From Escherichia phage vB_EcoM-RPN226, in the sequence record OL770073.2: a DNA stretch of 64,000 nucleotides. One strand, 5' to 3'. How positions within the stretch are numbered: the stretch's first letter is position 1; every line of letters begins with the position of its first letter. Shown one piece after another: positions 1 through 64,000 of the stretch. Under the pieces are notes generated by a model. It had not been told where the DNA came from. It did not search any database and saw only the letters and a list, made by a program, of their open reading frames with translations. The position numbers and the translations under genes are program-made.

Positions 1-64
1 TTCTTCTGATTGCTACTATGATATTACTGTTTTAACGGAACAACAATATGACGAATGTAGAACT

Positions 65-796
65 TTAGCAGTATAAATATGATTCCCAACAATCTAGAGC
101 ACATCTTTTAGATATAAGTTTTCTGCTTATTCCGGTTTGACGCACAGCTTCTGCTATTGTTGGATATTCTACCCCATCTATACTTACTCTTAGATGGGGT
201 TTCTTTTTACCTCTTTGTGAGTCAGAAATTCGTTTTCTAACTTCATTGGTATGTGTCTGTCCATAATATGGATTATTGATGCCTTTCATATTAAGTGCAG
301 CGTTTCTTTCTTGGAACTTTTTGCTTATTTCTATAGCACGATCTAACCCATAGTGTTCTTCTATAGTTTTACCTTTAATATCTTTAGGTCTACCATGTTT
401 TTGCTTAAGTTCTTCTGGTGATAATTTTGAATTATTATTTTTAATTGCATTTGAAATTTTATTAAGGATTTCTTGCTTTCTTGGGTGATGAGATAAGGTA
501 TCCCCAAACGATGCGTCTGCTATATTATACCCATTTTCCTTTGAGTCATATTCATGTATCCAATAATTTTCACGTTCAATAATGATAGATTTTTCGTATG
601 GAAGTTCTTCTATGATTTTACATACGAAAGCATCTTTCCCATGCTTATTATAAGAACGTTGCAGCTTTATTGAATGATGATTTCCATTATCTAAATCTTT
701 GAAGTGTCGTTTCCATCGTTCTTCAAAATTAATTGCACTTCCTATATAGTGCTTATTGGTTTTAGTGTTTATAATAGCATATATTCCAGATTTCAT
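65..796 (-). CDS. GIY-YIG homing endonuclease, I-TevI-like, free-standing and antisense to nrdA
   Basis: 243-aa ORF; N-terminal GIYAI...HYIGS motif with downstream R, E and N catalytic residues, closely resembling I-TevI; C-terminal HTH-like tail; AGGAGA RBS before ATG. Confidence 0.85.
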   Translation of the reverse strand: MKSGIYAIINTKTNKHYIGSAINFEERWKRHFKDLDNGNHHSIKLQRSYNKHGKDAFVCKIIEELPYEKSIIIERENYWIHEYDSKENGYNIADASFGDTLSHHPRKQEILNKISNAIKNNNSKLSPEELKQKHGRPKDIKGKTIEEHYGLDRAIEISKKFQERNAALNMKGINNPYYGQTHTNEVRKRISDSQRGKKKPHLRVSIDGVEYPTIAEAVRQTGISRKLISKRCALDCWESYLYC

Positions 797-816
797 TATA
801 TTCTCCTATATAAAAT

Positions 817-828
817 TATATTTATATG
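817..828 (-). promoter_or_regulatory. T4-type late promoter (TATAAATA on minus strand) upstream of the GIY-YIG gene
   Basis: plus strand reads TATTTATA about 22 nt upstream of the minus-strand ATG. Confidence 0.45.
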
Positions 829-851
829 GGGTAACTTACTACAGAGGACTT

Positions 852-2285
852 ATGCAATTAATTAATGTTATCAAAAGTAGTGGTGTTTCTCAGAGCTTTG
901 ACCCGCAAAAAATTATTAAAGTTTTATCTTGGGCAGCTGAAGGAACATCTGTAGATCCTTATGAATTATATGAAAATATTAAATCATATCTCCGTGATGG
1001 AATGACAACTGATGACATTCAGACTATTGTCATTAAGGCTGCTGCGAATTCTATTTCAGTTGAAGAGCCTGATTATCAATATGTAGCTGCACGCTGTTTA
1101 ATGTTCGCTCTTCGTAAGCATGTTTACGGGCAATATGAGCCCCGTTCATTTATTGACCATATTTCTTACTGTGTAAATGAAGGTAAATATGACCCTGAAC
1201 TGCTGTCAAAATATTCAGCAGAAGAAATTACATTTTTAGAATCAAAAATTAAGCACGAGCGGGATATGGAATTTACTTATTCCGGGGCGATGCAATTAAA
1301 AGAAAAATATCTCGTTAAAGATAAAACCACTGGTCAAATTTATGAAACTCCGCAGTTTGCATTTATGACTATTGGAATGGCATTGCATCAAGATGAACCT
1401 GTTGACAGATTAAAACATGTTATTCGTTTTTATGAAGCAGTATCTACTCGACAGATTTCACTGCCAACTCCTATTATGGCTGGATGTCGTACTCCAACTC
1501 GACAGTTTAGTTCATGCGTTGTTATTGAAGCAGGTGATTCGCTGAAGTCTATCAATAAGGCTTCTGCTTCAATTGTTGAGTATATTTCTAAACGAGCTGG
1601 AATTGGTATTAACGTTGGTATGATTCGTGCCGAAGGTTCTAAGATTGGCACAGGTGAAGTGCGTCATACTGGTGTTATTCCTTTTTGGAAACATTTTCAG
1701 ACTGCTGTTAAATCATGTTCACAGGGCGGAATTCGTGGCGGCGCTGCTACTGCTTATTATCCTATTTGGCATTTGGAAGTTGAAAATCTTCTCGTTTTGA
1801 AAAATAACAAAGGCGTAGAAGAAAACCGTATCCGTCATATGGATTATGGTGTTCAGCTGAATGACCTAATGATGGAACGATTCGGAAAGAACGATTACAT
1901 TACTTTGTTTAGTCCGCATGAAATGGGTGGCGAACTTTATTATTCTTATTTTAAAGACCAAGACCGCTTCCGTGAATTGTACGAAGCTGCAGAAAAAGAC
2001 CCTAATATTCGTAAAAAGCGTATTAAAGCGCGTGAACTGTTTGAACTACTCATGACTGAACGATCAGGAACAGCGAGGATTTATGTACAGTTCATTGATA
2101 ATACGAATAACTATACTCCATTTATTCGTGAAAAGGCACCTATTCGTCAGAGTAACTTGTGCTGTGAAATTGCTATTCCAACAAATGATGTGAATAGCCA
2201 ACAAACCCGTTTAATCAAAATTAAGAAGTCGGATGTAGCTAAGTTTTATGAAGTTAATCCTGGCGGTATAATTCAAAGCAAATAA
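852..2285 (+). CDS. nrdA: ribonucleotide reductase large subunit NrdA, N-terminal fragment (477 aa; last 26 aa non-homologous)
   Basis: starts MQLINVIKSS; class Ia RNR large-subunit sequence through the NLCCEIAIPTNDVNSQQ active-site motif, then a 26-aa tail and stop; AGAGGA RBS. Confidence 0.9.
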   Translation: MQLINVIKSSGVSQSFDPQKIIKVLSWAAEGTSVDPYELYENIKSYLRDGMTTDDIQTIVIKAAANSISVEEPDYQYVAARCLMFALRKHVYGQYEPRSFIDHISYCVNEGKYDPELLSKYSAEEITFLESKIKHERDMEFTYSGAMQLKEKYLVKDKTTGQIYETPQFAFMTIGMALHQDEPVDRLKHVIRFYEAVSTRQISLPTPIMAGCRTPTRQFSSCVVIEAGDSLKSINKASASIVEYISKRAGIGINVGMIRAEGSKIGTGEVRHTGVIPFWKHFQTAVKSCSQGGIRGGAATAYYPIWHLEVENLLVLKNNKGVEENRIRHMDYGVQLNDLMMERFGKNDYITLFSPHEMGGELYYSYFKDQDRFRELYEAAEKDPNIRKKRIKARELFELLMTERSGTARIYVQFIDNTNNYTPFIREKAPIRQSNLCCEIAIPTNDVNSQQTRLIKIKKSDVAKFYEVNPGGIIQSK

Positions 2286-3108
2286 AGTACACAGACCGTT
2301 AATAAATAATCCATAACAAGAGGAAAAGTTATGGATTATTCTAAAATTTACAATAACCTTATTTCTAAAGCTAAGAACAGAAAATTAGATTGCTATACCG
2401 AATCACACCATATTATACCTCTGTGTATTGGTGGTTCTGATACAAAGGAAAACCTGGCAGATTTGACACCCGAAGAGCATTATATAGCTCATCAATTATT
2501 AGTAAAGATATATCCAGATAATCATAAATTGGTATTTGCCGCTAATATGATGTGTGTGTATTCTGAAGATAATATTGAACGAAAGAACACCAATAAACGC
2601 CATGGGTGGCTTAGAAGAAAATTGGCTATTTCTGTATCTGAAAATAATAAAGGCAAACCAGCTTGGAACAAAGGTATTCCGGTAACTGACGAGCATAGAG
2701 AAAAACTTCAAACAACTTGGGTATTTACTTTCCCGGACGGTCATGAAGAAATCCATAAAGGCCTAAGAGAATTTTGCGAACTACATTCACTCAATGCTTC
2801 GGCAATGTCGGCCGTATGCAAAGGCAAAAGGTCTCAACATAAAGGCTTTAAGTGTCGAAAGTTTGATAATATCTCTGAAAACGATAATCAAGAATACGTC
2901 AGTAAACCTCATCCAAAGGGATTAAAACCCCATAACTTAATTGCTGTAAAAATAAACGGTATAGAATATCAATCAATACATCGAGCATCTAAAGCTCTAG
3001 GAATATCTCGAAAAAAGGTAGAAGAATTAAATGAATATTGATTATGAATTTGTAGATGAATTTTACGAAGATGATGAGTATACAACAATACAAGTTATTG
3101 AAAACAAA
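2205..3108 (+). mobile_element. 904-bp insertion carrying an HNH endonuclease gene, interrupting nrdA between the NSQQ and GEVGLC codons
   Basis: NrdA homology stops at nt 2204 and resumes at nt 3109; the intervening DNA encodes the junction tails and an HNH ORF. Confidence 0.65.
2331..3041 (+). CDS. HNH homing endonuclease (MobE/I-TevIII-like family) inserted in nrdA
   Basis: 236-aa ORF; N-terminal YTESHHIIP...EEHYIAH HNH motif; C-terminal INGIEYQSIHRASKALGIS HTH-like tail; AAGAGGA RBS; stop overlaps start of downstream nrdA fragment. Confidence 0.8.
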   Translation: MDYSKIYNNLISKAKNRKLDCYTESHHIIPLCIGGSDTKENLADLTPEEHYIAHQLLVKIYPDNHKLVFAANMMCVYSEDNIERKNTNKRHGWLRRKLAISVSENNKGKPAWNKGIPVTDEHREKLQTTWVFTFPDGHEEIHKGLREFCELHSLNASAMSAVCKGKRSQHKGFKCRKFDNISENDNQEYVSKPHPKGLKPHNLIAVKINGIEYQSIHRASKALGISRKKVEELNEY

Positions 3109-4020
3109 GGTGAAGTGGGCCTTTGTACCCTTAGCGCATTTGTGCTGGATAACTTCGATTGGCAAGACCAAGATAAAATCAACGAATTAGCAGAAGTTCA
3201 AGTTCGTGCTCTTGATAATCTTTTGGATTACCAAGGATATCCAGTTCCTGAAGCAGAAAAAGCTAAAAAGCGTCGAAACCTTGGCGTAGGTGTTACTAAC
3301 TATGCAGCTTGGCTGGCAAGTAACTTTGCTTCTTATGAAGATGCTAACGATTTAACACATGAACTATTTGAGAGATTACAGTATGGACTCATTAAAGCAT
3401 CCATTAAGCTCGCCAAAGAAAAAGGACCTTGCGAATATTATTCAGACACTCGTTGGTCTCGAGGCGAATTACCTATCGACTGGTACAATAAAAAGATTGA
3501 CCAAATCGCAGCTCCAAAATACGTTTGTGACTGGTCGTCGCTGCGGGAAGACCTTAAGCTCTTTGGCATCCGTAATAGCACATTATCAGCACTTATGCCA
3601 TGTGAGTCATCTTCCCAAGTTTCTAACAGTACAAACGGTATCGAGCCTCCACGTGGACCAGTCTCTGTTAAAGAATCAAAAGAGGGTTCCTTTAATCAAG
3701 TCGTGCCCAATATTGAGCATAACATAGACCTCTATGATTATACGTGGAAATTAGCTAAGAAAGGTAATAAACCTTATCTTACGCAGGTAGCTATTATGCT
3801 GAAATGGGTATGTCAATCAGCTTCAGCGAATACATATTATGACCCGCAGATTTTTCCAAAAGGAAAGGTTCCAATGTCTGTAATGATTGATGACATGCTA
3901 TACGGATGGTATTATGGCATTAAAAACTTCTATTATCATAATACCCGCGATGGTTCTGGTACTGATGATTATGAAATAGAAACTCCAAAAGCTGAAGATT
4001 GTTCATCCTGTAAATTATGA
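3031..4020 (+). CDS. nrdA: ribonucleotide reductase large subunit NrdA, C-terminal fragment (329 aa; first 26 aa non-homologous)
   Basis: contains GEVGLCTLSAF, NSTLSALMPCESSSQ and a C-terminal Cys pair typical of class Ia RNR alpha. Confidence 0.9.
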   Translation: MNIDYEFVDEFYEDDEYTTIQVIENKGEVGLCTLSAFVLDNFDWQDQDKINELAEVQVRALDNLLDYQGYPVPEAEKAKKRRNLGVGVTNYAAWLASNFASYEDANDLTHELFERLQYGLIKASIKLAKEKGPCEYYSDTRWSRGELPIDWYNKKIDQIAAPKYVCDWSSLREDLKLFGIRNSTLSALMPCESSSQVSNSTNGIEPPRGPVSVKESKEGSFNQVVPNIEHNIDLYDYTWKLAKKGNKPYLTQVAIMLKWVCQSASANTYYDPQIFPKGKVPMSVMIDDMLYGWYYGIKNFYYHNTRDGSGTDDYEIETPKAEDCSSCKL

Positions 4021-4071
4021 TATAATTTGACTCACGGACGAGTCACTATCTATTAACTAAGCGGAAAATTT

Positions 4072-5250
4072 ATGAGCACAGTTTTTAATACAAATCCAGT
4101 TGATGTTTTAAAAGAACCTATGTTCTTCGGTTCAGGTCTTGGTATTGCGCGTTATGATATTCAACGCCATAAAGTTTTTGAAGATTTAACCGAAAAGCAA
4201 TTATCATTTTTCTGGCGTCCTGAAGAAGTAAACTTGATGATGGATGCTGCACAATTTAACAAGCTTCCTCAGTATCAGCAAGATATTTTTACTAATAACC
4301 TGAAATATCAATCACTTCTGGATAGTATCCAGGGTCGTGCACCGTCTGCTGTACTTATGTCATTAATTTCAGACCCAAGTCTTGATACATGGGTTGCTAC
4401 ATGGACTTTTAGTGAAACTATTCACAGTCGTTCATATACTCATATCATGCGAAATCTTTATACTGATCCATCGAAGGTATTTGATGAGATTGTACTAGAT
4501 GAAGCTATCATGAAACGTGCTGAATCTATCGGTCGCTATTATGATGATGTTCTGACTAAAACCCGTGAATGGGAAAATGCTAAAGAATTTACAGAACTAG
4601 CTAAAGAATCTCCTGATGCTGTTTTTCGTTTAAATCGAGCTATTAAACAAGAAGCCGAAGCTAAACGAGCACTAATGAAATCTCTTTACCTCTGCCTGCA
4701 CGTAATCAACGCATTGGAAGCTATTCGTTTTTATGTATCTTTCGCATGCACCTTTAACTTCCATAAGAACATGGAAATCATGGAAGGTAATGCCAAGATT
4801 ATGAAGTTCATTGCACGTGATGAGCAGCTTCACCTTAAAGGCACCCAATATATTATTCGTCAACTTCAACTTGGCACTGATGGTGATGAATGGGTTAAAA
4901 TCGCCCAAGAGTGTGAACAAGAAGCAGTTGATATTTTCATGGAAGTTAATCGCCAAGAAAAAGATTGGGCAGTTCATTTATTTAAAGATGGCGATGTTCC
5001 TGGATTAAATACAAATAGCATGTGGAGCTTTATTGATTACTTAACTGTATCTCGTATGAAACAGTGCGGTCTTCCATGCCCAATTACTGATGCTCCGGTT
5101 AAACATCCGTATCCTTGGATTCGTGAATATCTTAATTCTGATAATGTTCAATCCGCGCCACAAGAAGTAGAACTGTCATCTTACCTTGTAGCACAGATTG
5201 ATAATGATGTTGATGATAAAGTTATGATGAGTTTTAAAAAATATTTTTAA
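4072..5250 (+). CDS. nrdB: ribonucleotide reductase small subunit NrdB, uninterrupted
   Basis: 392-aa ORF with R2 ferritin-like motifs; no intron-like interruption. Confidence 0.92.
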   Translation: MSTVFNTNPVDVLKEPMFFGSGLGIARYDIQRHKVFEDLTEKQLSFFWRPEEVNLMMDAAQFNKLPQYQQDIFTNNLKYQSLLDSIQGRAPSAVLMSLISDPSLDTWVATWTFSETIHSRSYTHIMRNLYTDPSKVFDEIVLDEAIMKRAESIGRYYDDVLTKTREWENAKEFTELAKESPDAVFRLNRAIKQEAEAKRALMKSLYLCLHVINALEAIRFYVSFACTFNFHKNMEIMEGNAKIMKFIARDEQLHLKGTQYIIRQLQLGTDGDEWVKIAQECEQEAVDIFMEVNRQEKDWAVHLFKDGDVPGLNTNSMWSFIDYLTVSRMKQCGLPCPITDAPVKHPYPWIREYLNSDNVQSAPQEVELSSYLVAQIDNDVDDKVMMSFKKYF

Positions 5251-5254
5251 GGAG

Positions 5255-5277
5255 TGGGCCGCAAGGCCCATTTTATT
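5255..5277 (+). terminator. hairpin GGGCC-GCAA-GGCCC followed by ATTTTATT after nrdB
   Basis: GC stem-loop plus T-rich tract directly after the nrdB stop. Confidence 0.5.
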
Positions 5278-6865
<1,588 letters not shown>

Positions 6866-6868
6866 GCT

Positions 6869-6899
6869 GTTTACAAGTCCCTCGTGTTGTGTTATAGTA
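6869..6899 (+). promoter_or_regulatory. T4 early-type promoter (GTTTAC -35, TATAGT -10) upstream of alc
   Basis: GTTTACAAGTCCCTCGTGTTGTGTTATAGTA; same element repeated near 18967. Confidence 0.5.
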
Positions 6900-6926
6900 G
6901 ACTTACTGACATAACATGAGGACTTT

Positions 6927-7433
6927 ATGATGGATTTACAGCTTATTACTACTGAAATGGTCGTTGAAGCATACGGTGATACCACGGATGGGATTTCTGT
7001 ATTTAAAGGAAATCGTCGAGTTGGATATATCACCGATCTTAAGAAAGATTTAGCTAAGCAAGTCAAGCGGAAAACGACCATTAAAGAATATCGAAATCGT
7101 CGTCTTGAGCAAGCCCGTGATATGCTTCCTGATGCGGTTGAAGAGATGAAAGTCTTTTTAGAAAATCAACTCGCTAAGTATGATTGTGAAGTATTCATTA
7201 ATCAGACTCAACCCAATGTTCATATCAATAGCTGCAAATGCTATATCATCGTTAATCCTTTAACGGGAAAACATCGTCTTGGAATTAGTAATCCAAATCG
7301 TAGCGCATCAGATATGGCAGAAGATGTTGAGACATGCTTTAAAATTTCTAAATCTCCAGCTGAACATCACATTTTAATTAACGGTCTTTCTCAAGACGAT
7401 ATTATAGAGGTTATTAAAACTTTATGCATGTAA
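6927..7433 (+). CDS. alc: Alc-like protein (inhibitor of host transcription on cytosine DNA)
   Basis: 167/168-aa ORF in the T4 alc position between gene 63 and the pseT cluster. Confidence 0.65.
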   Translation: MMDLQLITTEMVVEAYGDTTDGISVFKGNRRVGYITDLKKDLAKQVKRKTTIKEYRNRRLEQARDMLPDAVEEMKVFLENQLAKYDCEVFINQTQPNVHINSCKCYIIVNPLTGKHRLGISNPNRSASDMAEDVETCFKISKSPAEHHILINGLSQDDIIEVIKTLCM

Positions 7434-7777
7434 GTAATTTTACAGCTGGATTGCTATTACTTGTAATAGCATTCGGCGGAACATCTATTATTTTAAAAAA
7501 TAAGGTAGAAAGATTAGAAACATCGGTTACTGAAATTACAAAAACGGCCAATGAAAACGCTTTAGCATTAAATAATTTGCGAATTCAGTATAATTATATT
7601 GATGCGATGAATAATAAAAATCGTGAGGCAATTGCTGCTATTGAGCGTGAAAATGAAAAACTGCGCAAAGATGCAAAGAAGGCGGATGTGGTGGCTCATA
7701 AGCCAGGATTGGTTGAAAAACAAATCAACAACTCCTTCAACAAGTTCGCAGAAGACATCCAGGACCTTTCTAAATGA
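7424..7777 (+). CDS. hypothetical membrane-anchored protein (pseT.3-like)
   Basis: 117-aa ORF; N-terminal hydrophobic helix then charged coiled-coil-like region. Confidence 0.55.
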   Translation: MHVSNFTAGLLLLVIAFGGTSIILKNKVERLETSVTEITKTANENALALNNLRIQYNYIDAMNNKNREAIAAIERENEKLRKDAKKADVVAHKPGLVEKQINNSFNKFAEDIQDLSK

Positions 7778-8073
7778 TTAAACTATCAGCAGTAATATTA
7801 TCTATTGGTCTTCTAGTTGGTTGTTCGACAAAGCCTCTAGAAGTAAAGAAAGAAACAGTTCATCCTAATTGGCCAGTACAAATAAAGTCATACGATGAAG
7901 CTAAACTATCTTGGCAGGTTAAAGTTATTGATGGTAAAGCTTGGGTCGGTATGCCATTCGAAGATTCCCAGGAATTTCGTATTTGGCTTAATGATGTAAA
8001 ACGATATGTACATGATCAAAAAACTATGATATGTTATTATCGTCAAGAGCTAAAAGAGGATAAATGTAAATGA
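7774..8073 (+). CDS. putative lipoprotein (pseT.2-like)
   Basis: 99-aa ORF; signal peptide with LLVGC lipobox. Confidence 0.55.
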   Translation: MIKLSAVILSIGLLVGCSTKPLEVKKETVHPNWPVQIKSYDEAKLSWQVKVIDGKAWVGMPFEDSQEFRIWLNDVKRYVHDQKTMICYYRQELKEDKCK

Positions 8074-8296
8074 TTTCATGGCATCAATTTGAACATCTCA
8101 AAGGATTGATTTATGAATCCGAGATGGCTGCAATGATTTATGGACGCCAGATTCAACGATTAGAATCTTTACCTCCAACTAATGATGTTTTATTAGCTCA
8201 ATCACGTGCTAATCTTAAAAATGAATACCAAAATAAGTGGGGTAAAGCATCTAAAGACCTGCATGATTATATTCAATCATTGGTTGAGAAAAATAA

Positions 8297-8300
<4 letters not shown>
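8070..8300 (+). CDS. hypothetical protein (pseT.1-like)
   Basis: 76-aa ORF, overlapping stop/start with neighbours. Confidence 0.5.
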
Positions 8301-9518
<1,218 letters not shown>

Positions 9519-9519
<1 letters not shown>

Positions 9520-9716
9520 TGGCTTGGCATCATGAAACTTGGTCTATTGTTATTGTAAATAGTGGTTTAGTTGGTACTAGTAATGGGCAATTTTGTGTAT
9601 TCACTAGTGAAATCAGAGCTTGGGAGGAATGCCTTAAATTAAGAGAAAAGAATCCTGATGTTGAACTAACAGTAAAGAAAACTAAACTGCCTTTACCATG
9701 GAAAACTTATGAATAA
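9519..9716 (+). CDS. hypothetical protein (cd.5-like)
   Basis: 65-aa ORF, start coupled to the pseT stop. Confidence 0.45.
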
Positions 9717-9909
9717 CATAGAAAAGATTTATCAACTTTGCGATAAAATTGAAAAAGAAAAGAAATATCTATTTTGTTTATGGCCTATTGTTGATGGAAG
9801 AATAGACTTAGATATTCTTGATTATGAAACAGAAGACATAGTAGATGGTTCAACTTTTGATAATGCGTTGGATGTTATTAATTGGCTTGAAGAAAATTAT
9901 GTGGGGTGA
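9709..9909 (+). CDS. hypothetical protein (cd.4-like)
   Basis: 66-aa ORF in operon context. Confidence 0.45.
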   Translation: MNNIEKIYQLCDKIEKEKKYLFCLWPIVDGRIDLDILDYETEDIVDGSTFDNALDVINWLEENYVG

Positions 9910-10187
9910 ATATGTTTCCGACTTATTCTAAAATCGTAGAAGTAGTGTTTAGTCAAATTATCGCTAATAATATGTTTGAAAAGCTTGATAACGCAGCCGA
10001 GCTTCGAATTCATGCTCAAGTGACTCATGTATTGAACACTTTGCTTCCAGACCAGGTGGATTCTATTGCAATTACGCTGTATCCGGGTTCCGCGCATATC
10101 ATTGTCGTATTTGGTCTTGATGCTGAGCTAGTCATCAAAGGCGATATTCGCTTTAAATCACAGACATCAGAATTCAAAGCAATTTAA
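9906..10187 (+). CDS. hypothetical protein (cd.3-like)
   Basis: 93-aa ORF in operon context. Confidence 0.45.
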   Translation: MNMFPTYSKIVEVVFSQIIANNMFEKLDNAAELRIHAQVTHVLNTLLPDQVDSIAITLYPGSAHIIVVFGLDAELVIKGDIRFKSQTSEFKAI

Positions 10188-10189
10188 TG

Positions 10190-10219
10190 GTTTACTTTAT
10201 GGTAGAGTTGTGATATTAT
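10190..10219 (+). promoter_or_regulatory. T4 early-type promoter (GTTTAC ... TATTAT) with an overlapping inverted repeat
   Basis: GGTTTACTTTATGGTAGAGTTGTGATATTATAGCTCTACC upstream of the 10250 ORF. Confidence 0.4.
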
Positions 10220-10249
10220 AGCTCTACCAAAACAAATGAGGAAAACAAA

Positions 10250-10486
10250 ATGCTAAGTGAAAAACCAATTACTGTTAAAGAATTCCAAGAAAAAGTTAAA
10301 CTATTTGCTCAGGAATTGGTAAATAAGGTTTCTGAACGATTTCCAGAAACATCGGTTCGTGTTATTACCGAAACTCCTCGTTCAGTATTAGTAATTGTGA
10401 ATCCAGGTGATGGTGACCAAATAACACATCTCAAATTGGATTTTGATGGATTAGTTGAAGCACAAAGGGTGTATGGCGTACTATGA
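10250..10486 (+). CDS. hypothetical protein (cd.2-like)
   Basis: 78-aa ORF with GAGGAAAA RBS. Confidence 0.45.
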   Translation: MLSEKPITVKEFQEKVKLFAQELVNKVSERFPETSVRVITETPRSVLVIVNPGDGDQITHLKLDFDGLVEAQRVYGVL

Positions 10487-10821
10487 TGAATTTAACTGAT
10501 ATAATTGATAATTGTCTTGAAAATGATACTGGCGATCATAGAGCGCTTGATTCTGAAACAGCACAGTTCATTAGAATAACTTTAATGAATGATACTCTAG
10601 TGAATAGTATTCATCCTTCTGTGTATGATGCTATTATTGTGACGAAGTACCCAGTTGAGCTTCACAAAAAGATGGTTGGCGCAATTTTTATTGATAAGAA
10701 AAACCGCTTTAAAGATGGGCAGAATATAATTAGTTCTGTTATTAAAAGTATAACTAAACTTCGTCACGAAATTTATCGTGTTGAAACTGCTAAATCTGCT
10801 TATTTGGTGATTATGAAATGA
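10483..10821 (+). CDS. hypothetical protein (cd.1-like)
   Basis: 112-aa ORF, overlapping stop/start. Confidence 0.45.
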   Translation: MMNLTDIIDNCLENDTGDHRALDSETAQFIRITLMNDTLVNSIHPSVYDAIIVTKYPVELHKKMVGAIFIDKKNRFKDGQNIISSVIKSITKLRHEIYRVETAKSAYLVIMK

Positions 10822-11399
10822 AAGCGAGTACAGTACTTCAAATTGCATATTTAGTATCACAAGAATCAAAATGTTGCTCCTGGAAGGTAGGAGCAGTAAT
10901 TGAAAAGAATGGACGTATTATTTCTACTGGATATAATGGTTCACCTGCAGGTGGTGTGAACTGCTGTGATTATGCTGCTGAGCAAGGTTGGTTGCTGAAT
11001 AAGCCTAAACATACTATCATTCAAGGTCATAAGCCTGAATGTGTATCGTTTGGTTCAACTGATCGTTTTGTCTTGGCGAAAGAACACCGTAGCGCTCACT
11101 CTGAATGGTCGTCTAAAAATGAAATTCATGCTGAACTAAATGCGATTTTGTTTGCTGCACGAAACGGTTCTTCAATTGAAGGTGCTACTATGTATGTAAC
11201 ACTTTCTCCTTGCCCAGATTGTGCAAAAGCGATAGCTCAATCTGGTATTAAAAAGCTGGTTTATTGCGAAACATACGATAAAAATAAACCTGGCTGGGAT
11301 GATATTCTGCGAAATGCAGGTATTGAAGTGTTTAATGTTCCTAAGAAAAACTTGAATAAGTTAAATTGGGAAAATATCAACGAATTCTGTGGTGAATAA
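10818..11399 (+). CDS. cd: dCMP deaminase
   Basis: 193 aa; zinc-binding HAELNAI and PCxxC deaminase motifs. Confidence 0.9.
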   Translation: MKASTVLQIAYLVSQESKCCSWKVGAVIEKNGRIISTGYNGSPAGGVNCCDYAAEQGWLLNKPKHTIIQGHKPECVSFGSTDRFVLAKEHRSAHSEWSSKNEIHAELNAILFAARNGSSIEGATMYVTLSPCPDCAKAIAQSGIKKLVYCETYDKNKPGWDDILRNAGIEVFNVPKKNLNKLNWENINEFCGE

Positions 11400-11635
11400 T
11401 GAAATTTCGTTTGGTACAGCTCACAGCAATTAGTTCTTATTCTAACGAGAACATTTCATTTGCTGTAGAGTATAAGAAGTATTTTTTCTCTAAATGGAAG
11501 CAGTATTATAAGTCAAACTGGGTTTGTATTGATAGACCGTATAGTTGGAAATCTGATTTAGAAAAATGCCAAAAATTGCTTTCCACTCTTAAAGAACGTG
11601 GAACAACTCATATTAAAACTGTGATAGGTAAATAA
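11399..11635 (+). CDS. hypothetical protein (31.2-like)
   Basis: 78-aa ORF. Confidence 0.45.
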   Translation: MKFRLVQLTAISSYSNENISFAVEYKKYFFSKWKQYYKSNWVCIDRPYSWKSDLEKCQKLLSTLKERGTTHIKTVIGK

Positions 11636-11944
11636 ATGAAACTGACGACTGAACAAAAAGTAGCAATTCGTGAAATTTTGAAAACTAAATTGTCCATGGG
11701 TATTTCAAATGTAGTTTTTGAAAAGTCTGATGGTACTATTCGTACTATGAAAGGCACTCGTGATGCAGACTTTATGCCAACCATGCAAACTGGTAAATTG
11801 ACTGAATCTGCTCGGAAAGAATCTACTGATATGGTTCCAGTATTTGATGTTGAGCTTGGCATGTGGCGAGGTTTTTCTATTGACAAATTGATTTCCGTTA
11901 ATGGTATGAAAGTTGAGCATTTGCTTCAATTTATTGGTAAATAA
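11636..11944 (+). CDS. hypothetical protein (31.1-like)
   Basis: 102-aa ORF. Confidence 0.45.
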   Translation: MKLTTEQKVAIREILKTKLSMGISNVVFEKSDGTIRTMKGTRDADFMPTMQTGKLTESARKESTDMVPVFDVELGMWRGFSIDKLISVNGMKVEHLLQFIGK

Positions 11945-11945
11945 A

Positions 11946-11970
11946 TGCTTTAAGAATTATTTGTTATTAT
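11946..11970 (+). promoter_or_regulatory. MotA-dependent middle promoter (TGCTTTA box, 12-nt spacer, TATTAT) upstream of gene 31
   Basis: AAATGCTTTAAGAATTATTTGTTATTAT about 30 nt before the gene 31 start. Confidence 0.45.
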
Positions 11971-12000
11971 TAATTCATCTGTTAACAAAAAGGAAAAATG

Positions 12001-12336
12001 ATGTCTGAAGTACAACAGCTACCAATTCGTGCTGTCGGTGAATATGTTATTTTAGTTTCTGAACCTGCACAAGCCGGTGATGAAGAAGTTACAGAATCAG
12101 GACTTATTATCGGTAAACGTGTTCAAGGTGAAGTTCCTGAACTGTGTGTAGTTCACTCTGTTGGTCCTGATGTTCCTGAAGGTTTCTGCGAAGTTGGTGA
12201 TTTGACTTCTCTTCCAGTTGGTCAAATTCGAAACGTTCCGCATCCTTTTGTAGCTCTGGGTCTTAAGCAGCCAAAAGAAATTAAACAAAAATTCGTTACC
12301 TGTCACTATAAAGCTATTCCGTGTCTTTATAAGTGA
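12001..12336 (+). CDS. 31: co-chaperonin gp31 (GroES-like, capsid folding)
   Basis: 111 aa from [18 protein letters not shown]; matches T4 gp31. Confidence 0.88.
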
Positions 12337-12346
12337 TATAAATAAT

Positions 12347-12354
12347 AATATGAA
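12347..12354 (+). promoter_or_regulatory. T4 late promoter TATAAATA upstream of rIII
   Basis: exact TATAAATA on the plus strand. Confidence 0.4.
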
Positions 12355-12483
12355 TTGGGTGTCGGAATAATAAGTTAACCGAACAATTCTATGTGGTAGT
12401 CTACAACTGAGAGATCTGTCGAAAGAAGATGAAATTCAGAAGAACGTGACTACCGAGTTTTAATCTCTAACGAGAATTTTTAA

Positions 12484-12732
12484 ATGATTAAACAATTACA
12501 ACACGCTCTTGAACTGCAACGAAACGCATGGAATAATGGTCACGAAAACTATGGCGCATCTATTGATGTTGAAGCCGAAGCTCTTGAAATCCTGCGTTAT
12601 TTCAAACATCTGAATCCTGCTCAAACTGCACTAGCTGCTGAGCTTCAGGAAAAAGATGAACTTAAATATGCTAAGCCTCTGGCTTCTGCTGCACGAAAAG
12701 CAGTTCGTCACTTTGTGGTAACACTGAAGTAA
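12484..12732 (+). CDS. rIII: rIII lysis-inhibition accessory protein
   Basis: 82 aa; MIKQLQHALELQRNAWNNGHENYG matches T4 RIII. Confidence 0.85.
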   Translation: MIKQLQHALELQRNAWNNGHENYGASIDVEAEALEILRYFKHLNPAQTALAAELQEKDELKYAKPLASAARKAVRHFVVTLK

Positions 12733-13130
12733 TTTATTGGAGATTCACTGCCTTAGTGTGAGCTAAAATCGAGGAGCCGTCGAACTGTCTGATTAATGAT
12801 TTGCGAATCATTATAGTTTTAAGACCCCGGCAGTTTTACGGTGTACCTCTTGAATGTTATTCTTATAGCGGCAAGTGCATGCTACCCCGAGGTGATGGCC
12901 AATCGGGAGTACGCCTCAAGTCCTATATATCCATCAGTATATATCTTATCCTCGAGAAATCGAACCCGGAACCTTTAAGCTAACGGTGTGCAACAGATAA
13001 GAGCTATAAGGTATGATGACGGGTTTATGGTTATCCTGGTCGTTAAATATTCAAAAACCTATGTTCCCCTTGAGGGCTTGCGCAGGCAATGCCAATAAGT
13101 CCTGCATTTTCATTTAAAAGAGAATTTATA

Positions 13131-13307
13131 ATGGCAAAACAAGCTAAAGCAAAGAAAGCAGTTGAAAAGAAAGTTGGTGATTCTAAACGCGCTGGTTACA
13201 AGCGTGGGTCGAACTCTCGTATCAATCAAACTGTTGAGAAGATCATGCGCCGAGCACGTGCGGTTCTTCGAGATGATGCTTCTCGTTTTGGTAAGCAGAA
13301 AGCATAA
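13131..13307 (+). CDS. small lysine/arginine-rich protein (30.9-like)
   Basis: 58-aa ORF from MAKQAKAKKA, followed by a strong terminator. Confidence 0.5.
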   Translation: MAKQAKAKKAVEKKVGDSKRAGYKRGSNSRINQTVEKIMRRARAVLRDDASRFGKQKA

Positions 13308-13312
13308 GTTAA

Positions 13313-13337
13313 GGACTCCTTCGGGAGTCCTTTTTTA
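13313..13337 (+). terminator. rho-independent terminator GGACTCC-TTCG-GGAGTCC plus T6
   Basis: perfect 7-bp GC-rich stem, tetraloop, TTTTTT. Confidence 0.65.
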
Positions 13338-13418
13338 TTTTCCAAAGATTTGCATAAAGTTGTTTACAGTATAGTTCCTTTGTGATAGTATTATCTTACA
13401 CAAACAAAGGAGAATAAA

Positions 13419-13679
13419 ATGAAAACGATTAATCTGAACGCCACAGTTAAAACTAAATGCTTCAATGGTAAATATGATGAAACTATGTGGTTCTTAATGG
13501 CAGTTGAAGGTGATATTATTGAAGTAGCGATCCAAAACAGGGGCTTTCGTGATGCATTACAAGCCTCGAAAGGAAAAGTTTTGAAGCACAGCATGGCTAG
13601 TTGTCTAACAAAAGATGATACAATACTAACCGAAGCTGAATTTATTGATGTGTTAAACCTATTAAGAGACTCTCTATGA
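13419..13679 (+). CDS. hypothetical protein
   Basis: 86-aa ORF with GGAGAA RBS. Confidence 0.5.
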   Translation: MKTINLNATVKTKCFNGKYDETMWFLMAVEGDIIEVAIQNRGFRDALQASKGKVLKHSMASCLTKDDTILTEAEFIDVLNLLRDSL

Positions 13680-14548
13680 AGCCAACTATTTTAACTGATA
13701 TTGATGGAGTATGTTTAAGCTGGCAATCAGGCCTTCCTTATTTTGCTCAGAAATATAATCTTCCGTTAGAACATATTTTAAAAATGATCCAAGATGAGAA
13801 ATTTATTTCTCCAGGTAAACTCTTTAATTGTGATGAAGAACTTGGCGTCAAGTTAATTGAAAAATATAATCGATCAGATTTTATTCGTTACTTGTCTCCA
13901 TATAAAGATGCTCTGTGTGTAATTAACAAATTAAAAGAAGATTATAATTTTGTAGCTGTTACAGCACTGGGTGATTCTATTGACGCTCTGTTGAATCGTC
14001 AATTTAATTTGAATGCTCTTTTTCCTGGTGCCTTTTCAGAAGTACTGATGTGTGGTCATGATTCTTCAAAAGAAGAGTTGTTCAAAAAGGCAAAAGAGAA
14101 ATATAACGTAATTTGTTATATTGACGATCTCGCTCACCACTGCGATCACGCGAGTGAAATATTAAATGTTCCAGTTTATTGGATGGCTCGAGGAGAGCGT
14201 GACAGTATTCCAAAAACTGCACAGCGAGTTTATACATGGAATGATGTAGAAAATAAGCTTTTTTCGCCGAAGGAAAATAAAGAAAGTTTTGATAGTGAAA
14301 AAGCTATAAAAGATGTAATTGAGAAGATGGTTAAAAACGATTCTTTTCCTTGGAACACTACCTGGAGAACACCTGGATTTAATCCGTATAATCCATATTA
14401 TACACATCCATATAATCCATATAATCCATATTATACACACCCGTATCATATGAATCCATTCCATACGTGGAGTTATACTAAGCCTGGTGATGCAGGGTAT
14501 TTTAATAGATTTACTAGTGGTGATAATATTTTCCAAGGAGCATTCTAA
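13676..14548 (+). CDS. HAD-like nucleotidase-domain protein with C-terminal Tyr/Pro/Asn-rich tandem repeats
   Basis: 290 aa; N-terminal ILTDIDGVCL (DxDGV HAD motif I); C-terminal NPYNPYYTHPY repeated twice. Confidence 0.6.
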   Translation: MKPTILTDIDGVCLSWQSGLPYFAQKYNLPLEHILKMIQDEKFISPGKLFNCDEELGVKLIEKYNRSDFIRYLSPYKDALCVINKLKEDYNFVAVTALGDSIDALLNRQFNLNALFPGAFSEVLMCGHDSSKEELFKKAKEKYNVICYIDDLAHHCDHASEILNVPVYWMARGERDSIPKTAQRVYTWNDVENKLFSPKENKESFDSEKAIKDVIEKMVKNDSFPWNTTWRTPGFNPYNPYYTHPYNPYNPYYTHPYHMNPFHTWSYTKPGDAGYFNRFTSGDNIFQGAF

Positions 14549-14814
14549 TGTTTGTCGTTCACACTATTTATGAAAATGAAGGTAATACTACACGTGATTA
14601 CGGTCACGTAAATCAATTTTTTAGATGCAATCCAGAATTCCGAGCTCAAAAAGACGAACGAATTTTTAAAAAAATGTGTAGAGCAAGGTTTCATTTACGT
14701 CAAGCACTGGATGCAAGGAAATAAAGTTAGAACTACATATCATAAGTCTTTGCCTGAGCTTAATGATGAATTGATTTATAATAGAGCTGTAAACCAAACC
14801 TTGAAGGATGAGTA

Positions 14815-16275
14815 ATGATTCTTAAAATTCTGAATGAAATAGCATCTATTGGTTCAACTAAGCAGAAGCAAGCAATTCTTGAAAAGAATAAAGATAATGA
14901 ATTGCTTAAACGAGTATATCGTCTGACTTATTCTCGTGGGTTACAGTATTATATCAAGAAATGGCCTAAACCTGGTATTGCTACCCAGAGTTTTGGAATG
15001 TTGACTATTACCGATATGCTTGACTTCATTGAATTCACGTTAGCTACTCGGAAATTAACTGGCAATGCAGCAATTGAGGAATTAACTGGATATATCACCG
15101 ATGGTAAAAAGGATGATGTTGAAGTTTTGCGTCGAGTTATGATGCGAGACCTTGAATGCGGTGCTTCAGTATCTATTGCAAACAAAGTTTGGCCAGGTTT
15201 AATTCCTGAACAACCTCAAATGCTGGCAAGTTCTTATGATGAAAAAGGCATTAGTAAGAATATCAAGTTTCCAGCTTTTGCGCAGTTAAAAGCAGATGGA
15301 GCTCGGTGTTTTGCTGAAGTACGAGGCGATGAATTAGATGATGTTCGTCTTTTATCGCGAGCTGGTAATGAATATCTAGGATTAGATCTTCTTAAGGAAG
15401 AGTTAATCAAAATGACTGCTGAAGCCCGCCAGATTCATCCAGAAGGTGTGTTAATTGATGGTGAATTGGTATACCATGAGCAAGTTAAAAAGGAACCAGA
15501 AGGCCTAGATTTTCTTTTTGACACTCCTGAAATTAGCAAAGCTAAAGAATTCGCCGAAGTAGCGGAATCTCGTACTGCTTCTAATGGAATCGCCAATAAA
15601 TCCTTAAAAGGAACCATTTCCGAAAAAGAAGCCAAATGCATGAAGTTTCAGGTCTGGGATTATGTCCCGTTGGTAGAAATATACGGTCTTCCGGCGTTTC
15701 GTTTAAAATATGATGTACGTTTTTCTAAACTAGAACAAATGACATCAGGATATGATAAAGTAATTTTAATTGAAAACCAGGTAGTAAATAACCTAGATGA
15801 AGCTAAGGTAATTTATAAAAAGTATATTGACCAAGGTCTTGAAGGTATTATTCTCAAAAATACCGATGGATTGTGGGAAAATGCTCGTTCAAAAAATCTC
15901 TATAAATTTAAAGAAGTAATTGATGTTGATTTAAAAATTGTAGGAATTTATCCTCACCGTAAAGACCCTACTAAAGCAGGTGGATTTATTCTTGAATCAG
16001 AGTGCGGAAAAATTAAAGTAAATGCAGGTTCAGGCTTAAAAGATAAAGCCGGTGTAAAATCACATGAACTTGACCGTACTCGCATTATGGAAAACCAAAA
16101 TTATTATATTGGAAAAATTCTAGAGTGCGAATGCAATGGTTGGTTAAAATCTGATGGCCGCACTGATTACGTTAAATTATTTCTTCCAATTGCGATTCGT
16201 TTACGTGAAGATAAAACTAAAGCCAATACATTCGAGGATGTATTTGGTGATTTTCATGAGGTAACTGGTCTATGA
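14815..16275 (+). CDS. 30: ATP-dependent DNA ligase (gene 30)
   Basis: 486/487 aa; matches T4 DNA ligase including the KADGAR adenylation motif. Confidence 0.93.
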   Translation: MILKILNEIASIGSTKQKQAILEKNKDNELLKRVYRLTYSRGLQYYIKKWPKPGIATQSFGMLTITDMLDFIEFTLATRKLTGNAAIEELTGYITDGKKDDVEVLRRVMMRDLECGASVSIANKVWPGLIPEQPQMLASSYDEKGISKNIKFPAFAQLKADGARCFAEVRGDELDDVRLLSRAGNEYLGLDLLKEELIKMTAEARQIHPEGVLIDGELVYHEQVKKEPEGLDFLFDTPEISKAKEFAEVAESRTASNGIANKSLKGTISEKEAKCMKFQVWDYVPLVEIYGLPAFRLKYDVRFSKLEQMTSGYDKVILIENQVVNNLDEAKVIYKKYIDQGLEGIILKNTDGLWENARSKNLYKFKEVIDVDLKIVGIYPHRKDPTKAGGFILESECGKIKVNAGSGLKDKAGVKSHELDRTRIMENQNYYIGKILECECNGWLKSDGRTDYVKLFLPIAIRLREDKTKANTFEDVFGDFHEVTGL

Positions 16276-16460
16276 AAGCTTACTTAGAAACAATTGTCGT
16301 GGCTCAAAAAGAAGGTGGAGATGTTTCTACTTCTGTATCACAAATCGTTCTCGAATTTGTAGATGCATATGCTTATAATAAATTTACAGAAACATTTGAT
16401 GCCTATGAAAAAGGGCCAAAGTTTGAAATATACCGTACTCTCTTACCATTAGATTATTAA
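16272..16460 (+). CDS. hypothetical protein
   Basis: 62-aa ORF, stop/start coupled to gene 30. Confidence 0.45.
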   Translation: MKAYLETIVVAQKEGGDVSTSVSQIVLEFVDAYAYNKFTETFDAYEKGPKFEIYRTLLPLDY

Positions 16461-16476
16461 AGGCCTTCGGGCCTTT
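16460..16476 (+). terminator. hairpin AAGGCC-TTCG-GGCCTT followed by TAATTTTAT
   Basis: GC stem-loop plus T-rich tract. Confidence 0.5.
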
Positions 16477-16481
16477 AATTT

Positions 16482-16489
16482 TATAAATA
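16482..16489 (+). promoter_or_regulatory. T4 late promoter TATAAATA upstream of alt
   Basis: exact TATAAATA about 25 nt before the alt start; alt is a late virion protein. Confidence 0.5.
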
Positions 16490-16512
16490 GAATAAACACT
16501 AGAGAGGATATG

Positions 16513-18606
16513 ATGGAACTTATTACAGAATTATTTGACGAAGATACTACTCTTCCGATTACAAACTTAAATCCAAAGAAGAAAATACCGCAAATTTTTT
16601 CAGTTCATGTTGATGACGCAATTGAACAACCAGGCTTTCGTTTATGTACCTATACATCTGGAGGTGATACTAATCGCGATTTAAAAATGGGCGATAAAAT
16701 GATGCATATTGTTCCTTTTACATTAACTGCTAAAGGTTCAATTGCTAAATTAAAAGGTCTCGGTCCAAGCCCAATTAATTATATCAATTCAGTTTTTACT
16801 GTTGCAATGCAGACGATGCGTCAGTATAAAATTGATGCCTGTATGCTCCGTATTCTTAAGTCTAAAACTGCTGGTCAAGCTCGACAAATTCAAGTTATTG
16901 CTGATAGACTTATCCGTAGTCGTTCAGGTGGCAGATACGTCCTTCTTAAGGAACTCTGGGATTATGATAAAAAGTATGCATATATTCTTATACATCGCAA
17001 AAATGTATCACTAGAAGACATTCCAGGAGTTCCGGAAATTAGTACCGAGCTCTTTACTAAAGTTGAATCGAAAGTCGGCGATGTTTATATCAATAAAGAT
17101 ACTGGAGCTCAAGTAACTAAAAATGAGGCAATTGCTGCATCTATTGCGCAAGAAAATGATAAACGTTCTGACCAAGCTGTAATCGTTAAAGTTAAAATTT
17201 CCCGTAGAGCAATTGCGCAAAGTCAGTCATTGGAATCTTCTAGATTTGAAAGCGAATTATTCCAGAAGTATGAATCTACCGCAGCTAATTTCAATAAACC
17301 TGCTACCGCTCCTTTAATTCCCGAAGCAGAAGAAATGAAGCTTGGAATTAATTCATTAGCTTCTAAAACTAAAGCAGCAAAAATTATTGCCGAAGGAACT
17401 GCAGATGAACTTCACTATGATTATAAATTCTTTTCAAAAAGTGAGGTTAATGAAGTTTCTGAAAAAATTAAAGATGTAATTCTTAATGCGATTAAAAATG
17501 AACCGACTACTTCAATAAAATGTTTAGAGAAATACGCAGCAGCTGTTAATCAATTATTTGAAGAATATAAAGATAATTGGCTTGATAAACATAATAAAAC
17601 CCGTAAAGGACAGCCAGATGAAGTCTGGGAAGAAATGACTAAAAATTCCTGGAACGCAGCAAAAACTAAATTCCTCAAAAGAATGATTTACAGCTTTTCT
17701 GGAATTGGTGCAGGTCCAATGATTGATATTACTATTGCCCGTGATGGTTCTAAATATACTCCATCACAAAAGCGTGGCATTAGAGAGTATTGTGGTTCAG
17801 GATATACTGACATCAATAATCTTCTTTTGGGTCGTTACAATCCAGAACGATATGATGTAATGAGTGAAAAAGAAATTGAATCTGCGATAAATAATTTAGA
17901 TTCAGCCTTTGAAAATGGTGACCGTATACCAGAAGGCATTACAGTTTATCGCGCTCAAAGCATGACTGCTCCTATATACGAAGCACTAGTTAAAAATAAA
18001 GTGTTCTATTTCAGAAATTTTGTATCTACTTCTTTAACTCCTATCATTTTTGGACGTTTTGGAATTACGCATGCTGGTATTGGTCTTTTAGAACCAGAAG
18101 CTCGTAATGAATTGACAGTTGATAAAAATGAAGAAGGAATAACTATTAATCCAAGCGAAATAAGAGCGTATAAAGAAAATCCTGAATACGTTAAAGTTCA
18201 AATAGGATGGGCAATTGATGGAGCTCATAAAGTTAATGTTGTATATCCAGGAAATCTCGGAATAGCAACAGAAGCTGAAGTTATTCTACCACGCGGATTG
18301 ATGGTCAAAGTTAATAAAATAACTGATGCTTCTAATAATGACGGAACAACATCTAATAATACAAAACTCATTCAAGCTGAAGTTATGACCACGGAAGAAC
18401 TCACCGAATCAGTCATTTATGACGGTGACCGTCTAATGGAAACCGGTGAAGTAGTTGCAATGACAGATGATATTGAAATAGAAGACAGAGTTGACTTTGC
18501 ATCATTTGTTTCATCAAATGCTAAACAAAAAGTAGAATCATCTCTTGGAATTATTGCGTCTTGCATAGATATTGCAAATATGCCTTACAAGTTCGTTCAA
18601 GGATAA
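16513..18606 (+). CDS. alt: Alt ADP-ribosyltransferase (packaged, injected with DNA)
   Basis: about 697 aa from MELITELFDE; matches T4 Alt as recalled. Confidence 0.85.
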   Translation: MELITELFDEDTTLPITNLNPKKKIPQIFSVHVDDAIEQPGFRLCTYTSGGDTNRDLKMGDKMMHIVPFTLTAKGSIAKLKGLGPSPINYINSVFTVAMQTMRQYKIDACMLRILKSKTAGQARQIQVIADRLIRSRSGGRYVLLKELWDYDKKYAYILIHRKNVSLEDIPGVPEISTELFTKVESKVGDVYINKDTGAQVTKNEAIAASIAQENDKRSDQAVIVKVKISRRAIAQSQSLESSRFESELFQKYESTAANFNKPATAPLIPEAEEMKLGINSLASKTKAAKIIAEGTADELHYDYKFFSKSEVNEVSEKIKDVILNAIKNEPTTSIKCLEKYAAAVNQLFEEYKDNWLDKHNKTRKGQPDEVWEEMTKNSWNAAKTKFLKRMIYSFSGIGAGPMIDITIARDGSKYTPSQKRGIREYCGSGYTDINNLLLGRYNPERYDVMSEKEIESAINNLDSAFENGDRIPEGITVYRAQSMTAPIYEALVKNKVFYFRNFVSTSLTPIIFGRFGITHAGIGLLEPEARNELTVDKNEEGITINPSEIRAYKENPEYVKVQIGWAIDGAHKVNVVYPGNLGIATEAEVILPRGLMVKVNKITDASNNDGTTSNNTKLIQAEVMTTEELTESVIYDGDRLMETGEVVAMTDDIEIEDRVDFASFVSSNAKQKVESSLGIIASCIDIANMPYKFVQG

Positions 18607-18609
18607 ATC

Positions 18610-18995
18610 ATGGAACTTATTACAGAATTATTTGACGGCGCTTCGGCGCCGGTTGTTAACTTAAATCCTAAGCATAAAATACCACAAATTTTTGCTATTC
18701 AAGCCGGCGAAGAAAGCGTGCTTCCTAGATTTAGATTTTGTACATACACCTCTGGCGGTGATACGAATAAAACGTTAAGCCGGGCGATAAAATGATGCAT
18801 ATCGTAATGATAGGTGTTAATGAGAAACTATCATTAGTTAAGCTTAAAAACTTGGGTGGAAATCCAATTGGTGTCATTAATGCTGTTTTTGATGCTGCTC
18901 TTCAAACAATGAAACAGTATAAAATCGACGCATGCCTATTACGCGTACTAAAAAGTTCAAAATGTAGTTTACAAGTCCCTCGTGTTGTGTTATAG
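18610..18995 (+). pseudogene. frameshifted, truncated paralog of the alt N-terminal region
   Basis: ORFs 18610-18795 and 18792-18995 together align with Alt residues 1 to about 130 but sit in different frames. Confidence 0.6.
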
Positions 18996-18997
18996 TA
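18967..18997 (+). promoter_or_regulatory. T4 early-type promoter (second copy of the 6869 element)
   Basis: GTTTACAAGTCCCTCGTGTTGTGTTATAGTA identical to 6869-6899. Confidence 0.5.
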
Positions 18998-19027
18998 GTC
19001 TTACTGACATAACACGAGGAACACAAA

Positions 19028-19318
19028 ATGAAATCTTCTTTACGCTTTTTAGGTCAAGAACTTGTAGTTGAAGGCGTTATTCCTGCTGATAATGCTTTTA
19101 ATGAAGCAGTTTATGATGAATTTATCAAAATTTTCGGAACAGATAAAAAGTTTGGAATTTTTCCTTCTGAAAATTTTTCAAAGCCAGAACAGACTGAAAG
19201 TATTTTTCAGGGTGTAGTAACAGGTAAATTTGAGTCAGAAGCTCCGGTAAAAATTGAAGTTTATATTGAAGACAGTTTAGTTGCTTCAGTTGCTGCTTTC
19301 ATTTCATTCCGTAAATAA
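19028..19318 (+). CDS. hypothetical protein
   Basis: 96-aa ORF after the early promoter, with GAGGAACA RBS. Confidence 0.5.
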   Translation: MKSSLRFLGQELVVEGVIPADNAFNEAVYDEFIKIFGTDKKFGIFPSENFSKPEQTESIFQGVVTGKFESEAPVKIEVYIEDSLVASVAAFISFRK

Positions 19319-19324
19319 AAATAT

Positions 19325-19342
19325 GGGGACCTTTCGGTCCCC
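19325..19342. terminator. bidirectional hairpin terminator GGGGACC-TTTC-GGTCCCC between convergent genes
   Basis: perfect 7-bp stem flanked by A/T runs on both sides. Confidence 0.6.
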
Positions 19343-19390
19343 ATTGTTATATTACTCCTAATATTTTACTTTGCGAATTGACAATTCCTG

Positions 19391-20311
19391 TCATAGTATA
19401 ATGTTGGAAATGCTTCCAGCAGTTCCCCCTAATCTACTGAGTCGTGAAAGCGAATTAGATAGTCCAGTAACACCTCCACTATTTCCGAGAACGCTTTGAA
19501 TACCATTTATAGCAGCAGATTCAAGCCATTCAAGCGCAGCTTGCCTATCAACTGCTCCAGCCTGCATGACTCTATACGCAAAAGTAACATCAAATGTAGT
19601 TATTTGGTTATCTCCATCATATGATAACTCAGGAGCGCTCACTGATATTGGAATGCATCCGGTGAACATCACCGCAGTATGAGGCAATCCATTACGAGAA
19701 TGAAGATTAACCTGAATATCTGCCTCGACATCTTGTGGCAAAGCACGTAATCCAGTTACTGGGTCTTGAACGGAGTTAACCCAGTCTTGCATCGCACGAT
19801 AGTTACAAGCTTCTGAATCCATCCTAAATGAAATAACCAAAGGGTCTAATTCTCTCCCAGTTATACGAATATTAGGAGAATTATAGTTCCAGTCAGTTTC
19901 ATAGGATAATCTATTCTCTGGCATTTTTACAGAATATATCATCAATCCAGATGAGTTATATGCCATGTTAAAGAAGTCAATTAAATATGTACCAACTGTA
20001 AATGAGCCCAATAAACTTTGAACTGTGCGTTGACTCATGGCACCAATAAGATATTTACTAACCCCTGATTTTCTTATCAGTTTTTGTGTGCCAGCAGTAA
20101 TTAGCGTGGTAATTCCCTGATTAATATCGCCTTGAGTCAATCCTAACCAATCTGAATTTAGACCCAAGTTATTATAAGAAAAGTTGCTAATTGAACTTAT
20201 CAACGAAGAGCTTTTAGTTGATGGAGTTGTCGCAAAAACGCAGCTAAACATATTATTACGTTGGAAATCTGCGTTTATTGCTTGATTATTAAATTCCTCT
20301 AAAGAATACAT
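19391..20311 (-). CDS. 54: baseplate tail-tube initiator gp54
   Basis: 306-aa ORF; synteny with 48-29-28-27; recalled T4 gp54 similarity. Confidence 0.8.
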   Translation of the reverse strand: MYSLEEFNNQAINADFQRNNMFSCVFATTPSTKSSSLISSISNFSYNNLGLNSDWLGLTQGDINQGITTLITAGTQKLIRKSGVSKYLIGAMSQRTVQSLLGSFTVGTYLIDFFNMAYNSSGLMIYSVKMPENRLSYETDWNYNSPNIRITGRELDPLVISFRMDSEACNYRAMQDWVNSVQDPVTGLRALPQDVEADIQVNLHSRNGLPHTAVMFTGCIPISVSAPELSYDGDNQITTFDVTFAYRVMQAGAVDRQAALEWLESAAINGIQSVLGNSGGVTGLSNSLSRLSRLGGTAGSISNIIL

Positions 20312-21405
20312 TAAAAAGTCCCCGCATATAAAGAAGCACGGTTTAACGTGATAATTTCTCTCATAGTAATCTCAAGAGTAAATGTACTAGGGAGGTTTGG
20401 AGCAATAGCTAATCCGTTAAAGTTACCATTAGGTGTTTTATCAAATCTGATGCTCTGTATTTGGCATGGGCCAAATATTTCCGTTTTTCCATCAAACTTA
20501 GATGTTGCGCCAAAGTTTTTCACCATCCAAATTGTCGGGTTTGAAACTACTAGAACGTTAGTTAAACTCGATGTCATTTTCTCAAATAGTGTTTTATTTT
20601 TAGCTGCGTCTTCCGGAGATAAAGGTTCAATTAAAGTAGAACGATACCAATCATCTAAATACCCCTTTATTTCAGCAGCATATTGAGATTTACCCGTTTC
20701 ACCATAAGAAAAATAGTTAAAATATTGATAGATATTAATAATAGCCATTAAATCTTCTGTTGAACGTGGCGTCAAATCCCATGTAAACACTTTAGTTCTA
20801 TTCTCAGCACCGCCATACATACTTCTGGCTGTCGTATAAATCTGTTCATTATTATCAGCCATTATACCTTGCGTTATACTTTCCAGTGCCCCAAATACTG
20901 CAGTTGAAGCAATATTACTTAACACGCCAGTAGCAGTACCTCCGCCTCTGCTGATAAGGCTTTCTTGGACATCGTTAAATCTATGTGATGATGTATCAAC
21001 GTCAGATTTAGATCTCGGTAAAAGAATATTTGCCACAGGAGCTTTACTTATTGTTCCTGAATTATTGTTTGATATTAATCCATTTGATAGTTTTGATACT
21101 GTACTACTAATAGTGTTTCTAGCTGTACTTAAAATACTCGAAGATGAAGAAGAGTAGTTAGATCTCATCGATCTAAGACTTCCAGAATCCCTAGATGACA
21201 TATTGTATGCAGTAAATAATAATCCATTCTTATATAGATCTGTTACCTGGAAGTCCCCTGTAGTGTCATTACCACTAGCACGCCCAGTTGGAAACTGGGC
21301 AGTGTATGTTTTAGTTACTACTTCTGATTTAGTACTCTGTCCGGCTGAAATTTTCTCACCGGACTTTTTAATTAAATCAGCAGTTATTTCTTTAACAATT
21401 GCCAT
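20311..21405 (-). CDS. 48: baseplate tail-tube cap gp48
   Basis: 364 aa, same length as T4 gp48; synteny. Confidence 0.85.
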   Translation of the reverse strand: MAIVKEITADLIKKSGEKISAGQSTKSEVVTKTYTAQFPTGRASGNDTTGDFQVTDLYKNGLLFTAYNMSSRDSGSLRSMRSNYSSSSSSILSTARNTISSTVSKLSNGLISNNNSGTISKAPVANILLPRSKSDVDTSSHRFNDVQESLISRGGGTATGVLSNIASTAVFGALESITQGIMADNNEQIYTTARSMYGGAENRTKVFTWDLTPRSTEDLMAIINIYQYFNYFSYGETGKSQYAAEIKGYLDDWYRSTLIEPLSPEDAAKNKTLFEKMTSSLTNVLVVSNPTIWMVKNFGATSKFDGKTEIFGPCQIQSIRFDKTPNGNFNGLAIAPNLPSTFTLEITMREIITLNRASLYAGTF

Positions 21406-21413
21406 ATTATTCC

Positions 21414-23186
21414 TTAATTAACTCCGGTCGCATCAAATACACCAGGAGCAGTCGTGCTCGTTACGGGTGTCATATTATGAACGACAGTATTTTTCTTAAC
21501 AACATTATTAGTATTATTGATCGAAGGAGATGCTTGTTGAACAGGAGCTTGCTGTGCTTTGTTCTTTTCTATTACCTGGACTTGTTTTGCTTCTGGCGAT
21601 TTAGCAGAAGTTTCAGGTTTGGCATTAGGCTGATTTTTCTTGAGCTCTTGATAAGTAGCATCAATTTTAGAAAATCTAGCAGCAAGTTCTTTTTTAACTG
21701 CCGGTGAATTATTTAAATCTGGGTCATCCATCCGTTTTTTAAGGTCTTCATAGGCAGCTTCAACTGATTTAACTGTTGAGTCTTTACTCATATCAGCCGA
21801 ATCAGCATATTTTTCAAAGCGAATCATCGCGGCGCGCGCTTCATTAGCCTTCATTAAAGCATTTTTTCTTTCTTCAGGTGAAAGTTGCTTTAATTTTTCT
21901 TCTTCTGCTGCACGTTCTTCGTCGGTAGTTAGTGCTTCTTTATTATCAACGCCACGAATCCAGTTAGATGCACGAGTTTTCCAGTTCGCAATTTTGTCTA
22001 GTCCTTCTGCTATTGGACCAAGGTCTCCATTCATTCGTTTATCTTGATAATTTGCAACTTTTTCCTGGTCTTCTTTATTGAGAGATGCTCCAGTAGAGTT
22101 TTGGAAATTTTCTAGCGCTCTTCCTTCTACTTCATCAGCGGTATCCTTCATACCAGGAATAACTCGAAGAATTGCCGCAGATAATTTAGCCATTCCAAGC
22201 TGAATAAGTTCTCCTAAATTATAAAGAACCTTTCCAAGCCCTTCTACAATAGCTACTGTCAATCCGCCCCAATCTCCAGCTTCCCAGAATTTTTTAATTT
22301 CATCAATAGAACTAAAGATGCTCTGTAATAAAGGACCCCATGTTCCGGTTTCGCTAGAGAATTTAGTAAAATCTGTACTAAACAAATCCCAAGCCTGTGA
22401 AAATTTATCTGACCAATATTTGAAATGAACCATCAGCAGGTCTATTCCGACAACAACAGCCAATATCATTGCTGTCATTTTAGCAGCTTCAATAGCAGCA
22501 CTGACGGTATACTTAAATAGCATGCTTGATATTTTATCAGTAATTGAAATAGATTTCTTAAATCCGAAATCAACAGTCTTTGTTAATTTATCTAAAGCTT
22601 GAGATAATTTTAAGTTAAATGCGTCTTTTTTCTGTTTTTCTTCTGGTGATTCTTGTTTGGGTTCAACTGGCTGAGGGGTAGGGAAAAAATCAGCATCAGG
22701 ATCATTATTAACTGCTTCAGGAGCTGGTAATAAAGGACCCACAGATTCAGCTGTATCGTCCTCAACAACTTTAACAGGAATAGCGCTTTCAACCGTGGCT
22801 AAACTAGTTCCTGTTTGTTGAATTCCGGCTGTCTGGATTTTTTGCTCGAGTAAACTTGTTAATTTATCTAATTTGCTCCCGAGCGATTCACCGATTTCTT
22901 TATTAATATTATTGCCAATTTCGACAGTTTCAGCAATTAACTCAGAACCGGCAGTAGTATCACTCACTGCGCTTTCTACGTTGTCAATTGCTCCAATTAT
23001 TTCATTCGATTTTTCTTCGACAGTTTGAGCAATTAATTCAGAAGCAGCTTGAGCATCATCCAATTTCGTAGATATATCGTTAAGTCCAGATAAAGTGTTA
23101 GAAGCGGATTTAGCCGCTTCCTGTGTTGGTTTATTATCTGAAATAACTTTTCTACGCATCGTTTGCATTTCTTGTGGCTTTTTCAT
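21414..23186 (-). CDS. 29: baseplate hub / tail length determinator gp29
   Basis: 590 aa, same length as T4 gp29; synteny. Confidence 0.85.
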   Translation of the reverse strand: MKKPQEMQTMRRKVISDNKPTQEAAKSASNTLSGLNDISTKLDDAQAASELIAQTVEEKSNEIIGAIDNVESAVSDTTAGSELIAETVEIGNNINKEIGESLGSKLDKLTSLLEQKIQTAGIQQTGTSLATVESAIPVKVVEDDTAESVGPLLPAPEAVNNDPDADFFPTPQPVEPKQESPEEKQKKDAFNLKLSQALDKLTKTVDFGFKKSISITDKISSMLFKYTVSAAIEAAKMTAMILAVVVGIDLLMVHFKYWSDKFSQAWDLFSTDFTKFSSETGTWGPLLQSIFSSIDEIKKFWEAGDWGGLTVAIVEGLGKVLYNLGELIQLGMAKLSAAILRVIPGMKDTADEVEGRALENFQNSTGASLNKEDQEKVANYQDKRMNGDLGPIAEGLDKIANWKTRASNWIRGVDNKEALTTDEERAAEEEKLKQLSPEERKNALMKANEARAAMIRFEKYADSADMSKDSTVKSVEAAYEDLKKRMDDPDLNNSPAVKKELAARFSKIDATYQELKKNQPNAKPETSAKSPEAKQVQVIEKNKAQQAPVQQASPSINNTNNVVKKNTVVHNMTPVTSTTAPGVFDATGVN

Positions 23187-23716
23187 TCAAATAATCCAAT
23201 AATATTGCCAATTCCGGTTATTGGACCATTAGGGCCAGGAATTGCTAAAGTTGTAAAAATATCATTTGCCCATTTTAAAACGAATGCTGGCATCTCAAGA
23301 AAATTAATTTCTTTAACTTCATCATTGACCTTAAGCAAGCATTTGGATAACATATCGCTCACCGTTAAAAATTGTTCAAATTTTCCAGGAGGTCTAAAAT
23401 AAAATGTATTTCCTTGGTATTGAAATTCCAATCTTTGGCATACATAAACATCATTAATGTCATAAGTATAACCATCTATTTCTTTACGAGATTTAATCTT
23501 TCCATTAAATTCCAATAGATGAATAGAAACGAAATCAACTTCTGCCGGTGATAAATTCGGACAAATAGAATCAATAAGAAGTTTTAAATTTTCATCAGGA
23601 CCTTTAACATCTTTTAAAATGTTATAATGTTTAAGACCCATTTTAGGAATAGAAACTTCTTTATTGCTTATTGGAAGAACTACTTTCTTCAGTGGTAGTA
23701 TCAGATTTAAATTCAT
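23183..23716 (-). CDS. 28: baseplate hub distal subunit gp28
   Basis: 177 aa, same length as T4 gp28. Confidence 0.85.
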
Positions 23717-24836
23717 TTTTAACCTTAACTGGGTCTATTGTTTCCAGTTTCGTTGCATTAGTGAACATATATAGATGAGTTACTGAATTATTATTTGATA
23801 ATTCATGGATGACTTCATCAACGTAAAATTCTGTTTTAAATTGGTTTTTACTATCATTAAAAATAATTTTAACGCCAGGTGTCAAGTTAAAATTACCGAC
23901 AGTAGAACATTTAGCATAACCATCGTATTGTGCCATAGTTTGAAGACGAATAGCTTCTTCATATCCATTCCTATAAGTCATTTCAGAATAAGCACCTGAC
24001 CTTGATACTACAATAGAGTTTTCGCCCTTTCCTGTAGTAATCATTGGCAATGAAGAATCTAAAAATGAATGAGCATAGATAGTAGCGTTTTTCATTGGGT
24101 CACGTTTGTGAGGATTTGATTTAGTCAACCAAACGAAATCATATGCTAATGGATATTTTAATTCTTGGATGAATTGACCTATTAAAGATGGCTCACCGAC
24201 AATCATTGGATACGGTTCTTGATTTATCATCATATCATAGTCCATCATGTTAACTCCCATGATGTCTTGCCACACAAATACAAATTTGTCACTTCCTACA
24301 GCTAGAGCAACTTCTCTGACATATGACAAATAGTTTTCAAATGTGCTAGTCCATGGAATATCAGGAACATAAGCATTTATAGCATTTATTGCTGGAGTTA
24401 ATAACGTGCGATCCTGATAAATGACACCAAGCATTTCCTTTATAGATTCACCTGCATCAGAGAAAAACGGTCTGCCAAATTTAAGATTTTCTATAGAATG
24501 AATAGTTCCCAATTCAATAGCAATGATGTTATCACCCTTTGAATCTACTGACACGGAAAAATGCTTACATCCATAAATTCGTGTTTTAACATTATTAATA
24601 TCGTTTGCATTAGCTACAGAAATCTGAATTATTTCATTTCCATCCATTTTTGTATGGATATTTTTAGAATCATAAAACTGCAGCATTCCTTCATTTCGGC
24701 CATAAAGAGAATCCCGCATAGTTAATGTGGTAATAGTAGCAGCTAATTCAACAAATCTATTATTACTCCAAGCGTCGTAGCTATCAAATAATTTAACGCT
24801 GAGATTTGGATATCCAGGGCGTTGCAGCATACTCAT
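23661..24836 (-). CDS. 27: baseplate hub subunit gp27
   Basis: 391 aa, same length as T4 gp27. Confidence 0.88.
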
Positions 24837-25585
24837 TATTGTTTATCCTTCTCAATCAGTTTTAATACGAATCCGCGCTCGGCAGGAATCATTTTCATTA
24901 TTGAATTTAAGCTATAATTACTTTTTACGAGCGTGTGATTGATTTGATAAAAAGTAAATATTTCATCTGGGTTAACTAATAGCTTAAACACATCTACTAT
25001 ATCAGTGTATTTTTTTACATACTTATTACAACATGACATATGCAATGTTAAATTAATAGGATTCATTGCATCGAGAATTTTTTCTAATGTTTCTATCTCG
25101 ATGGCATCAACAAGTTCTATTTGACTTGATTCGCTAATTTCATTCCAATCATACCACATTTCATCTACTTGAACGGAATGAATATTTTCAGTAATCATCT
25201 TTGCTTTATTTTCATAAAACTCAGAAGGAAACTTTAATTTAATTTTAACATTAGCTACATCAAAAACAGGTTCCTTTAATTCTTTTTGATATATTTCAAA
25301 TGGAACTGTCTTTTCTTTTTTACATTTTGGACATACAAATGTGACCGGTACTTTAGTTTTACCTATTGACCCTACAAATACCTGCAAAAATATAAATGGT
25401 TGCCAAGTCTTCGGATAGTCTCCAAAATAATCAGCAATTAAATCAGCAATTATTTCTTTTTGTTCTTGTGGTGACCGATGTTCTATATCGTTTCGAACTA
25501 ACAAAAAATCTCGATAATCTTCTACCGTAAATGGTTTAAAACGATGAACACCATCTGGTAATTTACAACGAATAATGTTTGCCAT
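24836..25585 (-). CDS. 51: baseplate hub assembly catalyst gp51
   Basis: 249 aa, same length as T4 gp51. Confidence 0.85.
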
Positions 25586-25602
25586 AGATGCTCCTTTTAT
25601 TC

Positions 25603-25614
25603 TATTTATAAATA
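25603..25614. promoter_or_regulatory. overlapping divergent late promoters (TATTTATAAATA) for gene 51 and gene 26
   Basis: TATTTATA (minus-strand TATAAATA) and TATAAATA share the central TATA. Confidence 0.55.
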
Positions 25615-25635
25615 TGATAAATAAAGGAGCTAAAT

Positions 25636-26262
25636 ATGTATGAATACAAATTTGATGTGAGAGTTGGTTCTAAAATAATCAACTGTCGCGCATTTACTCT
25701 TAAAGAATATCTAGAACTTATTACTGCTAAAAAGAACGGTTCAGTAGAAGAGATCGTTAAAAAGCTAATTAAAGACTGTACAAATGCAAAAGATTTAAAC
25801 CGCCAAGAATCAGAACTACTATTGATTCATTTATGGGCGCATTCTCTTGGAGAAGTTAATCACGAAAACTCCTGGAAGTGCACCTGTGGAACTGAAATAC
25901 CAACCCATATAAATCTATTACATACGCAAATAGATGCACCAGAAGACCTCTGGTATACACTAGGTGACATTAAAATTAAGTTCCATTACCCTAAAATTTT
26001 TGATGATAAAAATATAGCCCACATGATAGTATCATGTATAGAAACAATTCATGCTAACGGTGAAAGCATTCCAATTGAAGACTTGAATGAAAAAGAGTTG
26101 GAAGATTTATATTCTATCATCACAGAGTCAGATATTGTAGCTATAAAAGATATGCTTTTAAAGCCTACTGTTTATTTGGCTGTTCCAATTAAGTGTCCAG
26201 AGTGTGGAAAAACTCACGCTCATGTAATAAGAGGACTCAAAGAATTCTTTGAGCTATTGTAA
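25636..26262 (+). CDS. 26: baseplate hub subunit gp26
   Basis: 208 aa, same length as T4 gp26; AGGAGC RBS. Confidence 0.85.
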
Positions 26263-26660
26263 TGGCAAATATTAATAAGCTTTATTCTGACATTGACCCA
26301 GAAATGAAAATGGATTGGGACAAAGATGTTTCTAGATCTCTTGGATTAAGGTCAATCAAAAATAGCCTTTTGGGAATTATTACAACCAGAAAAGGGTCAA
26401 GACCATTTGACCCAGAATTTGGATGCGATTTATCTGATCAGCTTTTTGAGAATATGACTCCTCTTACTGCTGATACTGTTGAGCGTAACATTGAAAGCGC
26501 AGTAAGAAACTACGAGCCACGTATTGATAAATTAGCAGTTAATGTAATACCAGTTTATGATGATTATACTCTGATAGTAGAAATACGCTTTTCGGTCATC
26601 GATAACCCTGATGATATTGAGCAGATAAAACTACAACTGGCTTCCAGTAACAGAGTATAA
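26262..26660 (+). CDS. 25: baseplate wedge subunit gp25
   Basis: 132 aa, same length as T4 gp25. Confidence 0.88.
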   Translation: MANINKLYSDIDPEMKMDWDKDVSRSLGLRSIKNSLLGIITTRKGSRPFDPEFGCDLSDQLFENMTPLTADTVERNIESAVRNYEPRIDKLAVNVIPVYDDYTLIVEIRFSVIDNPDDIEQIKLQLASSNRV

Positions 26661-26686
26661 TGCTTCACGTATAAACGTGGTATAAT
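26661..26686 (+). promoter_or_regulatory. MotA-dependent middle promoter of uvsY (TGCTTCA box, 13 nt, TATAAT); candidate oriF(uvsY)-type origin promoter
   Basis: ATGCTTCACGTATAAACGTGGTATAAT about 40 nt upstream of uvsY. Confidence 0.5.
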
Positions 26687-26726
26687 GAATCTAAGTCCAT
26701 CCAATAACAATTGAATAGAGAACAAT

Positions 26727-27140
26727 ATGAGATTAGAAGATCTTCAAGAAGAATTGAAGAAAGATGTGTTTATAGATTCGACTAAATTACAGTATGAAGC
26801 AGCTAATAATGTGATGTTATATAGTAAATGGCTCAATAAGCATTCAAGTATTAAAAAGGAAATGCTTAGAATTGAAGCGCAGAAAAAAGTTGCTCTTAAA
26901 GCTAAATTAGACTACTACTCGGGACGAGGAGATGGTGATGAATTTAGTATGGACCGTTATGAGAAATCAGAAATGAAGACAGTTCTATCAGCTGATAAGG
27001 ATGTTTTAAAAGTTGATACTTCATTACAATATTGGGGAATTTTATTAGATTTCTGTAGCGGAGCTCTTGATGCTATTAAATCACGTGGATTTGCTATTAA
27101 GCATATTCAAGACATGCGAGCATTTGAGGCTGGAAAATAA
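26727..27140 (+). CDS. uvsY: recombination mediator UvsY
   Basis: 137 aa, same length as T4 UvsY. Confidence 0.88.
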   Translation: MRLEDLQEELKKDVFIDSTKLQYEAANNVMLYSKWLNKHSSIKKEMLRIEAQKKVALKAKLDYYSGRGDGDEFSMDRYEKSEMKTVLSADKDVLKVDTSLQYWGILLDFCSGALDAIKSRGFAIKHIQDMRAFEAGK

Positions 27141-27364
27141 TGAAATATAGCATTGATGATGCTTTTAATTATGAAGAAGAATTCGAAACGGAAATTCAAT
27201 TCTTAATGAAAAAGTATAATCTCAAGCGCCAGGATATTCGTATCCTGGCCGACCACCCGTGCGGTGAAGATGTACTTTATATTAAAGGAAAATTTGCCGG
27301 ATATCTTGATGAATATTTTTATTCTAAAGATATGGGCATTGATATGCATATGAGAGTTATATAA
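27140..27364 (+). CDS. hypothetical protein (uvsY.-1-like)
   Basis: 74-aa ORF, stop/start coupled to uvsY. Confidence 0.55.
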   Translation: MKYSIDDAFNYEEEFETEIQFLMKKYNLKRQDIRILADHPCGEDVLYIKGKFAGYLDEYFYSKDMGIDMHMRVI

Positions 27365-27367
27365 ATA
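27360..27367 (+). promoter_or_regulatory. late promoter-like TATAAATA upstream of the uvsY.-2-like ORF
   Basis: exact TATAAATA about 25 nt before the ATG at 27393. Confidence 0.35.
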
Positions 27368-27392
27368 GATATATAATTTAGAGGAGACAATC

Positions 27393-27560
27393 ATGTCAGA
27401 TAAGATTTGTGTTGTCTGTAAAACTCCAATCGATTCTGCATTGGTTGTTGAAACAGACAAAGGTCCTGTACATCCTGGGCCTTGCTATAATTACATTAAA
27501 GAACTACCAGTTTCAGAAAGTTCGGAAGAACAATTAAATGAAACACAACTTTTGCTATAG
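27393..27560 (+). CDS. small Cys-containing protein (uvsY.-2-like)
   Basis: 55-aa ORF MSDKICVVCKTPID with GAGGAGA RBS; not in the supplied ORF track because under 60 aa. Confidence 0.45.
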   Translation: MSDKICVVCKTPIDSALVVETDKGPVHPGPCYNYIKELPVSESSEEQLNETQLLL

Positions 27561-27583
27561 TGTGACCTTTAGTCTATAGTTTT

Positions 27584-27613
27584 GGCCCTTCCTTTTTGGT
27601 TGGGCCTTTTTTT
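27584..27613 (+). terminator. imperfect hairpin (GGCCC ... GGGCC) followed by T7
   Basis: stem-loop plus TTTTTTT between convergent transcription units. Confidence 0.4.
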
Positions 27614-27616
27614 AAT

Positions 27617-27847
27617 TTAAAAGCTTTCTTCTACTTCATCGTCTGAATCTTCTAATTCAGCTCTTTTTCCTGCCAAAGCATCTCTCACAGAGATGTCATC
27701 AGTATCTTTTAATTCAGTTTCTTTAACTCTTTTCTTGTAATAAGCTTCAAGTTCTTCTAGACCTTCTAATGTTTGACAAGAGGCAATTTTACCCATAAAT
27801 TCATCAATAGAAGCTTCATAAAGAAATTGTTTAAATTTTAGTAACAT
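27617..27847 (-). CDS. uvsW.1: UvsW.1 small acidic protein
   Basis: 76 aa from MLLKFKQFLYEASIDEF (internal ATG of the 80-aa track ORF); acidic C-terminus. Confidence 0.75.
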   Translation of the reverse strand: MLLKFKQFLYEASIDEFMGKIASCQTLEGLEELEAYYKKRVKETELKDTDDISVRDALAGKRAELEDSDDEVEESF

Positions 27848-27872
27848 CTTTTTCTCCAAAGGGCCGGAGCCC

Positions 27873-28565
27873 TTATAAATTAACTGTTTTTCTAAGTATT
27901 CTTAGTTTGTACATTGATAATCCAGTAGCTTTAGAAGCATCTTTCATGCATTTATACTTAACACCATTTACTTCTATAGGTTTAGCAGCTGGGTTATTAG
28001 CTCCTGAATTATCTGGCATGTTATCTTTAATTTTCTGAATAGATTTAGCGGAATGTTTCCTTCCGTACATGCCGTTATTTTTACCCGATTGATTGATCGA
28101 ATGTAATCTTTTAGCTTCTTCAGTCCATTTCGTTGGGTTCATTCTTTTAGTTTTACTAATTTTATTTCCCCATGTAATTGGACGACTTTTCATGAGTTTT
28201 GACATATATTGTTTATGTTCTTCCGTATGGTGTTTTCCGTAAAATGGATTACCTTCGCCGGATTGAAGTTCTGCCATTTTACGACGTTCCCATGCGTAAG
28301 ATTTATTGACGTGTCTTTCATGAGTATTTGAATTCATTCCCATACATATAACGGCTTTAATTATACCGTAATGGTTTGGATGAATTTTAGCTAAAAGTTT
28401 ATGGGCTATAAAATGTTCTTCAGCCGTTAGTTCTACTAAATTACACTTATCATTTGTACCACCCATGCATCTAGGAATTATATGATGAGTTTCAGTGTAT
28501 CCATTAAGGCGAGCCCGATTCTGGGCTCTATTAATTAAATTATCATATATTAATTTATAATTCAA
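27873..28565 (-). CDS. HNH homing endonuclease (Mob-like) between uvsW and uvsW.1
   Basis: 230-aa ORF; YTETHHIIP...EEHFIAH HNH motif; NUMOD-like GNPFYGKHH and NGMYGRKHS repeats; C-terminal VNGVKYKCMKDASKATGLS HTH-like tail; apparent TTG start after AAGAGG. Confidence 0.75.
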   Translation of the reverse strand: MNYKLIYDNLINRAQNRARLNGYTETHHIIPRCMGGTNDKCNLVELTAEEHFIAHKLLAKIHPNHYGIIKAVICMGMNSNTHERHVNKSYAWERRKMAELQSGEGNPFYGKHHTEEHKQYMSKLMKSRPITWGNKISKTKRMNPTKWTEEAKRLHSINQSGKNNGMYGRKHSAKSIQKIKDNMPDNSGANNPAAKPIEVNGVKYKCMKDASKATGLSMYKLRILRKTVNL

Positions 28566-30073
28566 AGTTTAACCTCTTTCATCACATAATTGAACTTCTC
28601 ATCAGCATAACGCTGAATACGATCAAGTCCATGTTTTAAAAGATAGTTTAAATGCGAGTATTTTTTAGAAGATGTTTTTGATTTAGAAACTACGCCCGCG
28701 TCATCTATGAGGTCCCAGACCGTTGCTATTGTCTTAGAACCATGCTTACGTAATACGCGACCTATTGTTTGCAATACAATAATTTTAGATTTAACGCCGT
28801 GCGCTAAAACAACATGATGCAGATTTTTAACTGAAATACCAGTAGAAAATACACCATAACTAGCTACTATAATTATTCCTTTACCGTTTTCAGCTAGGGT
28901 TTTCATTACGTTGCGTGTTTCGGTATCAACTTCCCCTGATACGTAATAAACTTTATCGTATTCATTTTTAATTAAATCGAAAATAGCTTTACCGTGCGAT
29001 ACGTGTTTAAACATGACAAAAGCGTTTTCATCTTTTTGTGCAAGTTTAATAGCTAATTTAGCGATCCATTTATTTCTTTTACTGAGCCCAGTAATAATTT
29101 TTATTTCTTCTTGGTAAGTTTTTCCCTTTAATTTAGTAGTGAACTCATCGGGATAGCGAAGAAAAATACTATTAATTTTTAACTCAGTTACTTGTCCATC
29201 TTCCATTAATTTAGAAGTCGTTACTGGCTTAAATATTTCACCAAACATTCCAACATACTGCATGATATTGGCTTTGCCATCGCGTAATGAACCCGATAGA
29301 CCAAATTTGAACATGCAGTTATTTAAACCTGATATGATAGATGAAATACTTTTTCCTGTAGCAAGATGGCATTCATCATTCATCATCATTCCAAACTGTG
29401 AGAACCATTCTTTCGGTTGTTTTACTACAGTTTGCCATGTACCAACAACGACTGGTGCATCATTTTTATATTTATCATCTTTTGATGCTCCACCGCCAAT
29501 TTTCTTTATCATTGTATGACTGAATAAACGATAGTCAACGAAGTCATCAGCCATCTGAGTTGTCAGAGCCGTTGTTGGAACAATGATAAGAATTTTACCT
29601 TCATAATTTTCCAAATAATAACGTGCAAGCAAAGCTTGAATTAAAGATTTACCTGCAGATGTTGGAAGATTAAGAATTCTACGACGATTAACTAATCCTT
29701 CGAACACTGCATCTTTTTGATACCAGTGTGGTTCAATTCTTTTATTTCCTGAATAGATTTCTAATTTAGAAAGCCATTCATCAAAATCTTTTCTTGATAA
29801 TTCTTCTTTTTCGTTAATTTGCGGGTCAATCCAAGCTTTATAGCCAAAGTTATCGCAGAACTTTTTAATTTGCCCGACTAAGCCGAATGGAAGAAGACGA
29901 TTATAATCTAAAAGACGGATTCGTCCATCCCAGTTGCCATATCTGAAGCGAGGATTAAAACGATACCCATCAGCTTCAAAGCTAAAGAAATCACGGAGTT
30001 CATGAAATGTACTTTCTTCACAATCAATTCTCACGTGACTAAAATCATAAAAATGTACTTTAATGTCAGTCAT
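28562..30073 (-). CDS. uvsW: UvsW DNA/RNA helicase
   Basis: 503 aa; Walker A (TSAGKS) and DECH helicase motifs; matches T4 UvsW. Confidence 0.92.
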   Translation of the reverse strand: MTDIKVHFYDFSHVRIDCEESTFHELRDFFSFEADGYRFNPRFRYGNWDGRIRLLDYNRLLPFGLVGQIKKFCDNFGYKAWIDPQINEKEELSRKDFDEWLSKLEIYSGNKRIEPHWYQKDAVFEGLVNRRRILNLPTSAGKSLIQALLARYYLENYEGKILIIVPTTALTTQMADDFVDYRLFSHTMIKKIGGGASKDDKYKNDAPVVVGTWQTVVKQPKEWFSQFGMMMNDECHLATGKSISSIISGLNNCMFKFGLSGSLRDGKANIMQYVGMFGEIFKPVTTSKLMEDGQVTELKINSIFLRYPDEFTTKLKGKTYQEEIKIITGLSKRNKWIAKLAIKLAQKDENAFVMFKHVSHGKAIFDLIKNEYDKVYYVSGEVDTETRNVMKTLAENGKGIIIVASYGVFSTGISVKNLHHVVLAHGVKSKIIVLQTIGRVLRKHGSKTIATVWDLIDDAGVVSKSKTSSKKYSHLNYLLKHGLDRIQRYADEKFNYVMKEVKL

Positions 30074-30102
30074 GTCTAAATACCATGTAATAAATATATC
30101 TA

Positions 30103-30110
30103 TATTTATA
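30103..30110 (-). promoter_or_regulatory. late promoter TATAAATA (minus strand) upstream of uvsW
   Basis: plus strand TATTTATA about 30 nt upstream of the uvsW start. Confidence 0.5.
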
Positions 30111-30123
30111 CTGAGGAAATATT

Positions 30124-30804
30124 ATGATAGATAAAGATTATATTGCAGAGCTGAAGGCTCTTGATGATAATAAAGAAGCTAAGGCTAAATTAGCTGAATA
30201 TGCTGAACAGTTTGGTATAAAGGTCAAAAAGAATAAATCTTTTGATAATATCGTTATTGATATTGAAGAAGCCCTCCAGAAGCTCGCTAGTGAACCTATG
30301 CCAGAGACTGATGGGTTATCTATTAAAGACTTAATTAATGCTGCTGATGCCGCAGACGGATTAAAATATGACGATGAAGAAGTCAATCCAGAGGCAGCAC
30401 TTCTGATTGATTCTCCAGTTAAATCTGACATTAAAATTGAAGTAGTCGAAACGGATAAAATTCCCGAAAATACCGATGTTTTGATTGAAGATACTCCTTT
30501 TGTTGAAGAAAAATTCGAGAAGGCTGTAGCTGAGATTATTGAATCTGAAAAGCCGTCTGTATTTACTCTTCCGGAAAACTTTAGTCCGAATCTTCAGCTG
30601 ATTGGAAAAAATCCAGGATTCTGTACTGTTCCTTGGTGGATTTATCAGTGGATTGCTGAAACTCCGGATTGGAAATCTCACCCAACTAGTTTTGAACATG
30701 CGTCGGCACACCAAACTTTATTTAGCTTAATTTATTACATTAATCGCGACGGATCAGTTCTAATTCGTGAAACACGCAATTCTTCTTTCGTAACATTAAA
30801 ATAA
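30124..30804 (+). CDS. inh: Inh, inhibitor of prohead protease gp21
   Basis: 226-aa acidic protein adjacent to hoc, in the T4 inh (hoc.1) position. Confidence 0.7.
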   Translation: MIDKDYIAELKALDDNKEAKAKLAEYAEQFGIKVKKNKSFDNIVIDIEEALQKLASEPMPETDGLSIKDLINAADAADGLKYDDEEVNPEAALLIDSPVKSDIKIEVVETDKIPENTDVLIEDTPFVEEKFEKAVAEIIESEKPSVFTLPENFSPNLQLIGKNPGFCTVPWWIYQWIAETPDWKSHPTSFEHASAHQTLFSLIYYINRDGSVLIRETRNSSFVTLK

Positions 30805-30813
30805 GGATAACTT

Positions 30814-31944
30814 ATGGCTTTTACAGTTGATATAACTCCTAAAACACCTACTGGAGTTATTGATGAAACTAAGCAGTTTACTGCTACACCCAGTGGTCAA
30901 ACTGGAGATGGAACTATTACCTATGCTTGGACTGTAGACAATGTTCCACAGGATGGAGCTGAAGCAACTTTTAGTTATGTACTAAAAGGACCTGCCGGTC
31001 AAAAGACTATTAAAGTAGTTGCAACAAACACAGTTCCAGATACTGATGCTGAAACAGCAGAAGCTACTACAACTATCACAGTTCAAAATAAGACACAGAC
31101 AACTACCTTGGCAGTAACTCCCGATAGTCCTTCAGCTGGAGTAATTGGAACCCCAGTTCAATTTACTGCTGCCTTAGCTTCTCAACCATCAGGTGCATCT
31201 GCTACGTATCAGTGGCATGTAGATGGTTCTCCTGTGAGCGAAGCAACTAGTGCTACATTCAATTACACTCCTACTACAAGCGGAGTTAAAAAAATCAAGT
31301 GTGTCGCTCAAGTAACAGCGGCAGATTATGATACAAAAGAAGTTACTTCTAATGAAGTATCATTGACAGTTAATAAGAAGACAATGAATCCACAGATTGC
31401 ATTGACTCCTCCTTCTATTAATGTTCAGCAGGATGCTTCGGCTACATTTACTGCTAATGTTACTGGCGCACCTGACGCAGCACAAATTACTTACTCGTGG
31501 AAGAAAGATTCTTCTCCGGTAGAAGGGTCAACTAACGTATATACTATCGATACCTCATCTGTTGGAAGTCAAACTATTGAAGTTACTGCTGTCGTTACAG
31601 CAACTGACTATGATAGCAAAACAGTTAAAACAACAGGTCAAGTTCAGGTAACTGATAAAGTTGCTCCGGAACCAGAAGGTGAATTGCCTTATGTTCATCC
31701 TCTTCCACATCGTACTTCAGCTTATATCTGGTGCGGTTGGTGGGTTATGGATGAAATCCAAAAAATGACTGAAGAAGGTAAAGATTGGAAAACTGACGAC
31801 CCAGATAGTAAGTACTACTTGCATCGTTACACCCTTCAGAAGATGATGAAAGATTATCCGGAAGTTGATGTTCAAGAATCGCGTAATGGATACATCATTC
31901 ATAAAACTGCTTTAGAAACTGGCATCATCTATACCTATCCATAA
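30814..31944 (+). CDS. hoc: Hoc, highly immunogenic outer capsid protein
   Basis: 376 aa; repeated Thr-rich Ig-like segments and a capsid-binding C-terminus. Confidence 0.85.
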   Translation: MAFTVDITPKTPTGVIDETKQFTATPSGQTGDGTITYAWTVDNVPQDGAEATFSYVLKGPAGQKTIKVVATNTVPDTDAETAEATTTITVQNKTQTTTLAVTPDSPSAGVIGTPVQFTAALASQPSGASATYQWHVDGSPVSEATSATFNYTPTTSGVKKIKCVAQVTAADYDTKEVTSNEVSLTVNKKTMNPQIALTPPSINVQQDASATFTANVTGAPDAAQITYSWKKDSSPVEGSTNVYTIDTSSVGSQTIEVTAVVTATDYDSKTVKTTGQVQVTDKVAPEPEGELPYVHPLPHRTSAYIWCGWWVMDEIQKMTEEGKDWKTDDPDSKYYLHRYTLQKMMKDYPEVDVQESRNGYIIHKTALETGIIYTYP

Positions 31945-31950
31945 TCATAA

Positions 31951-31970
31951 GGGGCTTCGGCCCCTTTCTT
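31951..31970 (+). terminator. rho-independent terminator GGGGC-TTCG-GCCCC plus TTTCTT after hoc
   Basis: GC stem, tetraloop, T-rich tail. Confidence 0.6.
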
Positions 31971-32033
31971 CATTTTGAAAGCACACAAAACACAATCAGA
32001 AAACGGTATATATAATGGCATCAACTCGATAAC

Positions 32034-32249
32034 ATGAGATTGATTATGAGAACTGAGGTTGTGGTGTTTACACTCCATGAGTCTGGAAAGTCATTCATTG
32101 AAATTGCTCGTGAATTGAACTTACAGGCGAAAGAAGTGGCTGTATTATGGGCTCGAGCTATGACTGCTAAGAATAAATTTGAGACTCGAGAAAAAGTTGT
32201 CTATAGAAAAAGACATATTAATAAAAAGGTGAAAAATGGAACAGTATGA
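32034..32249 (+). CDS. hypothetical protein (24.3-like)
   Basis: 71-aa ORF. Confidence 0.45.
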   Translation: MRLIMRTEVVVFTLHESGKSFIEIARELNLQAKEVAVLWARAMTAKNKFETREKVVYRKRHINKKVKNGTV

Positions 32250-32514
32250 TCTTTATGAAAATGAATCTTTTGCTAATCAATTACGTGAAAAAGCACTTAA
32301 AAGTAAACAGTTTAAACTAGAGTGTTTTATTAAAGATTTTTCGGAACTTGCTAATAAAGCAGCTGAACAAGGTAAAACATATTTTAGTTATTATTGTACT
32401 GCTCGCGATAAATTGATTACTGAAGAAATTGGTAATTGGCTGAGAAAAGAAGGATTTAGCTTTAAAGTCAATAGTGATCAGCGTGATGGTGATTGGTTAG
32501 AAATTACATTTTGA
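32236..32514 (+). CDS. hypothetical protein (24.2-like)
   Basis: 92-aa ORF. Confidence 0.5.
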   Translation: MEQYDLYENESFANQLREKALKSKQFKLECFIKDFSELANKAAEQGKTYFSYYCTARDKLITEEIGNWLRKEGFSFKVNSDQRDGDWLEITF

Positions 32515-32523
32515 GGATTAATT

Positions 32524-33528
32524 ATGTTTAAAAAGTATAGCAGTCTTGAAAATCATTACAACTCTAAATTTATTGAAAAACTTTATAGTTTAGGATTGAC
32601 TGGCGGCGAATGGGTAGCTCGTGAAAAGATTCATGGCACAAATTTCTCACTGATTATTGAACGCGATAAAGCAACTTGTGCTAAACGTACTGGACCTATT
32701 CTTCCTGCTGAAGATTTCTTTGGGTATGAAATTATTCTAAAGAATTACGCTGACTCCATTAAAGCAGTACAAGATATTATGGAAACTTCAGCAGTTGTAT
32801 CTTATCAAGTCTTCGGTGAATTCGCTGGACCTGGCATTCAGAAGAATGTCGATTATGGCGATAAAGATTTTTATGTATTTGACATTATTGTTACTACCGA
32901 AAGTGGTGATGTGACTTATGTCGATGATTATATGATGGAATCATTCTGTAATACATTTAAATTTAAAATGGCTCCACTTTTGGGTCGTGGTAAATTTGAA
33001 GAACTTATTAAATTGCCAAATGATTTAGATTCTGTCGTCCAGGATTATAATTTTACAGTAGACCATGCTGGATTAGTTGATGCAAATAAATGCGTTTGGA
33101 ATGCTGAAGCAAAAGGCGAAGTATTTACCGCTGAAGGTTATGTATTGAAACCTTGTTATCCTTCTTGGATGCCTAATGGCAATCGTGTAGCTATTAAATG
33201 CAAGAACTCTAAATTTAGCGAAAAGAAAAAGTCTGATAAGCCTATTAAAGCTAAAGTTGAACTGTCAGAAGCTGATAATAAATTGCTGGTAATTTTAGCT
33301 TGCTACGTTACACTGAACCGAGTAAATAACGTTATTTCTAAAATTGGCGAAATTGGTCCAAAAGATTTTGGAAAGGTGATGGGACTAACTGTTCAAGATA
33401 TTTTGGAAGAAACTTCTCGTGAAGGTATTACTTTAACTCAAGCGGATAATCCTTCCTTGATTAAGAAGGAATTAGTTAAAATGGTACAAGATGTACTTCG
33501 TCCGGCTTGGATTGAATTGGTAAGTTAA
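32524..33528 (+). CDS. rnlB: RNA ligase 2 (gp24.1)
   Basis: 334 aa; KIHGTN adenylyltransferase motif; matches T4 Rnl2. Confidence 0.9.
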
Positions 33529-33535
33529 ATAAAAA

Positions 33536-33551
33536 GGGACCTTTCGGTCCC
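33536..33551. terminator. bidirectional hairpin terminator GGGACC-TTTC-GGTCCC between rnlB and gene 24
   Basis: perfect stem flanked by A-run and T-run. Confidence 0.6.
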
Positions 33552-33557
33552 TTTGTT

Positions 33558-34841
33558 TTATTCATCAACGATAATTTTTGGTAATTTAACACCTAATAAA
33601 ACAGACAAATCTGAACGACCCGCCATTTTATCCATGTCTCCACCATCAATTATTCTTGCTTCTTTTTCATCTTTTGCTACAGTGTAAGGATTTGCAGATA
33701 AAGCATATCTAACCAATAAACCGATAGATGGTTGTAAGCTTTCTGGATCAACCACAACTTTAAATGCACCTACATGTTCAGGGTCATCTAAGTCGAGACC
33801 TTCTGTATACGGAGCATAGAAAATTGATCCGACAATTTCTTTTTCACCAATATTTTCTACTACGCCAACGATTACATAATCTAATGGGCTGTTAGTATCG
33901 CAATAAAGCGGTAAACCATTAGCTAAGAACCCATAGGCATTTTGTGAAAGATATTTATCATCTTCTGGTTTATGTTTTAACCAACCTGATGCAGCAAGAA
34001 TCGCAGCGGCACGAGCTGAAGCAACACAGAACGTTGCAGTATAAGTTGATTCTTTTTGGATATGCGAAACCATTTCACATACCATTCGGTATAATGAACG
34101 ACCAGCTTCAGGTGCAGATGCATAACTCAAATCGATGAATCCACTATCAGTAATTCCTGTAACTTTATAGCGTTTTGACACTGTAATCAAAGACTGCAGA
34201 ATATCTTTATTGATTTCATCTGCCATTTCAGTTGCAAGCAAATCTTCCAAGAAATTAGGAGCATCGAATCCATTTGCTTCTAAATCTTGCGCTAATTCAA
34301 CTGTGATGCCAGTTTTAAGTTTACGAGATTTAACCGCGGTTTGCCATTTATTAATCTGGAATCTAGCATCCGCAATTTCACTATCAGAGCTTTCAAATTT
34401 GCTTGTTGACGCTGCGTCAGAAAATAGACGAACCTTTAAAAGAACAATTGCAATCTGAAGAGCTAGCTCTAAGTCACTTTCTTGAATATCTGCAAATGGT
34501 GTATCTTCTAACACTTTATAGACGATATTATTATATTTGAATAAATCGCCTTTATTGAGAGTTAATTTAGACTCTTCTGTTAATTCTGTGATTTGTTCTC
34601 GGTCTACGTATCCAGCTTCGCCAGCATAAGTAGCACCAGTTTTAAATGTAAATTCGTTATCTGGGTTAAGGTATTTGATACCGTAAAAAGCAGCAACAGG
34701 TTGATTAGTTCTTTGCGTTGCTACAATGTCAGAATATATTAATTTAGTGGTAGCGCGAGTCAAAGCAACGAGATTTGGGCGACCGATTGAGTTGCTATTC
34801 GTTGTGGTTGATTCGCGCAGAAGTTCGTTGATTTTAGCCAT
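33558..34841 (-). CDS. 24: capsid vertex protein gp24
   Basis: 427 aa, same length as T4 gp24; paralog of gp23. Confidence 0.9.
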   Translation of the reverse strand: MAKINELLRESTTTNSNSIGRPNLVALTRATTKLIYSDIVATQRTNQPVAAFYGIKYLNPDNEFTFKTGATYAGEAGYVDREQITELTEESKLTLNKGDLFKYNNIVYKVLEDTPFADIQESDLELALQIAIVLLKVRLFSDAASTSKFESSDSEIADARFQINKWQTAVKSRKLKTGITVELAQDLEANGFDAPNFLEDLLATEMADEINKDILQSLITVSKRYKVTGITDSGFIDLSYASAPEAGRSLYRMVCEMVSHIQKESTYTATFCVASARAAAILAASGWLKHKPEDDKYLSQNAYGFLANGLPLYCDTNSPLDYVIVGVVENIGEKEIVGSIFYAPYTEGLDLDDPEHVGAFKVVVDPESLQPSIGLLVRYALSANPYTVAKDEKEARIIDGGDMDKMAGRSDLSVLLGVKLPKIIVDE

Positions 34842-34868
34842 TGCGCTTTCCTTTTGGTTTATATGATT

Positions 34869-34876
34869 TATTTATA
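34869..34876 (-). promoter_or_regulatory. late promoter TATAAATA (minus strand) for gene 24; a second copy lies at 34899-34906
   Basis: plus strand TATTTATA twice within 40 nt upstream of the gene 24 start. Confidence 0.5.
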
Positions 34877-34915
34877 CTTTTCACGTGATGTGATAAAATA
34901 TTTATAGGAGGATTT

Positions 34916-36427
34916 ATGTCTATTGATATTTATAAAGATAAAAATGGCAAGCTGAACAAGAACTGGAAAATGATACACGCTAAACACCCTGAAATCATTG
35001 ATAGTATTGAGTTGCCATATGATGACCCTAAAACAAAAATCGTTTTAGCGATAAACGGAATGACAGAACTTAGCCGCTGTAAAAACTGTGGTGTTGAGAT
35101 GGATATCTCGAAGCTTGGCTCAGATTATTGCTCTAGAAAGTGTTCAGCTAACTCATCTGAAGTTAAGAGGAAAAAGCTTGATAGCATTAATCTTGAAGAA
35201 CGCGGCAAAAAAATTTCTGAATCTCTTAAAGGTAAATCCACTGCAAAATCTTGGAATACTCGTAAGAAAAAGTATGGTGAAAAAGGATTTAGCCAAACTG
35301 GGATAGAAGCTATCAAAAATAACGGAGTTAATTCTAGCGAAAAACGAATTAATACAATGATTACCCGTTATGGAGTTAAAAACCCGTTTCAACTGGAAAG
35401 CGTGATTGAAACTATATCCAAGGTTCAAACAGAGAATAACACCGCACGAAACCATTTACCCGGTTGGCTGTATGATAAGAATAAATTTAAACAAGTTTAT
35501 TCTAAATCTGGAATTAGAGGAATAATCAAAAAATCTGGCTGCGGTGCAAATTTAGCATATGTTTTATCACGTGAATATCAGCTCCGAGATATGAAAACTA
35601 CTTCGGCCGAAACAGAGATTCTGAGTTTTATTAATGAACTCGGGTTTGAAGCAGAGAAGACGCGCCAAGTGATAGCACCTTTTGAGCTGGATATCTATGT
35701 CCCAGAGAAGAAGCTTGCTATTGAGTTCAACGGTCTTTACTGGCACAGTTCAGGCTCAAAGGAACAGGACATTATTAAGAATAACCATCTCAAAAAGACT
35801 GAGATGTGTGAAGCACAAGGAATTCATCTGCTGCATATCTTCGAGAATGAATGGGTAGATGATACTAAACGCGAGATATGGAAATCGGTTATTAGAAATA
35901 AACTTGGTAAATCTGAACGCATCTATGCGCGTAAATGTAAGGTACATCCGGTTGATTCTAGAGCTGCTAAAGAGTTTTGTGAGTATAACCATTTACAGGG
36001 TCATGTCCCATTCCAGAATGCCCTGGGTTTATTCTATAACGATGAATTAGTACAGTTGGTCACATTTGGCAGAGGCCGCTATCAAGGTAAAACCGAATTA
36101 CTTCGTATGTGCACAAAACGTGGATACAGCGTAGTAGGTGGTGCTTCAAAACTTCTCAAGGATAAGAAATTTATTTCTTATGCTAACCGTAGATGGTCTA
36201 TGGGTAATGTGTATCAACAGATCGGTATGAAACAGATTGGTGTTACTCCGCCGTGTGACTATTATTTTGATAAAGGCCGTCTGTATCACAGGTCAAGTTA
36301 TATGAAACACTTATTAAAAGACAAGCTCAAAGTTTTTGATGAAAATCTTAGCGCGATAGAAAACTGTTATAACAACAAAATAAGAAGAATTTGGGATTGT
36401 GGTAATATAGTTTATGAATCCCAATAA
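34916..36427 (+). CDS. multi-domain putative nuclease (zinc ribbon, NUMOD-like motif, Vsr/DUF559-like PD-(D/E)xK core, unknown C-terminal domain); candidate free-standing homing endonuclease
   Basis: 503-aa ORF with AGGAGG RBS; CKNCG...CSRKC zinc ribbon; EERGKKISESLKGK NUMOD3-like motif; FELDIYVPEKKLAIEFNGLYWHSS...GIHLLHIFENEW nuclease-like core; antisense between genes 24 and 23. Confidence 0.65.
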   Translation: MSIDIYKDKNGKLNKNWKMIHAKHPEIIDSIELPYDDPKTKIVLAINGMTELSRCKNCGVEMDISKLGSDYCSRKCSANSSEVKRKKLDSINLEERGKKISESLKGKSTAKSWNTRKKKYGEKGFSQTGIEAIKNNGVNSSEKRINTMITRYGVKNPFQLESVIETISKVQTENNTARNHLPGWLYDKNKFKQVYSKSGIRGIIKKSGCGANLAYVLSREYQLRDMKTTSAETEILSFINELGFEAEKTRQVIAPFELDIYVPEKKLAIEFNGLYWHSSGSKEQDIIKNNHLKKTEMCEAQGIHLLHIFENEWVDDTKREIWKSVIRNKLGKSERIYARKCKVHPVDSRAAKEFCEYNHLQGHVPFQNALGLFYNDELVQLVTFGRGRYQGKTELLRMCTKRGYSVVGGASKLLKDKKFISYANRRWSMGNVYQQIGMKQIGVTPPCDYYFDKGRLYHRSSYMKHLLKDKLKVFDENLSAIENCYNNKIRRIWDCGNIVYESQ

Positions 36428-36437
36428 ACGAAAAAAA

Positions 36438-36455
36438 GGGAACCCGAAGGTTCCC
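36438..36455. terminator. bidirectional hairpin terminator GGGAACC-CGAA-GGTTCCC between the 503-aa ORF and gene 23
   Basis: perfect 7-bp stem flanked by A7 and T5. Confidence 0.65.
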
Positions 36456-36477
36456 TTTTTATTTTCTAAATTAAATC

Positions 36478-38043
36478 TTAGATACCTTTCACGTATACAC
36501 GGCGGAAGTAAGCATTTTTACCAAGGCTATTCAGAATAGAAGGCATACCGCTCTGGATGCGAGAAGCCGGAGCCTGAGCAGCGGATTCTGCAAATGGGTT
36601 GATACCGATACCGTAACGAGTTTTGAAACCCATAACAGGCTGGAAATTTTTCGGATCAGAACCACGCAGCGGAGTCAGAGCTACATATGGAGCATAGTAA
36701 ATACCAGCATCCATTTCGTTCGGACCTTTATAACCTACAGTGAAATAATCCTGTTTAGCATACTGGTCGATATATACACGGTATTTACCACCCAGAACAC
36801 CAGCAAATACTGACTTGGTAGTATCAGTGTTAAAGCCGGTAGCCAGACCCTGTGCAGCATAAGAAATGCCAGTATCAACTGAAGCCAGAACGTTAACTAC
36901 GTTACGGGAAGCGATAATGAAGTTACCTTCACCACGACCGGTCTGACGAGCAATTTCAACTGCTTCTTTGTCAATCTGGAACAACAGAGCTTTAAAGGAT
37001 TCACCCGCCCAGCGAGCACCACGAATATCAATCGGATCCTGGAAGTCAAATACACCAGCTTTAGAACCCGGAGTCAGGGTCATACCAGATTTACCAACCT
37101 GAGCTGAGTAGTTAATCCAATCAACAACTTCACGGTTGATTTCCAGCATGATTTCGGTAGCCAGAATACCAGACAGTTCAGCATCAGCATCCATACCGTG
37201 AACAGCGCGGAGGTCTTGTGCTAATTCGATAGAGTAAGCAGCTTTCAGCTGACGAGATTTAGCTTCGATAACTTGTTTATCGATACGGAAGCCCATTTCA
37301 TTCCATGGGTTATCGGTAGAACCGTTGAAACTTTCCTGGAGTTCAGCGATAGAAGTAGCCATACCTTCAGCGATTTCTACCAGTGCACCAGCTTCCATTT
37401 GTTTCTTAATTTCAGCATCTAATTTAGCTGCGTCAGTTGCACTTGAACTAATTGTTACTTGAGCAGAAGCTTGCAGATACACAGTACCAGTGTCCTGGAA
37501 GAAGTGAGTATAGATATCACCTGCTGTGGTTTGTGTGCTAGCAGCCAGAGCTGCGAATTTCTTAGCAGCACCCTGACCAGAGAACATTGCATCTGGACCA
37601 TACATTGGGTGGAATGCTTCTTTAGCACCAGAAGCGACCGGGTCTTTACCATATACTGCGCGCAGTGCGAATACCTGGCCAGTCGGGCTGTTCATCGGCT
37701 GAACACCGCAAATATCGAAAGCAATCAGGTTAGGAATAGCACGACGTACCATACCCATAACAGCTGGGCCAATCTGAGTTACTGCGCCAGAAGTCTGACC
37801 TGCAGCGATGTTGGTAGCATTGTAACCGTGGTCACCGCCGATTTCAGCTTCTGTTAAGAAAGAACCAAATGCCTGAGCAATTTTTTCGTCTTTGTACTCT
37901 GGAGCTGTCTGGAAATCTTTTTCCTGGTTTTCAAAGATTTTAGCGATAATCGCTTGTTTGCTATTAGCAATTTCCGGTAAACCTTCACCTTCCAGTAATG
38001 GCTTCCATTTGTTCAAAAGTTCAGCTTTAGTTTTGATAGTCAT
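36478..38043 (-). CDS. 23: major capsid protein gp23
   Basis: 521 aa; MTIKTKAELLNKWKPLLEGEG matches T4 gp23. Confidence 0.95.
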   Translation of the reverse strand: MTIKTKAELLNKWKPLLEGEGLPEIANSKQAIIAKIFENQEKDFQTAPEYKDEKIAQAFGSFLTEAEIGGDHGYNATNIAAGQTSGAVTQIGPAVMGMVRRAIPNLIAFDICGVQPMNSPTGQVFALRAVYGKDPVASGAKEAFHPMYGPDAMFSGQGAAKKFAALAASTQTTAGDIYTHFFQDTGTVYLQASAQVTISSSATDAAKLDAEIKKQMEAGALVEIAEGMATSIAELQESFNGSTDNPWNEMGFRIDKQVIEAKSRQLKAAYSIELAQDLRAVHGMDADAELSGILATEIMLEINREVVDWINYSAQVGKSGMTLTPGSKAGVFDFQDPIDIRGARWAGESFKALLFQIDKEAVEIARQTGRGEGNFIIASRNVVNVLASVDTGISYAAQGLATGFNTDTTKSVFAGVLGGKYRVYIDQYAKQDYFTVGYKGPNEMDAGIYYAPYVALTPLRGSDPKNFQPVMGFKTRYGIGINPFAESAAQAPASRIQSGMPSILNSLGKNAYFRRVYVKGI

Positions 38044-38061
38044 TTGTGTTAACCTTTAAAA

Positions 38062-38871
38062 TTAGAAACGAGATGCGACTTTCGCATATACACTTACAAT
38101 ATCTTCTGCACCAGGTGCAGCTTTATCTTCTACAGCTTCAGTGACGAAATTCAGTCCGGCTGCTTCAGTATCAGGAGTATTTATACCCTCAGTAATAGTG
38201 CTTTCATCTTTATTAGACTTCTTCACCATTTCTACGATGGCACTCAATTTATTTGAGAATTCATCTGAATAATCCATACCTTCGACCAGAGCAGAGACTT
38301 TTTCTTTTTGAGACTCAGTCAGATCTTTAGTACTTTCGCTCAATGCCACTTCACGCTGCACATAATTGATATATGCGTCACGCTTATTGAGTTCTTCGAA
38401 CAGACGAGCTGATTCTTCTTTATGTTCTTGCAGCTCTTCTTCCATTTCAGCCACAACATCAACTGATTCTTCTGGAACAACAACGTTGTGTTCAACAAAG
38501 AGCTCTTTTAATCCACCAAGCATGGATTCAAACAGTTCGGCTTTGATGCCTTTATCAACTGCTAATTTATTTTCAGCGAGCCATTCTTTCGCAAGATGGT
38601 CAATGAATTTAGAAGCTTGCTCAGCGATTTTCTTCTCAGCTTTTTCTTCGGCTTCTTCTTTATTTTTTTCTACTTCTTCTTCTGCTTTTTCAGCAATTTT
38701 AGCGATATGAGATTCAGCTAATTTAACGGCGTGCTGCTTGACGGTAGCTTCGAATACAGTGCCGAAAGTTTCTTTTGCTTCCGGAGAAATATTAACTGAT
38801 TCGAAAATACTATCAAGAGCAACGGAAGCATCAATTTTTTGCGCTTCAGCAATCAGTTGTTCTTTAAGCAT
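38062..38871 (-). CDS. 22: prohead core scaffold protein gp22
   Basis: 269 aa, acidic coiled-coil, same length as T4 gp22. Confidence 0.9.
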   Translation of the reverse strand: MLKEQLIAEAQKIDASVALDSIFESVNISPEAKETFGTVFEATVKQHAVKLAESHIAKIAEKAEEEVEKNKEEAEEKAEKKIAEQASKFIDHLAKEWLAENKLAVDKGIKAELFESMLGGLKELFVEHNVVVPEESVDVVAEMEEELQEHKEESARLFEELNKRDAYINYVQREVALSESTKDLTESQKEKVSALVEGMDYSDEFSNKLSAIVEMVKKSNKDESTITEGINTPDTEAAGLNFVTEAVEDKAAPGAEDIVSVYAKVASRF

Positions 38872-38898
38872 TTTGTAGTCCTGTTGTTTAGATAATAA

Positions 38899-38906
38899 TA
38901 TTTATA
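38899..38906 (-). promoter_or_regulatory. late promoter TATAAATA (minus strand) upstream of gene 22
   Basis: plus strand TATTTATA about 28 nt upstream of the gene 22 start. Confidence 0.5.
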
Positions 38907-39540
38907 ACGCTTTTTTCATGGCCTCTGCAAGAGCCATATAGGCGTCATCGGCACTTGTATCGGCTTCCGCCGTCTGTGATTCGGTAATTTCCTTAGGAGT
39001 TACCCATGCATCTGGAGCACTTGGACCCCATACTGCATCAACACCTACAGTTAATTTGAATCCTTCGTTTACGATACGATAACCTTTATTTGTGTCAGTC
39101 AATGAACCTAATCCACGAGAAGAAACTCCTGGAATCCATCCGGCACGAATATTAGCTGCTAATTTATCTCCAGGACCGTGGTCACCTTCAATAACACGAG
39201 CTCGTCCGTATACGTCATTTCCTTTCCACCACATATCTTCTATAATGATAGCGGCTTGCATCGGGTCAACATTAGCGCGTGGAGGATGATTTAATTCTCC
39301 GAGAGCTTGTTTAGTTAAAACTTGCTCATTAATATAGTCTTTTACCGCTTTTTCTAATATGCGTTTTGGATAAAGACGTTTATTTCTATTGACGACTTCT
39401 GCTTGCATGAATATTCCTTCGATGTATAAACCCGGTTTTAAACCTAAGTCTTTTCCATCGTGGGATTCAAGCATTGGCACACCATCAATAATTTCGCCAG
39501 GTTGACCCCAAGTTTCAATTAGTAATTGGGGTTCATTCAT
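38902..39540 (-). CDS. 21: prohead protease gp21
   Basis: 212 aa, same length as T4 gp21. Confidence 0.9.
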   Translation of the reverse strand: MNEPQLLIETWGQPGEIIDGVPMLESHDGKDLGLKPGLYIEGIFMQAEVVNRNKRLYPKRILEKAVKDYINEQVLTKQALGELNHPPRANVDPMQAAIIIEDMWWKGNDVYGRARVIEGDHGPGDKLAANIRAGWIPGVSSRGLGSLTDTNKGYRIVNEGFKLTVGVDAVWGPSAPDAWVTPKEITESQTAEADTSADDAYMALAEAMKKAL

Positions 39541-39965
39541 TAGCTTAATCCTAATGCTTTACGGCGTTTAAGAGCTTTTTTACGCTTACGCTGAGCACGA
39601 GATTGACCTGCTGGATTGGCAATCTTCGTTTTGGTAGCTTTGCGAGCAATTTGTCTACGTTTTGCTTTAGACAGCCCAGTGGTTTGAAATGCATTGCGTT
39701 CGCGTGTTTTGCGATCTTTAGTACGTGTAATTTCACCACGAGCTGAAACGTGCTTAACAATGAATTCATTTAACGGCATGTTTTCATTAATAGAAGCTAA
39801 TGCAACTGCTAAATCAGTTTCATCATCAAGCATATTCTCGACAATTGTATTTATATCGTCTTTATTTAAAGCAGAAGACAATTCGTCAAAGCGACCCTGT
39901 GCTTCAGGAATAAGTGCTTCGACATTCTCGAGAACTAATTCATGAGTTTCAGGGATCAGAAGCAT
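39540..39965 (-). CDS. 68: prohead core protein gp68
   Basis: 141 aa, same length as T4 gp68. Confidence 0.85.
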
Positions 39966-40206
39966 TATTCATCATCCTCGTCTTCGTCATCTTCGTCAGA
40001 GTCTTTGTCTTTTTTGTCGTCTTTATCATCACCATCTTCGTCATCATCCTCGTCTTCAGGTTCTTCACCTTCGATTAAGAAATTACGAGCGATAGCGATT
40101 TTTTCTTCTTTAATTAAATCAATCGTTCTTGCAGCCATGGCTTCAGCAAATAATTTACGAGCGGCTACGAGGTCGTTTGATTTAATAGCTTCAATTAAAC
40201 CTTCCA

Positions 40207-40207
<1 letters not shown>
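39965..40207 (-). CDS. 67: prohead core protein gp67
   Basis: 80 aa with poly-acidic C-terminus, as in T4 gp67. Confidence 0.85.
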
Positions 40208-41832
<1,625 letters not shown>

Positions 41833-41864
41833 TTAAGCAGGATGGGGATTTCTCCCCATTCATT

Positions 41865-42356
41865 TTATTCCCAATAATCGAGAGCGAGAGTTACTTCAAA
41901 GGTTTGGATTTCATTGTTTGAATCCCAATCTAATTGAAGTTCACCCACGTTAGTAGGCCACAGACCTTTAATTTCGACTTCTTTTGTTACAGTTTTAGCG
42001 TCACGAGCATATTGGCGAACAACAGCGCTCTTTTTATACTCTGCTGGTTTTCCACCAGTAATTTCGTTCCCTTGCCCAGCAGCAATGCTTTGCCAATCAA
42101 CAAACTTCTGGCGAGCATCATGTGCCTCATCGTTCATTACTGTAACAGTCCAGTCATCGAATGTACGATCGCCTGCTACGTTAATTTTACGGTTCATGAA
42201 TCCGACTGGAATTTTTTCTACAATACCAGCTGGTAAAGCAGTGGCTTTACATTGAAACGTAAAATTTTGTCCAAGATAAGAAATTTCTACTTGGAATAAG
42301 TTAGGTCGAGCAAAATCACCAGATTCAAACGCTCGTGTTACATCATCTACAAACAT
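41865..42356 (-). CDS. 19: tail tube protein gp19
   Basis: 163 aa, same length as T4 gp19. Confidence 0.9.
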   Translation of the reverse strand: MFVDDVTRAFESGDFARPNLFQVEISYLGQNFTFQCKATALPAGIVEKIPVGFMNRKINVAGDRTFDDWTVTVMNDEAHDARQKFVDWQSIAAGQGNEITGGKPAEYKKSAVVRQYARDAKTVTKEVEIKGLWPTNVGELQLDWDSNNEIQTFEVTLALDYWE

Positions 42357-42370
42357 ATTAGCCTCTGTAG

Positions 42371-42378
42371 TATTTATA
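42371..42378 (-). promoter_or_regulatory. late promoter TATAAATA (minus strand) upstream of gene 19; second copy at 42430-42437
   Basis: two plus-strand TATTTATA motifs separated by the hairpin GGCCTG-CCGAAA-CAGGCC. Confidence 0.5.
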
Positions 42379-42463
42379 TCCCTATGTTTAACCTAGGGCA
42401 TATAGAATTAAAGAATTAAGGATATAGTGTATTTATATGGCCTGCCGAAACAGGCCTTTAGAA

Positions 42464-43021
42464 TCATTCTAGTAAATCCCAAAGATCTACGCTATTTCTT
42501 TTTGACTTTTCTCGGTTAGATTCCCAAGTGATTATTTCTAAATTTTTTACGCTTGCTATAATTTCCGGCGGAATTAAATTATCAAATCCATATTTGATAG
42601 ATACCTTGTGATCAAGTTGGTAAGCACCTTCTACGCCGCACAATCCTATTTTATCAGCATTCGGCCATTTTGACCAAATTTTTCTTATTTTAGCTGACTT
42701 AGTTATAGAATGAACTCTACTAGCATATAATGCAAACTCTTTTCTTTTACCAGTCCATCGAGGATGTTTATCGCCTCTTTGCCATGGTCTGCTTATTCCA
42801 GATTGAACTTCCGAATTTTTAATAGCAACTTGTTTAATGCTACATTTTCTACATGCATGTGTGGGTGTTCTATTTAAAAGCTGAATGCTTCTACTAAATT
42901 TAATACCACACAAATCACATTTAGCGTCAACTATTTTATTACTATTCTTTGGCATTAATTCTATTGGAACAGATATTGTATCATGATATGATACTTTATA
43001 TCCCAGAATTGTCGACCACAT
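42464..43021 (-). CDS. HNH endonuclease with N-terminal zinc ribbon, inserted between genes 18 and 19
   Basis: ORF with C-terminal YQLDHKVSIKYGFDN...WESNREKSKRNS HNH motif and CDLCG...CRKC zinc ribbon; start taken at the internal ATG (the track ORF extends to 43108 from a TTG). Confidence 0.7.
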   Translation of the reverse strand: MWSTILGYKVSYHDTISVPIELMPKNSNKIVDAKCDLCGIKFSRSIQLLNRTPTHACRKCSIKQVAIKNSEVQSGISRPWQRGDKHPRWTGKRKEFALYASRVHSITKSAKIRKIWSKWPNADKIGLCGVEGAYQLDHKVSIKYGFDNLIPPEIIASVKNLEIITWESNREKSKRNSVDLWDLLE

Positions 43022-43086
43022 TTTTGAATGATTTCTTGGTTTTATTGTAACAAACTTAGAAATAATCACTTGTTTCCTCGAGAATA

Positions 43087-43100
43087 GGGGCCGAAGCCCC
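43087..43100 (-). terminator. hairpin GGGGC-CGAA-GCCCC immediately downstream of gene 18
   Basis: GC stem-loop directly after the gene 18 stop on the minus strand; no clean U-run. Confidence 0.4.
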
Positions 43101-43108
43101 ACAATCAA

Positions 43109-45088
43109 TTAACCTGCAAGACCAGTTAACTCATCGAAATCTGCACCAGTAGCAGTTGCGACGAAATTAAGTTGGATATAATTTATACTACGAGCCGGTT
43201 GAATGTAGAATGTTGCAACAAACTCATTTCTATCAATTACTGACGGAGTGTTATTTGTTGTATCGCAAACTACACGATATTCATAAATTCCACCGAGAGC
43301 TTTAATTCCCTGCAAGTACTGGGAAGTTTCTGTGCGGAACGATGAACGAGTAAACGCGTTGTTTAATTCGAACAAACGATATTTTGAACTACGTCCGATA
43401 TTCGTTTTTAACATATTAAACAGACGACGAACGTTAATACGATCAAATGGAGAAGGAACAGAAGTAGCTGTTTTATCACCATACAATACGTAACCATCAC
43501 CACCTGTACCGGTTACCGGGTTGATAGCTTCTTGATATAAACGGTCGCGCTGCGCCTGGCGAGTTTCAATAGCAAGTTTAATAACGTTAAGAATCTGGCC
43601 ACGATTATAACCAGCTGGAGACATCCAAGTCTGAGAAACGTTATCAGTTCTTGCACACAAACCAGCAATATCAGCTGCTAATGGAACCCAACGATTCACA
43701 TCATTATATTTGTCATACTGATACTTGTAGTTACCATCGATTGCTGCATAGGTTGAACTGATATTAAAGTTGTTATCAGTGTATGAACCTGCTGCAGTTC
43801 TCCAATTGACTAAGTTATCAACAGCACGAGTTACAGGAATTCCAACTACAGTTTCACGCGGTGGTGAGCACAGTACTAAGCAATCTTGGCGAGCATCACC
43901 AATTGAAACGACGTGTTTTTGGACAGTAGATGCTGTTTCTAAAGATTCGCCGGCGCAAGAACCCGCAATAAACAACTGAACGTCAACAGATTCACGGTCA
44001 GCAAAGAAGTCCCAAGCTTCCATCAAATCTCCTGCTGTCACTTCAGCATTTGATGATAATCCACCAGACAGAGTTAAAATTCCAGAGAAGCCTTCTGGCC
44101 AGTTTTGCGCAGTTGCAAAAATATATTCTGAACCACCTTTTGCGAAAAAGTCATCAATATAGATGTTACTATCGTAAATATCTTTTTCACCACGCTTTGT
44201 TGAAAGAACAACGCTTTGAACAATAGCATCATTGCGACGAACTATAATAGCGTATTGTGAATCAGTTTGTGGTCCATATCCAAACACTGCCTTGGCAGTA
44301 GATGCGCGGGTTCCGCCGCCTGGATAAATTGGAAGTAATGCAGAAGCCCCTTTTGCGTAGTCAGCTTTAGATACGATTTCAATTTCGATTTTATCGCCCA
44401 ACTCGCCTGGATAAAGAGCTACTACTCCTGGAATTCCATATTTTTCGAGATTTGCTTGAAAGTCAACAGCTGTCATAGCAGCTTCGGCATTTTCAATTTC
44501 AGCTAATAAAATACCAGAATCAGTAATAATTTTTCCAAGAGTTATTACTGCAGCTAAACCAGAGGAAGACGAAGAAATTTCCGCGGTCCAGTTAGAACCT
44601 AATGCTGGATATTCGCCTACTTCTTTCGCTTTAGCGATAATTTTTGCGGTAGGAATATTAATTTTCTTAATTTTTCCATCAGCATCTACTTCGGTAACTT
44701 TACATTCTGTTTCAATGTCTTCTGAAACATACTTAACCGTGATTTTATCTCCAACCGCGTAGTTACTACCTGGGGTAGAAATAGTGTATTCAATATTACC
44801 GGCAATCGGAGATGAGTTTTTAGCGGTATCTCTATCGACAGCACGCACAACTCGCAAATCATTTCCGTATTGTAAGAAATTCATTGCAGACATAAAATAG
44901 TCAGCAGTTTCAGCTGTAGGTTGACCAAAAGTATTAACTAAATCTACTTCGTTTGTAACCTGTTTAATTTGAAAAGCAGGACCCCACTGGAATTTACCGG
45001 CCAAAGCTGCTGTACCAGTAGAGTTATTAACCACGGTGCTTTGAACCGTAGTTTCTTTGAGCTCAATGCCCGGAGATAATAAAGTCAT
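43109..45088 (-). CDS. 18: contractile tail sheath protein gp18
   Basis: 659 aa, same length as T4 gp18. Confidence 0.93.
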   Translation of the reverse strand: MTLLSPGIELKETTVQSTVVNNSTGTAALAGKFQWGPAFQIKQVTNEVDLVNTFGQPTAETADYFMSAMNFLQYGNDLRVVRAVDRDTAKNSSPIAGNIEYTISTPGSNYAVGDKITVKYVSEDIETECKVTEVDADGKIKKINIPTAKIIAKAKEVGEYPALGSNWTAEISSSSSGLAAVITLGKIITDSGILLAEIENAEAAMTAVDFQANLEKYGIPGVVALYPGELGDKIEIEIVSKADYAKGASALLPIYPGGGTRASTAKAVFGYGPQTDSQYAIIVRRNDAIVQSVVLSTKRGEKDIYDSNIYIDDFFAKGGSEYIFATAQNWPEGFSGILTLSGGLSSNAEVTAGDLMEAWDFFADRESVDVQLFIAGSCAGESLETASTVQKHVVSIGDARQDCLVLCSPPRETVVGIPVTRAVDNLVNWRTAAGSYTDNNFNISSTYAAIDGNYKYQYDKYNDVNRWVPLAADIAGLCARTDNVSQTWMSPAGYNRGQILNVIKLAIETRQAQRDRLYQEAINPVTGTGGDGYVLYGDKTATSVPSPFDRINVRRLFNMLKTNIGRSSKYRLFELNNAFTRSSFRTETSQYLQGIKALGGIYEYRVVCDTTNNTPSVIDRNEFVATFYIQPARSINYIQLNFVATATGADFDELTGLAG

Positions 45089-45116
45089 TTTTAATCCTCT
45101 TTAATATGCTTTAATA

Positions 45117-48257
<3,141 letters not shown>

Positions 48258-48298
48258 GATTTCTCCTAATCTGGGCTTTAATTAGTTTATAATATTTA

Positions 48299-50809
<2,511 letters not shown>

Positions 50810-50822
50810 TTAAAAATCCTTT

Positions 50823-50838
50823 GGGGCCTTGCGGCCCC
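50823..50838 (-). terminator. hairpin GGGGCC-GCAA-GGCCCC downstream of wac
   Basis: perfect 6-bp GC stem after the wac stop, followed by AAAGGATTTTT. Confidence 0.45.
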
Positions 50839-50841
50839 ATG

Positions 50842-52299
50842 TTATGCTGGTGATAAAAAGGTAGAAAGTAGTACCCATTCGCCGTCTTTACGAACGTAAG
50901 CTTGGCCATCTTTTGGAGCTTCAGGAATATAACCTGCTTCCTGTAAAGTCTGAACATCCCCCTGTAATGAAGATACATTACTTTTAATACTATGCATTTC
51001 TTGATTAATAGAAGAAATGTTAGTTTCATTAGCTTTTATTGAATTAGTTAATCCGCGCTCTTCTACTGTTGAACCATTTGGATTTGTGCCGCTTACTAGT
51101 TTATTTAGTGCAACAACTTGGCCTTTAATTCCAGTAGTGTTATTACCAATTTCAACTTGTAAGTTTTGAACATCATTGTTCAGTCTATTAACTGAAGTTT
51201 CAACAGTTGAAACCCTATTTAAAAGAGACCCAGGAGGAGAAGGCTGACCTCCACTAGAATCAGTTCCAACGATTTGGTTTAGCCATGAAACGTTTGCTCG
51301 TAGTCCAGATGAAGTGTTTTCACCAACAATTCCATTTAAAAACTCAATTGATGTTGTATTATCTTTAATTTGACCTTTAATACTAGAAGGAATATCATCT
51401 GAGCCAATTGACGTTTCAATGACAGTCAATCGTTGTTTAATACCTCCGCTTTTATTTAGTTCATCATTTAAAGCTGAAACTTCTCGTGTATTAGTGTTAA
51501 CATCTGTGATTATTGAAGTATTTCCTGGATATCCAATAGAAGTTTTGATAGATTTAATTTCGGAACTAAGATTAATCTGCGATTGATCTAAATTATGAAC
51601 ACGTGAATATATGCTTTCACTGAATGAAGATGGTCTTTGTCCAAGCTCTTGTCTAAGATTTCCGACTTCAATTGTCAGTGAACCTACATCAGATTCAATA
51701 AATTTTTCTTCCAAATCACTTAGACGTATTCCTTGGGAAGTTATAGCATCTGTATTATTAATGATGCGGTGCTTCATACCCGTGCTGCTATTTCCTACAA
51801 CAGGAAGACCATTAATATCTTGCCCAGCATATTGTCCTAATTCCCTTTTAATCCATAACAAATCATTTCTAATCGTTCTATAAACTGAATTTGCTTGCGA
51901 ATTAAATGGACCAATATCAGAAAGAATATTATCAACCGTAGTATTTGTGCCATTTAATATATCAGTATGTTCATTCGTGAGTGTCTTTAAATTTGATATA
52001 TCATTTTTATTAACACTGATCTGTGATAGCGCTTCTATATCTCCTGATACATCTAAAATGTCTTGAATGGTTTTAATATCTTCCTGAGATGTTTCAATGG
52101 CAGTTTTAAGAATTCCTACATTTTCGTCGAGAACCTCGACATTTTTAAACACAGAAACAGTTGGTCTATTCATTGACCCATCGTTTCCATACTTAGTACT
52201 AGCTCCTAATATTTCTTCACCATTTTTAATCCATGAAATACGTTCCTGACCTTCGCCAGGAACGCTATCAACAAAAGGTAACTCTTTTAATTCAATCAT
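50842..52299 (-). CDS. wac: fibritin (whisker antigen control)
   Basis: 485 aa; coiled-coil repeats and C-terminal foldon [27 protein letters not shown]. Confidence 0.93.
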
Positions 52300-52308
52300 T
52301 TGTAATCC

Positions 52309-53859
52309 TTAGTAATGAATTTTAATAATATAGTTTAATGATATATTCCATGGTCTAGTTTCATAACCAATTAATCCTTCACGATTAAGTGTACCAAGGG
52401 CATCTCTCGGTCCACCCAATTCAAATCCATCATTAGTGAAGTATGAAGCATTATCCCAGTCGGCATATTTTCTAGTTCCAAGATATCCTTGATAAACGGA
52501 CGCACCAAATGGAGCTTCATGTCTTTGGTATTCTCCCCAACCACCAGCATGTTTATGGTATGACATTTGTTGTGCCTGAACGCCACCAACATGCATTCCG
52601 TCGCATCCTACACCAAGTCTATCCTTCCCATAGCCATCTTGTCCTCGTTGATTTAAAATATGACCGCCCGTGCCAGCTCCTCTGACGAAAAGACCTCGCA
52701 TATCAGGAATGCCAGGGTTATTCCAATCACCACCAAATCTTGTTCCAACTGTGTTTCTATAATCAGGATATTGATCTCCTGACACTGTTCCACCATGGCA
52801 CATAATCCAACCCGGAGGTGCTGAATCTCCCGCAAACATCATAATAGTTCCAACTGGAACCCTTTCTGACGCATATCTTTCAGTGGCAACAGGTTGATCG
52901 CCATTTTTCCACATTCCGCCGCGCGACCAAATTCCGTTTGCTGTAAGATGGTCTAAATTTAAAGAACCATTAATAGTTTGTCCACCACGAGTATTAATTA
53001 CATCTGCGTTCCATGCTAATGCACCAGAGCTATCACCTTCAGGGGCAATACCGGCTTGCGTCGTTAATTTTACCACCCCACGCATAGAACCAGTAGCTCC
53101 TCGACCATTTAGTGTTTCACCTGTTACTGCAACATCTCCTAAATTACTGTTAATTTCCGATTGTGTTCCTAAACGTATAACACCCTTATATTCTTGTGTT
53201 GCAACAGAATTCATAAAGGTATACGGAGAAATTGCATATCCTTCGCGGAGAGTTCCTTGACGAGTTTGCGCAACAGTAGATAATTGAACTACACCTCTCA
53301 CAGATTCTGATGCAGTATCTTCGGAAGGAGCTATTTGTGAAATTAATTTTATTGCAAGTTTTTGCGTTTTTAATGGAGTCATTGCCGTAGTATCATCAAC
53401 TCCAGCTAAAGCTGCAGGTGTAGATGATATTTTAATAACCCCGTTTGATGACTCAGACGAATATCTATTTTGGAACACATCGTCAGTATGGTATTTCAGT
53501 TTTTGCGGCGTTATTGATGAATTATTATCTGAGCCTTCTAATGTTTCTTCATTTGTTGAATAGCGCGTTAAACCATACTTAGTTTCAGTAGCATTTGGAT
53601 ACAATAATCTTGTTGCTAATGTAGCTGGTGTAACGATTTTAGAATTATTAGTTCCATCTAAAACCTCTTGCTCTGACGCAATCATTGCTATTCCTTTAAC
53701 TTCCATAGTTGCATCAGGAATACCATTTATGCCGATATTACTTATTTTTGATAATGCAGACTGCACTGTCGTGACAGTGTCAGGAAAATTCGATCCAATA
53801 GGATCGAATTTAACATATTTTGATTCATTTGATACGTGCTGATATGTATTGTTACTCAT
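52309..53859 (-). CDS. 12: short tail fiber protein gp12
   Basis: 516-aa ORF with T4 gp12-like repeats and C-terminal receptor-binding region. Confidence 0.88.
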
Positions 53860-54515
53860 GCTATTCTCTCAAAATAATAAAATACTGTAGGTTGTGTGTG
53901 ACTATCTAGCGTGACAGTTTGCGCACCTAATAATTGCCAAGTTCCGTATCCAGGTTTAGAAGGAGAAATTATTTCCTGTTTGAAAGTAATTCCTTTATCA
54001 GAGTATTGTTCTAAGATATGTTCTTGGTTATCTAAATACTTAACTTGTATTTTATTTCCTATGGTAGGATGGTCTTCAAATGAATCAATTGCAATAAATT
54101 TTGCAACCATTTCCTGTAGAGCTGTTCTAACGGCACTGGTAAATTCGATTGAAGTCATTCCGTTGGTAGCTTTAACAGGAATGCCAAACATGTTAACAAT
54201 AACTGGGTCACCCGGTTTGGCTGAAGTATCAGTAACAGTTCCTTCAAATGACCAATAGTCTGTTTGCTGCACGCCAGTAGGAGATACGCCGCTTATATTA
54301 ACTAATACAGCTCCAACTTGTTGCTCTGCCATATTTCTAACATCATTGATAGCAGATTCTACATTTGGGTCATAAAAACCCTTTGCTATTTGTGAAATTG
54401 TTACAGCGCCTACTGGCTGATTATTCATAACCGAAATATCATTTTTCTTAGTTCTAAAACCAAGAAAATCTGCTAAGCGGGAAATAACTCCCGCTTTATT
54501 ATTAAGTAAACTCAT
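53856..54515 (-). CDS. 11: baseplate wedge / short tail fiber attachment protein gp11
   Basis: 219 aa from the internal ATG ([10 protein letters not shown]), matching T4 gp11. Confidence 0.88.
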
Positions 54516-56320
54516 TATGCAATCCTTATCCAACGGTATACAGTAATAGACGGTTGAATATTACTAATATTAGCAGGAGGAGTATGTGAAGAGTTTGTTG
54601 TTGCGTAATCTTCACGGTATTTTGTATATATAGGACCAGTTTCATCTGGGTCATATTGGCAACCTCCAATAATAACCGATCCATTTTCGTCTTCAATTAA
54701 AACTCTTTCGTCGGTTTTAGTTGCAGGAAGATTTGCGTTTTCAAGCGTTACTGATGTTGTTCCAACCGTTCCACCGGCAGTATGTGAAGGATTTCCACTA
54801 GAATCTAAATCATTATTGTTTAAAGCAAAGTTTGGATCCGTAACATCATCATTCCATCCTACTAAAACTTGTCCTTTACCAAATAATTTCCATGAACCAA
54901 ATCCCATATAAGTCACCGGATTATTTGGATTTATAGCATTTTCATAAATTGAACCTACAGGATAAATGCTATCGAAAATAGATGATATTGAATTATACGT
55001 TCTAGTATAAGAATCAACTTTTTCAACATTTGGCCAACCGATTTTATCGAAATCTGTTAAGGCCACATCACCAGTAACTTCAGTAGATGATCCTTTGCTA
55101 ACATAGCGGTCATCAGTCAATTCAATAATGTCATCTTTTTCTAAAAGAGTTCCTAAATCGTTATTGAACCATGTTATAACGATAATGTCACCTGATTCAA
55201 ATTTTCTATCAAATAAAAGACTGGTAGGTTTTCCATCTTCATATTCTATAGAATAATCTGTGTTTGATTCTTTCCATTCGCCACCAAGAGATATACATCC
55301 TTCTTGTGTATCTGAACTAGCGCCTTCACACAAAAACAGAGGATATCCAGCTGTTCCAGCCTGCTGCTGTAAAATTCCATTAAAACGAACCTCAAGAGAG
55401 TTAGGATTAATGGGTTCACCAGGAATTAATCCAAATGCAGAAAATGGAATTGATTTCATCGCCGATAAATCAGTAACATAAATGCTTCCTTCTAAAGAAG
55501 TCTTTGATGTTAGTTTTGAATCTAGTACTTTTATTTGGCGTCTAGTATATGAACTTCTCCATTGTGATACACCATCCATAAATGTTTCAATTTGAACAGT
55601 GTCACCAATATTACAAGGCTGTCTTAATCGAATATTAAATCCATCAAGAGGAACTAATTCGCCTTCATTTTCGCCCGGAGAGCCAAAGTCACTGTTTTCG
55701 CTAAATACATCACCGTAATACAATTCGTTACCACGATGTTTTACTCTGATGTTATTGACATTATAACTAGTTCCATTAAAAACATCTAAAAAGTCTGTTT
55801 GCCCTTGAACTTCGACTAAAAATTCTTTACGAGCTACATTACTAATGTCTGAACTAATAATTTTATCAATTTGCTTATTTTTGACATACTCCCAGCGTCC
55901 TGGAGCGCAATAAACGAGCTCTAAATCACTAAATTGAATATTAATTTCAACTGACGATGACGACCCTTTAATTGTATCTCCGGAAGCAGCTACTAAAGTA
56001 ACTGGATTGATGTTCCATGTAGCGAATACGTCTCTAGCTCTAATTACCTTGTTGTAATCATTAACAGTTCCTTTAGGAAGTTGTAGAGTTACTCTTCCAG
56101 ACGAAGTATTAATGGCATATGATTTTCCCCATTCTGCCGTTAGTGTTTGTCCAGATGAAGCATTATAAGTTTTCCAGGCACCGGCTGAATATGGAACATC
56201 TCCATCACCAAGTTCATAATAAAGTTCATCAAAGTTTTCATTTATTTTTATACCACCTTTACGCAGGTAGTCACCGGTACCATCATCAACAACATTACCG
56301 ATATTAATATTTTGTTTCAT
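54515..56320 (-). CDS. 10: baseplate wedge protein gp10
   Basis: 601 aa (T4 gp10 about 602 aa). Confidence 0.9.
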
Positions 56321-57186
56321 TATTGAGCCACCCCGATTTTCTGCGTAGCGATAACTTTAACTGCTGCTCTCATACCGACAGTTGAAGAACTTATAGTCGC
56401 CGTTACATAATTTTCTTTAATACTAAATGCAATATTAGCGATTTCGTCTTCTTCGGTTTCATTCCCAACCCGCATGACAGCATATTCAGAAGAAATGACC
56501 GTTGAATTAACAGTATCTACAAGAATATTTATTTCTGCCGTTTTAATTTTTCTTCCATCTACCGATTGACACGTAACTAGTAATTTAGCCATATTGTATT
56601 CAGTACGATGAAATAATGGAATGTCAACTGATCCGGATGTAGAAATATTCCATGTACCTTCAGCCGGTGATTCCTTTTGGCCAAACATACTTTCAATAGA
56701 ATAATTCCAAACTGACGTAGAATTATCAGATGAAATACAACGTAAAGTAACTTTACTATATGGGCTAGTTACTACCAAATTACCTGAAACACCTTTAATT
56801 GAATCAATCGCTTGAATCGTTAAAGGATTGGTAACTGATATAGATCCATTTGAGTTAATAAATTCAACGCAATCACCAAGTTCGCCTCTTTCAATGATAA
56901 CTTTAACACCTACAGCAGAGGTATCAATATCGTGTCTAGTACCAACTTTCACCGGAGTTGCGTACTCTGTGATAGAATGCTTTTGATAATATCCAGTAGC
57001 ATGGATAATTTGGCCGTCAGCACCAGTACCATTTGCTACTGCCATTTTACGCTGATCGCCAAACGCGTTATAAATTGCATTAAAATCACTATTAATTTTA
57101 TTACCACCGTCGAATAAGATATCACCAGTAGAAGCGTTACCAATTTCGCCGGTATCAATCAATTTCTTTGGTTCTTGAATGAACAT
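56320..57186 (-). CDS. 9: baseplate wedge / long tail fiber socket protein gp9
   Basis: 288 aa, same length as T4 gp9. Confidence 0.9.
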   Translation of the reverse strand: MFIQEPKKLIDTGEIGNASTGDILFDGGNKINSDFNAIYNAFGDQRKMAVANGTGADGQIIHATGYYQKHSITEYATPVKVGTRHDIDTSAVGVKVIIERGELGDCVEFINSNGSISVTNPLTIQAIDSIKGVSGNLVVTSPYSKVTLRCISSDNSTSVWNYSIESMFGQKESPAEGTWNISTSGSVDIPLFHRTEYNMAKLLVTCQSVDGRKIKTAEINILVDTVNSTVISSEYAVMRVGNETEEDEIANIAFSIKENYVTATISSSTVGMRAAVKVIATQKIGVAQ

Positions 57187-57210
57187 AGCGGTTTCCTTAT
57201 GAGTTTATAG

Positions 57211-57218
57211 TATTTATA
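57211..57218 (-). promoter_or_regulatory. late promoter TATAAATA (minus strand) upstream of gene 9
   Basis: plus strand TATTTATA about 25 nt upstream of the start. Confidence 0.5.
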
Positions 57219-57226
57219 AAGAAAAA

Positions 57227-57244
57227 GGGAGCCCATGGGCTCCC
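57227..57244 (-). terminator. rho-independent terminator GGGAGCC-CATG-GGCTCCC plus TTTTTCTTT after gene 8
   Basis: perfect 7-bp stem followed by a U-rich tract on the minus strand. Confidence 0.6.
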
Positions 57245-57249
57245 TTAAT

Positions 57250-58254
57250 TTAAAATGTAAACAGAATATTGATTTCTTCCGTTTGATCCATTGCCATAAT
57301 AATAGGTGGCCTATTTTCCATATAAATCATTTCGCCCGAATGCCTCATTAAATCTTCCGGATCATAATAATCCTTTTCAGCTTTAACGTTTGGGTCATTT
57401 GGATGAGCTTTAGCTTCAAGAGGATTCGTGATTATTGATATTTGCCTAAATCCTTTATTTCCCGGCAGTGCAGCTTCAGGAAAATAAACTGAATCTAAAT
57501 ATGCTTTAAAACGGATAGTATTTGCCTTAACACGGTAAATTAATCCAAAATCATCTTGCTGCCATGTGAGATTATCTTCATACCCCCATCTAGTCGGATC
57601 TTCTTTTAATTCCTCAGGCCAAGGAACCACGATATATTCATTCGTGCATCTGTTTATAGATACATCAGGCGGAATCTCAAAAAGATATTCCCATACATAC
57701 CCGTCTCCAGGTTCGATTGTTCCTTCCGCGTCTCCTCGACCTTCAGGAGGAGTCATTGACCTAACAGAAGGAGTCCATTTTCCACCTAGCTTAAGGCATT
57801 CATCCTTATTAGTTAAAGACTCAATTGAGCACATTCCAGTATCAGGAACATCTAAACAACGATATACTAACCAGCCTGCGCCTGATTCGGTAGCGTTGTA
57901 AGGAGCTGAGTTACACACTACAATATCGTTAATTCTAAATGTGTATGGATCCGGATATCTAGTATCTCCCCAATCTCGACGAGGAATAACTGCATCAAGC
58001 ATAGATGGAAGAACCTTCACGGTTCCCATCATATGAGTCCACATGTCAGTTACACCTAACACAGAATCGGTGGGATGAGGTGGGGCAAATCCCACCTCAT
58101 TTTCGTTTGATGACCACGGTTCTGATCTTCCAAATGTAATAAAGATAGTGTTTTTATCCGGACCACTTCCAATTGAATTATAAAAATTCAACATTTTTTC
58201 TGTTCTAAATTTTGAAGTAACTATCGCACGATAGATAACACTTGAATCATTCAT
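57250..58254 (-). CDS. 8: baseplate wedge protein gp8
   Basis: 334 aa, same length as T4 gp8. Confidence 0.9.
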   Translation of the reverse strand: MNDSSVIYRAIVTSKFRTEKMLNFYNSIGSGPDKNTIFITFGRSEPWSSNENEVGFAPPHPTDSVLGVTDMWTHMMGTVKVLPSMLDAVIPRRDWGDTRYPDPYTFRINDIVVCNSAPYNATESGAGWLVYRCLDVPDTGMCSIESLTNKDECLKLGGKWTPSVRSMTPPEGRGDAEGTIEPGDGYVWEYLFEIPPDVSINRCTNEYIVVPWPEELKEDPTRWGYEDNLTWQQDDFGLIYRVKANTIRFKAYLDSVYFPEAALPGNKGFRQISIITNPLEAKAHPNDPNVKAEKDYYDPEDLMRHSGEMIYMENRPPIIMAMDQTEEINILFTF

Positions 58255-61200
58255 CTATTTTAACCTGTGTTGGATTTTCAGGGTCTCTTGGATTTCCTAT
58301 ATTATCTTTTAGACGTTTATTAACTAAATCTCTAAATTGCGCAAATGTTGTTCCAGATGCATCAAATAGAGGACTCATTAATTTACGTCGTTCAGATGGC
58401 AATTGACCTTGAAATATTGAATTGTTATTTTCAGCATTATAGTCATCAGGAAGAGGATATTCTACGCCAGCCATTGGGCCAGGCTCGTAAATTGCTTCGC
58501 CTGTTACTGAATCATGTTCGATTTCACCGGTTGGAGTTAATTTAGCTACTCTATCAGCATATTCAGTAGGCAATCCAGAATCCCATTTATAGTTTTTGTA
58601 TTTATTAATTATAGTCTCTGTATGTTTAAGAGTTAAACCAACATTAATAAACATTGTTAAAAGAGTAATTGCTATAAATCCAAATCCTACTGGATGAACA
58701 AAACGAATAACGTCAGATTTCCAACGGGAAGAAGGCAAATTGGATTTAATTTTCATTACATAATATGATCGACTTCTATTAATATAGTCTATATTATTTT
58801 GAAGCAAATCCTTCCCTTTAACTCCACGAATAATTTCGCCTTCAAAACTAGGAAGTCTTTCTGCTTTAACTTCTTGACCGGCAATCAATCTTCCCAAAAG
58901 ATTATGAATAGTTACGGTCCATTGCAATTTACCGTTAGAATAACTTCTTTCTATATAAGTAACATTACATCTTCCTGTAGCTGTATAAATTGTTTGTCCT
59001 ACTAAGTCTTCAGTCAAAGAATCAGATTGAACGATTATATCATATTCAGTACCAGCCCCAGATTCAATTTCAATTTCAACTTCTTCATTATAAAGAACTT
59101 TAAAAAGAAATTTGTACGATGCTTCAATTCCTTTAGTGGAATAAAAATCATAGCTGCGTGATTCGAAAAATCTTGCAACAGCATCGCGTTTGTCAGCATT
59201 CAAATAAATGTTTCTTTTATATATCTCTGACCACAAATATTCCCATGCATGCTCTTCTCGTGGATATTTGTTACGAATTAAATTTCGTAAATTGTTATAC
59301 TGAGTTCCATATCCATCAGAAAGATATTGAATATATGCTTCGCAAAATGCCTCAAAATTCGAATCCTGTAACAAATAAGAATCAGGCATCATTGTGCCAA
59401 TCAATGGTCTTAAATCAGGGTCAGCTAATCCACGCTCTTCTTCGGGCGACCAAGGAGTTTCATGCTCTTGGTTTTGTAAAAATGCTTTTAAAAATACTTC
59501 AGTTGGTTTCCAAATAATTTCTACGGTATCTCTAACACGATAGTTAAAATCATAGTAAGAAATTATTTCACCAGAGGCTTTATAGAAAAGCATCCCAGAT
59601 GCATATTTTTTAAATCCAGTGAATTTAACATTTGGCATTACTATAGTACAATCGCCATCATCCCAGTATTCATGAACTAATCTATCTGGTGATGTTTCAG
59701 GAATATTTTCTATAACTTTAGTGTATTTTAAATCAGCATAAACTACTACAACCCTATCAGAGTTGTTTATCCAACAACGTGTGTTAGATTTTTTAGACCA
59801 GTTAAAGAATGGTTCTGCATAGTATTTCATCGGCTGAGGAGTAAAAGTTTCCCAATCAGACTTTTCATCTGCTATAAATGCCATCATATGATAATGCTTA
59901 TCAGCTAGCCATTCACGAGGAAATTCATATTTAACAGCACCGATTAACTGATATTTCGCTGCAGTTTCAGGGTCATTAACAATGTTATCACTTAAAAATT
60001 TAAAATTACTCGAAGACAGAGAAACTAATTTACCATCAGTTGACATATTCGCATATCCAGGTTGAATACGTCTTCTTTCTTCTTCAGTGTTGCCAAAAAC
60101 TCTTTTCCATGTTTTCGTGGCATGATTTAAAACATATATTCCTTTATCGGCAGAATCAATTATTTTTGATGTTCTAGGATTAGCATTTAATGTTTCAACT
60201 TCTCCAACAATAAGAGCAAAAACTTTATCACCAATAGAATCCATTTTATAACATACTGCTTTAGGATTTCCAGTTATAGTCATCGTATCAGGTTCAAATA
60301 GCCTTTCCGAATATGTTGGAGATAATGGGTCAGAATCTATAGGTGCATTACTCGTTTTTATGTATCTAACTTTGTCTCTGGCGACAACGTAAATGTAATC
60401 ATCGGTGCAAGTAATAGCTTCTGCAATGCGGTATACATTAGCTGGCAAAGTCGCGTAAGTGGCAAAAATTTCTACATCAAATCCTAGATGTAATTGGTCG
60501 CCAAGTTTAGCAAATGTTATATCCTGCGAACTAAATCTGACATCATCAGCTGACCATCTAACATCAGTAGATTTGCGGCCATAGAAAATCTTGTCGTATC
60601 CTAGAACGTATGTTGTGTTTGCAGATTGGTAATATACTGTCTTAGATAAAGGATATCCTACGCGGTCATTGAAGAGTTTTACAGCTTTCCAAGTTTGTCC
60701 TTTATCATTAGATACTTTAACTACAGGTTGATAACGCTCAAAAAGATATAGAATCCCTTCTGATTCCATCAAATAAACTCGGTTAATATCCTTACATACT
60801 TGCTGAATAGAACCTTGTATTTCATGATACTCATTTTCACCAATAATAAAATTACTTATTGATGAAACATCAACATATGATGGGCTGAATTGAAACGATT
60901 CGTTCATCAATGCAGCCATTATAGTGTCATTGTTAAAATTGACATAGTCAGAATTATTAAGAGTAAATTTTTCCTGAATGAATTTATTAGCTAATTGCAT
61001 TTCAATCATGTTTTGAAATGTATAAGCGTTTGTAGCAAAAGTTTCAAACTCTTCAGTATAAATCCAATCAGACTGCTCAAAATCCTGCGCAGCTGTAGCT
61101 ACTCTAATAATGTACGATGTCAATGGATTAGCGTTATCAAAAAAGAAGCTGTTATTTGCAGTATATCCTAAGTTAATCCATCTGTATTGATTACTCGGGA

Positions 61201-61345
61201 GATTTTCCCCCGAGTTTGTTTTTGTCTCAGCGATTTCTACAAAATAGTAGAAATTAGCACCAACGTCATCCCAGCGTACTTGCACCTGATTTGCGGATAA
61301 CTTGGAAATTCTGAGACTAGTGACTGAAGGTGCTTTTACTGTCAT
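58247..61345 (-). CDS. 7: baseplate wedge protein gp7
   Basis: 1032 aa, same length as T4 gp7. Confidence 0.92.
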   Translation of the reverse strand: MTVKAPSVTSLRISKLSANQVQVRWDDVGANFYYFVEIAETKTNSGENLPSNQYRWINLGYTANNSFFFDNANPLTSYIIRVATAAQDFEQSDWIYTEEFETFATNAYTFQNMIEMQLANKFIQEKFTLNNSDYVNFNNDTIMAALMNESFQFSPSYVDVSSISNFIIGENEYHEIQGSIQQVCKDINRVYLMESEGILYLFERYQPVVKVSNDKGQTWKAVKLFNDRVGYPLSKTVYYQSANTTYVLGYDKIFYGRKSTDVRWSADDVRFSSQDITFAKLGDQLHLGFDVEIFATYATLPANVYRIAEAITCTDDYIYVVARDKVRYIKTSNAPIDSDPLSPTYSERLFEPDTMTITGNPKAVCYKMDSIGDKVFALIVGEVETLNANPRTSKIIDSADKGIYVLNHATKTWKRVFGNTEEERRRIQPGYANMSTDGKLVSLSSSNFKFLSDNIVNDPETAAKYQLIGAVKYEFPREWLADKHYHMMAFIADEKSDWETFTPQPMKYYAEPFFNWSKKSNTRCWINNSDRVVVVYADLKYTKVIENIPETSPDRLVHEYWDDGDCTIVMPNVKFTGFKKYASGMLFYKASGEIISYYDFNYRVRDTVEIIWKPTEVFLKAFLQNQEHETPWSPEEERGLADPDLRPLIGTMMPDSYLLQDSNFEAFCEAYIQYLSDGYGTQYNNLRNLIRNKYPREEHAWEYLWSEIYKRNIYLNADKRDAVARFFESRSYDFYSTKGIEASYKFLFKVLYNEEVEIEIESGAGTEYDIIVQSDSLTEDLVGQTIYTATGRCNVTYIERSYSNGKLQWTVTIHNLLGRLIAGQEVKAERLPSFEGEIIRGVKGKDLLQNNIDYINRSRSYYVMKIKSNLPSSRWKSDVIRFVHPVGFGFIAITLLTMFINVGLTLKHTETIINKYKNYKWDSGLPTEYADRVAKLTPTGEIEHDSVTGEAIYEPGPMAGVEYPLPDDYNAENNNSIFQGQLPSERRKLMSPLFDASGTTFAQFRDLVNKRLKDNIGNPRDPENPTQVKIDE

Positions 61346-63324
61346 TGTGATATAGGCTCCAAATCGATAGTTAAGTATTGTGGACGTAAATCATTTTCAA
61401 ATACAATCAGTGAACCATCGCGTGTGAAAATAACATCGTCTATTGGATCAGAATATAGCTCAATAGTCTGAACCTCAAATTTATCGGATGTTAAATTAAT
61501 TTTAGCGATATTCCAATAAATCATGTCAGCTGGATAATTTATTTCACCGATAACGTAGTATTTGTCGCGTCCATCGGAACTTGCTAATTTATTAAAATCA
61601 TTGCCTGTATATGGCTGAATGTTTTCATTTTCTGTAACATCGCCAGAAGCAAATGGACCAATAATAACTTTACCAATTCCTTTAGAATCTCGGTCTGTTG
61701 ATACTATGCGAACGTCATATAATACATCTTCTTCTAAACCAGTATCAGGATTTACAACCTTTCGTCCAGAATTAAATGAAAACGTATTAGATTCCATAGA
61801 ACGATCTTTTATTTGATTATTGTATTTAATACCTGCTTCAGGCGTTTTATAGAAGTTTTGTACTTCACGAACAATTTGAATTGTCGCTGATGAACCAATG
61901 ATAGAATGATCTGCATCATCTACATATGTCAACATCTTAGATTTAGCGAAAGATGAGTTAAAAATTTCTACGTCTTCGGTATAATAACGATCAATTTTAT
62001 CAATTATTTGACCTTCGAGCCACTGTTCGGATTCTTGCAGCTTATTTAAAGCATATGTGACTTTTAAATTAGTCTTAATAAAAAGATAATTAGGAGAAAT
62101 AATTGATGGCGTAATAGGAGCTAAATTATAGTCTTTGAGATAATTTTTAATATCTTCGCGCTGTACAGTAGTTAAATACAACCCTGATTTAGGTTTAGCC
62201 GCAATAAATGCATAACCAGGTTTAGTAGAATCAGTGAAAGTCTGAACTGCTTGAATAATAGAACCAAATCTCTCTGAGACGAATGTATCATAGTCAGTTG
62301 CAGTTACGCAGCGTTGCTGGGTTTCGCGTTTAATAGTACCCAATTCGCGAATACGTTCAATATCTTCTGGATCGCCGCCGCCATCTGCCCCAACAAAATC
62401 TGGGTCATCGTTTGGATTTTCATTAATGTTGATGACAGTTATATTTGTTAATGTATCTGCATATGAAAATCCGACTGCGCCATTCGCATCTGCGCCGTTA
62501 GTACTGATGTACTCAATAACAATCGTAGAGTTCTGAGTAGGTTTAAGACCCCCAATATAATTAGCAGTCAATGCTCCTTCTGCCGCATTAACAGAAATCT
62601 CACCTTCACCAAAATAAAACTCAGTATTTCCATCAATAGTTTCACGCATGTAGTAAATTGTTGATGTAGAACCAGCATGAACCATTGACTTTCTTGTCCA
62701 GTTAATCCATTCTGCTCCATCAACGTACAGTTTAACTTGGTTTCTATCTATATTTTTGTCATAAATGATAATAGGTGTTAATTTATCATAAATGATTTCA
62801 GTTCTTACTATACGTCCCTGGGCTAATTTTAAACGCGGAAAATACTGGTTATTTTTATCGCGAATAGCAATAACATCTTCGGTAGATACAAAGTTATAAG
62901 GATTAACTGAAGTATCTTTTGCATATGCTAAAAAGCGAGTACCACGAGGAATAGTAATGTAATTTCTATTCAATGCATCTGTACAAGTTAGCATAATTTC
63001 AGTTTGAGCAGCTGATTTTGAAGTAGGTAAATATCCATTATCTTGTGCCGCTTGAACTACTGAACTACGTAAGTTAGCAGTACGCATAAAACTTTCATAC
63101 ACGGCAGCATTACCAAACTGCTGAATGTATAATGTATTATAAGCCAAAAGGTCGCACAGAACGTTTAATCTTGAGCCTTCAAAATCATAATCCAAAAATT
63201 CATTTTGGCCATTAAGCCATTCAATGAGGTTTTGTTTTATTTCAGCAAATGTACCCCCGACGAATATCTCGGGAATAGCATTTGCTGTTCTTGTTAATTG
63301 ATAATTTACAGGGGTATTTGCCAT
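61342..63324 (-). CDS. 6: baseplate wedge protein gp6
   Basis: 660 aa, same length as T4 gp6. Confidence 0.92.
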   Translation of the reverse strand: MANTPVNYQLTRTANAIPEIFVGGTFAEIKQNLIEWLNGQNEFLDYDFEGSRLNVLCDLLAYNTLYIQQFGNAAVYESFMRTANLRSSVVQAAQDNGYLPTSKSAAQTEIMLTCTDALNRNYITIPRGTRFLAYAKDTSVNPYNFVSTEDVIAIRDKNNQYFPRLKLAQGRIVRTEIIYDKLTPIIIYDKNIDRNQVKLYVDGAEWINWTRKSMVHAGSTSTIYYMRETIDGNTEFYFGEGEISVNAAEGALTANYIGGLKPTQNSTIVIEYISTNGADANGAVGFSYADTLTNITVININENPNDDPDFVGADGGGDPEDIERIRELGTIKRETQQRCVTATDYDTFVSERFGSIIQAVQTFTDSTKPGYAFIAAKPKSGLYLTTVQREDIKNYLKDYNLAPITPSIISPNYLFIKTNLKVTYALNKLQESEQWLEGQIIDKIDRYYTEDVEIFNSSFAKSKMLTYVDDADHSIIGSSATIQIVREVQNFYKTPEAGIKYNNQIKDRSMESNTFSFNSGRKVVNPDTGLEEDVLYDVRIVSTDRDSKGIGKVIIGPFASGDVTENENIQPYTGNDFNKLASSDGRDKYYVIGEINYPADMIYWNIAKINLTSDKFEVQTIELYSDPIDDVIFTRDGSLIVFENDLRPQYLTIDLEPISQ

Positions 63325-63332
63325 TTTAAATC

Positions 63333-63626
63333 CTATTTAATGAATACTTTAGATGATGCCTGAGCCACAGTATCACCGCATGATATTGGATCAGCCATTT
63401 GAACAGCTTTCTTTCCAGTGACATATACCTTAGAAGTTCTAGGTTGTGTCACTCCGCCATGTGTTTCATATGGCTTTTTAATTTCTGTATGTTCTGTAAT
63501 TGGATCACCTGCTACGAGAACAGCAATTCCTCCAGTGAATACTTTACTTTGTGTAGCATTCACAACCGTTGGAGGCCATGCTTCATGGCCGGCAGTAACA
63601 CACTTATCATAACTTAATCCTGACAT
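63333..63626 (-). CDS. 5.4: PAAR-repeat spike-tip protein gp5.4
   Basis: 97 aa, PAAR-like fold, directly upstream of gene 6. Confidence 0.85.
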
Positions 63627-64000
63627 TTATGGCCTCTCATACACGTAGCTTCTCAATTTATTAGCCCAACGACTCCAATTTCCAACTATAGTTTTTGTAT
63701 AATTTTTAACAAGAGTTTTTCTTATTGGAGCTGGAGGATTCGTTGGTTCAGTAGTATCAGAAGATGACCTAGAATTACTGCCAGAACCTCCAGATTCACC
63801 TTGTTCTTGATAGTCATATATTAATGTTACTTCGTAAGTGAATGTCTTCTGGAGGTTTTGAGGAGCTTTCCATAGATATAACTGAGTATTAGAATCAGTT
63901 GGAAGGTCTTCCCATGAAGCAGCAGTTTTAAATTCATTATCTAAACGATATTTCAACACATCATTTCCAAATCCAAACACAGATTCATACGTTCCATATA
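63627..64000 (-). CDS. hypothetical protein, partial (5' end beyond the window)
   Basis: reading frame stays open to the window edge; Ser/Gly-rich middle region. Confidence 0.5.

Follow-up and report, generated by a model that had tools for sequence, protein, structure and literature searches.

The analysed window comprises 64,000 nt of Escherichia phage vB_EcoM-RPN226 (OL770073.2), a T4-like phage of the genus Tequatrovirus. Gene order in the window is the end of nrdA.2, a minus-strand GIY-YIG ORF, nrdA, nrdB, denA and rnlA, with nrdA being split by an HNH ORF (Table 1). The GIY-YIG ORF starts with an ATG and encodes a protein of 243 amino acids beginning with MKSGIY. As described in the first-pass annotation, it is inverted, lying on the strand opposite to nrdA and to a short upstream ORF fragment on whose end it converges. 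This fragment belongs not to td but to nrdA.2, a DUF5496 gene, whose 3' end it represents.

Table 1. Features of the region from nrdA.2 to denA, given in window coordinates.
Feature	Position	Strand	Remarks
nrdA.2 (DUF5496), 3' end	2..76	+	overlaps the endonuclease 3' end by 12 nt; full ORF visible in phage N2
Mobile cassette, 788 bp	56..843		swapped for 301 bp of cassette-free Tequatroviruses (T4, ime09, others)
GIY-YIG homing endonuclease gene, I-TevI paralogue without zinc finger	65..796	-	243 codons, intact
Second exact TATAAATA	72..79	+	in the last endonuclease codons (Y-L-Y)
Candidate MotA-type middle promoter, TGCTTAT-N13-TATAAT	750..775	+	inside the endonuclease 5' codons, faces nrdA
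Shine-Dalgarno sequence, AGGAGA	807..802	-	5 nt 5' of the ATG at 796
Predicted T4-type late promoter, TATAAATA	826..819	-	22 nt 5' of the endonuclease ATG
Conserved upstream block, GTTACCCCATATAAATAT	835..818	-	extends past the promoter octamer; candidate operator
nrdA RBS GAGGAC and ATG (852)	844..854	+	right-hand cassette junction
nrdA	852..4020	+	split by the HNH ORF
HNH/I-HmuI-like endonuclease ORF	2331..3041	+	splits nrdA after ...IPTNDVNS
GIY-YIG match	5254..5688		ordinary denA (endonuclease II)

The HNH insertion in nrdA that had been noted initially was recovered as an I-HmuI-like ORF dividing the gene into two NrdA fragments, and Rfam detected no intron around it within positions 1-6000. 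With a GIY-YIG cassette beside a gene split in this way, the locus is indeed rich in endonucleases. The tail of the N-terminal NrdA fragment is basic (QQTRLIKIKKSDVAKF...) and the head of the C-terminal fragment is strongly acidic (MNIDYEFVDEFYEDDEY...); the two ends may represent a charge-complementary interface for reassembly. The nrdA split is common to 34 phage records, the best 25 of which do not contain a GIY-YIG cassette alongside it, and the combination found in the window may thus be a new mosaic. Unlike in T4, neither a mobE/Hef-type gene between nrdA and nrdB nor an nrdB intron is present at window positions 4020-5250.

In Pfam, the protein encoded by the inverted ORF scores above the cut-offs for GIY-YIG (58 bits against 22.6, E = 1.1e-15) and NUMOD3 (28 against 20.4 bits), and reaches 21.4 bits with I-TevI_DNA-bd, which is under the cut-off of 27. 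Among solved structures, the I-TevI catalytic domain (1MK0/1LN0) is matched by residues 1-98 with E = 4e-40, and the I-TevI DNA-binding domain (1I3J) by residues 156-239 with E = 2.8e-7. The C-terminal DNA-binding region comprises a NUMOD3-type helix and a helix-turn-helix. Aligned with T4 I-TevI, the protein is 46% identical over the full length and about 70% identical within the catalytic domain. All catalytic residues are kept, namely Y6, Y17, R27, H40, E76 (E75 in I-TevI) and N91 (N90 in I-TevI), in agreement with the intact GIY-YIG module that had been claimed. I-TevI has a zinc finger in its linker that acts as its distance determinant; the four alignment columns holding the cysteines of this zinc finger are all occupied by residues other than cysteine and PF22635 is not matched. 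The strong likeness to I-TevI that had been proposed at the outset therefore holds for the catalytic domain but not for the remainder of the protein, where similarity is weak across the linker and DNA-binding region and there is no zinc finger.

Compared with its orthologues, the ORF shows dN/dS values of 0.05-0.13, in both the catalytic and the DNA-binding half, and all orthologues compared have a length of exactly 243 codons. The ORF is intact, evolves under purifying selection and encodes a GIY-YIG endonuclease of the I-TevI subfamily that departs from I-TevI itself in two of the latter's specific features, having no zinc finger and not residing in an intron. The gene is already named in GenBank, as 'homing endonuclease', 'endonuclease I-TevI' or 'intron-associated endonuclease 1' in about 26 phage records, and a literature search did not return any paper describing it. 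It is thus an uncharacterised new representative of a known class, and the record names 'I-TevI' and 'intron-associated endonuclease' are misleading.

To define the borders of the element, the window was aligned with the cassette-bearing phages Ozark and ECO07P5 and with the cassette-free phages T4 and ime09. Both junctions are sharp, falling after window position 55 and before position 844. The interval between them is exactly 788 bp long in the window and in 7/7 cassette-bearing Tequatrovirus isolates, and 301 bp long in 6/6 measured genomes without the cassette. The 301 bp displaced by the cassette consist of the last nrdA.2 codons and nearly all of nrdA.1, a DUF4326 gene. On the left, the terminal seven nrdA.2 codons and the stop codon (56-76) come from the cassette, which on the right stops directly 5' of the nrdA ribosome-binding site. 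As judged from these alignments, the cassette is a presence/absence polymorphism with sharp junctions that displaces nrdA.1, and it represents a replacement of nrdA.1 and the last nrdA.2 codons and not a simple insertion.

That the endonuclease gene is free-standing had been proposed from the open reading frames and was examined with Rfam. No group I intron was detected on either strand of positions 1-6000, even at E<=1, while the td introns of two related phages, CJY920 and N2, serving as positive controls, scored 72-76 bits. The flanks of the cassette join directly in cassette-free genomes and an interrupted minus-strand gene is absent. The gene is free-standing and not intron-encoded. Neither of the two findings that had been named beforehand as counting against this reading, an enclosing minus-strand intron and loss of catalytic residues, was made. 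The same data bear on the possibility that the ORF is encoded by a minus-strand intron or is a decaying I-TevI remnant displaced from the td intron, as might be suggested by the 46% identity to I-TevI and by the layout of late promoter, RBS and ATG common to both genes. This possibility is refuted by the intron scan, the contiguous flanks, the dN/dS of about 0.1 with constant ORF length and the coexistence of the free-standing gene with an intact I-TevI in sutha, LH2 and the contigs L009 and L011, and its probability is close to nil.

The endonuclease gene is preceded by signals for its own expression. The AGGAGA Shine-Dalgarno sequence proposed initially is borne out by orthologues of 75-93% identity (KpV477, KP179 and the contigs L008 and L010), in which GGAG is kept. 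The late-promoter-like octamer TATAAATA occurs 19 times in the window compared with 9.5 expected occurrences, and a single copy is therefore weak evidence. However, every lineage examined, down to 47% protein identity, has the octamer 22-27 nt 5' of the ATG; these are the lineage of the window and six others. Homologues showing this spacing include those of L008 and L010 (75-78% identity), L009 (56%) and the Acinetobacter phages AbTZA1 and Meroveus. The surrounding intergenic sequence has diverged and cannot be aligned outside the octamer in the Acinetobacter phage and 56% homologues. The position of the octamer is therefore not due to chance. In T4, I-TevI itself carries AATAAATA at 23 nt from its ATG. 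Together, these comparisons provide strong evidence for a functional late promoter ahead of the endonuclease gene, as had been suspected, and for promoter, RBS and ORF being an ancestral module common to this endonuclease and I-TevI. Conservation extends beyond the octamer, with the longer block GTTACCCCATATAAATAT showing no differences between the window, the Klebsiella phages, L008 and L010 despite a dS of 0.3-1.7 between the ORFs. Following the precedent of I-TevI autorepression (PMC2988022), this block may act as an operator.

Two further promoter-like elements lie within the endonuclease gene. The pattern TGCTTAT-N13-TATAAT is present twice in the 64-kb window (0.38 expected), and the TGCTTAT of the copy facing nrdA is retained in L008 and L010 despite its coding location. 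We tentatively assign it as a MotA-dependent middle promoter. A MotA-box pattern search of T4 nrdA.1 did not find such a promoter, leaving the idea that the embedded promoter replaces a lost native middle promoter unsupported. The second, plus-strand copy of TATAAATA is conserved in the Klebsiella orthologues and directed through the gene towards nrdA. It could start a late transcript, either antisense or directed at nrdA, or could owe its presence to the coding sequence.

Orthologues with at least 80% protein identity were found in 26 of 50,697 phage records: 8 Tequatrovirus records, corresponding to seven isolates, and 18 records of Klebsiella Jiaodavirus. The distribution is patchy in both genera, the gene being present in 8 of about 500 Tequatrovirus-type records and in 18 of the 154 records matching a Jiaodavirus td-nrdA query. 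The Jiaodaviruses that have the gene carry it between td and nrdA in the same inversion, where it takes the place of two small ORFs of JD18. When 5.8 billion proteins were searched, a graded series of more distant relatives was obtained, whose contigs were then checked for gene layout. The inverted td/endonuclease/nrdA layout was found in a Karamvirus-like contig (78% identity to the window ORF), in metagenomic contigs (75%, 56%, 54% and 46%) and in the Acinetobacter phages AbTZA1 (51%) and Meroveus (47%), resulting in nine contexts in all. A scan of IMG/VR viral contigs did not reveal any relatives. The remaining family members reside inside td introns (T4 and others) or just 3' of td on the same strand, and the stop codons of td and of the endonuclease gene adjoin each other in most lineages. 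The whole family is thus tied to td. A neighbour-joining tree places the zinc-finger CCCC motif exclusively in the intronic I-TevI clade, which is only a lead as the tree carries no support values. In KP179 (L004, 4784-5034), about 250 bp of unrelated extra sequence, within which a possible small ORF can be read by eye, separates the endonuclease promoter region from nrdA; by match pattern, PKO111 has the same extra sequence.

Comparison of the two genera points to a history of the cassette that differs from that of its surroundings. Between Tequatrovirus and Jiaodavirus, the endonuclease ORF is 90-92% identical and the 50 nt 5' of it are 100% identical save for one 2-nt indel, compared with 61-78% identity for frd, td, nrdA and nrdB. 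The cassettes of the window and the seven Tequatrovirus isolates are 0-13 substitutions apart and located in mosaic flanks. At third codon positions, their mean pairwise diversity is about four-fold lower in the endonuclease gene (2.5%) than in the neighbouring nrdA (10.2%). The high identity across genera and the low diversity within mosaic flanks therefore indicate recent lateral spread into different backgrounds, and these comparisons show that the cassette has moved between phage genera. When the window and the 7 isolates with the cassette were compared with the 7 without it, a small comparison set, no co-conversion tract was visible beside the cassette, either in 1350 nt of nrdA or in nrdA.2. 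This would be unusual for recent homing, unless later recombination erased such a tract.

The missing tracts would fit a resident, domesticated late protein inherited mostly vertically, for example a site-specific DNA-binding repressor or a nuclease directed against co-infecting phages. The strong purifying selection, the old syntenic position across Tevenvirinae and Twarogvirinae and the conserved promoter block, which is reminiscent of the I-TevI operator (PMC2988022), can be read in the same way. A domesticated protein is difficult to reconcile with the patchy distribution within genera, with an identity across genera that far exceeds that of the flanks and with the reduced diversity relative to the neighbouring gene, all of which argue for recent lateral spread, and we consider it quite unlikely. 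It should be noted that marker exclusion and homing are not mutually exclusive.

As the window itself begins downstream of td, the td intron states were taken from close relatives. A td intron is present in 5/7 cassette-bearing Tequatrovirus isolates. Three of them, sutha, LH2 and TB004, combine the cassette with a td intron containing I-TevI, and in N2 (L018) and CJY920 (L016) the cassette is accompanied by a group I td intron lacking an ORF (732-947). Ozark and ECO07P5 have the cassette together with an intronless td, as do the Klebsiella phages, L008 and L010. Tequatroviruses therefore display, side by side, the free-standing gene with an intronless td, with an ORF-less intron or with an I-TevI intron, as well as the I-TevI intron alone. 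An exclusive tie between ORF-less td introns and the cassette was ruled out, such introns being common in cassette-free Tequatroviruses too.

A cleavage target was sought by looking for differences that track the cassette. Among 8 Tequatrovirus sequences with and 7 without the cassette, no fixed cassette-linked substitutions exist in 1350 nt of nrdA, in nrdA.2 or in td exon 2, and the sole consistent cassette-linked difference is the replaced segment itself. None of the cassette-bearing enterobacterial-phage loci examined for gene content retains the displaced nrdA.1. Across Tequatrovirus, Jiaodavirus and Karamvirus, it is also the most nucleotide-conserved part of the interval from the td 3' end to the nrdA 5' end, with 70-78% invariant columns. 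All invariant runs of at least 8 nt are located within nrdA.1, the longest being the 19-nt CATGGTGATATAATAGCTC. As no polymorphism of td exon 2, nrdA.2 or nrdA tracks the gene, the replaced nrdA.1 is the best guess for the target. We put the chance that the endonuclease cuts within nrdA.1 of cassette-free phages, a guess made by exclusion, at slightly below even. When 22-mers similar to the promoter block were sought in the td-nrdA regions of T4, ime09 and JD18, the best matches were 15-16/22, which is within the range of shuffled sequences (15-18), and a target prediction was therefore not obtained.

In T4, nrdA.1 corresponds to positions 5172-5498 (-) of sequence L005, and homologues are present in JD18 and KMB20. 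CATGGTGATATAATAGCTC contains an extended -10-like TGnTATAAT about 50 nt 5' of nrdA, which, combined with the nucleotide conservation across three genera, suggests that nrdA.1 may have a dual coding and regulatory role.

The main alternative target is td. Under this reading, the enzyme would cut td and perhaps mobilise ORF-less td introns in trans, a form of 'collaborative homing' as has been proposed for F-CphI/psbA. In this it would resemble I-TevI, which targets td, and other, free-standing endonucleases, which cut a conserved gene next to them. Every member of the wider family examined lies in or beside td, whether within its intron, 3' of it in the same orientation or between td and nrdA in inverted orientation, which points to td rather than nrdA.1 as the ancestral target gene and keeps it a live alternative; the abutting stop codons and the td introns of five isolates, two of them ORF-less, are in line with this. 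The state of td in the cassette-bearing genomes argues against td as the target, the cassette being found with intronless td in Ozark, ECO07P5, the Klebsiella phages, L008 and L010 and ORF-less introns being common without it. No cassette-linked haplotype exists in td exon 2, and around the td intron site the Karamvirus pair, consisting of L010 with the cassette and KMB20 without it, shows no difference from -32 to +20. At this site, KpV477/KP179 differ from JD18 by two synonymous changes, which had made it a candidate. An association was rejected in view of the identical Karamvirus pair and because the apparent 'cassette' allele was found in FRZ284, a cassette-free Jiaodavirus that is 100% identical to the cassette-bearing KpV477 over 81 nt around this site. 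The DNA-binding region also bears little similarity to that of I-TevI and has no zinc finger. Overall, td as the target appears unlikely.

We favour the interpretation, at a probability of roughly 0.7, that the gene encodes a free-standing homing endonuclease that is active, mobile and expressed late. It belongs to the I-TevI lineage, and promoter, RBS and ORF together form a compact cassette. At late times of infection, RNA polymerase directed by gp55 would initiate a few nucleotides 3' of TATAAATA, producing an endonuclease mRNA with a short leader on the 'late' strand. The inversion would keep the gene outside the early and middle frd-td-nrdA transcripts, and this orientation would thereby result in late-only expression, which I-TevI achieves inside its intron by hiding its RBS. 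During mixed infection, the C-terminal NUMOD3/helix-turn-helix region would bind a site in the cassette-free allele, our guess being the highly conserved nrdA.1/DUF4326 sequence 40-100 nt 5' of nrdA. The tethered GIY-YIG domain would then introduce a staggered double-strand break, and recombination-dependent repair would copy the donor cassette using homology in nrdA on one side and in nrdA.2 or td on the other. Genomes carrying the cassette are proposed to be immune because their target has been replaced.

Both enzymes, this endonuclease and I-TevI, consist of an N-terminal GIY-YIG domain, a linker, a NUMOD3-type helix and a C-terminal helix-turn-helix, and they have all catalytic residues, a late promoter about 23 nt 5' of the ATG and the td neighbourhood in common. 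Unlike I-TevI, the present endonuclease is not intron-encoded and lies on the strand opposite to td and nrdA; it lacks the zinc finger and has a diverged DNA-binding half, with I-TevI_DNA-bd below the Pfam cut-off, and nothing points to the td intron site as its target. Similarities to F-CphI/psbA of cyanophages are also apparent: a free-standing GIY-YIG gene is located beside a gene in which some relatives have a group I intron, and ORF-less td introns coexist with the endonuclease gene in N2 and CJY920. Unlike in F-CphI/psbA, the association with ORF-less introns is not exclusive and the intron insertion site is not supported as the target.

Its intergenic presence or absence with sharp junctions and its lateral movement independent of the flanks suggest that the endonuclease works like a Seg-type free-standing GIY-YIG homing endonuclease while being a paralogue of I-TevI. 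SegF, SegG, SegH/Hef and MobE of T-even phages are likewise intergenic and patchy and spread by double-strand-break repair that replaces neighbouring DNA, as would be the case here. SegH and Hef reportedly replace small ORFs (mobC, mobE) and are not simply inserted. In contrast to the gene described here, whose target is inferred, these endonuclease genes are co-oriented with their neighbours, mostly promoterless and of known target. Among the endonuclease genes of T4, only segD runs against its neighbours, and it lacks an own promoter (PMC2988022). As a free-standing GIY-YIG gene in this orientation, segD is similar to the gene described here. segD is, however, situated between the late genes 23 and 24 without an identifiable promoter, whereas the present gene lies among early and middle genes and has a conserved late promoter. 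Given that segD alone is counter-oriented in T4 and is promoterless, an inverted gene with its own late promoter is uncommon but was to be anticipated. Promoters for downstream genes can also sit inside T-even endonuclease genes (PMC2988022), a further likeness to this gene.

The endonuclease is a natural paralogue of I-TevI in which the same catalytic domain is combined with another linker and another DNA-binding module. Engineered genome editors make use of I-TevI nuclease domains, and a relative that lacks the zinc finger and has a new specificity would become useful in practice after mapping of its target. Late-only expression that is apparently achieved by orientation and an own promoter, not by an intron, would offer a useful comparison for how endonuclease genes are fitted into the phage transcription programme. 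An inverted, td-adjacent free-standing gene might further represent the ancestral state of the whole I-TevI family, in which case the intronic I-TevI with its added zinc finger would have arisen by such a neighbour invading the td intron. We regard this evolutionary scenario as unlikely; if true, it would make the locus amenable to experiments on the assembly of mobile introns. Two subfamilies of T4-like phages have the gene in the same inverted position, yet within genera its presence is patchy, which bears on how long such elements persist and how they cycle between genomes.

Follow-up and report, generated by a model that had tools for sequence, protein, structure and literature searches.

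A homologous C-terminal helix-turn-helix module on three homing endonucleases with two unrelated catalytic folds in a T4-like coliphage

We analyzed a 64-kb window (the whole stretch of 64,000 nucleotides) from a T4-like coliphage. Near its start, on the minus strand, lies a free-standing gene for a GIY-YIG homing endonuclease of 243 amino acids, a paralogue of I-TevI (positions 65 to 796; ORF, Pfam, PDB, Foldseek, and phrog_314). The protein matches Pfam GIY-YIG with an E value of 1e-15, and its catalytic domain (aa 1 to 98; 503 to 796, minus strand; Pfam, PDB match, and Foldseek) matches I-TevI (1MK0/1LN0) with an E value of 4e-40 and 69% identity. The predicted model agrees with 1MK0 at a Foldseek TM score of 0.98, and the GIY...YIG signature is visible in the sequence together with the equivalents of the catalytic residues R27, E75, and N90. 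A NUMOD3 motif, predicted to form a minor-groove helix (aa 171 to 191; 224 to 286, minus strand), was identified by PF07460 (E = 2e-6), by alignment to the I-TevI DNA-binding domain, and by an AF2 helix at residues 184 to 194. The C-terminal helix-turn-helix (HTH) tail (aa 203 to 243; 68 to 190, minus strand) was assigned by alignment to the I-TevI-DNA complex 1I3J (E = 2.8e-7), a subthreshold PF20987 match, AF2, and Foldseek (E = 5e-4 to 1I3J). It is laid out as a beta-hairpin, helix, turn, helix, and short strand (AF2 strands 204 to 206 and 209 to 211; helices 214 to 221 and 225 to 233). We found no Pfam match to the zinc finger PF22635 in the linker, and the residues aligned there include no Cys; the clade P0121 to P0134 has no zinc finger throughout, and the I-TevI orthologue P0142 matches PF22635 at 73.4 bits. 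The gene does not lie in a td group I intron: it is on the opposite strand, between uninterrupted td and nrdA (phages ECO07P5 and KP179). Its copy in a Klebsiella phage is 92.6% identical, as against only 71.6% for the neighboring nrdA.

The second gene encodes a Mob-type, I-HmuI-like HNH homing endonuclease of 236 amino acids and splits nrdA (2331 to 3041, plus strand; ORF, Foldseek match to I-HmuI, and phrog_655). The insertion point is around the SNLCCEIAIPTNDV|NSPDAEIGLCTLSAF codons. The top Foldseek match of the model is I-HmuI (1U3E; E = 2.4e-4, probability 1.0, 169 of 174 columns), and the protein is 44% identical to T6 MobE across the N-terminal 53%. An internal I-HmuI-type HTH module (aa 128 to 177; 2712 to 2861, plus strand) is indicated by PF22083 (E = 8e-8), alignment to the I-HmuI C-terminal domain, and AF2 (strands 129 to 133, 139 to 143, and 173 to 177; helices 145 to 151 and 156 to 163). 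After a 27-aa linker comes the C-terminal HTH tail (aa 205 to 236; 2943 to 3038, plus strand), which was identified by an HMM of GIY-YIG-family tails, hhalign, in-register subthreshold matches to NUMOD1 and PF20987, and AF2 (strands 206 to 208 and 211 to 213; helices 216 to 223 and 227 to 233). The internal module was also considered as a homologue of the tails, but hhalign was not significant (E = 0.1 to 0.5) although the register was right; judged by sequence, the module is linked to the tails transitively only, via I-HmuI. In a separate search, nrdA was absent from the 180- to 230-kb stretch of Aeh1, and tblastn with two tail peptides (E <= 10) returned 34 Tequatrovirus-like records and no Aeromonas phage, the half of this search done with the acidic peptide being weak through partial low-complexity masking.

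The third gene, also free-standing and coding for a Mob-type HNH homing endonuclease of 230 amino acids, lies between uvsW and uvsW.1 (27873 to 28565, minus strand; ORF, paralogy, and phrog_655). It begins with a TTG that overlaps the uvsW stop and is found in T6 and about 48 phage records. Two NUMOD3 motifs (aa 94 to 122 and about 157 to 185; 28011 to 28286, minus strand; PF07460, E = 7.6e-14, two stretches), the second of which aligns with the I-TevI DNA-binding domain, precede the C-terminal HTH tail (aa 196 to 230; 27876 to 27980, minus strand; 1I3J, GIY-tail HMM, hhalign, and phrog_314). The nrdA-HNH and uvsW-HNH proteins are paralogous along their full length (35% identity across 236 aa; E = 1e-37), so that only two lineages are being compared here and the tail common to both is most simply inherited. 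In the HNH nuclease domain, the HH...N...H residues are visible and phrog_655 matches with an E value of 1e-59; Pfam HNH is subthreshold in both proteins (17.9 and 16.2 bits versus 21.4). A third HNH gene in the window (49074 to 49976) has only the nuclease domain in common with them, not the tail. The HNH homing genes are polymorphic for presence or absence among close relatives, and the enzymes would be expected to nick site specifically and to home into alleles lacking the endonuclease gene.

The original prediction quoted one peptide from each protein, and all three were found at their genes: aa 205 to 227 of the GIY-YIG protein (SIDGVEYPTIAEAVRQTGISRKL), aa 208 to 230 of nrdA-HNH (INGIEYQSIHRASKALGISRKKV), and aa 199 to 221 of uvsW-HNH (VNGVKYKCMKDASKATGLSMYKL). 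The proposed pattern, (I/V)(D/N)G(V/I)xY...A...GIS, is present in the three proteins, but uvsW-HNH reads GLS rather than GIS. The motif is C-terminal in all of them, as had been proposed, but the GIY-YIG protein does not strictly end in it because 16 residues follow. A regular expression for the motif, run over all six-frame ORFs of the window, gave exactly three matches, which are the three tails; by this expression and the GIY-tail HMM, no fourth copy was found among the ORFs.

The motif is short (about 23 to 30 aa) and pairwise protein identity of the three tails is modest (22 to 38%), as might be seen if a short peptide rich in Lys, Ile, and Ser, encoded by AT-rich DNA, had matched by chance or composition. 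The scores argue against such an origin. In an ungapped BLOSUM62 scan of 26,358 28-residue segments from all ORFs, the GIY-YIG and nrdA-HNH tails each had the other two tails as their best nonself matches, and the uvsW-HNH tail had nrdA-HNH first and GIY-YIG third (36, below the 38 of a segment from the ORF at 8297..8614). None of 100,000 shuffles reached the observed scores (z = 5.4 to 6.9). When the GIY-YIG protein was compared with each HNH protein by BLASTP, the C-terminal region only was aligned (E = 2e-6 and 1e-5). When 56 tails of the GIY-YIG family, not including that of the window protein, were made into an HMM, it recovered the nrdA-HNH tail at 26.3 bits (E = 1.4e-7) and the uvsW-HNH tail at 22.1 bits (E = 3e-6), whereas the next best of 500 window ORFs scored 4.6 bits (E = 0.86). 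Family profiles of the tails only gave hhalign probabilities of 97.4 to 98.2% (E = 1e-11 to 4e-14); against GIY-family tails, nrdA-HNH reached 97.7% (E = 1.7e-12) and uvsW-HNH 97.4%. As an independent check, the profile of the curated GIY-YIG family phrog_314 matched both HNH proteins in their C-terminal parts (uvsW-HNH aa 90 to 217, E = 1.7e-12). The region common to the GIY-YIG and uvsW-HNH proteins extends beyond the tail and comprises a NUMOD3 helix plus the HTH, about 60 residues in all. A chance or compositional match is therefore exceedingly improbable. The resemblance is real and homologous, and the claim that two catalytic folds, GIY-YIG and HNH, carry one module is borne out.

The predicted HTH-like character of the tail held up as well. 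AF2 gave the same secondary-structure layout, a beta-hairpin followed by an HTH, for the GIY-YIG and nrdA-HNH proteins, two of the three (pLDDT of 86 to 89; about 85 to 95 locally in the tail). Similarity to a solved member was found directly with 1I3J, the I-TevI DNA-binding domain, for GIY-YIG and for uvsW-HNH (E = 0.006) and via profiles only for the nrdA-HNH tail. The nrdA-HNH model found 1I3J only at Foldseek rank 17 (E = 1.0), a whole-chain, multidomain search being a poor test of a 30-residue subdomain. With a profile of HNH tails only, the best PDB match was marginal, the I-HmuI HTH (E = 0.045), in register (EYPSTKCACEELGLTRGKV). In Pfam, the tails fall between three HTH models that are related to each other (PF20987, PF07453, and PF22083). 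Curated membership was rejected, since all three tails fall under the gathering scores for PF20987 (21.4 bits for the GIY-YIG tail and 16.3 and 14.7 bits for the HNH tails; cutoff of 27) and NUMOD1 (16.3 to 19.7 bits versus 22.8), with all matches in the same register. Relatives above the PF20987 cutoff of 27 include the HNH protein P0269 (50.1 bits) and the I-TevI orthologue P0142 (107.9 bits). In all three window proteins, the HTH lies C-terminal to the nuclease domain and is joined to it by an extended linker that carries further NUMODs. The conserved residues determine the fold: the Gly sits where the hairpin turns, the Tyr ends its second strand, the Ala belongs to helix 1, and G-[IL]-S supplies the turn of the HTH and caps the N terminus of helix 2. 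This second, recognition helix is variable (SRKLISK, SRKKVEE, and SMYKLRI). By analogy solely with the I-TevI and I-HmuI co-crystal structures, the tails would bind DNA and take part in target recognition.

The presence of three endonuclease genes in one genome, with 1.5 kb between the tails that resemble each other most (GIY-YIG and nrdA-HNH), might suggest that a tail was copied from one gene to the others by recent recombination or gene conversion inside the phage genome. At the DNA level, however, the three pairs of tails are 48%, 40%, and 55% identical, and a synonymous-codon simulation expects 44.1, 38.1, and 47.8 identical bases out of 96 (P = 0.32, 0.58, and 0.05). The nucleotide identity is thus what random synonymous codons predict, which argues against recent exchange between the tails in this genome. 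Among other phages, each endonuclease gene can also be found in the absence of the remaining two. For example, ECO07P5 combines the GIY-YIG gene with an intact nrdA, and the match to HY01, which has the nrdA HNH gene, does not begin until window position 844, beyond the GIY-YIG gene. We consider recent copying very improbable. The three genes each have their own presence/absence pattern among related phages, and their co-residence therefore looks like the result of independent invasions.

Across families, older and repeated exchange of the module between catalytic classes is supported. Tail subtypes interleave between the classes, and tail identity is decoupled from catalytic-domain identity: GIY-YIG pairs whose catalytic domains are 55 to 75% identical have tails averaging only 25%, equal to the mean between GIY-YIG and HNH tails, and some cross-class tail pairs reach 52 to 55%. 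A tail tree, built on 29 columns, required 8 switches of catalytic class. The interleaving could instead be noise over 29 residues combined with selection on DNA contacts, following one ancient fusion per class or convergence on a minimal HTH. Tails do cluster by class far above random (8 steps versus 22.8 with shuffled labels), the two window HNH proteins are plain paralogues, and the deep signal is weak because tail identity saturates near 25% within and between classes. On the other side, at least 5 switches were needed in every one of 100 bootstrap replicates, and close cross-class partners (52 to 55%) recur in I-TevI with the HNH protein P0269, the window GIY-YIG clade with the HNH protein P0008, and the GIY-YIG protein P0144 with the HNH protein P0206. 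P0269 also has the C-terminal extension of I-TevI beyond the HTH and clears the Pfam threshold. Moreover, one HNH domain family, the Mob type, occurs with at least four unrelated kinds of tail (HTH, Cys-rich, NUMOD3-only, and I-HmuI-type). Single fusions or convergence are therefore unlikely. The modular exchange in the original prediction is thus favored between families, with decoupled tails and at least five class switches, and is not supported within this one genome.

We consider it very likely, taking the three parts jointly, that the tail is a subdomain of about 30 to 40 residues of the NUMOD1/I-TevI-DNA-binding-domain class (a beta-hairpin and then an HTH), that modules were exchanged repeatedly and long ago, and that the three genes arrived separately. 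The tail of the window GIY-YIG clade groups with nrdA-type HNH tails (up to 55% identity) over that of I-TevI (34%), despite 71% identity to I-TevI in the catalytic domain. It is conceivable, if doubtful, that this I-TevI paralogue was retargeted when its zinc-finger/HTH region was swapped for a Mob-type HNH module from the same td-nrdA neighborhood. If true, local and repeated trading of DNA-binding modules would take place among endonucleases that compete for the same genomic region.

The crystal structures of I-TevI and I-HmuI with DNA suggest, by analogy, that each enzyme may act as an extended monomer. Its tail would hold it at the distal part of the target, which is long and asymmetric, and the grooves between tail and nuclease would be lined by NUMOD3 helices or by another HTH. 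The tethered GIY-YIG or HNH domain would cut or nick some distance off, in alleles without the endonuclease gene. The cut would then drive gene conversion, by which the endonuclease gene is copied into the cut allele; target sites, cleavage, and homing would presumably follow this scheme in all three enzymes. The module is homologous across two catalytic classes, most likely because homing-endonuclease lineages repeatedly drew on one pool of DNA-binding modules and recombined these with their nuclease domains. Such exchanges are very likely old, and the three genes very likely reached this genome separately.

Sharing of this kind is already known: it is the textbook NUMOD design of phage homing endonucleases, and the three proteins are uncharacterized examples of it. 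NUMODs common to GIY-YIG and HNH homing endonucleases have been known since 2003. They occur both in I-TevI, a GIY-YIG enzyme, and in I-HmuI, an HNH enzyme (PMC3943268, PMC3239194, PMC1564403). With this description and the I-TevI and I-HmuI structures pointing to a common pool of small DNA-binding modules, the discovery value is small. The window is nonetheless a clean worked example, since a single genome has three paralogous HNH domains that carry tails of two kinds and, in addition, an I-TevI paralogue bearing the HTH tail too. It could be of use to annotators of T4-like genomes and to engineers of Tev-type/HNH fusion nucleases because all three tails sit just under the Pfam cutoffs. The split nrdA nearby is probably the more interesting feature of the region.

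Among the closest known systems is I-TevI, the T4 td intron endonuclease (1I3J/1T2T; PF20987), whose DNA-binding domain consists of a zinc finger, a minor-groove helix, and an HTH (PMC2988022, PMC1564403). Besides the closely similar catalytic domain, the NUMOD3 helix and C-terminal HTH of the window GIY-YIG protein align with I-TevI residue for residue, including the post-HTH R..S/D.W..Y extension, and both HNH tails align at the same HTH positions. Unlike intron-encoded I-TevI, the window GIY-YIG gene is free-standing and antisense between intronless td and nrdA, and its product has no linker zinc finger and a tail only 34% identical; the HNH tails, for their part, lack the post-HTH extension. 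I-HmuI, the intron HNH endonuclease of Bacillus phage SPO1 (1U3E; PF22083), superposes over nearly its entire length on nrdA-HNH (HNH domain, helices, and C-terminal HTH) at only about 20% sequence identity. In contrast to I-HmuI, nrdA-HNH is free-standing and has a second HTH, its tail, after the I-HmuI-like module, and uvsW-HNH has two NUMOD3 motifs in place of that module. The free-standing T-even HNH proteins MobA to MobE have the N-terminal HNH domain family (phrog_655) in common with the window HNH proteins, which likewise follow the mob architecture, where the HNH domain is fused to a C-terminal region that is distinct and has a presumed role in DNA binding (PMC2988022). As in mobE, the start codon overlaps the stop of the upstream gene; the insertion sites, inside nrdA and between uvsW and uvsW.1, and the C-terminal regions differ from those of the Mob genes and proteins. 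From the NUMOD systems at large, in which the NUMOD1 HTH and NUMOD3 helix occur on GIY-YIG, HNH, and EDxHD phage homing endonucleases, the three proteins show no difference in kind.

We examined three endonuclease genes of the window that were originally predicted to end in the same HTH-like motif, (I/V)(D/N)G(V/I)xY...A...GIS. They encode a GIY-YIG protein of 243 aa (65-796, minus strand), an HNH protein of 236 aa between the two halves of nrdA (nrdA-HNH; 2331-3041, plus strand), and an HNH protein of 230 aa directly after uvsW (uvsW-HNH; 27873-28565, minus strand). Public records list all three as homing endonucleases, and their catalytic residues are intact in the sequence. The gene order in the window is nrdA, nrdB, denA, and RNA ligase, with uvsW and structural genes further on, and many Tequatrovirus (T4-like) coliphages are 95 to 97% identical to the 6 kb around the tail finding.

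The tail peptides were found as described in all three proteins, and the motif, written as a regular expression, matched only these proteins among all six-frame ORFs of the window. We then scored the tails without gaps (BLOSUM62) against 26,358 windows drawn from every ORF of the 64-kb window. The GIY-YIG and nrdA-HNH tails each retrieved the other two tails as best non-self matches, and with the uvsW-HNH tail the other two ranked first and third. The intervening hit was a 20-residue segment of a 106-aa ORF upstream of pseT (8297-8614, plus strand); its score of 38 against the uvsW-HNH tail is as high as that of the GIY-YIG tail, and it could be a chance match or an unrelated HTH. None of 100,000 shuffles reached the observed tail scores. 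When each HNH protein was compared with the GIY-YIG protein by BLASTP, the C-terminal regions alone aligned (E = 2e-6 and 1e-5). With the GIY-YIG protein of the window left out, we built an HMM on 56 tails from its GIY-YIG relatives; it gave the two HNH tails 26.3 bits (E = 1.4e-7) and 22.1 bits (E = 3e-6), with the next best of 500 ORFs at only 4.6 bits. Profile-profile comparison of tail-only alignments gave probabilities of 97.4 to 98.2%, and the curated GIY-YIG family profile phrog_314 also matched both HNH proteins in their C-terminal parts. The ungapped scan, BLASTP, the HMM, and the profile-profile comparison are four independent tests, and all show a similarity beyond what chance or composition would give.

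The GIY-YIG protein and I-TevI, the endonuclease of the T4 td intron, are paralogues. In the GIY-YIG protein, residues 1 to 98 match the solved I-TevI catalytic domain (E = 4e-40; 69% identity), and residues 156 to 239 match the DNA-bound I-TevI DNA-binding domain (1I3J; E = 2.8e-7) across the NUMOD3 helix and the helix-turn-helix. Its AlphaFold model (pLDDT 86) superimposes on the catalytic domain 1MK0 with a TM score of 0.98 and retrieves 1I3J (E = 5e-4). The last NUMOD3 motif and tail of uvsW-HNH also align to 1I3J (E = 0.006), and the AF2 model of nrdA-HNH (pLDDT 89) is closest in structure to I-HmuI (1U3E), with 169 columns aligned at E = 2.4e-4. The two proteins modeled, GIY-YIG and nrdA-HNH, show one and the same layout of the tail: a pair of short strands, then a helix of eight residues, a three-residue G-I-S turn, and another helix, in agreement with the predicted HTH-like character. 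The conserved positions of the motif therefore fall on fold determinants, namely the Gly of the hairpin, the Tyr, the Ala of helix 1, and the turn G-[IL]-S. The presumed recognition helix is variable. Pfam has three related models, I-TevI_DNA-bd, NUMOD1, and I-HmuI_NUMOD-like, and the tails fall between them, with every hit in register but below the gathering score. The best PDB match of an HNH-only tail profile was the I-HmuI helix-turn-helix (E = 0.045).

Common sequence extends further than originally described: the GIY-YIG and uvsW-HNH proteins share a stretch that runs from the NUMOD3 helix through the linker to the HTH. This is the bipartite layout known for the I-TevI DNA-binding domain (PMC1564403, PMC2988022). 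The I-TevI zinc finger is absent from the GIY-YIG protein. The middle regions of the two HNH proteins are different modules. In nrdA-HNH, an I-HmuI-type HTH module (aa 128 to 177; PF22083, E = 8e-8) is followed by a linker and the tail, giving two tandem HTH modules; when profiles were compared directly, the match between this internal module and the tails did not reach significance.

Modular exchange within one genome had been proposed as the origin of the common tail. nrdA-HNH and uvsW-HNH are paralogues over their full length (35% identity; E = 1e-37), so no shuffling is needed to explain their common tail. At the DNA level the tails are 48%, 40%, and 55% identical, values reproduced (P = 0.32, 0.58, and 0.05) by a simulation in which protein sequences were fixed and synonymous codons drawn at random. 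DNA identity and simulation thus gave no sign of recent exchange between tails in this genome; what stands is a common module on two catalytic folds, through old exchange. Across families, comparisons support module exchange between catalytic classes. One Mob-type HNH domain is paired with HTH, Cys-rich, NUMOD3-only, or I-HmuI-type tails, and one HNH relative (P0269) has a full I-TevI-type DNA-binding domain that scores above the Pfam threshold. GIY-YIG pairs with catalytic domains 55 to 75% identical have tails averaging only 25% identity, equal to the GIY-YIG by HNH cross-class mean, and several cross-class tail pairs reach 52 to 55%. When 81 distinct tails are placed on a neighbor-joining tree, catalytic class has to change 8 times (in the bootstraps at least 5 times, with a median of 7) versus 22.8 times with random labels, and the clade of the GIY-YIG protein adjoins the nrdA-HNH family. 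Because the alignment has only 29 columns, this interleaving is suggestive, not conclusive.

gp13 and gp14 are separated by a third Mob-type HNH gene (49074-49976, minus strand; true start likely the internal MNYTKIY). This third gene shares with nrdA-HNH the nuclease domain alone (41% identity; E = 1e-23) and has a Cys-rich tail and no HTH.

Each endonuclease gene has its own distribution across phage records. The GIY-YIG gene occurs in 40, flanked by intronless td and nrdA. Its copy in Klebsiella phage KP179 is 92.6% identical, whereas the adjoining nrdA is only 71.6% identical; this disparity in sequence identity shows that the endonuclease gene itself has spread horizontally in recent time. 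The gene merits a look as a free-standing relative of I-TevI next to the very gene that I-TevI targets. It lies antisense to its neighbors (region 65-860), and upstream on the minus strand are the late-promoter consensus TATAAATA and an AGGAG ribosome-binding site. The uvsW-HNH gene, in about 48 records including T6, starts with a TTG overlapping the uvsW stop codon and parts uvsW from uvsW.1 (region 27617-28565, minus strand); T6 has the same insertion.

The nrdA-HNH gene (34 records) splits nrdA (852-4020) into nrdA-a (852-2285) and nrdA-b (3031-4020), between the active-site cysteines of SNLCCE and GLCTLSAF. Compared with the intact gene of phage ECO07P5, a 938-bp cassette (2198-3135) replaces 34 bp. 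It extends NrdA-a by a C-terminal tail of 28 aa, and NrdA-b gains about 26 aa, acidic/aromatic in character, at its N terminus. In Aeromonas phage Aeh1, mobE splits nrdA at the same structural site and in the same arrangement, and the enzyme there cannot assemble without such tails (PMC3045599). The cassette tail peptides, the acidic one partly masked as low complexity, had matches only in 34 Tequatrovirus-like records and in no Aeromonas phage. The split may be an independent second case after Aeh1.

Two other ORFs were noted. A 512-aa ORF between the genes for gp24 and gp23, antisense to both (34889-36424, plus strand), matches phrog_3339 ("homing endonuclease"; E = 1e-142), with weak Pfam matches to Vsr/MTES_1575 restriction-endonuclease-like and Mom-like families, and is possibly an endonuclease of the Vsr-like (EDxHD/Hef-type) kind. 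A 214-aa ORF between the gp18 and gp19 genes (42467-43108, minus strand) matches phrog_5104 (function unknown), with otherwise just weak zinc-finger and homing-endonuclease hints, and is probably another inserted mobile gene.

Co-crystal structures of I-TevI and I-HmuI and reviews describe such enzymes as extended monomers, with a nuclease domain tethered to a chain of small DNA-binding elements that jointly contact up to about 30 bp (PMC2988022, PMC3943268, PMC3239194). In alleles lacking the endonuclease gene, the tail would anchor each enzyme to the far end of its target and the nuclease domain would cut or nick at a distance; repair would then copy the endonuclease gene into the cut allele.

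NUMODs occur in I-TevI, a GIY-YIG enzyme, as well as in I-HmuI, an HNH enzyme (PMC3239194; likewise PMC3943268 and PMC1564403, both citing Sitbon & Pietrokovski [2003]). The NUMOD concept, modules common to GIY-YIG, HNH (and EDxHD) homing endonucleases, describes the same phenomenon as that seen here and already covers GIY-YIG/HNH sharing, so the tail finding is real, correctly read in outline, and known in kind. The I-HmuI structure paper reportedly likened its C-terminal domain to that of I-TevI. Tail sharing itself is already known, and the three proteins are further, uncharacterized members of the NUMOD-bearing endonucleases.

Follow-up and report, generated by a model that had tools for sequence, protein, structure and literature searches.

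Anatomy of the split nrdA locus

The window, a 64,000-nt stretch of Escherichia phage vB_EcoM-RPN226 (OL770073.2), carries an nrd operon in the canonical td-nrdA-nrdB-denA position. Within it, the gene for the class Ia RNR large subunit is divided into nrdA-a and nrdA-b by a mobE-type endonuclease gene (Table 1). An earlier note on this DNA had described nrdA as two ORFs, and the coordinates and lengths it gave match the ORF list. nrdA-a closes with a stop codon, and the mobE and nrdA-b frames differ, so that three ORFs are present and not one frame. The mobE stop codon (3039-3041) overlaps the start of nrdA-b by 11 nt, as described before.

Table 1. Features of the split nrdA region of the window
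Feature	Position	Strand	Basis or properties
nrdA-a, 477 aa, N-terminal class Ia RNR large-subunit fragment	852..2285	+	ORF list, Pfam, E. coli mapping
Laterally transferred unit (cassette plus ~20 nt of exon per side)	2184..3125	+	comparison with Mosigvirus AV111
Tail-a, 26-aa basic C-terminal extension	2205..2282	+	pI 10.0, charge +3.4
nrdA-a/mobE intergenic spacer, 45 nt	2286..2330	+	comparison of 13 cassettes
RNA hairpin, 13 bp (arms 2305-2317 and 2328-2340)	2305..2340	+	dG -13.8 kcal/mol, z -4.25
mobE-type HNH homing endonuclease gene, 236 aa	2331..3041	+	PHROG 655 (E = 2e-59), Pfam, Aeh1 MobE homology
Purine-rich SD-like tract for nrdA-b, inside the mobE 3' end	3015..3024	+	comparison of 13 cassettes
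nrdA-b, 329 aa, C-terminal class Ia RNR large-subunit fragment	3031..4020	+	ORF list, Pfam, E. coli mapping
Tail-b, 26-aa acidic N-terminal extension	3031..3108	+	pI 4.1, charge -8.5
Recoded downstream exon flank	3109..3145	+	13 mostly synonymous changes relative to the intact sutha allele
nrdB, uninterrupted, 392 aa	4072..5250	+	ORF list; Pfam PF00268 only, E = 8.2e-37

NrdA-a comprises the ATP-cone, the all-alpha domain and positions 1-221 of the barrel profile (Pfam, E = 1e-67), and NrdA-b comprises barrel positions 219-523 (Pfam, E = 1.6e-65); the fragments therefore abut, with nothing lost. Cys222 (E. coli C225), Asn435, Cys437 (C439) and Glu439 (E441) are located in NrdA-a, and Cys32 (C462), Tyr301/302 (Y730/Y731) and the C-terminal CxxC in NrdA-b. 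The catalytic residues of both fragments are invariant among the cassettes aligned.

Comparison of the fragments with an intact NrdA, proposed in the earlier note as a check, fixes the breakpoint. Alignment to E. coli NrdA places it in the loop between Cys439/Glu441 and Cys462, where it had been predicted, at approximately residues 455/456: homology stops at about residue 455 and restarts at about 453-456 (...NLC439LE441IALPTKPLNDVNDE / NGEIALC462TLSAF). The intact NrdA of the close relative phage sutha has 754 residues, the size to which the conserved parts had been estimated to sum, and is colinear with NrdA-a residues 1-449 and NrdA-b residues 28-329. The sole non-colinear part is the sutha sequence 'PDA', which is swapped in the window for QQ plus one tail and the other tail plus KG. 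A 51-nt spacer without an endonuclease gene separates nrdA-b from nrdB, which is intact, in agreement with the earlier reading.

The protein encoded between the two fragments has an N-terminal HNH domain, an I-HmuI NUMOD-like region and an I-TevI-like DNA-binding region, in that order. Its match to PF22083 (E = 8e-8) is above the gathering score, and its match to the Pfam HNH family (E = 0.0036, 17.9 bits) is under the gathering score of 21.4 bits. The motif E.HH..P.C.GG...N is invariant in 13 MobE sequences; the endonuclease of cassette L010 lacks part of the HNH motif. The window protein is 47% identical to Aeh1 MobE over 229 of 236 residues (E = 3e-60), a full-length homology that bears out the initial proposal of an Aeh1-like mobE-type split instead of an intron. 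The remaining full-length phage relatives reach only ~36% identity at most. On these homologies the product of 2331-3041 is assigned to the HNH homing endonucleases of the T4 Mob family; its endonuclease activity and target site we infer from the sequence mosaicism described below.

Conserved tails and selection

The two fragments end at the break in a basic extension on NrdA-a (TRLIKIKKSDVAKFYEVNPGGIIQSK) and an acidic extension on NrdA-b (MNIDYEFVDEFYEDDEYTTIQVIENK). The earlier note had called these residues non-homologous. They are indeed extensions absent from intact NrdA, including that of sutha, but they are homologous to the assembly tails of Aeh1, with which both align. Tails of 25-32 residues each are present in 13/13 cassettes compared, with charges that stay positive on one side of the break (+2.4 to +5.8) and negative on the other (-7.5 to -13.5). 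Tail-a has the conserved motif L[IVF]K[IV][KR]K.[DE][VI]..F, and tail-b the motif YE.V.EFYED[DE]EYTT[ILV].[VI]; the window has these motifs in common with Aeh1 and 11 further cassettes. The pI values of 10.0 and 4.1 in the window compare with 9.9 and 4.1 (recalculated) or 10.4 and 3.8 (published) for Aeh1.

Between cassettes, the tails are about as well conserved in identity as the NrdA core, and better than MobE. Tail-a has a pN of 0.19-0.39 against a saturated pS of ~0.7; for tail-b, with synonymous sites saturated, most pN values fall at 0.05-0.17, no higher than in the NrdA core. The tails are under purifying selection. In the same cassette comparison, pN/pS of mobE is 0.25-0.6. The nrdA halves show pN/pS of 0.01 and 0.04 between the window and e11/2 (pS ~0.2), and ~0.25 at synonymous saturation, as for a working enzyme. 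In Aeh1, tail deletion lowered activity 2000-fold and abolished holoenzyme assembly (PMC3045599).

T4 nrdA is listed as auxiliary, needed only where the host is nrd-defective (table quoted in PMC5931544), and it could be argued that the insertion inactivated a dispensable gene, leaving decaying ORFs in a phage that uses the host RNR. Some annotations do omit one nrdA fragment (the HY01 record has no feature over nrdA-b), and because a host that has its own RNR makes T4 nrdA dispensable, the presence of the gene alone does not imply function. However, both halves are intact and free of internal stops in 13/13 cassettes, their pN/pS values are those given above, all catalytic residues are invariant, nrdB is maintained downstream, and the tails are kept even in L010, where the HNH motif of the endonuclease is partly lost. 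The selection signal favours function, and decay is improbable.

Putative expression signals in the cassette

The spacer between nrdA-a and mobE contains a conserved GTACA at 2287-2291 and, at 2301-2308, the T4 late-promoter-like box AATAAATA, which matches the late consensus at 7/8 positions and is not exact; in cassettes L008, L010 and L011 the box is the exact TATAAATA. The ribosome-binding site previously ascribed to the HNH ORF is the Shine-Dalgarno (SD) sequence GAGG at 2320-2323, 7 nt 5' of the mobE ATG. It sits in the loop of an RNA hairpin whose 3' arm takes in the mobE AUG and first codons and whose 5' arm overlaps the promoter box at its 3' end. In an alignment of eight cassettes, 96% of cells are paired and three pairs have compensatory changes, a covariation score reached by 0/500 shuffles. 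Translation of mobE appears to be repressed by this hairpin. A scan of 600-4200 for sigma-70 promoters and terminators gave counts at or below those of shuffled sequence, and none was meaningfully placed inside the cassette.

The SD-like tract of nrdA-b (AAGGTAGAAG) has counterparts in 13/13 cassettes, in which GAGG, AGGAG or AGAGG lies 6-17 nt 5' of the nrdA-b ATG. With its own SD-like tract, nrdA-b does not need the translational coupling to mobE that had been suggested from the gene overlap. Such coupling is also unlikely because mobE seems repressed while the amount of NrdA-b must equal that of NrdA-a. In Aeh1, the three RNR polypeptides are reportedly translated independently (PMC3045599, Fig. 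5 legend).

RNA and protein splicing

Group I introns are found in T-even td, nrdB and nrdD, one of them encoding an HNH enzyme (PMC2988022), and e11/2 and AV111 have an I-TevIII-type interruption in the adjacent nrdB. By that precedent, the insert could be a group I intron with an HNH ORF, like I-TevIII in T4/RB3 nrdB, spliced to give a contiguous 754-aa NrdA. A ribozyme core cannot fit, however, since only 45 of the 904 nt of the insert are non-coding. Across 1900-3400, no Rfam family was found at threshold, and a permissive scan (E <= 10) returned no Intron_gpI or structured-RNA match, only chance snoRNA-like matches. Moreover, both ends of the insert are translated and under protein-level purifying selection, with conserved peptide motifs, and the homologous Aeh1 element yields separate polypeptides (PMC3045599). 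An intron is thus very unlikely.

Protein trans-splicing, in which the tails would be halves of a degenerate or split intein joining NrdA-a to NrdA-b, is just as doubtful. A similar layout is seen in metagenomic nrdA 'fractured genes' that carry split inteins (PMC2677866), a degenerate-intein origin was raised as a possibility by Crona et al. (PMC3045599), and L011 has a genuine intein 12 residues upstream of the split site. The tails of the cassettes, by contrast, are much below the size of a Hint fold, and neither NrdA fragment has a Pfam Hint/intein match. The first tail-a residue is T, K or N, with no conserved Cys/Ser, and the tail-b/extein junctions (N|K, K|A, I|S, I|G, T|G ...) lack a conserved terminal Asn followed by a Cys/Ser/Thr nucleophile. 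The three ORFs do not form one reading frame, and the Aeh1 enzyme was purified as two polypeptides (PMC3045599).

Distribution and mobility

A search of phage genomes, as the earlier note had advised, found the 904-bp insert at 90-99% identity in 34 of 837 phage records. Its novelty for coliphages, suggested at the time, is therefore not upheld: the carriers are Tequatrovirus and Mosigvirus phages of E. coli, Shigella, Yersinia and Salmonella, mostly already annotated with two NrdA pieces and a homing endonuclease (MobE by name in e11/2). A tblastn search with the tail-b peptide, in which the low-complexity filter left residues 18-37 to align, gave only these same 34 records. A preprint states, marked as unpublished, that Aeh1 plus several others keep the NTE and CTE (10.1101/2022.08.31.505936). 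Metagenomic MobE homologs of 51-67% identity lie, in 8/8 cases, within an nrdA split at the same site. A sequencing or assembly artefact with a spurious stop or frame change, which had been named as a way in which the split could prove false and has only general possibility in its favour, can be dismissed as negligibly probable, because the identical structure occurs in 34 independent deposits and eight metagenomic contigs, and the insert is a gene-bearing segment and not a point error.

Between the window and Mosigvirus AV111, the segment 2184-3125 has six mismatches in 942 nt (99.4% identity); mismatches become dense just outside, and the nrdA flanks are only 70-81% identical. A tract of this identity inside such divergent flanks shows that the cassette travels as one unit, tails included. 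The cassette is found in only ~6 of ~132 AV111-type nrdA records, and its presence or absence is polymorphic in two nrdA backgrounds. The sequence mosaic and the polymorphism point to mobility into cognate empty sites, and the mosaic indicates that the whole unit has moved recently between coliphage genera. The intact nrdA allele of sutha is 97-99% identical to the window outside the recoded downstream flank; this flank (3109-3145) could be a recognition site of the endonuclease that has been disrupted, or else a co-conversion tract.

Comparison with known systems

The split nrdA of the window is a coliphage relative of the Aeh1 split RNR and is not new in kind. The Aeh1 nrdA-a / mobE / nrdA-b arrangement was reportedly described as a 'genes-in-pieces' class Ia RNR by Friedrich et al. 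in PNAS in 2007, and its regulation is said to have been studied by Gibb and Edgell in 2007 and 2009. The split polypeptides of Aeh1 form an active (alpha-a/alpha-b)2 beta2 enzyme (Crona et al. 2011 NAR, PMC3045599), and translation of Aeh1 MobE is blocked by RNA structure (PMC2988022). The two systems share the insertion point, the gene order, the mobE/nrdA-b overlap, a homologous endonuclease, basic and acidic tails, and a late-promoter-like box with a hairpin at the site of mobE translation initiation. Their dimensions are close (window vs Aeh1: NrdA-a, 477 vs 473 aa; HNH protein, 236 vs 237 aa; NrdA-b, 329 vs 323 aa; gap, 45 vs 46 nt; overlap, 11 vs 14 nt).

The systems differ in that the window has a T4-type, Tequatrovirus-like coliphage backbone, whereas the nrd operon of Aeh1 is relocated (40-45 kb). 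The window hairpin holds the AUG in its stem and extends into the promoter box, while that of Aeh1 brackets the box and covers the SD. The tails have 26+26 residues, compared with ~28+25 in Aeh1, at ~43-57% identity. Finally, near-identical phages differ in whether they have the window cassette, which makes its mobility directly visible.

T4 mobE also targets the nrd operon, and its N-terminal HNH domain is ~44-48% identical to that of the window protein over ~100-126 residues, a comparison that rests on matches annotated as nrdA-adjacent endonucleases. T4 mobE, however, is free-standing in the nrdA/nrdB spacer, splits no gene and has no equivalent of the C-terminal half of the window protein. 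T4 mobA in topoisomerase gene 39/60 is likewise an HNH gene of the Mob family, and it interrupts the gene of an essential enzyme within a catalytic domain (10.1101/2022.08.31.505936; Crona 2011); there, both fragments have element-derived C- and N-terminal extensions with a similar charge pattern. The target gene is another one, and the mobA element also has a translational bypass signal. The I-TevIII intron (T4/RB3 nrdB) and the split-intein 'fractured' nrdA (PMC2677866) likewise place mobile endonuclease genes in conserved RNR active-site sequence and leave the enzyme functional. In those cases a single polypeptide is restored by RNA or protein splicing; in the window, which has neither ribozyme nor Hint domain, function would be restored by non-covalent assembly.

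A probable gene-splitting cassette with reassembled products

The locus is very probably a MobE-type gene-splitting cassette in the nrdA active-site loop, orthologous to the Aeh1 element, whose NrdA fragments assemble unspliced. The cassette, at ~2184-3125, would consist of a basic 26-codon tail on nrdA-a, the 45-nt spacer, the HNH gene and an acidic 26-codon tail that provides the nrdA-b start codon. With RNA and protein splicing both absent, two NrdA polypeptides would be made and would associate to form a composite active site, to which NrdA-a would contribute the equivalents of Cys225, Cys439 and Glu441, and NrdA-b those of Cys462, Tyr730/731 and the C-terminal cysteines. The sequences themselves show the anatomy of the locus, its homology, selection on the tails, lateral transfer and the conserved RNA hairpin. 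By analogy with the experiments on Aeh1, the polypeptides are expected to be separate, the enzyme active, the tails functional and expression late.

On read-through nrdA transcripts, the hairpin over the AUG would silence mobE, which is probably expressed late from the late-promoter-like box, on transcripts that would lack the 5' arm of the hairpin. The endonuclease would then nick or cut cassette-free nrdA alleles of co-infecting phages, and repair would copy the entire cassette, tails included, into the cut alleles.

Annotation pipelines mishandle the split nrdA, leaving fragments unannotated or labelled hypothetical, so that nrdA can seem absent. For a mobile element that breaks up an essential enzyme and brings the 'antidote' in the form of assembly tails, the textbook case is the Aeh1 split RNR, which has rested on one Aeromonas phage. 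In the window and its relatives, the tails are conserved, under selection and integral to the mobile unit, which supports their co-inheritance with the endonuclease, the origin proposed by Crona et al. (PMC3045599). The system is now available in T4-like phages of E. coli, and the existence of near-isogenic phages with and without the cassette makes homing crosses, tail mutagenesis and RNR biochemistry straightforward.

It is plausible, and on balance we lean towards the view, that tails and mobE constitute one self-contained 'split-and-reassemble' mobile element of single origin, homing as a unit across distant T4-like genera (Cinqassovirus, Tequatrovirus, Mosigvirus and uncultured relatives), with the tails as its own protein-complementation module. 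One may speculate that the tail pair forms, for instance, a two-stranded beta extension of the severed loop (LIKIKK with TTIQVIE) with flanking charge clamps. If the element is of this kind, the tail pair could be a portable heterodimerisation module, and the cassette would join introns and inteins as a third general way of invading an essential gene silently.

Organization of the split nrdA locus

An earlier note had described nrdA as two ORFs separated by an HNH endonuclease gene. The three ORFs are indeed present, consecutive on the + strand and with coordinates exact, and the description of the locus was correct in all details checked. The order nrdA-nrdB-denA-rnlA on this strand confirms a T4-type arrangement.

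Features of the nrd region in the window
Feature	Position	Strand	Length	Remarks
Homing endonuclease gene	65-796	-	243 aa	GIY-YIG / NUMOD3 / I-TevI-type DNA-binding
Late-promoter box TATAAATA	819-826	-		exact match
nrdA-a	852-2285	+	477 aa	
GTACA motif	2287-2291			
Late-promoter-like box AATAAATA	2301-2308	+		
Hairpin arms	2305-2317 with 2328-2340		13 bp	
mobE-type endonuclease ORF	2331-3041	+	236 aa	
SD-like tract of nrdA-b	3015-3024			purine-rich
nrdA-b	3031-4020	+	329 aa	
nrdA/nrdB spacer	4021-4071		51 nt	canonical mobE site, empty
nrdB	4072-5250	+		intact, PF00268 sole Pfam match
denA-like gene	5254-5688	+	144 aa	weak GIY-YIG match
RNA ligase 1 (rnlA)	5741-6865	+		Pfam T4_Rnl1_C, RNA_lig_T4_1

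In Pfam searches, the NrdA-a ORF matches the ATP-cone and all-alpha domains plus the RNR barrel profile from position 1 to 221 (E = 1e-67), and the NrdA-b ORF matches positions 219-523 of the same profile (E = 1.6e-65); the fragments therefore abut and nothing has been lost. DNA alignment with the close relative sutha, whose intact NrdA has 754 aa, ends at ...AATGATGTGAATAG and restarts at TGAA(G/A)T.GG, with ~7 nt (Pro-Asp-Ala codons; intact allele ...AATAGTCCTGATGCTGAAATTGGATTGTGTACGTTATCTGC...) swapped for the ~900-bp insert. Alignment to the solved E. coli NrdA, a check the earlier note had proposed, carries the N-fragment to residue ~455 and starts the C-fragment at ~453-456. The break thus lies between Cys439/Glu441 and Cys462, within the loop ...NLC439LE441IALPTKPLNDVNDE|NGEIALC462TLSAF... 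(E. coli numbering). Equivalents of Cys225, Asn437, Cys439 and Glu441 are carried by NrdA-a, and NrdA-b has those of Cys462 and Tyr730/731 together with the paired C-terminal cysteines, all in invariant columns.

The insert is neither an intron nor an intein

The defining features of group I introns and of inteins are absent from the window locus. A permissive Rfam scan of 1900-3400 found no group I intron or any other structured RNA, and just 45 nt of the insert are non-coding, on which grounds an intron was rejected. An intein was rejected as neither NrdA-a nor NrdA-b contains a Hint or intein domain (Pfam), and the junction residues differ from the nucleophiles that inteins require. An artefact is dismissed by a search with the 904-bp insert, which recurs in 34 phage records at 90-99% identity, among 837 matching the nrdA region.

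The sequence of the middle ORF identifies it as an HNH homing endonuclease of the Mob family. It matches PHROG 655 (E = 2e-59) and, in Pfam, the I-HmuI NUMOD-like profile over threshold, with HNH slightly under threshold; the motif E.HH..P.C.GG...N is invariant among its relatives. Of characterised proteins, MobE from Aeromonas phage Aeh1 is closest to it (47% identity, full length, E = 3e-60), and the remaining full-length phage relatives reach ~36% identity at most. Against 5.8 billion proteins, graded full-length homologs at 51-67% identity were recovered, and the eight whose surroundings were examined all sit within an nrdA divided at this site.

Comparison with phage Aeh1

In Aeh1, mobE divides nrdA within this same loop (Crona et al. 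2011, PMC3045599), and the window locus shares the sequence features that define the arrangement: the position of the break, a full-length MobE homolog overlapping nrdA-b, and a basic and an acidic tail. In Aeh1, NrdA-a has 473 aa, MobE 237 aa and NrdA-b 323 aa; the gap ahead of the endonuclease gene is 46 nt in Aeh1 and 45 nt in the window, and its overlap with nrdA-b 14 and 11 nt. The split Aeh1 polypeptides assemble into an (alpha-a/alpha-b)2 beta2 enzyme that is active. Their tails, derived from the insertion, are basic and C-terminal on NrdA-a, acidic and N-terminal on NrdA-b; tail deletion lowers activity 2000-fold because it prevents large-subunit dimerisation and NrdB binding (PMC3045599). 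Separate polypeptides that make up an active enzyme, functional tails, late expression and endonuclease cleavage would be expected for the window phage from Aeh1 or from sequence patterns.

The 26 non-homologous residues claimed for each side of the break are present and were identified as Aeh1-type assembly tails (window: NrdA-a TRLIKIKKSDVAKFYEV..., NrdA-b MNIDYEFVDEFYEDDEYTTIQVIENK; Aeh1: NrdA-a KMLFKVKKSEVDKFKLM..., NrdA-b MIEHERIYEVYEDEEYTTVEIEVDV). Across 13 cassettes (tail-a codons, spacer, mobE and tail-b codons), including those of the window and Aeh1, tail-a conserves L[IVF]K[IV][KR]K.[DE][VI]..F and tail-b YE.V.EFYED[DE]EYTT[ILV].[VI]. One tail invariably has a net charge between +2.4 and +5.8, the other between -7.5 and -13.5, and in percent identity the tails follow the catalytic core and surpass MobE. 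When distant cassettes are compared, pS is at saturation (~0.7), and pN is mostly 0.05-0.17 for tail-b, 0.19-0.39 for the conserved part of tail-a, 0.09-0.28 for the NrdA core and 0.2-0.4 for MobE. It follows that the tails are translated and under selection. Judged from these values, selection on tail-b is at least equal to that on the enzyme core.

In metagenomic contig L010 (618-1286), MobE is 222 aa and lacks 15 residues across the second-histidine region of the HNH motif. Neither nrdA half nor either tail is damaged in this contig; its endonuclease thus seems to be decaying within a split gene that has become fixed. Retention of the tails fits a role in serving the enzyme, not the endonuclease.

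Expression signals

A T4 late-promoter-like box lies in the spacer 20-30 nt 5' of mobE in all cassettes (AATAAATA in the window, an exact TATAAATA in three others). In the window, the AUG and first codons of mobE form a hairpin (dG -13.8 kcal/mol, z -4.25) with a stretch that overlaps this box at its end. Across eight cassettes 96% of cells are paired, with compensatory double changes at three pairs, and the score was reached by none of 500 shuffles. Transcripts from T4 late promoters start a few bases 3' of the box, and here would lose the 5' arm of the hairpin. Such hairpin-escape logic has been described for I-TevI and Aeh1 mobE (PMC2988022). Aeh1 and contigs L009 and L013 differ from the window in having a longer hairpin, which flanks the box on both sides and masks the SD.

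Translational coupling of nrdA-b to the HNH ORF, suggested by the earlier note, is unnecessary because nrdA-b is preceded by its own SD-like tract, with an equivalent in every other cassette. Coupling to a mobE that appears repressed would also fit poorly with the requirement that NrdA-a and NrdA-b be equimolar.

In nearly all cassettes GTACA (often TGTACATA) stands right after the nrdA-a stop, 5' of the promoter-like box, with equivalents in contigs L007-L014. In Aeh1 (locus L002, ~43168-43172) it falls within a hairpin loop. One possible role is RNA processing (Aeh1 mobE is reported to have an RNase E-like site), another is protein binding.

Mobility of the cassette and neighboring elements

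The tract common to the window and the Mosigvirus AV111 (2184-3125) has 6 mismatches in 942 nt, with dense mismatches right outside; the nrdA flanks are 70-81% identical and the cassette 99-100%. For e11/2, another carrier, the flanks are 95-100%, mobE 88.6% and the tails 96-99% identical to the window. AV111-type nrdA occurs at 95-99% identity in ~132 records, only ~6 of which have the cassette, and the 99%, 96% and 91% subtypes of the cassette do not follow the nrdA backgrounds. This pattern is the mark of repeated lateral transfer (homing), with the tails moving as part of the unit. In the 35 nt immediately 3' of the junction (3109-3145), the window has 13 mostly synonymous changes relative to the intact sutha allele, which is otherwise 97-99% identical, with just one change upstream of the junction. 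This stretch is a plausible candidate for a disrupted recognition site or a co-conversion tract.

The GIY-YIG gene is divergent and directly upstream of nrdA-a, with its late-promoter box ahead of it, and is also present in sutha and contig L008; two distinct endonuclease genes thus border or interrupt nrdA. In the best cassette-bearing matches, similarity to the window fades upstream of ~844. In contig L011 (1107-2951), NrdA-a is 614 aa because of a genuine intein (PT-HINT / Intein_splicing matches) directly before the catalytic Cys (...ILVHN|CLEIAIPT), ~12 residues 5' of the MobE cassette. On these matches, its active-site loop is occupied by two different mobile elements. Contigs L007 (4669-5310) and L010 (2219-2995) have a second endonuclease-like ORF in the nrdA/nrdB spacer. 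In AV111 and e11/2, nrdB is broken by an I-TevIII-type element (L004/L005, ~5150-6100); that of the window is uninterrupted. The endonuclease content of the nrd operon is highly variable between otherwise alike phages.

Significance

The insert is already in databases, and is not new there: most of the 34 insert-bearing records annotate two NrdA pieces and a homing endonuclease, and e11/2 names MobE. Records do not agree in how they annotate the split gene, as in HY01 (KF925357 / NC_027349), where nrdA-b has no annotated feature, SH-2, where every piece is called hypothetical, UoN_LDJ77_1, and perhaps the vB_EcoM-UFV13 genome paper, which places nrdA among T4 genes 'not predicted' (PMC5931544). 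In the literature searched, only Aeh1 is described in detail. The comparative additions made here are modest but useful: sharp cassette edges, inter-genus transfer, selection on the tails, a covarying AUG hairpin, and a cassette with a damaged HNH motif that has kept its tails. These points support the proposal of Crona et al. that tails and endonuclease move together.

Follow-up and report, generated by a model that had tools for sequence, protein, structure and literature searches.

A covariation-supported four-way-junction RNA in the spacer between rIII and gene 30.9 of T4-like phages

We analyzed a window of 64,000 nucleotides from Escherichia phage vB_EcoM-RPN226 (record OL770073.2), which is a Tequatrovirus (T4-like) segment with 97-98% identity to phages including phiC600P9, vB_EcoM_P8 and TB004 across positions 11000-15000. 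The locus of interest is the spacer between two genes of the + strand. The upstream gene is rIII (12484..12732), an ORF of 82 aa that encodes the lysis inhibition accessory protein (PHROG 1457, E=4.7e-44) and has the identical annotation in T4 and relatives. The downstream gene, assigned from the T4 annotation, is 30.9 (13132..13307); its start codon, the ATG at 13132, is preceded by AAAGAG, and its product is a very basic protein of 58 aa that matched no Pfam and no PHROG family. The gap between the two genes spans 12733-13131, i.e., 399 bp, so that the interval of about 400 bp pointed out by the sequence-only reading was correctly placed. Just 3' of gene 30.9, at 13311-13391, there is a PeSL-like unit consisting of a terminator hairpin and an early promoter; the only notable Rfam match near the interval, Atu_C8 at 13263-13346, is just the terminator hairpin 3' of 30.9. 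Inside 12733-13131, a scan for promoter and terminator consensus sequences found none, with T4 middle and late promoter motifs inspected by eye only, and ARAGORN found 0 tRNA or tmRNA genes in the whole window. In T4, rIII is served by early, middle and late promoters (PMC9409239). The interval is expected to be part of the rIII transcripts.

The same reading had described the interval as free of ORFs and as GC-rich, and both descriptions hold in part. A mechanical search does find ORFs, at 12801-12983 (60 aa, TTG start), 12841-12978 (45 aa, GTG start), 12988-13098, 13013-13117 and 13089-13307; the mechanical ORFs overlapping the interval are 34-60 aa long, and none of them is conserved. The 34-aa ORF at 13013-13117 has no Pfam match, and its region is the covarying, putative pseudoknot module described below as M3. 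In the biological sense the description stands, with 0 of 21 homologues of the central part of the interval having an open frame over that centre. The GC content is 0.43-0.44 in 200-bp windows of the interval and 0.46 for the core RNA, which is above the 0.31-0.39 of most neighbouring windows; rIII itself, with 0.42-0.43, is similar. The folding energy of the single sequence is unexceptional (z = -1.5 to -1.6). Because single-sequence thermodynamics is not significant, any functional claim must rest on conservation and covariation.

In T4 the gap between rIII and 30.9 is also non-coding, and it is shorter (244 bp vs 399 bp in the window). We aligned the two regions and found that the window parts up to 12857 and from 13011 onward are 98-99% identical to T4, whereas the segment 12858-13010 (153 nt) has no T4 counterpart. 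The idea that the interval is a deletion scar relative to T4 is thus refuted: T4 is the shorter of the two, and the window has 153 bases more. A loss of 30.x genes, suggested along with it, is real but lies downstream and not in the interval: the ORF at 13419-13679 is a 30.8/30.3 fusion, whose N-terminus matches the 30.8 Pfam family and whose C-terminus matches the 30.3 family, and close relatives have approximately 1.67 kb more DNA than the window between 11000 and 15000.

The extra segment contains an element that we call M2 (12864..13008, + strand, 145 nt), delineated using alignments, RNAalifold and a covariance model. Its predicted structure comprises 44 pairs in 7-8 helices, arranged around a perfect four-way junction with zero linker nucleotides. 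The junction is closed by P1 (12865-12869 paired with 13003-13007, 5 bp), which in this phage is extendable to 9 bp (12861-12869/13003-13011); P1 is free of sequence constraint, as its sequence differs between lineages and all five of its pairs covary. P2 (12870-12872/12921-12923, GGC/GCC) opens to a conserved internal loop, in which AAGUGCAU faces CUCAAG, and then continues into P3, a long bulged hairpin. In the window copy, the third P2 pair is disrupted by a private G-to-T change at 12921. P4 is a hairpin of 7 bp, and P5 encloses two branches, P5a and P5b; the joiner is GCAACA. P5a is a hairpin with a GNRA loop (UCGA-GAAA-UCGA; 4 bp), in which 4 of 4 pairs covary and the cap is usually GAAA or GUAA, and P5b carries an invariant 15-nt loop, GAACCUUUAAGCUAA. 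Approximately 55 columns of the M2 alignment are invariant. Most of these fall in four places: the internal loop between P2 and P3, the base pairs next to the junction, the P5b loop and the GCAACA joiner. We considered pseudoknot pairings of the P5b loop with that internal loop; they are unsupported, the columns concerned being nearly invariant or non-covarying.

The evidence for this structure comes from 21 and later 27 distinct M2 sequences, which were collected from GenBank phages, IMG/VR and metagenomes and represent a narrow clade. RNAalifold applied to M2 yielded the 44 pairs, 27 of them with compensatory changes. In the MAFFT alignment, 97.7% of the cells of these pairs are paired, and 27/44 pairs are compensatory; in the covariance-model alignment that includes Tegunavirus (27 sequences), 98.4% of the cells are paired, and 32/44 pairs are compensatory with both sides changed. 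The latter alignment is fitted to the covariance model, and the independent MAFFT alignment gives the same picture. We compared these values to two controls. In the shuffle control, which is uncorrected for phylogeny, 0 of 500 replicates reached the observed values. The slid control, in which the 3' partners are moved by 1-3 columns, does correct for phylogeny; it resulted in only 25-42% paired cells and 2-9 compensatory pairs. The covariance model scores 167 bits at 12864-13008 and finds a single copy in the window. Taken together, M2 is almost certainly a genuine, selected, structured RNA, and the suggestion that the interval might encode a small RNA or a regulatory or structured element is strongly supported, since it holds several covariation-backed RNA structures, chiefly the 145-nt M2.

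The strand of this RNA can be assigned. There are 63 G-U cells in the M2 alignment, which on the opposite strand would be A-C mismatches, and the GNRA loops would become loops of the UUUC type; because of these GNRA loops and G-U cells, we place the M2 RNA on the + strand. A small protein-coding gene was rejected as an explanation of M2, given that none of the 21 homologues has a frame that stays open through the central 142-151 nt, whichever strand is read, and that the lengths of homologues (142, 145, 146, 149 and 151 nt) differ by 1-6 nt and not in multiples of three. We also rejected an independent sRNA gene, as the consensus scan of 12733-13131, with T4 middle and late motifs judged by eye, found neither a promoter nor a terminator and the sequences upstream of M2 differ between genera.

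The search for known families that the sequence-only reading had proposed gave zero matches within the interval. Comparison of 12733-13131 to the 4227 covariance models of Rfam 15, among which are those of every catalogued ribozyme, riboswitch and phage RNA, found no match at E<=10, whether the sequence searched was 4 kb or 399 nt long, and the M2 homologues of five other genera had no match in Rfam 15 either; this null result means that M2 is uncatalogued, not that it is unstructured. The conserved 3' motif of M2 had 0 matches in 185,579 bacterial and archaeal genomes (one per species), and blastn of M2 against 5,426 complete E. coli genomes found none. Scans of IMG/VR and metagenomes returned only close relatives and 7 chance pattern matches, which were rejected by the covariance model. 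The complement of the invariant P5b loop was found in the 64-kb window only at the locus itself. Strings resembling 16S rRNA that were seen by eye (GGGAGUACG..CAAGG) were discarded as non-collinear, with the E. coli blastn negative. No description of M2 was found in the literature searched, which included searches with exact sequence strings.

M2 does not stand alone. We divide the remainder of the spacer into five further modules, and the order of all of them in the window is X-M1-M2-M3-M4, then M5. Module X (12740..12769, + strand) is a short, apparently conserved segment, recognized by eye as GGUGAUUCGCUACCUUAGUGCGGCUAGAAAAU-like, with a small candidate hairpin CACU-GCCUU-AGUG at 12746-12758; a homologue lies directly 5' of M2 in Jiaoda-, Kanagawa- and Tegunavirus. 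Module M1 (12771..12849, + strand), predicted by RNAalifold and by the minimum free energy (MFE) fold, is a long interrupted stem with the segments GAGG/CCUC, GCCGU/ACGGU and GAACUGUC/GGCAGUUU. It encloses the hairpin UAAUGAUU-UGCG-AAUCAUUA (12794-12813), which is the inverted repeat already quoted in the sequence-only reading; the repeat is real, with arms at 12794-12801 and 12806-12813 and the loop TGCG, one base off the coordinates given there. Its pairing is kept in relatives via two compensatory changes, from UAAUGAUU/AAUCAUUA to UAUCGAUU/AAUCGAUA. For M1 as a whole, RNAalifold on 9 Tequatro-, Mosig- and Gaprivervirus sequences predicts 25 pairs, of which 6 are compensatory, and the window's own MFE fold reproduces the stem. 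M1 is present in T4.

Module M3 (13012..13063, + strand) is a putative H-type pseudoknot, derived from a manual structural alignment of 18 sequences. Stem S1 pairs GACGGG (13018-13023) with CCUGGUC (13035-13041), stem S2 pairs GGUU (13029-13032) with AACC (13056-13059), and loop 3 is A-rich (GUUAAAUAUUCAAA). The three outer pairs of S1 are paired in 18/18 sequences; the two variable ones have three pair types each (AU/GC/UA and CG/UA/GC), and the variants observed are GAC/GUC, GGC/GCC, GUU/AAC, GUG/CAC and GUC/GAC. Two core pairs of S2 are likewise paired in 18/18 sequences, one being GC in 12 and AU in 6 and the other an invariant GC. In other genera S2 has been swapped wholesale with complementarity kept, as in AGUAGUU/AACUACU, UUGUGAG/CUCACAA and GUUGGUU/AACCAAC. 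It should be noted that the counts for M3 come from a hand-made alignment without a slid control; on these covarying sequences, M3 is probably a pseudoknot. M3 is present in T4, and it lies 3' of M2 here and 5' of M2 in Jiaoda-, Marfa-, Muldoon- and Kanagawavirus.

Module M4 (13064..13080, + strand) consists of a short hairpin between conserved flanks, (G)UNCCC-N4-6-GGG(G)CUUG. In most genera M4 is found together with M2, also at the Slopekvirus copy described below, and in Erwinia phage COW86c it is located 5' of M2; its motif RGGGCTTG is unenriched elsewhere in the window (2 found vs 1.8 expected). The last part of the spacer (13082..13125, + strand) comprises M5 and the translation-initiation region of 30.9. 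By eye, M5 is a hairpin formed by GCAGG (13082-13086) and CCUGC (13101-13105), followed by a U-rich run, at which the consensus scan called no terminator. In the centroid fold, a further predicted hairpin, AUUUUC (13106-13111) with GAGAAU (13120-13125), would sequester the Shine-Dalgarno sequence of 30.9, AAAGAG (13117-13122), and an analogous hairpin, UCUCC-AAAA-UGGAAGA, is found 5' of 30.9 in other genera.

Using 12860-13016 as a blastn query, we retrieved 407 phage records, with identity from 99% down to 79%; for comparison, rIII occurs in 1116 phage records. The phages with M2 infect Escherichia, Shigella, Klebsiella, Enterobacter, Citrobacter, Yersinia, Salmonella, Serratia, Raoultella, Erwinia and Edwardsiella. 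The element is conserved in at least eleven phage genera and lies nearly always directly 3' of rIII, with synteny after rIII in Tequatro-, Mosig-, Moon-, Karam-, Kanagawa-, Marfa-, Muldoon-, Roskilde- and Tegunavirus and in Klebsiella T4-like phages. In every rIII-locus record that we opened, i.e., CIP9 and PEi20 (Kanagawavirus), Cronus (Roskildevirus), COW86c, Muldoon, AmPh_EK29 (Marfavirus), PG7 (Karamvirus) and fHe-Yen9-01 (Tegunavirus), M2 is located on the coding strand between rIII and a 30.9 homologue. In seven of eight genera compared, M2 is more similar to the window sequence than rIII is (75-90% vs 65-72% identity), the exception being Tegunavirus (65% for M2 vs 69% for rIII). The spacer flanking M2 is unalignable between genera, and the sequences 5' of P1 differ between them. 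This conservation across genera could partly result from recent horizontal exchange of the cassette and not from constraint on each base.

One copy resides at a different locus. In Slopekvirus, M2 is diverged, with 32 nt only seen by blastn, and is located in the 3' UTR of the uvsY operon, after uvsY.-2 and facing the convergent uvsW.1 and uvsW; no gene follows it on its strand. In addition, M2 is polymorphic for presence and absence, with sharp edges, within both Tequatrovirus and Mosigvirus. The covariance model found no M2 in the T4 rIII region, in T4 1-50 kb, in the T4 tRNA region or in the T4 uvsY-uvsW region, and the rest of T4 was negative by blastn only. M2 was likewise absent, according to the covariance model, from the rIII regions of Proteus phiP4-3, Acinetobacter PhT2-v2, Serratia X20, VR7 (Gaprivervirus) and Mosigvirus AV112; VR7 and AV112 have a different 52-nt filler at the M2 site. 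The order of modules varies as well. Compared to the order in the window, we found (i) M3-X-M2-M4 in Jiaoda-, Marfa- and Kanagawavirus; (ii) X-M2-M3 in Tegunavirus; and (iii) M4-M2-M3 in COW86c vs M4-M3 in Serratia X20. Because both its presence and its order relative to the other modules vary between genera, these genome comparisons indicate that M2 is a discrete cassette, bounded by P1, that has been gained, lost or relocated several times.

Short inverted repeats (P1) flanking an element with sharp-edged presence and absence in Tequatrovirus and Mosigvirus might also suggest an explanation at the DNA level, i.e., a mini mobile element with terminal inverted repeats, a homing site, a replication origin or a degraded coding remnant, but this is very improbable, as P1 covaries and differs between lineages instead of being conserved, the internal covariation, G-U cells and GNRA loops follow a strand-specific RNA logic, no target-site duplications were found at the M2 junction in the T4 alignment, and there is neither an open frame nor protein similarity in an interval that is longer than that of T4.

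Several known systems share features with these modules. The stable T4 RNAs rnaC and rnaD (species 1 and 2, encoded in the tRNA cluster) are, like M2, structured non-coding RNAs of T-even phages; they are approximately 120-140 nt long, co-transcribed with their neighbours and dispensable. Their locus differs from that of M2, rnaC ends in a tRNA-like T-arm, GGGTTCGAATCCCGG, that M2 does not have, and T4 possesses rnaC and rnaD and not M2; the M2 covariance model had no match in T4 68-76 kb, which contains rnaC, rnaD and the tRNAs. The natural hairpin ribozyme, the four-way twister-sister ribozyme and the SAM-I and cobalamin aptamers share a four-way junction that P1 closes with few or no linker nucleotides, conserved internal loops on adjacent arms that could dock, and a peripheral GNRA loop. 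The architecture of M2 appears to be alike, by analogy; however, its conserved sequences are different, it has no Rfam match at E<=10, and it has no expression platform.

The gene 32 mRNA leader of T-even phages is an example of an H-type pseudoknot in untranslated mRNA. M3 resembles it in having two covarying stems in pseudoknot order and a long A-rich loop 3, and differs from it in locus and sequence, in not being at the 5' end of an autoregulated gene, and in having no Rfam match. In 2010, Arbiol, Comeau and Krisch reportedly described PeSL (promoter-early plus stem-loop) as mobile regulatory cassettes of T4-type genomes. M2 is like PeSL in being a small non-coding module shuffled among T4-type intergenic regions; in contrast, PeSL is a simple hairpin with a promoter, acting at the level of transcription, whereas M2 has no promoter, 44 bp in 7-8 helices and invariant loops. 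M2 is an uncatalogued RNA family with no detectable relative, and it is for the family that we claim newness.

How might such an RNA work? In the explanation that we prefer, the interval is a series of autonomously folding RNA modules on the transcribed strand (X, M1, M2, M3, M4 and M5). We infer that M2 would be made by read-through from the rIII promoters, because it has no promoter of its own, and that its function would be independent of the neighbouring genes; it occurs both between two cistrons and in a 3' UTR, and for this reason we suggest that it acts as an RNA in its own right. M2 would then either be a non-coding RNA that is stable and perhaps processed, or form a domain within the transcript, and the surface formed by its invariant loop and junction may bind a partner, a protein or a small ligand, that is conserved across Enterobacterales hosts or among T-even-type phages. 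The advantage it confers is likely to be accessory and dispensable, since T4 and many relatives live without M2. Neither the search of the window for the complement of the P5b loop nor the searches of host sequences gave a lead to such a partner, which counts against this explanation. We hold the part of this explanation that concerns trans action and partner binding tentatively, as slightly weaker than an even bet; the explanation as a whole is finely balanced. A bolder reading, in which M2 would be the first of a new functional class of RNAs in T-even-type phages, either a new self-cleaving ribozyme or a high-affinity aptamer or decoy that ties up a signalling molecule or a host factor (e.g., in RNA-based counter-defence or host takeover), is possible but rather unlikely.

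The placement of M2 at two unrelated positions is also what would be seen for a new self-cleaving ribozyme or RNA-processing element that cuts a polycistronic transcript wherever it is embedded, as a cutting element works in any context; such cleavage would separate rIII from 30.9 here and would set the 3' end of the uvsY operon in Slopekvirus. Other self-cleaving ribozymes are known in phage intergenic regions, and the layout of M2, in which P1 closes a four-way junction without linkers and two adjacent arms have conserved internal loops or junctions, resembles the natural hairpin ribozyme and the four-way twister-sister forms. The many invariant unpaired nucleotides of M2 are also consistent with catalysis. 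We nevertheless consider this reading improbable, given that the 399-nt search found no Rfam ribozyme even at E<=10, that M2 exceeds most self-cleaving classes in size, and that the likeness is architectural only, with no cleavage site that can be named from the sequence.

The context of M2 at the rIII locus suggests yet another function, that of a cis-acting sensor, i.e., a riboswitch aptamer or protein operator in the leader of 30.9 and of the 30.x and ligase genes, which would control read-through or translation via the hairpins that follow it. In at least ten genera M2 precedes 30.9 on the same strand, the conserved hairpin predicted above would sequester the 30.9 ribosome-binding site, and the very basic protein of 58 aa could bind RNA. 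Riboswitch aptamers typically have several helices meeting at a P1-closed junction whose nucleotides are invariant, and M2 has both covarying helices (32/44 pairs) and invariant positions (approximately 55), although this feature is not specific to riboswitches. A constant 5'-leader position combined with an expression platform is not found for M2: different genera have different modules, in different orders, between M2 and 30.9, no terminator/antiterminator alternative is evident, and in Slopekvirus no gene follows M2 on its strand. Conversely, T4, VR7, AV112 and X20 have kept 30.9 and the sequestering hairpin without M2. Regulation of 30.9 by M2 in cis is, therefore, doubtful.

The modules could also be passive architecture, which would protect the 3' end of rIII or the 5' end of 30.9 from RNases, provide RNase III or RNase E processing sites, or shield the long untranslated spacer from Rho. 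The whole interval consists of predicted helices from wall to wall, an untranslated spacer of 244-399 nt would otherwise be a Rho target, and M1, a long and almost uninterrupted duplex, is of the type that RNase III cuts in phage early mRNAs; for M1, M4 and M5 such a role is plausible. M2 fits it poorly, as the loops of passive hairpins drift freely, whereas the invariant nucleotides of M2 are mostly located in unpaired loops and junctions. Moreover, in seven of the eight genera compared the conservation of M2 exceeds that of rIII, and M2 persists as a cassette at another locus. For the modules in general we give a purely passive role little chance.

Returning to M2 as an RNA that would act in its own right through a bound partner, the combination of covarying pairs, clustered invariant nucleotides and a GNRA loop bears the marks of catalytic RNAs or of RNAs that bind ligands or proteins. 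M2 was apparently overlooked in the best-studied group of phages because T4 lacks it; if the interpretation as a new functional class is true, T4 genetics missed M2 for 60 years because T4 lost the cassette. Many of the approximately 400 sequenced phages that carry M2 are candidates for phage therapy, and the natural presence/absence variants within Tequatrovirus and Mosigvirus make its function testable by allele swap. The spacer between rIII and 30.9, including the 244 bp of T4, is a mosaic of shuffled RNA modules, so that the modular evolution known for these genomes has an RNA component as well.

The 145-nt four-way-junction RNA of the spacer between rIII and gene 30.9 (M2, window 12864-13008) lies at a site that is a hotspot of module exchange. 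In phages VR7 and AV112 (Gapriver- and Mosigvirus), we found that the exact position of M2 is occupied by ~52 nt of unrelated filler sequence (AUUUUGUACUACCCCGCGUCAGAAAAAGGUUAUCUGUCUAAGUCGUGGUUGG), located at about 1264-1318 in the VR7 locus (L057) and about 1244-1298 in the AV112 locus (L058). The end of this filler duplicates the 5' half of the putative H-type pseudoknot (M3), in the form found in Serratia phage X20. The beads-on-a-string picture of the spacer includes one more bead, i.e., a recurring perfect hairpin, which is found just downstream of the M2 copy in Cronus (L004) and just after the rIII stop codon in loci L007 and L010. In Cronus, this hairpin consists of 11 bp, CAUGCGUACAC-CGU-GUGUACGCAUG; the recurring hairpin is followed by GGGUAACGUAUGAUG and then by M3.

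The M2 copy in the window carries a private G-to-T substitution at position 12921 (CUCAAGUCC, compared to CUCAAGGCC in the other copies), which disrupts base pair 3 of the P2 helix. The nearest relatives of this copy are 99.4% identical to it over 157 nt, i.e., there is one difference, and base 12921 may be the sole mismatch. A sequencing error could account for the substitution; alternatively, the variant may be neutral.

An ATG-initiated ORF of 34 aa (MMTGLWLSWSLNIQKPMFPLRACAGNANKSCIFI; 13013-13117, plus strand) overlaps with M3-M5, the pseudoknot and hairpin modules preceding gene 30.9. The same ORF is present in T4. It is probably not a gene, because its product has no match in Pfam and, in other genera, its region shows the evolutionary pattern of covarying RNA helices; it could be coding in Tequatrovirus alone.

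Directly 3' of gene 30.9, the hairpin AAGGACTCC-TTCG-GGAGTCCTT and the T-run after it constitute a strong intrinsic terminator, and 3' of this terminator there is an early-promoter-like site (TTTACA, 17 nt, TAGTAT, with TG). The two elements jointly (13311-13391, plus strand) form a cassette resembling PeSL, the promoter-early and stem-loop mobile regulatory cassette of T4-type genomes. At 13263-13346, the weak matches to Rfam Atu_C8 and Phe_leader are explained by the terminator hairpin alone. Further downstream, a chimeric 86-aa ORF (13419-13679, plus strand) matches Pfam Phage_30_8 in residues 1-40 and the C-terminus of Phage_30_3 in residues 32-84. This ORF marks the actual place at which 30.x genes were deleted relative to T4; the 11000-15000 segment spans 4001 bp in the window, whereas in close relatives it spans 5675 bp (~1.67 kb longer). 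A 290-aa ORF (13676-14548, plus strand) ends in tandem repeats of a proline- and tyrosine-rich motif (NPYNPYYTHPYNPYNPYYTHPYH).

Gene 30.9 itself encodes a very basic product of 58 aa without a Pfam or PHROG family. Its Shine-Dalgarno sequence falls within a small predicted hairpin (13106-13125 in the window; just upstream of gene 30.9 in L002, L007, L008 and others). The hairpin is formed by AUUUUC/GAGAAU in the window, and the Jiaoda-, Karam-, Kanagawa- and Muldoon-type phages have UCUCC-AAAA-UGGAAGA. This shared placement of the Shine-Dalgarno sequence within a hairpin suggests that translation of gene 30.9 is under conserved control.

Follow-up and report, generated by a model that had tools for sequence, protein, structure and literature searches.

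Alt.-1 and alt.-2 of a T4-like phage as a probable decaying remnant of a second full-length alt-like gene

The segment at positions 18610-18966 of the DNA stretch analysed here (64,000 nucleotides of Escherichia phage vB_EcoM-RPN226, OL770073.2; hereafter the window) is very probably a non-functional, decaying pseudogene, the stump left by the 5' end of a second, once full-length alt-like gene. Its ancestor was a complete gene for an alt-like ADP-ribosyltransferase located in tandem after alt, such as is still intact in most Tequatroviruses (T2, RB32, EcNP1 and others). In a first step, a 1699-bp deletion between 9-bp repeats removed codons 117 onward including the catalytic domain and joined what was left, in a different frame, to the final 11 nt of the gene and the promoter behind it. 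In the lineage of the window and T4, the later loss of 1 bp from an A5 run split the 128-codon stump into alt.-1 and alt.-2, and other deletion-bearing lineages gained a stop at codon 6 or further indels. The relation of alt.-1 and alt.-2 to alt is already known from the T4 GenBank records and from Nolan et al. 2006. The present analysis adds where exactly the deletion ends (1699 bp, with a 9-bp microhomology), in which order the events occurred, a survey of lesions and the contrast in selection between remnants and intact copies. Beyond correct annotation of the locus, this matters little.

Gene order and identity of the two ORFs

The window around alt belongs to a Tequatrovirus (T4-like). 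Positions 18560-19060 are matched by 502 phage records, with 99.2% identity to Escherichia phage vB_EcoM_112 and 97.8% to T4. Gene 30 (DNA ligase) is followed by alt.1, alt, the two small ORFs and alt.-3, after which come the converging baseplate genes 54 and 48. The same order is annotated in T4T, where the small ORFs bear the names alt.-1 and alt.-2. The original prediction had described two ORFs in two frames directly downstream of alt, and both are present in the ORF list. By their sequences, ORFs 18610-18795 and 18792-18995 correspond to T4 alt.-1 and alt.-2: they match phrog_23015 (over 1-61 of 61, E 3.8e-45) and phrog_15247 (over 1-67 of 67, E 5.4e-49), respectively. The alt.-2 ORF lies in frame +2 relative to alt.-1, and its ATG overlaps the alt.-1 stop codon (ATGA). 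The features of this part of the locus are:

16513-18606, plus strand: alt (copy 1; alt in T4T), intact, 697 aa, the packaged ADP-ribosyltransferase and upstream tandem paralog; PF03496 at residues 378-627, E 2.6e-37
18599-18603, plus strand: Shine-Dalgarno-like AAGGA, read from the sequence, 6 nt 5' of the alt.-1 ATG and adjoining the alt stop codon TAA (18604-18606)
18610-18795, plus strand: alt.-1 ORF, 61 aa; its first part is codons 1-53 of the ancestral second copy of alt, and the 8 codons that follow, up to TGA, are out of frame
18792-18995, plus strand: alt.-2 ORF, 67 aa, consisting of ancestral codons 62-116 in the original frame and 12 read-through codons into the old 3' end and the promoter

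The same arrangement of AAGGA and alt stop also precedes the full-length second copy in T2. Two observations concern the DNA upstream of alt. A 33-nt tandem direct repeat (85% identical; ...AATCCATATAATCCATATTAT) is located at 14369-14434, approximately 380 bp upstream of the ligase start, and a match to PF24647 'Phage blade protein' (E 1e-29) covers the whole of the 62-aa ORF at 16272-16460 (T4 alt.1), which separates ligase from alt.

Similarity to alt

BLASTP aligned Alt residues 1-57 with ORF1 (35/57 identical, 61%, E 2e-22) and residues 63-117 with ORF2 (34/55 identical, 62%, E 1e-21). Likewise, the Alt-like N-terminal region was recognized in the stump by phrog_802 at positions 2-59 (E 4.3e-18) and 64-120 (E 4.7e-19). 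The ORFs had been said to reproduce Alt residues 1 to about 130, including MELITELFD and CTYTSGGDTN. Both peptides occur in the ORFs and the homology is real, but it ends at residue 117. The N-terminus of alt.-1 is identical to that of Alt for 9 residues. Nucleotide alignment also revealed significant similarity to alt, with 72% identity over 200 nt (E 8e-27; 69-72%, roughly 70% overall). The longest exact matches comprise 28 nt (18610 versus 16513, the two start codons), in agreement with the predicted identity of the first 28 nt, and 21 nt (18782 versus 16689, GGGCGATAAAATGATGCATAT). A distance of 2097 bp separates the two copies. The final 12 codons of ORF2 (SKCSLQVPRVVL) are out of frame and run through the old 3' end into the promoter.

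As predicted, a catalytic C-terminal region is lacking. The restored 128-aa reading gave no Pfam match, and the PF03496 domain at Alt 378-627 has no counterpart in the stump. The ADP-ribosyltransferase motifs (R, S-T-S, E-x-E) do not occur in it, the region bearing them having been deleted. Across records the stump is labelled 'hypothetical protein', 'ADP-ribosyltransferase', 'RNA polymerase-ADP-ribosyltransferase Alt', 'putative pseudogene' (by the annotators of fPS-2) or not at all. Since there is no catalytic domain, the functional labels are misleading; 'hypothetical protein' and 'ADP-ribosyltransferase' on the stump ORFs of many phage records are annotation noise.

A full-length second copy in relatives and the deletion junction

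In T2 and RB32, a full-length second alt-like gene of 685 aa follows directly after alt and is itself followed by alt.-3; EcNP1 also carries a 685-aa orthologue of the stump. About 400 of the 502 matching records match only up to window position 18956 and are annotated with two Alt-like genes, and 93 cover the whole query. The second copy of T2 contains an ADP-ribosyltransferase domain at residues 416-620 (E 8.4e-20), and the motifs YRGQ, FVSTSL and SEAEV are retained in alignment with Alt. Identity between the second copy and Alt amounts to 43% overall, with 54-76% over the first ~250 residues and 13-44% beyond. The stump, by contrast, shows 95.5% DNA identity to the 5' end of the T2 second copy but only about 70% to alt, and is therefore the remnant of a separate paralog and not a duplicated piece of alt.

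The junction could be located by blastn. Window positions 18560-18956 correspond to T2 4501-4898 (95.5%, one extra base in T2) and 18948-19100 to T2 6589-6741. The sequence CTAAAAAGT occurs twice in T2 (L003:4890-4898 and 6589-6597), flanking the 1699 bp that are missing from the window, where it is present once. Thus, exactly 1699 bp were lost between two 9-bp direct repeats. Judged by the sequence, such endpoints are the signature of slippage or short-homology recombination, and one of these two processes (in the first case, slippage during replication) is the likely origin of the deletion. The marks left in the window are:

18948-18956, plus strand: deletion junction, the lone remaining copy of the 9-bp direct repeat CTAAAAAGT, where the blastn pieces overlap at query 389-397
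18957-18967, plus strand: end of the ancestral second-copy ORF, its last 11 nt (...F K M stop) with the ancestral TAG at 18965-18967, identified by comparison with the T2 3' end ...TCTAAAAAGTTCAAAATGTAG and by protein alignment
18769-18772, plus strand: site of the frameshift (1-bp deletion), an A4 run in place of the A5 of full-length copies and un-frameshifted remnants
18727, plus strand: G40R substitution (G to A) in the conserved PGFR motif, by alignment found in the window only among the 19 remnants compared

These data bear on an older interpretation, according to which only the 5' part of alt was duplicated and a stop and a new start were introduced later. It is stated in the available portion of the original T4 GenBank note (AF158101.6), that alt.-1 and alt.-2 'reflect an old duplication of the first part of gene alt, into which a stop codon and new ...', and it would fit that within the window only the first ~117 alt codons have a counterpart. 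The title of the original prediction, a duplicate of the alt N-terminus, has to be revised in the same way, as the stump is what a 1699-bp deletion has left of a diverged full-length paralog. Its similarity to the 5' end of the T2 second copy (95.5%) far exceeds that to alt (69-72%), its 3' boundary falls exactly on a pair of 9-bp repeats inside the full-length gene, and what follows the junction is the 3' end of that same gene. Moreover, the older note has already been superseded by the T4T annotation, an excerpt of which reads that alt.-1 and alt.-2 'reflect a deletion and further frame shift in the second copy of gene alt'. A partial duplication is thus exceedingly improbable and is ruled out by the mapping of the junction.

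Origin of the two reading frames

Where full-length copies have AATAAAAACG, the window has AATAAAACG. The two-frame arrangement is due to this loss of 1 bp, by which the A5 run became A4 at 18769-18772. Two other explanations of the layout, a sequencing error and a programmed ribosomal frameshift yielding a fused protein, were considered. On paper, a -1 slip on A_AAA_TGA (18787-18795) would join the frames, and relatives with a single 128-codon ORF do exist. On the other hand, what was actually lost is one base of a homopolymer, 20 nt before the overlap, and the overlap itself is the ancestral GAT AAA ATG ATG in another frame. A sequencing frameshift, which the original prediction had named as an outcome that would overturn it, is ruled out, since 9 of the 19 relatives examined, each sequenced independently and with the T4 reference records among them, have the same 1-bp deletion. 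Programmed frameshifting was rejected as well: the two-frame layout is not conserved, 10 of the 19 genomes having a single frame, and half of them (10/19) carry a stop at codon 6, upstream of the overlap. Taken together, there is next to no probability left for these two explanations. For the decayed second gene, an intact orthologue is found in T2, RB32 and EcNP1, and both the 1699-bp and the 1-bp deletion have been mapped.

Lesions and selection across deletion-bearing genomes

For the survey of lesions, 19 genomes with the identical deletion junction were chosen from ranked lists, not at random. They fall into four classes:

Intact 128-codon ORF, 4 of 19: N2, SYGD1, AV121, FL23
Codon-6 stop (GAA to TAA, E6*) only, 6 of 19: SG1, fPS-90, FL12, fPS-2, AV119, EC128
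A5 to A4 frameshift without codon-6 stop, 5 of 19: this window, T4T, SP1, Pu-Krd-SF4, F25
Both codon-6 stop and frameshift, 4 of 19: F1, 235Ecol030PP, PD112, slur14

The stump is thus disabled in 15 of the 19 genomes by E6*, the frameshift or both, that is, in at least two different ways. Additional lesions comprise a 9-bp deletion (F1), a 1-bp deletion in a T run (235Ecol030PP, PD112) and a 1-bp loss in the A run at the junction (F25). As all these lesions are layered on one shared junction, the deletion came first and was followed by repeated knock-out of the truncated ORF. It was also observed that all four combinations of codon-6 stop and A5 to A4 frameshift exist among the 19 genomes, which implies recombination among co-circulating phages or recurrent homopolymer slippage.

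The substitutions point in the same direction. Among the first 11 remnants, the count was 8 replacement and 12 silent changes plus 1 nonsense change, as against 2 replacement and 26 silent changes within the same 116 codons of three full-length copies (Fisher p = 0.005; 0.0008 without variants shared with full copies). Replacements have affected residues that are invariant in the full copies, namely G40R (in the window), G49D, G83S and P86Q. To judge by these sequence comparisons, the stump is under relaxed selection, although the ratio of 8-9 replacement to 6-12 silent changes is below the roughly 3:1 expected under full neutrality, the counts being small and some variants perhaps imported by recombination. 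Because of this relaxed selection the stump is regarded as a decaying pseudogene, and the earlier suggestion of a decaying paralog was borne out by the 15 disabled genomes and by a substitution pattern that is relaxed relative to the full copies. The DNA may persist since the deletion is recent and the stump roughly neutral, rather than through any function of the ORFs.

Expression and coding potential

The loss of coding capacity is not universal, which speaks against a pseudogene: N2, SYGD1, AV121 and FL23 have retained an uninterrupted ORF of 128 codons. In addition, alt.-1 possesses a good ribosome-binding site and an Alt-like N-terminus, and the 61-aa peptide is probably translated in the window phage. 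The N-terminus of Alt may act as a packaging signal. A rival possibility is that the locus encodes functional mini-proteins that are targeted to the prohead or compete with Alt for packaging, be it the 61-aa Alt.-1, the 67-aa Alt.-2 (made by termination-reinitiation at ATGA) or the 128-aa form (e.g. of N2). Besides the AAGGA site, the nine N-terminal residues shared with Alt and the overlap of the alt.-1 stop with the alt.-2 start, the intact ORF in 4/19 genomes and the fact that the N-terminal ~250 residues are the part best conserved between the paralogs (54-76% versus 13-44% further on) are in favor of this possibility, as are transcripts in T4. For this phage, RNA of alt.-1 and alt.-2 (class 'middle') was detected but not the proteins (PMC9697503 Table S2). 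Since small proteins are easily missed by proteomics, this absence is weak evidence. An example of a peptide unique to Alt.-1 is FCTYTSGGDTNK.

However, the codon-6 stop in 10/19 genomes abolishes translation of Alt.-1 and of any Alt.-2 coupled to it, the frameshift is present in 9/19 in addition to further indels, and G40R, G49D, G83S and P86Q replace residues that are constant in full copies. Together with the missing protein in T4, this makes functional mini-proteins very unlikely. The more specific assumption that a truncated N-terminus is made (61-aa Alt.-1 in the window phage and T4, 128 aa in N2, SYGD1, AV121 and FL23) and, by way of its Alt-like region, is taken into the prohead or rivals Alt in packaging is regarded as very unlikely. 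If it were true, the locus would be a mini-gene in some lineages and not pure debris. The prediction of a short protein retaining only the N-terminal packaging signal is thus disfavored by the 15 disabled genomes out of 19, by the relaxed substitutions and by the absence of Alt.-1 and Alt.-2 from the T4 proteome. Under the preferred reading as a pseudogene, the stump would be transcribed passively together with alt, and its working parts would probably be confined to the inherited intergenic cis elements, i.e. the early promoter and the hairpin serving alt.-3.

Recombination between the tandem copies

It had also been proposed that the two copies could mediate recombination across about 2.1 kb. 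Their distance of 2097 bp agrees with this figure, and indirect support comes from Yersinia phage PST (NC_027404.1, L008:2460-4520), which was observed to possess a single chimeric alt. Up to residue ~100 the PST protein is identical to copy 1 (Alt), and from there on to copy 2 of the T2 type, with the crossover in a shared 9-nt sequence (CAAACAATG). PST alt is thus a natural deletion of ~2.1 kb via recombination of tandem paralogs, an event that does take place in nature. Recombination between alt and the remnant, however, would destroy alt. Its product was sought with a composite of the 210 nt preceding alt and 210 nt of alt.-3, both halves of which had to fall in one place, but the upstream region of alt was found within ~700 bp of alt.-3 in none of 500 records (0/500). 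The 28-nt identity is therefore a theoretical substrate without an observed product. Together with the PST chimera, the locus is a tidy example of short-homology deletions pruning the tandem paralogs of T-even phages.

The promoter/hairpin cassette and alt.-3

Downstream of the junction, the following features were identified:

18967-18996, plus strand: T4-type early promoter, GTTTAC (-35)-N18-TG-extended TATAGT (-10), the best promoter-like site on the plus strand of the region (10/12 with TG)
18967-19020, plus strand: 54-nt promoter and stem-loop cassette, a repeat of 6869-6922 (between rnlA and alc), 52/54 identical (96%), blastn E 2.6e-20
18975-19022, plus strand: hairpin over the promoter -10, its 3' arm holding the alt.-3 Shine-Dalgarno sequence GAGGA; RNA fold -24.8 kcal/mol, z -4.9
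19028-19318, plus strand: alt.-3, intact, 96 aa, DUF5498 (PF17602, E 1.4e-64), served by the promoter
19323-19344, both strands: terminator between alt.-3 and the converging gene 54, a GC-rich hairpin with a 9-bp stem and T-runs on both strands; annotated terminators in phage SP1

The statement that the locus ends in a repeated early-promoter element was accurate. The two cassette copies, one preceding alc and the other alt.-3, have the same orientation and lie at a distance of 12,098 bp. The promoter and its twin at 6869 were found by a regular expression with variable spacing, as the fixed pattern GTTTAC-N16-TGNTATAAT (2 mismatches), whose spacing is off by one, did not pick up the site. At the -10 position, T2 reads TATAAT. 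In both copies, the hairpin was seen to pair the downstream Shine-Dalgarno sequence. RNA starting at 19003, as predicted for transcripts from the promoter, does not form such a structure according to the RNA fold, the 5' arm being missing. It is conceivable from these models that at both cassettes read-through RNA may be poorly translated and promoter-proximal RNA is open. For alt.-3, translation would then depend chiefly on transcripts from its own promoter, read-through RNA being a poor template. In T4, early RNA and early protein of alt.-3 have been detected (PMC9697503 Table S2). The escape mutations with which T4 blocks the CmdTAC defence system lengthen the C-terminus of Alt.-3 (PMC11618068). 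The hairpin at 19323-19344 is, by its sequence, likely a bidirectional intrinsic terminator.

Comparison with known systems

The closest counterparts are alt.-1 and alt.-2 of T4 (AF158101, HM137666; UniProt P39495, P39494; phrog_23015, phrog_15247), which occupy the same interval between alt and alt.-3, have the same lengths (61 and 67 aa) and share the 1-bp frameshift and the deletion junction at 97.8% DNA identity. There are few point differences; G40R (18727) and T96A occur in the window and are absent from the other 18 remnants examined. The second Alt-like ADP-ribosyltransferase of the T2 type (T2 XYW65519.1; RB32 'alt.-2' ABI95018.1, 685 aa) represents the orthologous locus, with 95.5% DNA identity over the first 116 codons and with the start context, the downstream promoter and alt.-3 in common. 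Compared to it, the window is deprived of 1699 bp (codons 117 onward, the whole catalytic domain) and of one A of the A5 run. A further comparison is with T4 Alt itself (packaged NAD+:arginine ADP-ribosyltransferase; PF03496; phrog_802). Its N-terminal region, residues 1-117, is paralogous to the stump with 61-62% amino acid identity, but the stump lacks the catalytic domain, is spread over two frames and reaches only ~72% identity at the DNA level.

Nolan et al. 2006 (PMC1524935) list alt.-1 and alt.-2 of T4 among the paralogous duplications of alt. RB49ORF183c, 44RRORF188c and 44RRORF187c, tandem alt paralogs of partial or full length in distant relatives, are likened to them by this listing. 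Finally, the cassette resembles the PeSL cassettes of T4-like phages (Arbiol 2010, PMC2839356; Comeau 2014, PMC4122927), which likewise combine an early promoter with a strong stem-loop, are repeated in the genome and edge a segment variable by indels. The endpoints of the 1699-bp deletion are the 9-bp CTAAAAAGT inside the gene and not a PeSL-like cassette. The promoter consensus of the PeSLs of T4 and PST is TTTACW-N17-TAYWAT (Comeau 2014, PMC4122927), from which the window promoter (TTTACA-17-TATAGT with TG) deviates by one mismatch. A possible difference between the window and the PeSLs is that its stem-loop encloses both the -10 element and the downstream ribosome-binding site.

Follow-up and report, generated by a model that had tools for sequence, protein, structure and literature searches.

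The window analyzed here was a 64,000-nt stretch of DNA from Escherichia phage vB_EcoM-RPN226 (OL770073.2), and all of the features described below lie on its minus strand. The uvsW helicase gene (30073..28562, 503 aa) ends in ...NYVMKEVKL and a TGA stop codon at 28564-28562. It is followed by a 230-aa ORF (28565..27873), recognized from profile matches as a Mob-like HNH homing endonuclease, and then by uvsW.1 (27617..27847, 76 aa, ATG at 27847-27845), which is 97-98% identical to that of T2 and T4. Further neighbors of the uvsW region are inh, hoc, uvsY.-2, uvsY.-1, uvsY and gene 25, and the window was therefore assigned to Tequatrovirus (T4-like phage). The nearest record for the 1.3-kb endonuclease region was that of phage FL08 (98.3%), and the 230-aa protein was identical to that of phage G8. 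There was no segE in the window, in which the end of inh lies 50 nt from the start of uvsW. The initial annotation had presented the endonuclease gene as standing in place of segE; the window indeed lacks segE, but phage PST has both segE and the endonuclease gene, so that the exchange is not a rule.

Family and distribution of the endonuclease gene

The 230-aa ORF matched PHROG 655 'homing endonuclease' (E=3.9e-60) and NUMOD3 (51.8 bits; cut-off 20.4), which confirmed that the HNH ORF proposed at 28565..27873 is real. The HNH catalytic motif comprises residues 25-55 (28401..28493), and E25, H27, H28, P31, G35, G36, N42, E50, H51 and H55 were invariant in an endonuclease profile of 15 relatives. 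Searched against the PDB, this profile matched the HNH motif in McrA (E=5e-5) and in Cas8f-HNH fusion proteins; the Pfam HNH score of the ORF was 16.2, under the cut-off of 21.4. The best NUMOD3 repeat lies at residues 94-122 (28200..28286), with a second stretch that matched too, and the C-terminal region (residues 157-216, 27918..28097) resembles the I-TevI DNA-binding domain (PDB 1i3j, E=0.006). Among relatives, the N-terminal 75 residues were conserved and the C-terminus was variable. A single-sequence AlphaFold model of the endonuclease was unusable (pLDDT 42).

T4 MobE is a free-standing HNH homing endonuclease encoded between nrdA and nrdB (Wilson & Edgell 2009, PMC2790892), and mobE is annotated in the same PHROG 655. 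It was 42% identical to the ORF over the N-terminal residues 1-168 (tblastn, E=2e-25), and the two proteins are alike in their N-terminus (MNYxKIY). Unlike MobE, the present endonuclease has uvsW and not nrdB as its insertion site and presumed target, and its C-terminal DNA-binding region is different. Homology to Mob proteins, the HNH motif, and a free-standing and variable presence are among the marks of the Mob type, and these three were found here. We conclude from these matches that the ORF is a modular, free-standing Mob-type HNH homing endonuclease gene.

The gene was present at the uvsW end in 48 of the 498-499 matching Tequatrovirus records (~10%) and absent from ~450. Carriers include T6, Yersinia phage PST, ACG-C40 and G8, whose copies are essentially the same gene as that of the window at the same position, and the Tequatrovirus copies shared 97-100% protein identity. 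The G8 record is among those in GenBank that label the product as a group I intron endonuclease. An intron-encoded endonuclease of this kind was considered and rejected: the TIGR01453 score was 30 (cut-off 56), no intron RNA was found with Rfam, and coding sequence flanks the ORF directly. The Rfam search of the locus as a whole returned nothing relevant.

Pattern scans of IMG/VR for the start junction recovered only the Tequatrovirus isolates G8 and ZN18, the remaining matches being chance combinations of a Shine-Dalgarno (SD) sequence and ATG, and a metagenome scan with a degenerate uvsW-tail/NTGA pattern gave no match. A protein-based search of IMG/VR yielded mostly distant Mob-like genes elsewhere, which we used only as an outgroup for start codons. 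A literature search did not find a paper on this element. By homology and existing annotation, the gene at the uvsW stop belongs to the T4 Mob family of selfish homing endonuclease genes; it is an ordinary member that public records already annotate.

Start codon at the uvsW stop

The endonuclease is encoded in the -1 frame relative to uvsW. Its TTG start codon (28563..28565) overlaps the uvsW TGA (28562-28564) as TTGA, so that the two codons share two bases (T-TGA) in the classic NTGA stop/start arrangement. The initial annotation had placed the TTG one nucleotide past the uvsW stop, which was corrected accordingly; the SD-like AAGAGG that it had noted before the TTG was located at 28573..28578, 7 nt upstream. 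A TAA in the endonuclease frame (28571-28569) lies two codons 5' of the TTG, and therefore TTG is the sole ATG, GTG or TTG that preserves MNYKLIY, as had been proposed. The next ATG in this frame is codon 34 (28466-28464), and initiation there would delete the invariant HNH residues E25, H27, H28 and P31.

The 43-nt start junction was identical in all 48 independent Tequatrovirus records with the endonuclease gene, and a sequencing error at the TTG is therefore excluded; resequencing to an ATG had been named in advance as a result that would overturn the TTG start. A true N-terminus farther downstream in homologs had been named as another, and the relatives, at the same or at other sites, start at the aligned codon. 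The position of the endonuclease start is secure on these comparisons. Most records, including those of T6 (BBF63601.1) and PST (AGR46130.1, labeled mobD/MobE), annotate the gene from TTG, with the 4-nt overlap given in both of these. The FL08 record opens the CDS at the codon-34 ATG, and a few other records have no endonuclease feature across the junction. For annotation, TTG is the correct start; records that open the gene at codon 34 (FL08), or that call it a 'group I intron endonuclease' or 'GIY-YIG', are in error.

We compared the uvsW/uvsW.1 junction in ten T4-like lineages with a Mob-like gene at the uvsW end, which fall into two protein clades. The clade that includes the window (224-236 aa) consists of Tequatrovirus and Dhakavirus PSD2002, which start with TTG, Moonvirus NM4.3 and Bragavirus PM2, which start with GTG, and the Klebsiella phage group Roth16 (13 records), which starts with ATG. 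The Bp7-type clade (260-264 aa) consists of Dhakavirus Bp7 and Karamvirus EnC07, both with TTG, and of Gaprivervirus P479 together with Yersinia phage P8 (YenP8), Hadassahvirus AbTZA1 and Angelvirus AsFcp_2, all with ATG. The gene starts with TTG in four lineages, GTG in two and ATG in four; every one of the ten shows the NTGA overlap with the uvsW TGA and encodes a protein that opens with MNY. This comparison of the junction, which had been suggested as a check, thus upheld the arrangement.

At other genomic sites, ATG stood at the aligned codon in all ten distinct relatives (nine from IMG/VR and T4 mobE). Non-ATG starts were therefore found in 6/10 lineages at the uvsW site versus 0/10 elsewhere (p ~0.01, our own tally); Fisher tests as run on an earlier tally of 5/7 non-ATG starts gave p=0.003 and p=0.01. 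These lineages are related and phylogenetically non-independent, and four of the ten use ATG, and the difference is for these reasons only suggestive of selection for weak starts at the uvsW site. In every non-ATG lineage, one synonymous change in the last uvsW codon (CTT>CTA, ATT>ATA or TTG>TTA) would yield ATG, and the weak start codon is therefore not forced by uvsW. No examined lineage combined a good SD with ATG. The lineages bearing AAAGAGG start with TTG or GTG, and Roth16 (ATG) and NM4.3 (GTG) have no SD (GAAGACTGT) and keep the NTGA overlap.

T4 mobE is promoterless, with an AUG that overlaps the nrdA stop (UAAUGA), and mobA has a predicted GUG start (PMC2988022 section 13; PMC2790892). 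The present gene resembles mobE in its start on the upstream stop, and differs in having UUG with a 2-nt overlap (UUGA) at uvsW instead of AUG with a 1-nt overlap. Likened by description, MobA is also encoded by a Mob-family HNH gene with a predicted non-AUG start and an overlap with the upstream ORF (PMC2988022 section 13); unlike the overlap at uvsW, that of mobA is 23 bp, and its locus is 60.1/39.

The insertion in the uvsW tail

When the window was aligned to the element-free T2 and resequenced T4, an insert of 689 nt (27891..28579) was observed, the edges of which are ambiguous by ~3 nt owing to AAA on both sides. Resequenced T4 was used here; the old T4 reference carries a 1-nt deletion that fuses uvsW and uvsW.1 (PMC1524935). 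The element-free sequence reads ...GTAATG AAAACAGTTAATTTATAA GGGCTTCGGCCC...GGAG...ATG(uvsW.1), and that of the window reads ...GTGATG, the 689-nt insert, and AAAACAGTTAATTTATAA GGGCTCCGGCCC... On the left, the insert begins with a substitute uvsW tail, AAAGAGGTTAAACTTTGA (28562..28579, K-E-V-K-L-stop), which carries the SD and the start codon. On the right lies the native tail, AAAACAGTTAATTTATAA (27873..27890, K-T-V-N-L-stop), identical in DNA to the end of uvsW in T2 and in resequenced T4. It is followed by the native intergenic hairpin GGGCUCCGGCCC (27861..27872; GGGCUUCGGCCC in T2/T4), GGAG and the uvsW.1 ATG. Thus, uvsW of the window ends in KEVKL-stop, as opposed to the native KTVNL-stop, with a tail that comes from the start of the insert, and the endonuclease ORF reads into the native uvsW tail and borrows its stop (...LRKTVNL-stop). 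In the latter respect, ending in an old host-gene tail, the ORF is unlike T4 mobE.

The initial annotation had placed the gene between uvsW and uvsW.1. The gene order given there was right, but by alignment the element is located inside the last five uvsW codons, between two diverged copies of the tail. The evidence for the tail duplication is comparative (T2/T4, PM2 and JS98); a repeat finder run on the window did not detect the two copies, which match at 12/21 positions by our own count. In PM2, AAAGAGGTTAAATT[G/A]TGA stands on both sides of the element (AAAGAGGTTAAATTGTGA to the left of it, AAAGAGGTTAAATTATGA to the right). The C-terminus of the PSD2002 endonuclease, MKQVDL-stop, is the uvsW tail of the element-free Dhakavirus JS98, in which the TTATGA of the uvsW end overlaps the uvsW.1 ATG. 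A similar tail duplication was found in P479. We infer that, in genera with an ATGA overlap of uvsW and uvsW.1, the left copy of the junction would provide the start of the endonuclease and the right copy would keep the start of uvsW.1. Separately, the substitute uvsW tail of the window is similar to the tail that is native to uvsW in Proteus phage PM2.

Homing endonuclease insertions can leave a host gene in pieces with its function preserved, as where mobE of Aeh1 splits nrdA. The element described here is likewise an endonuclease gene inside a conserved host gene. It differs from such cases in that only the last four or five uvsW codons are displaced, and the element replaces them. UvsW is not split by the element into two functional chains, and uvsW and uvsW.1 were separate before the element arrived.

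The uvsW sequence on the left of the element was diverged. Identity to T2/T4 was 94-99% over most of uvsW and 74-77% in the 160 nt beside the element (28741-28580), and codons 451-500 included 18 that differed synonymously and 10 that differed non-synonymously. The flank downstream of the element was 97-98% identical to T2/T4. Such one-sided divergence would be expected from co-conversion or from an immune allele next to a homing site, and the tract probably represents a co-converted or immune flank; it is also a candidate for the homing-site region. A polymorphic flank beside the element is a further likeness to T4 mobE. No donor of the tract was found among the sampled genera, which were 62-71% identical and none closer than Tequatrovirus itself (74-77%). 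Part of the diverged allele occurs in the element-free phage OES_C-2, so that linkage of the tract to the element is not strict.

Transcription, translation and alternative readings

A perfect T4 late-promoter motif, TATAAATA, is located at 30103..30110, ~30 nt upstream of the uvsW ATG. In a consensus scan of 27400-30300, no other perfect late motif was found upstream of the endonuclease, and sigma-70-like matches were no more frequent than in shuffled sequence. The gene may have no promoter of its own, as described for T4 mobE, and would then depend on read-through transcription that begins at the uvsW late promoter. The scan also returned two near-matches to the late motif, TATAAATT (28559-28552, just past the TTG) and TATAAATG (27956-27949), which were not conserved in relatives.

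Among the 40-nt local folds of the whole gene, the strongest is a GC-rich hairpin, GAGCCCAGAAUCGGGCUC, at 28511..28528 (+38 to +55 from the start). GC-rich hairpins in this 5' region ranked in the top 0.4-3% of windows in 10/11 genes at the uvsW site and in T4 mobE, with AbTZA1 as the exception. Their stems had at least four unrelated sequences and encoded no conserved peptide. Covariation analysis was abandoned since indels shift the stems relative to one another in different lineages, and stability ranks of individual sequences were used instead. T4 mobE has a GC hairpin at the equivalent place in its 5' coding region, an internal intrinsic terminator with 30-50% termination (PMC2790892). 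Unlike that hairpin, the one in the window has no U tract, the stem being followed by GCCUUAAU. It thus departs from a canonical terminator, and terminator activity is doubtful. The hairpin may act by attenuation, by pausing or as a decay barrier.

Two other structures were considered and set aside. A hairpin sequestering the ribosome-binding site (RBS), as in Aeh1 mobE, was rejected because the local 66-nt fold was no better than shuffled sequences (z=-0.03). A 151-nt fold that pairs GAGGU with GCCUU past the hairpin (z=-2.5) was not adopted; the accessibility of the initiation region was unremarkable and varied inconsistently among relatives.

Taken together, the locus probably holds a functional Mob-type endonuclease at the 3' end of uvsW that would be transcribed by read-through, start with low yield at UUG, be restrained by a hairpin and home into element-free uvsW. 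In this scheme, transcription would come from the uvsW late promoter. Initiation at the UUG would be by ribosomes that re-initiate upon termination of uvsW at the overlapping UGA, or via the AAGAGG, and the yield would be low either way, since UUG initiates poorly. About 38 nt into the gene, the GC hairpin may act as a further brake on the transcript, a role that has been shown for its T4 mobE equivalent. The endonuclease would nick or cut element-free uvsW alleles, and repair would then copy the element along with the diverged uvsW flank. The TTGA at 28565-28562 is the overlap expected of a coupled gene pair. We infer, with good support, that the endonuclease is translated weakly or by coupling from the uvsW transcript, as the initial annotation had suggested.

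Initiation may instead be independent of the termination of uvsW. Ribosomes might load independently at the AAGAGG, with the overlap reflecting mere compact packing. The 7-nt spacing to the TTG is near-optimal and could yield appreciable independent initiation, pairing in the initiation region does not exceed the average, and the 66-nt fold offers no structure to sequester the RBS. This account is nevertheless unlikely, given that the stop/start overlap is retained in 10/10 lineages and that Roth16 and NM4.3 keep it without an SD, which points to termination-linked re-initiation; a review of T4 endonucleases interprets this kind of overlap in mobE as coupling (PMC2988022 section 13). Alternatively, the product might begin at the internal codon 34, a canonical ATG. 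FL08 is so annotated, and the few records that leave the junction without an endonuclease feature also count in favor of this start. The shorter product would miss E25, H27, H28 and P31 of the HNH motif, residues 1-33 are conserved across genera in relatives that all begin at the aligned codon, and T6, PST and most other records are annotated from the TTG. We regard initiation at codon 34 as very improbable.

The weak start codon would also suit a decaying, essentially silent relic, in which TTG took the place of a lost ATG and the ORF survives for lack of time. One copy of the gene, that of BF15, is frameshifted to 195 aa, and the 97-100% identity of the Tequatrovirus copies leaves little time for decay. 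Against this, the ORF is full-length and its catalytic residues are intact in lineages with 30-69% protein identity, the base before TGA is A, G or T and never C, so that a start codon is kept in 10/10 lineages, and the element is found across many genera and hosts. We consider a relic distinctly improbable. The two abutting ORFs, with the endonuclease in the -1 frame, would also fit a -1 ribosomal frameshift at the uvsW end that yields a UvsW-endonuclease fusion. The TAA at 28571-28569, two codons before the TTG, leaves a single codon for such a shift, however; the junction has no X XXY YYZ slippery heptamer and varies by lineage (CTTTGA, ATTTGA, TTGTGA, TTATGA, CTATGA). A fusion by frameshifting can be given almost no credence.

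Beyond the reading of a functional, weakly translated endonuclease, we tentatively raise the possibility that the mobile unit is a self-contained cassette, sparing the host genes and limiting its own expression. It would replace the tail of the helicase, reuse the duplicated junction as its start, and terminate at the old stop of uvsW, which would leave uvsW.1 with a terminating ribosome upstream; a conserved hairpin would serve as a brake, and repeated changes from AUG to UUG or GUG would reflect selection for a low endonuclease dose. This proposal is speculative, and we hold it with less than even confidence.

These results leave the current understanding of homing endonucleases unchanged and extend ideas proposed for T4 mobE and mobA. 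Of the new points, the most useful are that the NTGA overlap is universal and the start codons mixed, that the architecture includes a substitute tail, and that a 5' hairpin recurs. The uvsW end offers a natural series on the low dosing of selfish nucleases, with ten lineages, three start codons, the presence or absence of an RBS, and mostly a 5' hairpin. Further, the site shows that an invading gene can occupy an essential gene without damage. Near the start junction, one synonymous difference is private to the window: TTC stands in place of TTT 27 nt before the TTG.

A hairpin near the start of Mob-like endonuclease genes

The endonuclease gene contains a GC-rich hairpin at positions 28511-28528 of the window (minus strand). 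A GC-rich hairpin recurs approximately 35-55 nt past the start codon of Mob-like endonuclease genes (the window and the related sequences L005, L086, L087, L088, L117, L120, L122, L123, L125 and L126). The stems are of unrelated sequence between these genes, and the peptide encoded at the hairpin is not conserved among them. Further, three distant IMG/VR relatives (L014, L015 and L017) possess an 11-bp stem at the equivalent position. The related endonuclease gene mobE of T4 carries an internal terminator at the same position; however, unlike that terminator, most of the recurrent hairpins lack a U tract.

Late-promoter-like motifs

Two late-promoter-like motifs, each with one mismatch, were detected on the minus strand, both within the endonuclease gene. 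TATAAATT (28552-28559) directly follows the TTG start codon, and TATAAATG (27949-27956) is located approximately 100 nt upstream of the ATG of uvsW.1, which could in principle be fed from it. Neither motif was kept in relatives from other genera. A perfect TATAAATA was present 30 nt or less upstream of the ATG of several distant Mob-like genes (at approximately 1170-1200 in L014, L015 and L017, which are IMG/VR metagenomic viral contigs), and these copies appear to possess their own T4-type late promoter. In contrast, the copy in the window is probably promoterless.

Mosaic, degenerate and chance-matching sequences

Escherichia phage OES_C-2 (L121, PQ642263.1; positions 187-432), a Tequatrovirus without the element, has a mosaic sequence: the uvsW codons ...DDAGVVSKSKTSSKKYS match the element-bearing type, and the last approximately 100 nt and the tail are of the T4 type. 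This pattern suggests either that OES_C-2 is a recombinant that lost or never acquired the element, or that the diverged uvsW allele, which adjoins the element elsewhere, circulates independently.

The only degenerate endonuclease copy noticed among the Tequatrovirus records was that of Escherichia phage BF15 (L118, MW822007.1; 401-988), which is frameshifted and cut to 195 aa. A pattern search also matched, by chance, a small, unrelated HNH-motif ORF (109 aa, ...ELHHIIFKS...) in L092 (IMGVR_UViG_2563366730_000001; 11640-11662), the TTG start of which overlaps an upstream TGA and is preceded by AAAGAGGT.

Reference and public annotations

When compared with L115 and L116, the T4 reference (L004, NC_000866; 5180-5190) was one nucleotide short at the stop of uvsW (TTTAATAAGC versus TTTATAAGGGC), and uvsW and uvsW.1 are consequently fused into a 587-aa ORF. 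This is a known error; the missing nucleotide is present in resequenced T4 and in all relatives. In Bp7 (L087, HQ829472.1; 30-1533), the annotation divides uvsW, which lies upstream of the endonuclease gene, into two separate CDSs (30-242 and 553-1533), a split that may reflect a frameshift or another interruption.

Public records (FL08, G8, Nispero, Metamorpho and Roth16) disagree on the annotation of the endonuclease and neighboring genes. The endonuclease is variously called 'group I intron endonuclease' or 'GIY-YIG homing endonuclease' and is begun at codon 34 in FL08 (L003), and uvsW of the Roth phages is labeled 'U3 small nucleolar RNA-associated SSU processome protein 25'.
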